From contig CAXHJY010000262.1 in assembly GCA_964016885.1 (NCBI GenBank), positions 1 to 64,000 of the forward strand: a DNA stretch of 64,000 bases. Direction: 5' to 3'. Under the pieces are notes generated by a model. That model searched no databases, was not told the origin of the DNA, and was given only the letters and a program-made list of their open reading frames with translations. Made by a program: the position numbers and the translations under genes. The stretch is from Eledone cirrhosa (lineage: Eukaryota). Each line of letters opens with the position of its first letter. The first letter of the stretch is position 1. Below, piece by piece: positions 1 to 64,000 of the stretch.

Positions 1-38159: not shown

Positions 38160-40957
38160 TTAGAAGAGTTCTAGTCCTTTAGAAGCCATTTCTGTATTAA
38201 ATATTGCCCATACACTACTATTTCCCTCAAATTTATGAGCTTTACTCCTTTAGAAGCAATTTCCTTATTACATGTGGCATATAATCTACTATTTCCTTCG
38301 AATTAAAGTGTTCAAGTATTTTAGAGGCCATTTCTGTATTAAATATTGCATATACACTACAAATTAATGAGTTGTAGCACTGTAGAAGCTATTTATCTAT
38401 TAAATACTGCATATAATCTATTAATACTCTTCAAATTAAAGAGTTTTAATCCTGTAGAAGCCGTTTCTGTATTAAATATTGCGTATACTCTACTATTTCC
38501 TTCGAATTTATGGGTTCTAGCTCTGTTGAAGCTATTTCTCTATTAAATATTGCATATACTGTACTATTTCCTTTGAATCGACGAGTTCTAGTCCTGTAGA
38601 AGCAATTTCTGCATTAAATATTGCACATACATTACTGTTTCCCTCGAATTAATGAGATTTAGTCCTTTAGAAGCCATTTCCGTATTAAATATGGCATATA
38701 ATCTACTAATACTCTTCAAATTAAAGATTTCTACTGCTTTAGAAGCCATTTCTTTATTAAATATGGCATATATACTACTATTTCCTCCAATTATATTAGT
38801 TTTACTCCCTTAGAATCCATTTCTTTCTTAAATATGGCACATAATCTACTAATATCCTTCAAATTAATGACTTTATAACAAAATACTGGTGTGTATGAAT
38901 ATAACAAGAGACGTGATTTGTGTGTATAATATTTAATCAACAATTTGTGGATATATAGAACAGTATAGTTGACATGTCAATGAATAGATGAAAGAATGAA
39001 GCAAAGTTATTAGTTACCGCTTTGGTTGCCAGGCGAACGCGCCTGGCCGAAGGCCATGAGCCGCAAAGGCAAATGAGAGAGAGGTAAATGAAAGTTATTC
39101 GTTTTATAGGGTTCTGCCGGAAGTGATAAAAAGGGTTCTATCACCCCAACGGGAAGCAACTCCAGCTACTTCCTGTCTAGAGAGCGTTACTCTATTGGTG
39201 ATGGAGTGTCACAATAAGGGAGGCAACTCTTGCTACAACTTCTAGTCCTTTACAAACCATTTCTGTATTAAATATTACATATAATGTACTATTTCCTTCG
39301 AATTAATGAGCTTTTGCCCTTTAGAAGCCATTTCTATATTAAATGTTGCATATAATCTATTAATATCCTTCAAATCAGTGAGTTCTAGTCCTGTAGAAGC
39401 CATTTCTTTATTAAGTATGGTATATATACTACTATTTCCTTCGAATTAATGAGCTTTACTCATTTAGAGGCCATTTCTGTATTATATGTGGCATAGGTTT
39501 CTAGTCTTTTAGAGGCAATTTCTGTATTAAATATAGCATATAATGTATTAAAGCCCCTCATATTAATGAATTTTAATCCTGTAGAAGTTATTTCTGTATT
39601 AAATATTGCATATACACTACTATTTCCTTCGAATTAATGAGTTCTAGCCCTGTGGAATCTATTTACCTATTAAATATTGCATATAATCTATTAATATCCT
39701 TCAAATTAAAGAGTTCTAGTGCTTCAGAAGCCATTTCTGTATTAAATATTACATATATACTACTATTTCCTCCAAATATATTAGTTCTAATCCTTTGACA
39801 GTCATTTCTGTATTGAATATTGCATATACTGTACTATTTCCTTAAAATTAAAGTGTTCTAGTGCTTTAGAAGCCATTTCTGTATTAAATATGGTATATAT
39901 ACTACTATTTCCTCTAATTATATTAGTTTTACTTGTTTAGAAGCCATTTCTTTTTTAAATATTGTATATACTCTACTATTTCCATCAAAATAAAGAGTTC
40001 TAGTATTTTAGAGGCTATTTCTGTATTAAATATTGTGTATACTCTACTATTTCTTTCGAATTACTGGTTTCTAGCTCTGTGGAAGCTATTTCTGTATTAA
40101 ATATTACATATATACTTCTATTTCCTCCAAATATATTAGTTGTTATCCTGTAGAAGACGTTTCTGTATTAAATATATGATATATACTACTATTTGATTCA
40201 ATTTAAAGAGTTCTAGTCCTTTAGAAGCCATTTCTGTATTAAATATGGCATATAATCTAACAATAACCCTCATATTAATTATTTTTATTCTTGTAGAAGC
40301 CATTTCTGTAGTAAATATTGCATTTATACTACTATCTGATTCGAATTAAAGCGTTCTAGTCCTTTAGAACCCATTTCTGTATTAAATATGGCATATAATG
40401 TAATAATACCCCTCATATTAATGAGTTTTAGTCTTGTAGAAGCCATTTCTGTATTAAATATTGGATATACAGTATATTTCCATCGAATTAAAGAGATCTC
40501 TTCATTTAGAAGCCATTTGCGTATTAAATATGGCATATATACTACTAATAACCATCATATTAATGACTTTTAGTCATGTAGAAGGCATTTCTGTAGTAAA
40601 TATTGCATATATACTACTATTTGATTCGAATTAAAGAGTTTTAGTCCTTTTCGAACCCATTTCTGCATAAAAATATGGCATATAAACTGTAATACCCCTC
40701 ATATTAATGAGTTTTAGTCTTGTAGAAGCCATATCTATTAAATATTGAAGCCATTTCTGTATTAAATATTGGATATACATTACAATTTCCATTGAATAAA
40801 TGAGTTCTCCGCATTTAGAAGCCATTTACGTATTTAATATGGCATATAAACTACTAATACCCCTCTTATTAATGAATTTAGTCTTGTTGAAGCAATTTCT
40901 GTATTAAATATTGCATATATACTACTATTTCATTCTAATTAAAGAGTTCTAGTCCTT
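38160..40957. repeat. ~70-bp satellite array
   Basis: Consensus GAGTTCTAGTCCTTTAGAAGCCATTTCTGTATTAAATATTGCATATACTACTATTTCCTTCGAATTAAT; >30 diverged copies. Confidence 0.92.
38874..39237 (-). mobile_element. Solo LTR inserted in the satellite, 4-bp TSD ACTT
   Basis: Minus strand TGTAGCA...TGTTATA, internal TATAAAA and ATTAAA; ACTT on both sides. Confidence 0.7.
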
Positions 40958-41163
40958 ATATACAGCTACCTAGGGTACAGACCTCAGAGAGATACCCAGT
41001 CACCTAGGGTACAGATCTTAGAGAGACACAGAGTCACTTAGGGTACTCCCAGTGCCCTTCTACATTGAATGTCTCTATCTGTACTTCTTTACTGTCGTAG
41101 GCGTTGTGTAAAATATCTTTAAAATATATCTTTTAATATATATATGTGTATATAAAATATATA

Positions 41164-41242
41164 CAGGGTCATCCCCCAAAAATGTATACACACTTCAACT
41201 ACAGTCTATGTAAATGTGTATACATATTTTAGGGACACCCTG
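41164..41242. mobile_element. 79-bp Tc1/mariner-type MITE
   Basis: TA|CAGGGTCATCCCCCAAAAATGTATACAC...GTGTATACATATTTTAGGGACACCCTG|TA. Confidence 0.75.
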
Positions 41243-43471
41243 TATAAAGACATATCATGTAACGTGACTCCTACTATTATTGGTTGTACAGATCGTCACA
41301 GATGAAAATATTTATTTCGACCAAGATTGAATATTTAATGGAATTAAGTGGAATTAGGAAATAAGACAATAAAACAGCGAAATGAAGACATAAGAGGTAG
41401 ATAGAGTAAAAGAAGAGAGGGGGAGAGAGAATTAACACAGTTTTGTCTTTCTATCTCTCTCACTCCTCCCCTTCCATATATTATTGTCTCTTACTACTCC
41501 TCATAAAAGCAGGTCTGACCCTTAGTCTGAATTATATCTACTTATGTAGGTTTAACATTACTGAATCACTTCTCGAACTTGGGGCTTCTGAAACTAACTT
41601 ATTGTGTTAGCAGATGTTGGATGAGAATCTCCAATAAAAATGTGGAGAAGCAAGGCGATAGATCTTTCTTTCTGTTTGTATTTGAATTAATCTTTACGTG
41701 TTTTCTTTTCTTTTGCTTGTAAATACAACCCACGTGTTATAAGAGTGGTTGAGTTACTGCAGTGTTAATGCTTCAGTGTGTGGAAGCCAGGTTAACAGCA
41801 GAAATCTTGTTGAGAGATTTACTGGCTCCAACCACATAATTATGGAGATAATGTTCAGATGAATAATAAATTGTGGAATTTCCTAGCTTTCGTCCTGGTA
41901 AGACTAAGTAGGCTTTTTGCTGTGTTACCTTAGGTTTGTAAGGGCTATTTAAGTCAATATTTCAGTGATTGATTTCTTGTTTTTGGTGGGTAGTCGCATG
42001 TGGTTGTGTGTGTTGTTTATGTTGACTTAAGTGGAGCCCTAAAAAACCCGCCCAGCAGAGACGGATGCCTAGATAGAATTTTGAGATGTATCAAAAACAG
42101 TGGAGGAGAAATAAATATAATACATTCACGAAACATGTGTTACACGTGATTACGAATAAAACAAACTTGGATCACTCAATCCTGATATATATTTCATTAG
42201 GGAACTAACGCCCGTTTAGTTCCCGATTGTCTTTAAACTGGGGCTTAAAGCAACCAATCAAATAGTCCTTTCCTAATTCAAGAAGGCATGTTACCTGAAA
42301 GAAATTTGGCTGCTATTTCCAACAGGTCAAGTAACCACATAGAGGTTTTCACTCCTTCTCTCGAAACAAACATATTTGTTATTGTTAGTGGTTTTAGCCA
42401 AAAAGTTCTTGTTGAAATCAGTAATATTTTACAGGAAAGTTAGGATTAACTAATGAACTTGATACAATTGAGTGAGGGAAGATTTTAGCTGGCCAACATA
42501 AAAAAACACTTTCTAAATGAGACAGAACACTTTTTAGAATAATTATTTCAATGATTTTTTCTACCTTTTCCTTTTAACTTTCTCTTTCCACTTGTTTTTC
42601 CTTCTTTTCTTTAACCTTCTTAGATTATATGTTGTCTTATATTTTCACTAGGACTCCATTCTTCTCTGTGTTATATCTATAAGGTTCCTTGTGAAACACC
42701 ATAATTAGAATACAATTGAACAACACAAAAAAAAGAACGCTTTAATTCGGTTATAAAGAATGTTTCGTTACAACTAATTAATTTCATACTGCGTGAATTT
42801 CGTTATAACGGAATTTCACTGTATATATATTATGTGTTCGTGCGCGCGTATATATATAGCAAGAAGGAGGATGATATTCTGGCGGTTTTCGAGCTTATTC
42901 TGAAGTCTGTACAAAAGACTTGCTGTTGTTGATTGTTTAACTAAACGTAAGAGTTTAAAGAAGAAAAATCTGTAATGGATAATTTCACTGCTATTTCTAG
43001 CGGGGTGAGAGACTACGTAGATATATAATTGATATTTTCTTGAGTGATACTTTCTGATTTACAATAAATTAAATACGATTGGAACTGTGTCTGAAGGTAT
43101 TAAATTATATCAGGGACTTTTAACGTATGACACCGATAAGGGAGTTAAATCATTTCCAACGACATTGAGTACCTGCTATCTTCATTATATTGTGCCAAAA
43201 AGTAGAAACACTTATAACTTTAATTAATCTAATTATATCTTGTGTAACAATTATATATATATATACACAATTTTCTTTCCCCGACATCAGTCTTTCACTG
43301 TCATATCTATTCTTACTTTACAATTGTGTCTACTAAGAGTTCCATTACAATCTGTAGTAGTAAAACTACTATTTCACCAGAACATCTGCTATCAGTCATT
43401 TATAGACAATAAATATATATTTGAGACCACATATCAACATAATATATATATATTTCCTATCAAATCTGTAG

Positions 43472-43679
43472 CTAAAGACATAAAGTCAGCCTCACTACTT
43501 CATTCTGACAAGATATCAATGTATGACTAAAGATGAAGAAGATACACCACCGTTAATGTCGTGAAATAAAGCTGATAACATCTTTGAAACTTCTAATTTG
43601 ATAACGAAGAGATTATTTCTTTGGTTGTTTAGTAAAACCTAACAACACAACACATTGATTATATCTGAAGGAGGTAAGT
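43472..43679 (+). other. Putative non-coding upstream exon of ZNF gene 2 with donor site at 43674
   Basis: GAG|GTAAGT consensus donor, conserved in the inverted paralog; exon start is a guess (TCTGTAG acceptor). Confidence 0.45.
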
Positions 43680-44061
43680 TGACAAAGATTTACTTAATGT
43701 GTGTAAATAATATAATTATGTGAACCCTACAACGACCCCGTAATTATATACAAGTGAAAATATATATAACAACATTAGAAAAATATATTTCTTCCTCCAC
43801 TTTTATATATAGAAAAAAACCTTCCAAACTGAAATGTTGATGTGTTATTTTTCAATCACCAGATTCCACTGTTACATGTGATATAAAATATATTGTTGTC
43901 ATGACTGTCTTTATTATTTAAAATACCTCCGTCTATATTTCAACCACTGGAACAACCTCAAACAAGAAACAGTTGTTGCACCCTCAGTTACATTTTAATG
44001 TCAAAAATCGAAATAAATGTTATGAGTGTATATAGATAGATGTATGTTGTGTGTGTATATA

Positions 44062-44445
44062 CAGTAATCCCCCGCTATATCGCGGTTCACTTTTCGCGGT
44101 CCCGTTACATCGCGGATATTTCTTTGGAACGTATCTAATTTCCTATCGCGGTAATCCTCGCCACATCGCGGATTTTTCGTTAGAACATATCTATTTTCTT
44201 ATCGCGGTATGTCTGAATAAAAAGTGTTTAAATTTTAAACTTATTAAATAAGTTTCAATGTTATTAAAGTGTATATTGTAAGGAAGGGACATCTTACGAC
44301 CGTTAGTTTGGTGTTTAAATACAAAAGTGTGTTTTAATGAATTTATATGTACTTAAAGCATGTATGAGAGGTATTTTAAGGCTTAAACTATGAAAACAAC
44401 GGTCGTTCGTCTTTATGGTCTCTCTATATCACAGTTGGTTCTAGA
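44062..44445 (+). mobile_element. Tigger/pogo-like element fragment (paralog of 35545-36123)
   Basis: TA|CAGTAATCCCCCGCTATATCGCGG. Confidence 0.6.
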
Positions 44446-44452
44446 AGGTATC

Positions 44453-44636
44453 ATGGCTTAGAGGTTAGAGCATTGGGCTTACAATTAAAAGGTGGTGAGT
44501 TCGATTCTCGGACCGGGTGATGTGTTGTGTCCTTGAGGAAGACACTTTATTTCACGTTGTTTCAGTTTACTCAGCTGTAGAAATGAGCTGTGATGTCACT
44601 GGTGCCAAGCTGTATCGGCCATAACCTTTCTCTTAG
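44453..44636 (+). mobile_element. tRNA-derived CORE-type SINE
   Basis: TGGCTTAGAGG A box, GAGTTCGATTC B box, GTGTCCTTGAGGAAGACACTT. Confidence 0.8.
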
Positions 44637-44758
44637 ACGTATATATACTGTATAATATATATAGTGTATATATATGTTGTGATGTCACTAGTGCCAAGCT
44701 GTATCGGCCATAACCTTTCCCTTGGACATATATATAGTGTATATATACTGTACACAGT

Positions 44759-45342
44759 TTTAGCAGTTATTGGTTATAGAGTAGTCGCCACATTAGCAGG
44801 GTGGTAGAATCAGTGGTCGTCACTTTAACAGGGTAGATGATTGAAGGTCGTTAGTTGCCAGTGTGGTAAGTGATAGTATCCTCGTTGGATTATCTTGTTG
44901 ATATAGACGTGAGGGAAGGTCCCTCGATCTATTTACCATCTATTTACAATATTCCTTTCGTCAGGTGGCCAATTCCAGCAGCATGGATTAAAGATGTTAT
45001 TGTGACACGAGTAACATAATAACGACTTCAACAGCAGCAATTAGAGATGAAATGTCTGTTTATTTATATGGTTGAAGTTACAGGTAAAAAGAGGTTACAA
45101 AAGGGAATGTGCCGTTGCGCCGTTAAGCCGGCGAGGCTAGGGGTGCAATATCTCACTGTTACATTATGCGTGTTGCTGGCTTGAAGTTTCCGGTACAAGA
45201 GAGAGATTCTTCAAATCTTCGCGGGGAATTTCTTCCTCAGGGCGCGTAAGGATACATCCTCTTCTACTGGCGCTGATTGGCTGAACTGAGCCAAATCACG
45301 CACAGAGAATGTATGTGAGCCTGCGGAATGTAGGTCACTACA
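44759..45342 (-). mobile_element. Solo LTR, 4-bp TSD CAGT
   Basis: Ends TTTAGCAG...CACTACA flanked by CAGT on both sides; an empty-site-like sequence TACTGTACACAGTGTAT occurs in the inverted paralog near 35320-35340. Confidence 0.7.
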
Positions 45343-45366
45343 CAGTGTATATATATATATAGGTAT

Positions 45367-46075
45367 ATCATCATCACCGTTTCTTCGACGGTAGTATGGG
45401 TTAGACAGGTTGTCCTGTTGTAGGCAATGCCAGGTGCAGCAGTGACCTTGTCTTGCTCAGATGGGAACTGATTTTGGCTTGATTTCTACAGCTGGATGCC
45501 CTTCCTAACACCAACCTCACAGTGAGTGATGGGTTTTTTTTTTGTGGTGACACCTCCATGGCCACTTTACAGCGGGAGGGGTGGGGGCATATTGTCTATA
45601 TGCTTCAGCTTCAGCTTGCACCTGGGGGGTACAACACAACCTCCTCTCCTGCACACAGCATTTGATTCCTCTTATGCTCAGTCTCTCTCTCAATTTGTTT
45701 ATGCTTTGCTCTTCGCGTATAATTACTATTACACATCCATTGGAGCATGCAAGCTTCGTTTCTTTCTAATCTACGCAAGTCTTCTACAGACAGTGCCCAG
45801 GTCTCACTACCATATAACATTGGTGTTCGTATGCACGCATCATACTGTCTGCCTTTCATTTTGAGGGAAAAGCCTTTTGTAGCTAGCAGTGGCAGTAGCT
45901 CCCTGAACTTCTTCAATCCCGTTGTTACCCTGGTTACTGTACTTTCAGAACACCCATCTCCGCTGCTCATTTGGTCAACTAGGTAGCAAAAGCTGTCTAT
46001 TGTTTCTACAGAGCTCTCCCAGAGTTTGGTGGTGCTTGTTTCTTTAGTTCTGCCATAGATTCAGCTATAAGTGTA
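45367..46075 (-). mobile_element. Internally deleted RTE fragment
   Basis: GCSESTVTRV..KKFRELLPLL..GSETWAL; (GAT)n tail at the left. Confidence 0.85.
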
Positions 46076-46267
46076 AGAACTTTCTAGTTGCAAATCACAT
46101 GGTCATTCGTGACTGACGAGAGTTTTCGATATGTTAGGTGTGTATATATAGATGTATATTGATGTCCATGTGGGAGTCATTGATACAAATGCTAGGGAAG
46201 GCTGGTCTTCTATATTACTGTATAACACCAAATATCTCGATCCTGTGTCATTGTCTTTGAGAAGTGG

Positions 46268-46576
46268 AATTGTGTGAGGTCAGCTTTTATCACCGCAAAC
46301 TAGGTCTTCCTACTCCATAGCTTCCATCAATTGTCTGAGGTCAGCTTTTATCACCTCAGACTAAGTCTTCCTATTCCATAGCTTCCATCAATTGTGTGAG
46401 GTCAGCTTTTATCACCTCAAACTAGGTCTTCCTACTCCATAGCTTCCATCAATTGTCTGAGGTCAGCTTTTATCACATCAAACTAGGTCTTCCTACTCCA
46501 TAGCTTCCATCAATTGTGTGAGGTCAGCTTTTATCACCTCAAACTAGGTCTTCCTACTTCACAGCTTCCATCAATT
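46268..46576. repeat. 61-bp tandem repeat, 5 copies
   Basis: AATTGTGTGAGGTCAGCTTTTATCACCTCAAACTAGGTCTTCCTACTCCATAGCTTCCATC at 46268, 46329, 46390, 46451, 46512. Confidence 0.92.
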
Positions 46577-46660
46577 TTATAAAATGCTTGAAAATGCTTT
46601 AAATCAAAATTTAATCCTGAAAAGAAGAAATTGGAACATTATCCACTGAAAGTTGCTTAA

Positions 46661-46858
46661 CTCTTTAACATTTAAACCAGCCAGAATTCTGTCTCCTTTT
46701 TCTGTTCAAACCTGCCGTAACTGGCCACTCTTACTGATATTAAGGTATTGTTCTCAATATAAATAATATCAAAATCTCATAGATTCAATATTATGTGAGG
46801 TAAAGACTTTACTGTGAAAATATAATAGTATATATAGATTAACGTAAATGCTAAAGGG
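46661..46858. mobile_element. piggyBac-like MITE
   Basis: TTAA|CTCTTTAACATTTA...TAAATGCTAAAGGG|TTAA. Confidence 0.75.
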
Positions 46859-47064
46859 TTAAACCCTGAAGAAAGGACTTTTAGGTTCCGAAATATTCGA
46901 CAGATAAAAGAACAACAACAAAAAGCAAAACAAAGATTACCAGGTAACTTTTACTTTTCGTTACCTCATCTTACAGTCCATTTTGCATTGTTTAGCCTTC
47001 TATCTCTTTCAACATTATATATTATATAGAATGCTTCAAGCAAACTACAACATTTTATTATATA

Positions 47065-47600
47065 TCATCATCATCAATTAACATCCATCTTCCACGCTAG
47101 CATGGGTTAGACGGGTCCCATTTAGAGGCAAGTTGGGTCAGGTGACCATGTCTCACTCATATAGGGGTGTTTCTGGCTAGCTTTCTATGGCTGGATGCCC
47201 TTCCTAACGCCAACAACATTGTCGGCTGGGTGCTTTTTGCTGTGTCTTTTATACGTCCACTTTACAGTGTGGGGTGGGTACTTTTTGCTGTCTTTTACAC
47301 GTCCACTTTACAGTGTGGGGTGGGTACTTTTTGCTGTGTCTTTTACACGTCCACATTACAGTGTGGGTTGGGTGCTTTTTGCCATGTCTTTTACACGTCC
47401 ACTTTACAGTGTGGGGTAGGTACTTTTTGCCATGTCTTTTACGTGTCCACTTTACAGTGTGGGCTGGGTACTTTTTGCTGTGTCTTTTACACGTCCACTT
47501 TACAGTGTGGGGTGGGTACTTTTTGCTGTGTCTTGTACACGTCCACATTACAGTGTGGGGTGGGTACTTTTTGCTGTCTTTTACACATCCAGTGTGGGTG
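47065..47600 (-). mobile_element. RTE-related 3' UTR with ~48-bp tandem amplification
   Basis: (CAT)n tail, CACGCTAGCATGGGTTAGACGGG, then about 8 copies of ACGTCCACTTTACAGTGTGGGGTGGGTACTTTTTGCTGTGTCTTTTAC. Confidence 0.75.
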
Positions 47601-48054
47601 GGAGATATATATATATATGTATCATCACCATTTAGCGTCCATTTTTGCATGGATTAGACGGATCATCCACGCCATGAGGCAAGTCTGACCAGGGTTGGCC
47701 ATGGGTCTGTAAATTTGGTCAGGTATTTTACAGCTAGATTCCCTTCCTAACACCAACCATGTTTACAGTGTGGAACTGGATGGCTCTGTTATGAGGTGGG
47801 ACCGGCCAGTTGGCTGTGCTGAACCTATCTCACAGTGGAACTATAATTTTGGGGCCTGGTACTGGGTGCCACCATTATGATGAGGGGTGGCCAGTCAACT
47901 GCACCAAACTCATCTCAGAAGGTTACCAGAGTTTTGGGGCCCTGTACTAGATGACATCGCTATAGTGATGGTGCAGCTGTAGTTTGACATATATATAGCA
48001 TTGGTTTATATAAATAAACATCACACAGGTACATTTCTACAGTTTACCAAGGTA

Positions 48055-48188
48055 CCATATTTACTGCCGCCGATGATGACCCTTTTTTGAAAAAAAATAA
48101 TAAGCAACCTTTGGCCTCCAGGACTTTTGGTAGATTTTTGAGACTTATATTAGGGAAAAAGTAACGTCTTCGATGCAGGGAAATATGG
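48055..48188. mobile_element. Small TA-flanked MITE
   Basis: TA|CCATATTTACTGC...GCAGGGAAATATGG|TA. Confidence 0.55.
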
Positions 48189-48485
48189 TACAAAAATGTA
48201 AAATTTCCACTGTTAAATCTATCTCTGCTTCTAAAGTATTCTCTATTATCTCATACTGTTTCTTATAAGTCCTATAAGAATGAATTTTTTGCTAAACTGC
48301 CATAGAGCAGACTTCCCAAGAGATAGAAGGATATAATTTATATAGCATGCTGGAATACCACTGCTTACATTGGAGAGAATTGCTCTGGACAGGAAAGTTG
48401 ATATCTACAGTTTATCAATATAGAAATATAAAATTTCCACTGTTAAATCTATCACTGCTTCTTAAGTATTCTCTATTATCTCATA

Positions 48486-48505
48486 CTGTTTCTTTCTTAT
48501 TTCAG
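48486..48505 (+). promoter_or_regulatory. Putative 3' splice acceptor of ZNF gene 2
   Basis: CTGTTTCTTTCTTATTTCAG|AATATCAGATG. Confidence 0.65.
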
Positions 48506-48841
48506 AATATCAGATGACATTGGGATAAATTATTATTTAAAATCTTGGATACATCTCTTCCATTTATCATCATTTGAAGACTAAAACAGAACTTATATAA
48601 CACTGTTTATATAAATCTGTTGTTGAATTACTGTGAAATATTTCCTCAGAACTGAGTTTATTTTCTTCACTATGAGATGATTTTGTATTTTAACTAAACT
48701 TGGATGAAAAAGAAGTTTGTATTATCTTCAGATATTAACTGATATCACAGTTGAGGGAAATATAGAAGATATATTTGTAAGGAATATAATATAAAAAATA
48801 TTACAAGTAAAACATTTGTATATTCTGTTGAAGAAATCATT

Positions 48842-50032
48842 ATGGAAAATAAATTGAGTGAAAAGATTAAATGTGAAACACAATCGAAAATATTTAGTAT
48901 TCCTGGTGAGATGACGAAGGTTAGAGAAGAGAAGCCATATCACTGTGATATCTGTGGTAAATCATTCACTGATAGTAGTGCCTTGACTAGACACAAACGT
49001 ATACATACAGGAGATAAGCCATATCATTGTGAGTTCTGTGGGGTATCATTCTCTCAAAGTAGTGCCTTAACTAACCACAATCGCATACATACAGGAGAGA
49101 AACCATATCCCTGTGATATCTGTGGTAAATCATTCTCTCATAGTAGTCACTTAACTTATCACAAACGTACACATACAGGTGACAGGCCATACCACTGTGA
49201 TATTTGTGGTAAATCATTCTCTCAAATTAGTCACTTAATTCCTCACAAACGTACCCATACAGGAGAGAAGCCATATCACTGTGATATCTGTGATAAATCA
49301 TTCTCCGATAGTAGTACCTTAACTAGACACAGGCGTACCCATACAAGAGACAAGCCATATCACTGTGATATCTGTGATAAATCATTCTCCGATATTAGTA
49401 CCATAACTAGACACAGGCGTACCCATACAGGAGACAAGCCATATTACTGTGATATCTGTGGTAAATCATTCTCTCAAAGTGGTAGCTTAACTACTCACAA
49501 ACGTATACATACAGGAGAGAAGCCTTATCACTGCGATATCTGTGGTGAGTCATTCTCTGAAAGTGGTCACTTAACTAGCCACAAACGTATACATACAGGA
49601 GACAAGCCATATCATTGTGATATCTGTGGTAAATCATTCTCTGTAAGTAGTAGCTTAACTACACACAAACGTATACATACAGGAGACAAGCCATATCACT
49701 GTGATATCTGTGGTAAATCATTCTCTCAAATTAGTCACTTAAATAGCCACAATCGTATACATACAGGAGACAAGCCATATCACTGTGATATCTGTGGTAA
49801 ATCATTCTCTGTAAGTAGTAGCTTAACTACTCACAATCGTATACATACAGGAGATAAGCCATATCACTGTGATATCTGTGGTAAATCATTCTCTGTAAGT
49901 AGTAGCTTAACTACTCACAATTGTATACATACAGGAGACAAGCCATATCACTGTGATATCTGTGGTATATCATTCTCTATGGAAAGTAGCGTAACTACTC
50001 ACAAACTTATACATGCAGAAAAGCAATCATAA
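48842..50032 (+). CDS. Tandem C2H2 zinc-finger protein, 396 aa, 13 fingers
   Basis: Repeated [21 protein letters not shown]; paralog of 24406-26220; AATAAA at 50363. Confidence 0.92.
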
Positions 50033-50506
50033 CACATTAACATCAGTAATAAATCATTCCCTCTAATTTGTGAATTAATGAGAATACAAATACATATCAT
50101 TGTGACATCTGAGGAAATCATTCTCTTTGAATGTTACATTAACTACACACAAACAAATACATACAGCTGGGAAGCCTTTGATATATTTGGTAAATCTTTC
50201 TCTAAATGTTGTGGCTTCACTAACATCTACAGGAGAGGAACTATATCACTGGGATGTCTGTGATAAATCATTCTCTTGTAAAAATTACTTAATGCAACAC
50301 AATCAGACAAGATAAAAACCATATCACTCCCCCAAAATAGTACCACTAATGTTAATATTTTGAATAAAACTGTTTTACTGAGAAATTCTTTTCCTTTCAT
50401 TTTATTTGGATTTTGAAGTTCAGATTGATCTGCGGAAAAGTTTTGAAATTTAAATTTGTCCAGGTACCACGGCTATTTGCCAATATGAGTTTGTGTTTAT
50501 TGATTT

Positions 50507-51432
50507 ACTAGCAGTAAAGCCCGGCGTTGCTCGGGGTCGCTCAGTAGCTGTGTTAAAGTTACAATGTTAAGTTTCTTTCTTGGCTTAAAAACTGTAGTGT
50601 CTACTGTGCAGACTTGCATGTGGTGTTTTTGATTAATATTCCCTCAACCAACAATATGCCTTATGAAGTTAAGAAAACATAACGATAACCCGAATGTTAT
50701 AACAAAAGAGGATGCTGGGGATAGAAACTGCACTGGTTATTTATTAACAAAGATCGAAAATGTAAACACTGCAACGCAGAGAAAAACATTAGCGTAACCA
50801 AATTATCAGTTATGTCTGTCTGCACGCCTATATCACCTCTCTGCACGACTGTCTGTCTGCACGCCTATATCACCTCTCTGCACGACTGTCTGTCTGCACG
50901 CCTATATCACCTCTCTGCACGACTGTCTGTCTGCACGCCTATATCACCTCTCTGCACGACTGTCTGTCTGCACGCGTATATCACCTCTCTGCACGACTGT
51001 CTGTCTGCACGCCTAACGACGAAATATTTGCTTGTTTTACGTAGTCTTTAAATAGACTTGTTTTCAAGTAAAAATATTGTTTTTAAATGGAAATGAAGCA
51101 AAACGGAAGCTTAGTGTTCGAACTGATGAATTTTGCAGGTCAATATTTTGCTGGCTCGACAACTGTTAAAGCCAGCGTAATTTTTTACGTAAGACGCTCA
51201 ATGTAAACAGAACAAAGGGAAATAACTGATAACTTACGCTCAAAAATCGATACATTATATTCGATTTCGTCACATAAGGTGGGTCAATTTGAAATTTTTT
51301 TTTCCGATGTCTTCGCTAGGGCTCAATGTACAAGTATAGCAATTTCGGTGCAATTCCGTGAGAGATTCTAAGAGGAGATGTGTGCCAAAAATCGATAGAC
51401 AGACAGACAACCACAGTTTTATATATATAGAT
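50507..51432 (+). mobile_element. Helentron/Helitron2-like non-autonomous element
   Basis: Starts ACTAGCAGTAAAGCCCGGCGTTGCTCGGG (subterminal hairpin), ends (GACA)n...TTTTATATATATAGAT; internal tandem repeat. Confidence 0.6.
50814..51013. repeat. 37-bp tandem repeat, ~5.4 copies
   Basis: GTCTGTCTGCACGCCTATATCACCTCTCTGCACGACT. Confidence 0.92.
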
Positions 51433-52069
51433 TATTTTAAATCGATACAGGCAAGCTATATTTATTTGAATTAGTTTATTTCATTCTAGCTAACTTCGTC
51501 TTTTACAATACAAACACTTATGTGTTTATCATATATTAATTTATATTAACTTGTATTTCACGGCTCAGAAATGCTTCTTTCTTTGAGCTAATTAATTGTA
51601 AATGACTGTTTGAGTTTAAACTCTAAATATAATATAATATATATATATAAATAAATACATACACACACATATCCATATATAGATACGCATATACATGCAT
51701 ATACACATACATATAAACGCACATACACACAAACATACGCATACATACATACGGCCACTCATACACATACACACACACATATACAGTATAAAGATGAAGT
51801 ACGTTCTACATGCGAAAAATGAGTGTATATTCATTTGTGTATATGTATATCTATATGTGAGTATGTATAATTACGTGTGTATGAATATGTGTATCTGTGT
51901 GTACATATGTGTATATTTATATATGTGTTCTTATATAGATGTGTGCACATCTGGATATATTTTCAGTTTCTGTTCTAGGTCTCAGAGTAAAAATCCTACT
52001 TAGGTGAAGTTGCTTCTATATTTTGAGGTTCGTAAATGAAATACTGATTCTGTTGTCATTATGTGTCTA

Positions 52070-52189
<120 letters not shown>

Positions 52190-52310
52190 AACCTGAGGAT
52201 GTCTGTCTGTGTGTGAGTTTGAATCCCTAAAACTTGAGAACCACCCAACCGACTGTTTTCAAACTTTACACATGTTATATACATATATATACATATACAT
52301 ATATATATAC

Positions 52311-52391
<81 letters not shown>

Positions 52392-52544
52392 CATATATAT
52401 ATACATATATATATACATATATATATATATATACATATATATATACATATATATATATACATATATATATATACATATATATATATACATATATATACAT
52501 ATATACATATATATATATACATATATATATACATATATATATAC

Positions 52545-52575
<31 letters not shown>

Positions 52576-52590
52576 CATATATATATATAC

Positions 52591-52621
<31 letters not shown>

Positions 52622-52650
52622 CATATATATATATACATATATATATATAC

Positions 52651-52699
<49 letters not shown>

Positions 52700-52795
52700 C
52701 ATATATACATATATACATATATATATATACATATATACATATATACATATATACATATATACATATATATATATACATATATACATATATATATA

Positions 52796-54088
52796 TCATC
52801 ATCATCATCATCATCATCAGGTTTAGCGTCCGTGTTCCACGCTTGCATGGGTTTGGACGGGGGTTTTCCCACTTGAGGCAAGAGTGGTTGTCTTGCTCGC
52901 ATAGGACTGTCTGGCGGGTTTTCTACAGTTGGATGCCCTTCCTAACACCAACCACATTTACAGTGTGGGGCTGGGAGGTTTTTACCGTGTTGCCTACACG
53001 GCCACATTACAGCGTGGACTGTCTGGCGGGTTTTCTACAGCTGGATGCCCTTCCTAACACCAACCACATTTACAGTGTGGGGCTGGGAGGTTTTTACCGT
53101 GTTGCCTACACGGCCACATTTACAGCGTGGACTGTGTGTTTTTTGTCGTGACACCTACACGATCTCATTTGTTTCGGCCTGGATGTTGTGGGACCAACAT
53201 AACTTTACATTGAAAGGGGCGGTGTGGGTGGGGTGGAGGTGGTGGGACGGGGGTGTGTTTTGATAGAGGTGCCTACTGACTGTAGTAGGTTTTTACTTTG
53301 TATTTAGGTAAGGCGGGTCTTCTCTATTACTGAGTACCGCCAAAGGTCTCGGTCCAGTGACATTGTCTTGGAGAGGTGTAAGCGTGTGAGGTCGGAATTT
53401 ATCAGCTCGTCCCATGTTTTTCTGGGTCTGCCTACTCCGTGGCTACCGTCTATCTTTATTGCCCTGCACTTTGTTATACAGCTGTCGTCTTTCATGCGCA
53501 TCACGTGACCGTACCAACGTAGCCTTCTCTCGAGTAAACAACATCTGATCCCTCTTATTTCTAATTTTTTCCTTAGTTCGTTTATGCTTTGCCGTTCACG
53601 TATATTACTATTGCACATCCAGCGGAGCATGCAAGCTTCGTTCCTCTCTAGTCTGCGTATATCCTCTGCACACAATGCCCAGGTCTCACTGCCATGCAGC
53701 ATTGCTGTTCGTATGCAGGCATCGTATAACCTGCCTTTCATTTTTAGGGAGAACCCTCTAGCGGCTAATAGTGGTATAAGCTCTCTGAACTTTTTCCATC
53801 CAGTTCTGACTCTAGCTACTGTACTTTCAGAGCACCCTCCCCCACTGCTGATTTTGTCACCCAGATAACGGAAGCTGTCCACTATTTCTATAGAACCCTC
53901 TGCGCAGTTGAAGGAGCTAGTATTTTGTGGGCACTTGCTGCTACTTATTGCACCAGAGCACCGGCCACATGTAAAATCTATGTTCTTAGTTAGCTTACCT
54001 GTGATCCCACTACATCTTTTATGCACCCATACTTTGCATTTGGGACATAAAATGGAGTTTCTACCTACGCCTTTCCTACACACTGAGC
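52796..54088 (-). mobile_element. 5'-truncated RTE LINE (subfamily a) with (GAT)n tail
   Basis: ORF 53304-54083 homologous to 20580-21361; internal ~100-bp duplication in the 3' UTR. Confidence 0.92.
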
Positions 54089-54286
54089 GTCAGTCATACA
54101 AAAGTGAGTTAGAAGCGAAACGAAATTTAATTTCGTTTCGTTATTTGTTTTTATCGTTTCCGCTGAACCGGTGCGTACAATGACTCACGTTCTATGCAAA
54201 TTAGTCTACCCACTACTAATTTTCATAGAAAAAGCATATAACGATATGTGCTTTTACAATTCTCCAGAGAAGCCGGAAGATGGGTA

Positions 54287-54331
54287 AATATTGCTGATGA
54301 GATGTAATAACATCGAAACTAGTCCAATATT
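54287..54331 (+). ncRNA. Minimal type-I hammerhead ribozyme (family R)
   Basis: AATATTG-CTGATGA-GATGT(AATA)ACATC-GAAA-CTAG-TC^CAATATT; predicted cleavage after 54324. Confidence 0.9.
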
Positions 54332-54755
54332 CCTGTCTGGCCCTCTGGGGAATAGAGGAAATGTGTTTCCTTGAAAACTCGTATGACTCTAAAACCCGGT
54401 CCGCCTGTGTGGTTACATACAGACTAGCTGACACTCACTGTAAAGTGTCTAGTGAAAAGCTGAGTACATGTACATATGTATACATGTGTGTATTTATATG
54501 CATACTAATACTTCCGTATACATATGTAGATGTACACTTTAACTTAATTGTTTAAGCGTCAGTCATACAAAAGTGAGTTAGAAGCGAAACGAAATTTAAT
54601 TTCGTTTCGTTATTTGTTTTTATCGTTTCCGCTGAACCGGTGCGTACAATGACTCATGTTCTATGCAAATTAGTCTACCCACTACTAATTTTCATAGAAA
54701 AAGCATATAACGATATGTGCTTTTACAATTCTCCAGAGAAGCCGGAAGATGGGTA

Positions 54756-54800
54756 AATATTGCTGATGAGATGTAATAACATCGAAACTAGTCCAATATT
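54756..54800 (+). ncRNA. Minimal type-I hammerhead ribozyme (family R)
   Basis: Identical to 54287-54331; predicted cleavage after 54793. Confidence 0.9.
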
Positions 54801-55040
54801 CCTGTCTGGCCCTCTGGGGAATAGAGGAAATGTGTTTCCTTGAAAACTCGTATGACTCTAAAACCCGGTCCGCCTGTGTGGTTACATACAGACTAGCTGA
54901 CACTCACTGTAAAGTGTCTAGTGAAAAGCTGAGTACATGTACATATGTATACATGTGTGTATTTATATGCATACTAATACTTCCGTATACATATGTAGAT
55001 GTACACTTTAACTTAATTGTTATATATATATATATATATA

Positions 55041-57005
55041 GATTATTTTGACATTAAATCCCGTAAATATCCACCTAGAATTAAAGACATGGCCAACTTC
55101 GAATTAGACCTTGTTAATCTAATTAGTGATATCAAATTTCGTAAGTACAATAATAATTTTCAAACTAAACTTTCTCACGATATCTCTAATTTTAGAAATT
55201 CTACAAACACTTTCGTTCTTTCTGATAAAACTAAAAACCTCTTTGAAGTTAATAGTAATTTGTATAACCAACTTTTAACTAATAGTATTACCAATAAATA
55301 TCAATTAACTAATAATAATAGCTACAATACTATCAATAAAGAAGCTAAAGAACTAGCTAGTTCTTTACAAATAGATAACCGGATTGAAAGCTTAGCTAAG
55401 CGTAAAGCATATATTACCCTTAAAGACCATAAATTGGACTTTACTAATCGACCTAGTTGTAGACTGATTAACCCGGCTAAATCCGAGGTTGGCCTTGCTA
55501 GTAAGAAAATCTTAAGAAAAATAATTCTCCAAATTAGAACTAACACTGTCCTTTCACAGTGGCTAAATACTTCCTCTGTTATTTCTTGGTTCAATAATAT
55601 ACAAGGTAAAAATAAGTGTAGATTTACCCAATTTGATATTGTCGATTTTTACCCTTCTATTACTGTTTCCTTATTAACTAAAGCCTTAGATTTTGCAAGA
55701 CCCTTCATTAATATCTCCAAATTAGAAGAGGACATTATCTTTCATGCTAGAAAAACTTTACTTTTTACTAATGATAATATTTGGGTTAAAAAGTCAAACC
55801 CTGAAAACTCTTTCGATGTTGCAATGGGTTCCTATGACAGTGCGGATGTGTGCGACTTAGTAGGATTATTCCTTCTGCACACACTCAAAGAGAAATTTCC
55901 GTCCCATAATATCGGTTTATACCGTGATGACGGATTAGCAGTTTCTCATACCACCAACGGCCATAATCTTGATAAATTCCGTAAAGATTTAATTAGTACT
56001 TTTGCTAATCTTAACCTTAAAATTACTATAGATATGAACCTTACTAATGCTAACTTTCTTGATATTAATCTTGATCTACTTACTGCCTCTTTTAAACCTT
56101 ATCATAAACCTAATGAAAATCTTAGGTATATACACAAAGAGTCTTGCCATCCCCCTATAGTTTTTAATAATCTTATTCCTAACATTAGCCGTAGGATTTT
56201 TACCTTATCTTCGTCTATAGAGATTTTTAATAAAGCCGCCCCTTATAAAACAGCGGTTTTACAGAAAATATTTCTTATTTACCTACTCCCCCCCCCCCCT
56301 AAAACTAACCATAATAACAGGAAAAGGAAGATTATTTGGTTCACACCCCCCTTCTCTCTAAATGTCAAAACTAATGTAGGAAGGAAATTCCTTGAACTAT
56401 TAGACAAACATTTTCCTCCTATTCATAGATATTATAAGATTTTTAATAGGAATGTAGTTAAGATCAGCTACTCTTGTTGCCCATCCATGAAGTCCAAAAT
56501 CACCAGTTCAAACCGTACGAGGATAAATCCAGGATGCAGTTGCAGGAAGCCGGATGAATGCCCATTGCAGGGTAAATGTAACACAAAATCTGTCGTTTAT
56601 GAGGCTAAGATAACGCCAGTTATCAACAACCAGCCAGCCAGAAGTGAGCGATATGTCGGTATGACCCAGGACAGGTTTAAAACCAGATTTTACTCACATG
56701 TCGCTTCTTTTAAACACTCAGATAAACGAACATCAACGGCCCTCGCAAGTAAGGTATGGGATCTCAAGGATAGTAATATCCCGTACTCTATTGATTGGTC
56801 TATATTAGACCATTCGAGGGAGTACCAAAGGGGCACAAAGAATTGTTCTTTGTGTACCACAGAAAAGTATAGGATTTTGCTAAACTTGAGAGCCACTTCC
56901 GCTTGCCTTAACTCAAAGACTGAGATCTTCAGATGCTGTCCTCATCTGAAATCGCATCTGATCTGTAACTGGATTGACACTCCTACGATAAATCAACCGC
57001 CTTGA
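55041..57005 (+). CDS. Penelope-like element polyprotein (RT plus C-terminal GIY-YIG endonuclease), 5'-truncated
   Basis: RT motifs QFDIVDFYPSI, AMGSYDSADVCDL, YRDDG; Cys linker CSCRKPDECPLQGKC; VVYEAKI..RYVGMTQDRFKTRF; C-terminal CSLC..CCPH. Confidence 0.9.
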   Translation, partial: DYFDIKSRKYPPRIKDMANFELDLVNLISDIKFRKYNNNFQTKLSHDISNFRNSTNTFVLSDKTKNLFEVNSNLYNQLLTNSITNKYQLTNNNSYNTINKEAKELASSLQIDNRIESLAKRKAYITLKDHKLDFTNRPSCRLINPAKSEVGLASKKILRKIILQIRTNTVLSQWLNTSSVISWFNNIQGKNKCRFTQFDIVDFYPSITVSLLTKALDFARPFINISKLEEDIIFHARKTLLFTNDNIWVKKSNPENSFDVAMGSYDSADVCDLVGLFLLHTLKEKFPSHNIGLYRDDGLAVSHTTNGHNLDKFRKDLISTFANLNLKITIDMNLTNANFLDINLDLLTASFKPYHKPNENLRYIHKESCHPPIVFNNLIPNISRRIFTLSSSIEIFNKAAPYKTAVLQKIFLIYLLPPPPKTNHNNRKRKIIWFTPPFSLNVKTNVGRKFLELLDKHFPPIHRYYKIFNRNVVKISYSCCPSMKSKITSSNRTRINPGCSCRKPDECPLQGKCNTKSVVYEAKITPVINNQPARSERYVGMTQDRFKTRFYSHVASFKHSDKRTSTALASKVWDLKDSNIPYSIDWSILDHSREYQRGTKNCSLCTTEKYRILLNLRATSACLNSKTEIFRCCPHLKSHLICNWIDTPTINQPP

Positions 57006-57250
57006 ACTCCTTCTCTGCTCTTTACTTTTGCTACGGTTTTTATTTTGCCGATTCTACCTTCTGTACTCTTGTATATTTAAAATTTTTTTCTCCCTTACCT
57101 CCCCTTATATTTTTACCTCCTCTTAGCCCCCCCCCCCCATATATTCTTTTTGTTTTGCCCTTCACATACCTATGTGTATGTGTATGTATTTTTGTGTGTA
57201 TATATATATATATATGTGTATGTATGTATATATGTACGTATGTGTTTGTG

Positions 57251-57317
<67 letters not shown>

Positions 57318-57401
57318 GTGTGTGTGCGTGTCTGTATGTGTGTATATTATTGTATATTTGTGTGTGTATATGTATGTATATGTGGATAAACCAGGCTTTT
57401 T

Positions 57402-57459
57402 TTCATTCTGAAGATTGAAGGAAACTTTTTTTGCTTTTAAGAAACCTCTGGTGAATGGA
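57402..57459 (+). ncRNA. Hammerhead-like motif (family A, internal, GTG site)
   Basis: TTCATT-CTGAAGA-TTGAAG..CTTTTAA-GAAA-CCTCTGG-TG-AATGGA. Confidence 0.6.
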
Positions 57460-57915
57460 TTAATTGCCTTGTATGGCTTTATTACTTTACTACTATATAT
57501 ACGTTTATGTAAGGTTCATTTGTCTTATCTAATACTGAGCTTTACACATACACACATGTATATGTGTGTGTGTATGTGTATGCATGTGTGAATGTGTACG
57601 TGTATGTGTGTATATATATGTATGTGTATATATATGTATATATATATATATGTGTATGTATATGTATATATGTATATGTATATATGTGTATATGTATGTG
57701 TATGTATGTATATGTGTGCGTGTGTATTTATTTATTTTTATGTATGTGTGGGTTTGAGTGTGGGTGTGTGTGTGTATGTGTGTGTGTTTGTATTTAGTTG
57801 TGCGTTCTTTTGATATATACGTATTTGCATGTGTATAATTGTTTAGCTATGTATGTATATGTGTGTTTACGTATTTATATGTGTGTGTGCGTTTATATTT
57901 TTATATTTTTGTATG

Positions 57916-57954
<39 letters not shown>

Positions 57955-58343
57955 ATATAATTACATATACATGTGTGTGTTTATATTGTATACGTGTACG
58001 TGTTTGTGTATGTATGTGTATGTACGTGTTTATGTATTTGTATATGTATATTTATGTGTGAGAGTGTGTGTATGTGTTTACTATTTCGTACGTATGTATA
58101 TGTGCTTATGTGTGTATTACTTACCACGCGTGTCTGTCCTGTTAGCTGGGGCATGTATCGCTGTCAAAAATTTGTTAATATATATTTATATATTTTTTCT
58201 TATATTTATTTGCGTGTGTGAATATGTAGTGGAGTGCATTCATGTATGTGTATGTATGTACGTTGTATGTTTGTGTGAATGTATGTATGTGTGTATATAT
58301 ATGTGTGTGTGTATGTGTATGCTTGTACACACACATGTGTGTG

Positions 58344-58378
<35 letters not shown>

Positions 58379-58751
58379 GTACATGTATATATATGTGGGT
58401 GTGTATGTGTGTGTATGTGTATATGTGTGTGTGTGTGTGTGTGTATGTATGAATGTATGTATGTGTATATGTGTGTATATATGTGTATGTGTGTGTAGGT
58501 GTACGCTCTTTATATATATATATATATATATATGTGTATATGTATATGTGTATGCGTACATTTATATATGTGTATATATGTATGTGTGTAAGTATGCTTT
58601 TGTGTTTTTTTTTTTTTTTTGTTTTTTTTGTGTGTGTTTGCATGTGTAGTTTTATTTTATTTTTCCTTTCCTTCTCCCTTTTCCAGCCTCACTTTCATAT
58701 AGATTGCATTTTTGTTTTTAGAATCCATATTCAATAAACAAACCAGGATTT

Positions 58752-58809
58752 TTCATTCTGAGGATTGAAAGCAAAACCTTTTGCTTTTAAGAAACCACTG
58801 GTAAATGGA
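58752..58809 (+). ncRNA. Type-I hammerhead (family A, terminal, GTA site)
   Basis: TTCATT-CTGAGGA-TTGAAAGCAAAA(CC)TTTTGCTTTTAA-GAAA-CCACTGG-TA^AATGGA. Confidence 0.82.
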
Positions 58810-58901
58810 ATAATTGCCTTATGTTGTTTATTACATAATAATAATATATATATATACATATATAATATAAGATCAAAAGATGGTTAAAGGAGTTCAATAT
58901 A

Positions 58902-58968
58902 TTTTATTATGCGCATTTCAAAAACAAACATCATCAAACAATAATATTTGTGTTTTCATCAGATAAAA
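58902..58968 (-). ncRNA. Type-I hammerhead (family B) within pLTR fragment 58860-59035
   Basis: Same as 30412-30478 apart from a change near the stem II loop. Confidence 0.8.
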
Positions 58969-59046
58969 CAGGAGAACATGATATGAAGGCTAAAAAAACA
59001 CTTGTTGATAGTGCAGTTTTAAATCAACATATCATGATATGGGGCA

Positions 59047-59089
<43 letters not shown>

Positions 59090-59093
59090 TATT

Positions 59094-59127
<34 letters not shown>

Positions 59128-59131
59128 TATT

Positions 59132-59165
<34 letters not shown>

Positions 59166-59199
59166 TATTTATATATATATATATATATATACACATATA

Positions 59200-59237
<38 letters not shown>

Positions 59238-59243
59238 AATATA

Positions 59244-59287
<44 letters not shown>

Positions 59288-59293
59288 AATATA

Positions 59294-59335
<42 letters not shown>

Positions 59336-59339
59336 TATT

Positions 59340-59549
<210 letters not shown>

Positions 59550-59588
59550 CATATATATACATATATATATATATATACATATATATAC

Positions 59589-59801
<213 letters not shown>

Positions 59802-59807
59802 TATACA

Positions 59808-59837
<30 letters not shown>

Positions 59838-59838
<1 letters not shown>

Positions 59839-60685
59839 TCGAACTGATCCACTTTGGAAAAGAGGATGCTCTGAAACTCCCGTACTCCCTTCCCTCCGGG
59901 GAAACTCTCGTGGCATCTAACAACATCAGAGACTTGGGAGTAACCGTGGACAGCAACATAAGCTGGACCACGCATATAAGCAGCAAAGTTGACATGGCCC
60001 GCAGAATGTGTTCCTGGATCCTCAGAACCTTCCAGTCGAGAGATTCCCGCACCATTATCCTTCTCTTCTCTACTTTCGCCCGACCACACCTTGAATACTG
60101 TTGTCCACTGTGGTCTCCCCACACGAAACAAAGTATCATGAAACTTGAAGCTCCTCAAAGGGCAATCACGAAAAAGATAGATGGCATGTCAGACCTTGAC
60201 TACTGGGGTCGATTGGAAAACCTGAAACTTTACTCACTCCAACGTCGCCGTGAGCGTTATATTATCTGCATGATGTGGAAAATGTTCCATCATCACTGCC
60301 CAAATGATGTTGGCATCGCCTTCAAGATACACCCAAGGCTTGGGCCCCGTGCTATCCATCCCATTCAAAAATCTAAATCGCAACTCATAACAACAATACG
60401 GGACAATTATTTCACCTCAATCGGCCCTGCTCTCTTCAACATCACACCAGGACACGTCAAAACAGAAACTGACCACACAAAATTCAAGAAGTCTTTGGAC
60501 AAATTCCTCCAAGTAATCCCGGACAAACCACCCACACCCGGATATGTCTCCGCAAACAGTAATTCTCTTCTCGAATGGGCCATGGTGCCCAAATCCTGAA
60601 TTGAAAGACTTCGCCAGGTGGTGCTATTAAGTTAGACATGGCCTGGGCCAATACTGGCCAAAACATTTCAAAGTTATTCAAAGTT
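59838..60685 (+). mobile_element. 5'-truncated CR1-like LINE (ORF2 C-terminus plus 3' tail)
   Basis: [58 protein letters not shown]; tail (TTCAAAGTTA)2. Confidence 0.88.
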
Positions 60686-60701
60686 ATATATATATATATA
60701 C

Positions 60702-60888
<187 letters not shown>

Positions 60889-60907
60889 CATATATACATA
60901 TATATAC

Positions 60908-60954
<47 letters not shown>

Positions 60955-60961
60955 TATGTAG

Positions 60962-61180
60962 ATAAATCTACCAAGAGTTTACGGTAGTGTCCAATCCGTA
61001 TGAAGAACTCAATGTATTCCGGATATCATGGAAAGAAGAAATGTAATGAAAAATCACTTTCGGTGAAAGATAAACGGTATACAGAGTCAAGATAAAATAT
61101 TAAACAAATAATGAATAAACAATTCCTTATATTAAACAAAAAAAGTTCATTATTTAACGATCGTTTCTAGGATATATATA
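60962..61180 (-). mobile_element. PLE family C terminal fragment carrying the 3' half of the hammerhead
   Basis: Reverse complement matches 10247-10335 (TATCCTAGAAACGATCGTTAAATAATGAAC...). Confidence 0.7.
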
Positions 61181-61286
61181 CATATATATATATATACATA
61201 CAGTATTGGCCCAGGCCATGTCTAACTTAATAGCACCACCTGGCGAAGTCTTTCAATTCAGGATTTGGGCACCATGGCCCATTCGA

Positions 61287-63520
61287 GAAGAGAAGCAGAG
61301 GATAGAAAATTCAAGCATGTTTTACAACGTGAGGACCAGAAACAGGAGGTATTCAAGATTGCGAGGCAGTGTGTCAGAGATAGTTGTGATGTCATTGGAG
61401 AGAAGTGTATCCGGAATGATAAAGGTGAGCTTGCCCTCACAAGTGCTGAGAAGAAAGATGCATGGAAGAGTCATTATGATAGATTACTAAATGAGGAGAA
61501 TGCATGGGAAGAAGAGACCCTACCCCACGTAGACCCTATAGAGGGACCAGCAGTACAAGTCAGCGGCAGCGTAGTAAGTAAGGCAATCAGAGATATGAAG
61601 ATAGGGAAGGCAACCGGTCCATCGGGTATAGCTGCCGAGATGCTGAAGGCATCTGGGTCTGTAGGTCACACTATAACCACACGTATCGTTAACCAGGTAA
61701 TACTAGAGGGGGCCATACCAAAAGATTGGTGCAGTAGCATCATTGTCAACTGCTACAAAGGTAAAGGCGATGCACTAGATAGAGGAAACTATAGAGGTAT
61801 AAAGTTGATGGACCAGGTCATGAAAGTAACAGAAAGAGTTATAGCACAGCTGATTAGGGACCGGGTGAATATAGACGAGATGCAATTTGGGTTTGTTCCA
61901 GGGAAAGGCACCACTGATGCGCTCTTCCTTGTGAGGCAATTACAGGAAAAGTACCTAGCTAAAAGTAAGCCACTCTACTTGGCATTTGTCGACCTTGAGA
62001 AAGCCTTTGACAGAGTTCCACGTGCAGTAATCTGGTGGGCTCTTAGAAAACTAGGAGTAGATGAATGGCTTGTGAAAGCGGTACAAGCCATGTATAGGGG
62101 AGCAGTCAGCAAAGTTAGGATTGGCAATGAGTATAGCGAGGAATTTAGCGTACAGGTTGGGGTCCACCAGGGCTCTGTTCTTAGCCCTCTCCTGTTCATC
62201 ATAGTCCTGCAGGCAATAACGGAGGAGTTTAAGACCGGATGCCCATGGGAACTCCTGTATGCTGATGACCTCGCACTCATAGCTGAATCTATGGTAGAAC
62301 TAGAGAATAAATTCCAAACCTGGAAGCAGGGACTAGAGAGAAAGGGCCTCAAAGTCAACATGACAAAGACTAAGGTCCTTATAAGTAGACGAGAAAACAG
62401 AACCCAGATCCCCTCAGGGAAATGGCCTTGCTCAGTATGTAGGAAAGGTGTAGGTAGGAACTCCATTCTTTGCCCCAAATGCAAACAATGGGTACACAAG
62501 AGATGTAGCGGGATCTCAGGAAGCTTAATTAAGAATGTAGGATTCACATGCAGCAGCTGTGCTGAAACAGCAAGCAAACAGCCACAGGAAACAAGTACCA
62601 CCAATCTCTGGGAGGGCCCTGTAGAAACAGTAGACAGCTTCTGCTACCTAGGTGACCGAATTAGCAACGGAGGTGGGTGCTCAGAAAGTACAATAACTAG
62701 GGTAAGAACGGGATGGAAGAAGTTTAGGGAACTACTACCACTGCTAGCTGCAAAAGGCTTCTCCCTCAGAATGAAAGGCAGACTGTATGATGCGTGTATC
62801 CGAACAGCGATGTTGCATGGTAGTGAGACCTGGGCGCTGAAGGTGGAAGACTTACGTAGATTAGAGAGAAACGAAGCCTGCATGCTCCGATGGATGTGTA
62901 ACAGTAATATACGTGAACGACAAAGCATAAATGAATTGAGAGAGAGACTGAGCATAAGAGGAATCAAATGCTGCGTGCAGGAGAGGCGGTTACGCTGGTA
63001 TGGACATGTGATGCGTATGAAGGATGACAGCTGCATAAAAAGGTGCAGAGCACTAGAAGTTGATGGAAACCGCGGAGTGGGGAGACCCAAGATGACTTGG
63101 GATGAGGTGATAAGAGCCGACCTTACCCAACTACACCTCTCAAAGTCAATGACACACGACCGTGACTTCTGGCGTCACGCAGTAATACAGGGTACCCGAC
63201 CTCCCATGGGTACATGCTGAAGCATATAAACAATATGCCCCCCCCCCCCCACCGCAAGGTGGTCGTGGAGGTGCCACGGCAAAAAAGCACCCAGCCCACA
63301 CTGTAAAGTGGACGTGTAGGCGCCACGAAAAAGCACCCAGCACTCACTGTAAATGAGGTTGGTGTTAGGAAGGGCATCCAGCTGTAGAAATCAAGCCAGA
63401 TCAGTTCCTGTATGAGCAAGGCATGGTCAGCCGACCAGACACTGCCCACAACAGGACAACCCGTCTAACCCATGCTAGCGTGGAAGAACGGACGTAAAAC
63501 GGTGATGATGTGATGATGAT
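61287..63520 (+). mobile_element. 5'-truncated RTE LINE (subfamily b) with uninterrupted RT frame (to 63220) and (GAT)n tail
   Basis: Full RT motif set KATGPSG, QFGF, FVDLEKAFDRV, HQGSVLSP, YADD; no endonuclease domain present. Confidence 0.93.
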
Positions 63521-63526
63521 ATATAC

Positions 63527-63625
<99 letters not shown>

Positions 63626-64000
63626 CATATATATATACATATATATACATATATATATACATATATATACACATATATATATACATATATATATACATAT
63701 ATATATACATATATACATACATATATATATACATATATACATATATAAATACATATATATATACATACATATATATATACATATATACATATATAAATAC
63801 ATATATATATACATATATATATACATATATATATATATACATATATATACATATATATATATATATATACATATATACATATATATATACATATATATAT
63901 ATATATACATATATATATACATATATACATATATATATACATATATATATACATATATATATACATATATACATATATATATACATATATATATACATAT

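Follow-up and report, generated by a model that had tools for sequence, protein, structure and literature searches.

The genome of Eledone cirrhosa carries what is probably a new family of non-LTR retrozymes, an element class that is itself known from animals (Cervera & de la Pena, 2020, PMC7229834; Li, Clavereau & Pollet, bioRxiv 10.64898/2026.07.22.740005; published work is cited here from the accessible portion of each text), and its copying is likely done in trans, by internal priming at two sites, with the reverse transcriptase-endonuclease that Hydra-clade Penelope-like elements (PLEs) encode. Judged by its sequence, the repeat has the features of a non-LTR retrozyme and its insertions have the anatomy of endonuclease-bearing PLEs. 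Our confidence in a circular template, and in any single PLE as the partner, is lower than our confidence in PLE-driven two-site priming.

The window (the whole stretch of 64,000 nt that was analysed, positions 1 to 64,000 of contig CAXHJY010000262.1) contains a dimer of the retrozyme on the plus strand at 54086-55021, where a preliminary description had placed two near-identical units; unit 1 (54086..54554, 469 nt; Tandem Repeats Finder, period 469) and unit 2 (54555..55021, 467 nt, terminating at a fixed end that we call A) differ by one mismatch. Each unit contains a type I hammerhead motif on the plus strand (54287..54331, core start 54294, and 54756..54800, core start 54763), made up of helix I (AATATTG/CAATATT), the core CTGATGA, helix II (GATGT/ACATC) with the loop AATA, GAAA, a palindromic ACTAGT helix III and GUC. 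The GUC sites end at 54324 and 54793, exactly 469 nt apart as had been proposed, and cleavage 3' of these two positions is predicted to release a self-cleaved monomer of 469 nt (54325..54793, plus strand), whose predicted fold pairs both ends and which may be the precursor of a circle. Helix III forms poorly inside a single motif, and between two copies of the 10-mer it can form 6 bp. A search of Rfam gave a match of the dimer to Hammerhead_HH9 (E 1.6e-6, under the gathering score) and zero matches at the gathering threshold across the 64-kb window, and no frame of 100 aa was found inside the array.

On its 3' side the dimer abuts a (TA)10 target run (55021..55040), beyond which, as previously noted, a PLE frame in the same orientation starts at about 55041. 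On the 5' side, unit position 1 is fused to an internal part of a minus-strand LINE fragment (52795..54085), which we take to be of the RTE type, with 3 nt common to both; the window dimer is thus a one-armed insertion. A 5' junction lying exactly at unit position 1, beside end A, and joined to non-TA DNA recurs in loci L171 and L046 as well as at window position 54086, and site A might double as a hotspot for stops or breakage. A second insertion in the window (15240..16716), belonging to a subfamily with a 465-nt unit, has two arms and (TA)n on both flanks; its minus arm (15240-16380) ends at a second fixed position, B (unit position 69, window 15240), and its plus arm (16378-16716) ends at A. 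Both plus-strand copies in the window, with 3' ends at 16716 and 55021, do stop at the same sequence, AACTTAATTGTT, followed by (TA)n.

Genome-wide, a 33-nt hammerhead pattern gave 3,068 matches in the 3.0-Gb assembly, compared with 0 for the reversed control. Junctions of end B with TA number 2,334 or more, and those of end A with TA, counted for one subtype only, number 319; end B is no rarer than end A. We scored 37 loci chosen by likeness to the 469-nt unit, 38 by likeness to the 465-nt unit and 30 in position order on C1, leaving out of the counts two duplicated segments (L043, L064), overlaps (L188-L190) and one double-counted array (L065/L300); the final sample comprises 104 insertions, the two in the window included. 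The full unit is 458-472 nt long in 356 of 357 cases and is tandemly repeated up to about 17 times, the arrays being short and dispersed with a median arm length of 758 nt. None of the 104 insertions shows an LTR layout.

The ends of these insertions are not random. End A corresponds to unit positions 459-469 (54544..54554, plus strand) and is a putative start of reverse transcription, its copy at 55013-55021 being the actual 3' end of the dimer; end B (unit positions 64-69, 54618..54623, plus strand) is a second putative start, internal in the dimer and terminal in other insertions. Between A and B lies a tail of about 70 nt (54555..54623, also 54086-54154, plus strand), with a hairpin at 54114-54142. 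Scoring of 172 outward 3' ends placed 73 at A, 88 at B and 11 elsewhere; the A and B windows together span 17 of the 469 positions yet hold 161 of the 172 ends. A TA run adjoins 152 of the 161 fixed ends, compared with 1 of the 11 others, which bears out the TA targeting proposed earlier, and a short T/A likeness to the target is seen at both A and B junctions. Insertions outside TA carry duplications of 13, 14 and 16 bp (3/3); these lengths are upper bounds that include junction overlap.

Two outward-facing arms joined 5' to 5' make up 71 of the 104 insertions: 60 with both ends fixed, 9 with one irregular end and 2 running off the locus. Among the 60, A is paired with B in 59 (P ~5e-17), and the lone A/A insertion (L290) is a four-armed compound of two subfamilies. 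Position-ordered genome lists, a largely independent check, gave the same picture: an outward-facing B junction lies within 10 kb of 18 of 22 A junctions (chance ~0.004), A/A neighbours number 0, and the one B/B pair consists of two separate insertions. The earlier proposal of a fixed priming site is therefore upheld as to fixed positions and not as to a single site, because there are two, one per arm. Miniature two-armed insertions of about 70-130 bp also occur (junction coordinates C1:2248577-2248649 and C1:15499366-15499498), each with one A and one B end.

The same footprint is left by PLEs resident in this genome. The element next to the dimer is a 5'-truncated copy of a family that we call A (55041..58845, plus strand), with a frame open to 57005, a hammerhead at 58758-58809 (plus) and its own end, A', followed by (TA)n. 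The window copy has lost the first 52 codons, and RWK with them, as well as its 5' repeat; a full-length copy (L204, 709 aa) has RWK, DKT, YRDD, CxCX5C, YVG and CxxC in this order, the YVG motif presumably representing GIY-YIG. The adjacent frame (P0001) gave no Pfam match and has over 2,000 relatives. RWK, DKT, CxCX5C and CxxC are given as marks of the Hydra clade, for which (TA)n insertion is noted too (Craig et al., 2021, PMC8557442), and by its motifs, hammerhead and (TA)n insertion we provisionally assign the adjacent frame to a Hydra-clade PLE; an identity as Naiad was rejected, as the frame has its nuclease-like motif downstream of the RT motif and the element bears a hammerhead. A degenerate hammerhead-like motif (57408-57460, plus), nearly identical among copies, accompanies the hammerhead of family A, the two related motifs being separated by 1.35 kb within a 3' region that is long and rich in microsatellites.

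In two-armed copies of family A the two ends are paired in 14 of 15 cases (by eye, the exception being L200, and leaving out L213/L214, which lie 12.5 kb apart), with a tail of about 67-70 nt between them. Family B, a PLE with 51% protein identity to family A, has a 66-nt tail and paired ends in 5 of 5 copies, and further PLE ends among the loci have tails near 90 and 165 nt. Since two families leave an equal footprint, the footprint indicates Hydra-type machinery rather than one family, and since the A/B footprint of the retrozyme is that of resident PLEs, the retrozyme likely borrows PLE enzymes. In vitro, too, a PLE tail was bounded by two internal start sites (Frangieh et al., 2024, PMC11167929). 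Soon after the first end, several element tails (L303, L192, L175, L061) contain an ACTC...GAGTG(CT) hairpin, with GCTC...GAGC as the counterpart in family A (L101); this hairpin is a possible shared protein-binding signal. Many Hydra-like PLE families, with 30-60% protein identity to P0001 and differing tail lengths, are clustered in the same TA-rich loci (L042, L043, L050-L056, L060, L066, L160, L184, L185, L329, L342; window 30927-31343).

The preliminary description had seen a candidate mobiliser in the PLE beside the dimer. The footprints of families A and B support mobilisation of the PLE type; the part of the proposal that singles out the neighbour fares less well. Family A does have the TA target and the end pairing in common with the retrozyme, its tail is of near-equal length, it is young (40 scored places are 100% identical over 156 nt), and both window arrays lie near a family-A piece. 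It lies within 1.5 kb of only 2 of 100 retrozyme loci, however, compared with 1 of 25 and 0 of 20 in controls, which is no enrichment; conversely, 0 of 74 family-A loci contain the retrozyme repeat, and among 25 loci for the family A 5' region the repeat is found upstream at the window locus only. No likeness in sequence was found either: a tail motif that by eye seemed common to both (TTAAGC...CATACA) is at chance level (P 0.38), and no PLE with the retrozyme tail occurred among the fetched loci, where family B and other PLE families were compared by eye. Moreover, a 66-nt tail is found in family B as well, and the window copy of family A is 5'-truncated. Family A is thus best seen as a neighbour with the same target, and we lean against its being the specific mobiliser. 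A different kind of kinship would make the unit the amplified terminal repeat (pLTR) of an unsampled autonomous PLE, as in Xenopus, where 24 of 57 retrozyme families match known elements, nearly all of them PLEs (bioRxiv 10.64898/2026.07.22.740005); the unit has the parts of a pLTR, a hammerhead and then two ends. Yet no unit was seen to run straight into a PLE frame in 100 repeat and 30 sister-family loci, a search that favoured whole units and that a parent could escape, and the PLE hammerheads found here differ from that of the unit; we regard this origin as conceivable and somewhat on the improbable side.

Conservation within the unit was compared between the two subfamilies. As the preliminary description had it, the monomers have diverged (44 substitutions and 12 gap columns over 473 columns) and the 45-nt hammerhead differs by a single base, in loop II (AATA/AACA). 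The selection on catalysis that was read from this is supported for the ribozyme fold, whose core is nearly invariant and whose helices I and II carry compensatory changes, and is not supported in the sense that the hammerhead would be the most conserved part of the unit. At the unit-wide rate for this pair, one difference or fewer in 45 nt has P = 0.024, which is mildly unusual, and a non-ribozyme window at 54209-54210 equals the hammerhead in pairwise conservation. Across 12 cluster representatives, variable sites amount to 8/45 in the hammerhead (P 0.11), 5/60 in the tail (P 0.0003, for a window picked after the data were seen) and 126/469 in the whole unit; the hammerhead ranks 167 of 469 windows, and the tail, rather than the hammerhead, is the most conserved part. 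In the same representatives 12 of 13 hammerhead core positions are invariant, and the variant position retains a permitted cut triplet. Of the predicted pairs, 6 are broken by the substitutions between subfamilies, where the null model gives a mean of 15.8 (0/5000 as low), with no two-sided compensatory pairs between the 469-nt and 465-nt subfamilies, and the predicted circular fold of the unit (-155 kcal/mol, z -9.8 against 60 shuffles) is retained between them. On the sense strand of both main subfamilies A>G outnumbers T>C (21 vs 8 and 26 vs 17), and position 264 shows A>G flips in scattered units of several arrays; the A>G excess is a weak hint of A-to-I editing or of an RT hotspot.

A relaxed pattern revealed a sister family about ten times larger (31,046 matches vs 35 in the control), with colinear units of 422-538 nt that are ~65-70% alike to those of the retrozyme family; the layout of the predicted circular fold matches, and by eye the ends lie at positions matching A and B. 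Among 16 hammerhead sequences drawn from the two families, pairing holds in 92.9% of cells, compared with 35-49% for slid partners, and 6 of 15 pairs, in helices I and II, are altered on both sides; the covariation counts are not independent events, because there are essentially two lineages. The base of helix II is mismatched in 11 of the 16. A predicted 8-bp long-range helix (54381-54388 with 54561-54568, plus strand) spans 54381..54568, takes in the start of the tail and has compensatory changes in the sister family. Sister units (e.g., L326-L355) also carry an internal (TA)n hairpin.

What the enzyme copied can be narrowed down from the arms. A cut linear monomer would permit at most 228 nt from A and 299 nt from B, and copying past the cut site is seen in 143 of 161 arms (420 passes; the fraction is inflated because loci were selected for whole units or a hammerhead) while 124 of 160 are longer than one unit; the template was therefore a circle or an uncut multimer. 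The 5' ends do not cluster at this site (6/160, P 0.18 at the cut), and 14 arm 5' ends fall at position 1, partly as alignment artefacts. Between these two templates neither homogeneous arrays nor read-through of the cut site decides, so that rolling-circle copying is not separable from an uncut linear multimer on these grounds; private array-wide variants, tried as a proof of rolling-circle copying, were found in 2 of 31 arrays only (strict definition) and do not discriminate. Higher-order repeat patterns in L067 and L162 fit later DNA duplication and, with the scarcity of private variants, count against a circle; variants of period 2 in L067, considered as the mark of a dimer circle, were rejected, the pattern being irregular and equally fitting later duplication.

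The same PLE machinery could have worked on an uncut linear multimeric transcript, with the circle unneeded. Uncut RNA is the dominant substrate of the PLE PAc, whose hammerhead mutants inserted normally in vitro (PMC11167929), and 8 of 9 Xenopus retrozyme dimers gave no cleavage in vitro (bioRxiv 10.64898/2026.07.22.740005), both of which count against a circle; homogeneous source arrays would give homogeneous daughters (differences of 0.9 and 1.75 within arrays vs 4.1 and 3.0 between), and long arrays can grow by duplication, as in L067. A ribozyme that did nothing but cut the template would be a cost to such copying, however, and yet its core and helices are kept across families 30-35% apart; the predicted fold joins the monomer ends in both families, and other animal retrozymes accumulate as circles (PMC7229834). 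The retained ribozyme and the pairing of the monomer ends favour the circle, towards which we incline slightly, giving the uncut multimer a substantial minority share. The second arm, for its part, could stem from fold-back DNA synthesis on the first cDNA instead of a second priming on RNA, given that rare variants are often common to both arms (L048, L058, L169, L183) and that self-priming has been proposed for inverted junctions of PLEs (PMC3846280); but either arm may be the longer, the arms traverse several A or B sites before terminating, and PAc, in vitro, starts at two sites and elongates both strands of the target (PMC11167929), so we hold fold-back to be unlikely. Ordinary satellite DNA, spread by recombination at the DNA level and with an incidental hammerhead, would account for the tandem layout and some local duplication; it is hardly credible in view of the dispersed short arrays, fixed ends, A/B pairing, target duplications and covarying helices.

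Two-site priming by a PLE enzyme on a circular template could then proceed as follows. An array would be transcribed, and its hammerheads are predicted to cut, probably as dimers through the palindromic helix III, to give the 469-nt monomer, whose fold would juxtapose the ends for ligation into a circle. A PLE protein would bind the structured tail region and nick both strands of the (TA)n target some 13 bp apart. One nicked strand would prime at A and the other at B, ~70 nt downstream, a footprint that is observed and from which we infer the chemistry; from each start, synthesis would run back along the RNA over a variable distance, past the cut site and in many cases beyond one unit. The copies would join 5' to 5' into the outward-facing arms seen in the genome, one tailed and one not, with one-armed insertions arising too, and local duplication may later enlarge some arrays, as part of the loci suggest.

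Like the non-LTR retrozymes of animals, the Eledone family is built of tandem repeats that are a few hundred bases long, do not code for protein and contain a type I hammerhead in every unit; GC is low, the predicted circle is highly self-paired, duplications exceed 4 bp, and PLEs coexist in the genome (PMC7229834; bioRxiv 10.64898/2026.07.22.740005). It shares a weak palindromic helix III with the axolotl HHR_Amex1, and the dimer pairing of helix III fits the dimer-acting type of amphibian hammerhead (PMC7229834). RNA and circles have been demonstrated for published retrozymes, whereas for the Eledone family they are predictions from DNA sequence; Xenopus families resemble PLE terminal repeats, whereas the Eledone retrozyme is unmatched among the PLEs tested. 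The insertion anatomy described here (fixed ends, tail, inverted arms, TA target) does not appear in the accessible text of the animal retrozyme papers, in which the mobiliser is hypothetical, and in the literature searched we found no retrozyme described with a double set of fixed ends, with a tail or with inverted arms; supplements, subscription papers and repeat databases may contain such a description or the family itself.

The closest likenesses in anatomy are with PLEs. Those of the Hydra clade have the (TA)n target, a hammerhead, an inverted 5'-truncated arm and a tail at one end (PMC8557442); the retrozyme differs from them in having no reading frame, a tail of ~70 nt compared with 30-40 bp, and tandem units up to ~17. 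In Poseidon PAc of Anolis, as in the retrozyme, two internal starts bracket the tail, the target is AT-rich and both target strands are cut and extended; PAc shows no difference between strands in the start site, whereas the arms of the retrozyme almost always use different sites, and the retrozyme is a non-coding RNA whose starts are found 228 and 299 nt downstream of the ribozyme cut (PMC11167929). Other non-coding elements that travel with PLE enzymes and insert as several head-to-tail copies are the non-autonomous Chlamys elements such as MRC1 (PMC8557442) and the pLTRs mobilised in trans in Adineta (PMC3846280), but these share 3' sequence with their autonomous partners, and most Chlamys elements are without hammerheads.

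The mobilising enzyme of animal retrozymes, and the priming of a circular RNA that has no 3' end, are described as open questions (accessible parts of PMC7229834, PMC7761336 and bioRxiv 10.64898/2026.07.22.740005). The present family bears the footprint of a PLE tail at base resolution and in large numbers, and now that a target, both start sites and a few Hydra-type proteins from the same genome can be named, the question of the mobiliser is directly testable in vitro. The near-strict pairing of A with B, which the two autonomous families also show, makes more precise the earlier remark that a tail is commonly found at one end only, and constrains models of PLE integration. More tentatively, and in our view doubtful as a whole, the retrozyme may be an independent viroid-like circular RNA lineage, with ~34,000 ribozyme copies in two families and no origin from a resident PLE terminal repeat, which hijacks Hydra-clade proteins by RNA shape alone; a PLE dimer would start on the circle at a pair of sites set by structure, a different one for each target strand and never the same one for both, and roll through the ribozyme. 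If true, this would be direct genomic evidence for priming and integration of animal retrozyme circles, and for an obligate asymmetry in the two-strand priming of PLEs.

Several further observations were made in the window. The 3' end of a family-A copy, from 16851 onward on the minus strand, lies opposite the first array with a TA run between the two, and inverted C-terminal coding fragments lie at 18301-18680. A TA-flanked element with a hammerhead of long helix II is present at ~58860-58970 and near 30472, on the minus strand; it recurs in many loci and has two ends too. Two arrays with a period of 84 bp (24406-26268 and 48755-50032) read as tandem C2H2 zinc fingers, and that at 48755-50032 matches zinc-finger proteins.
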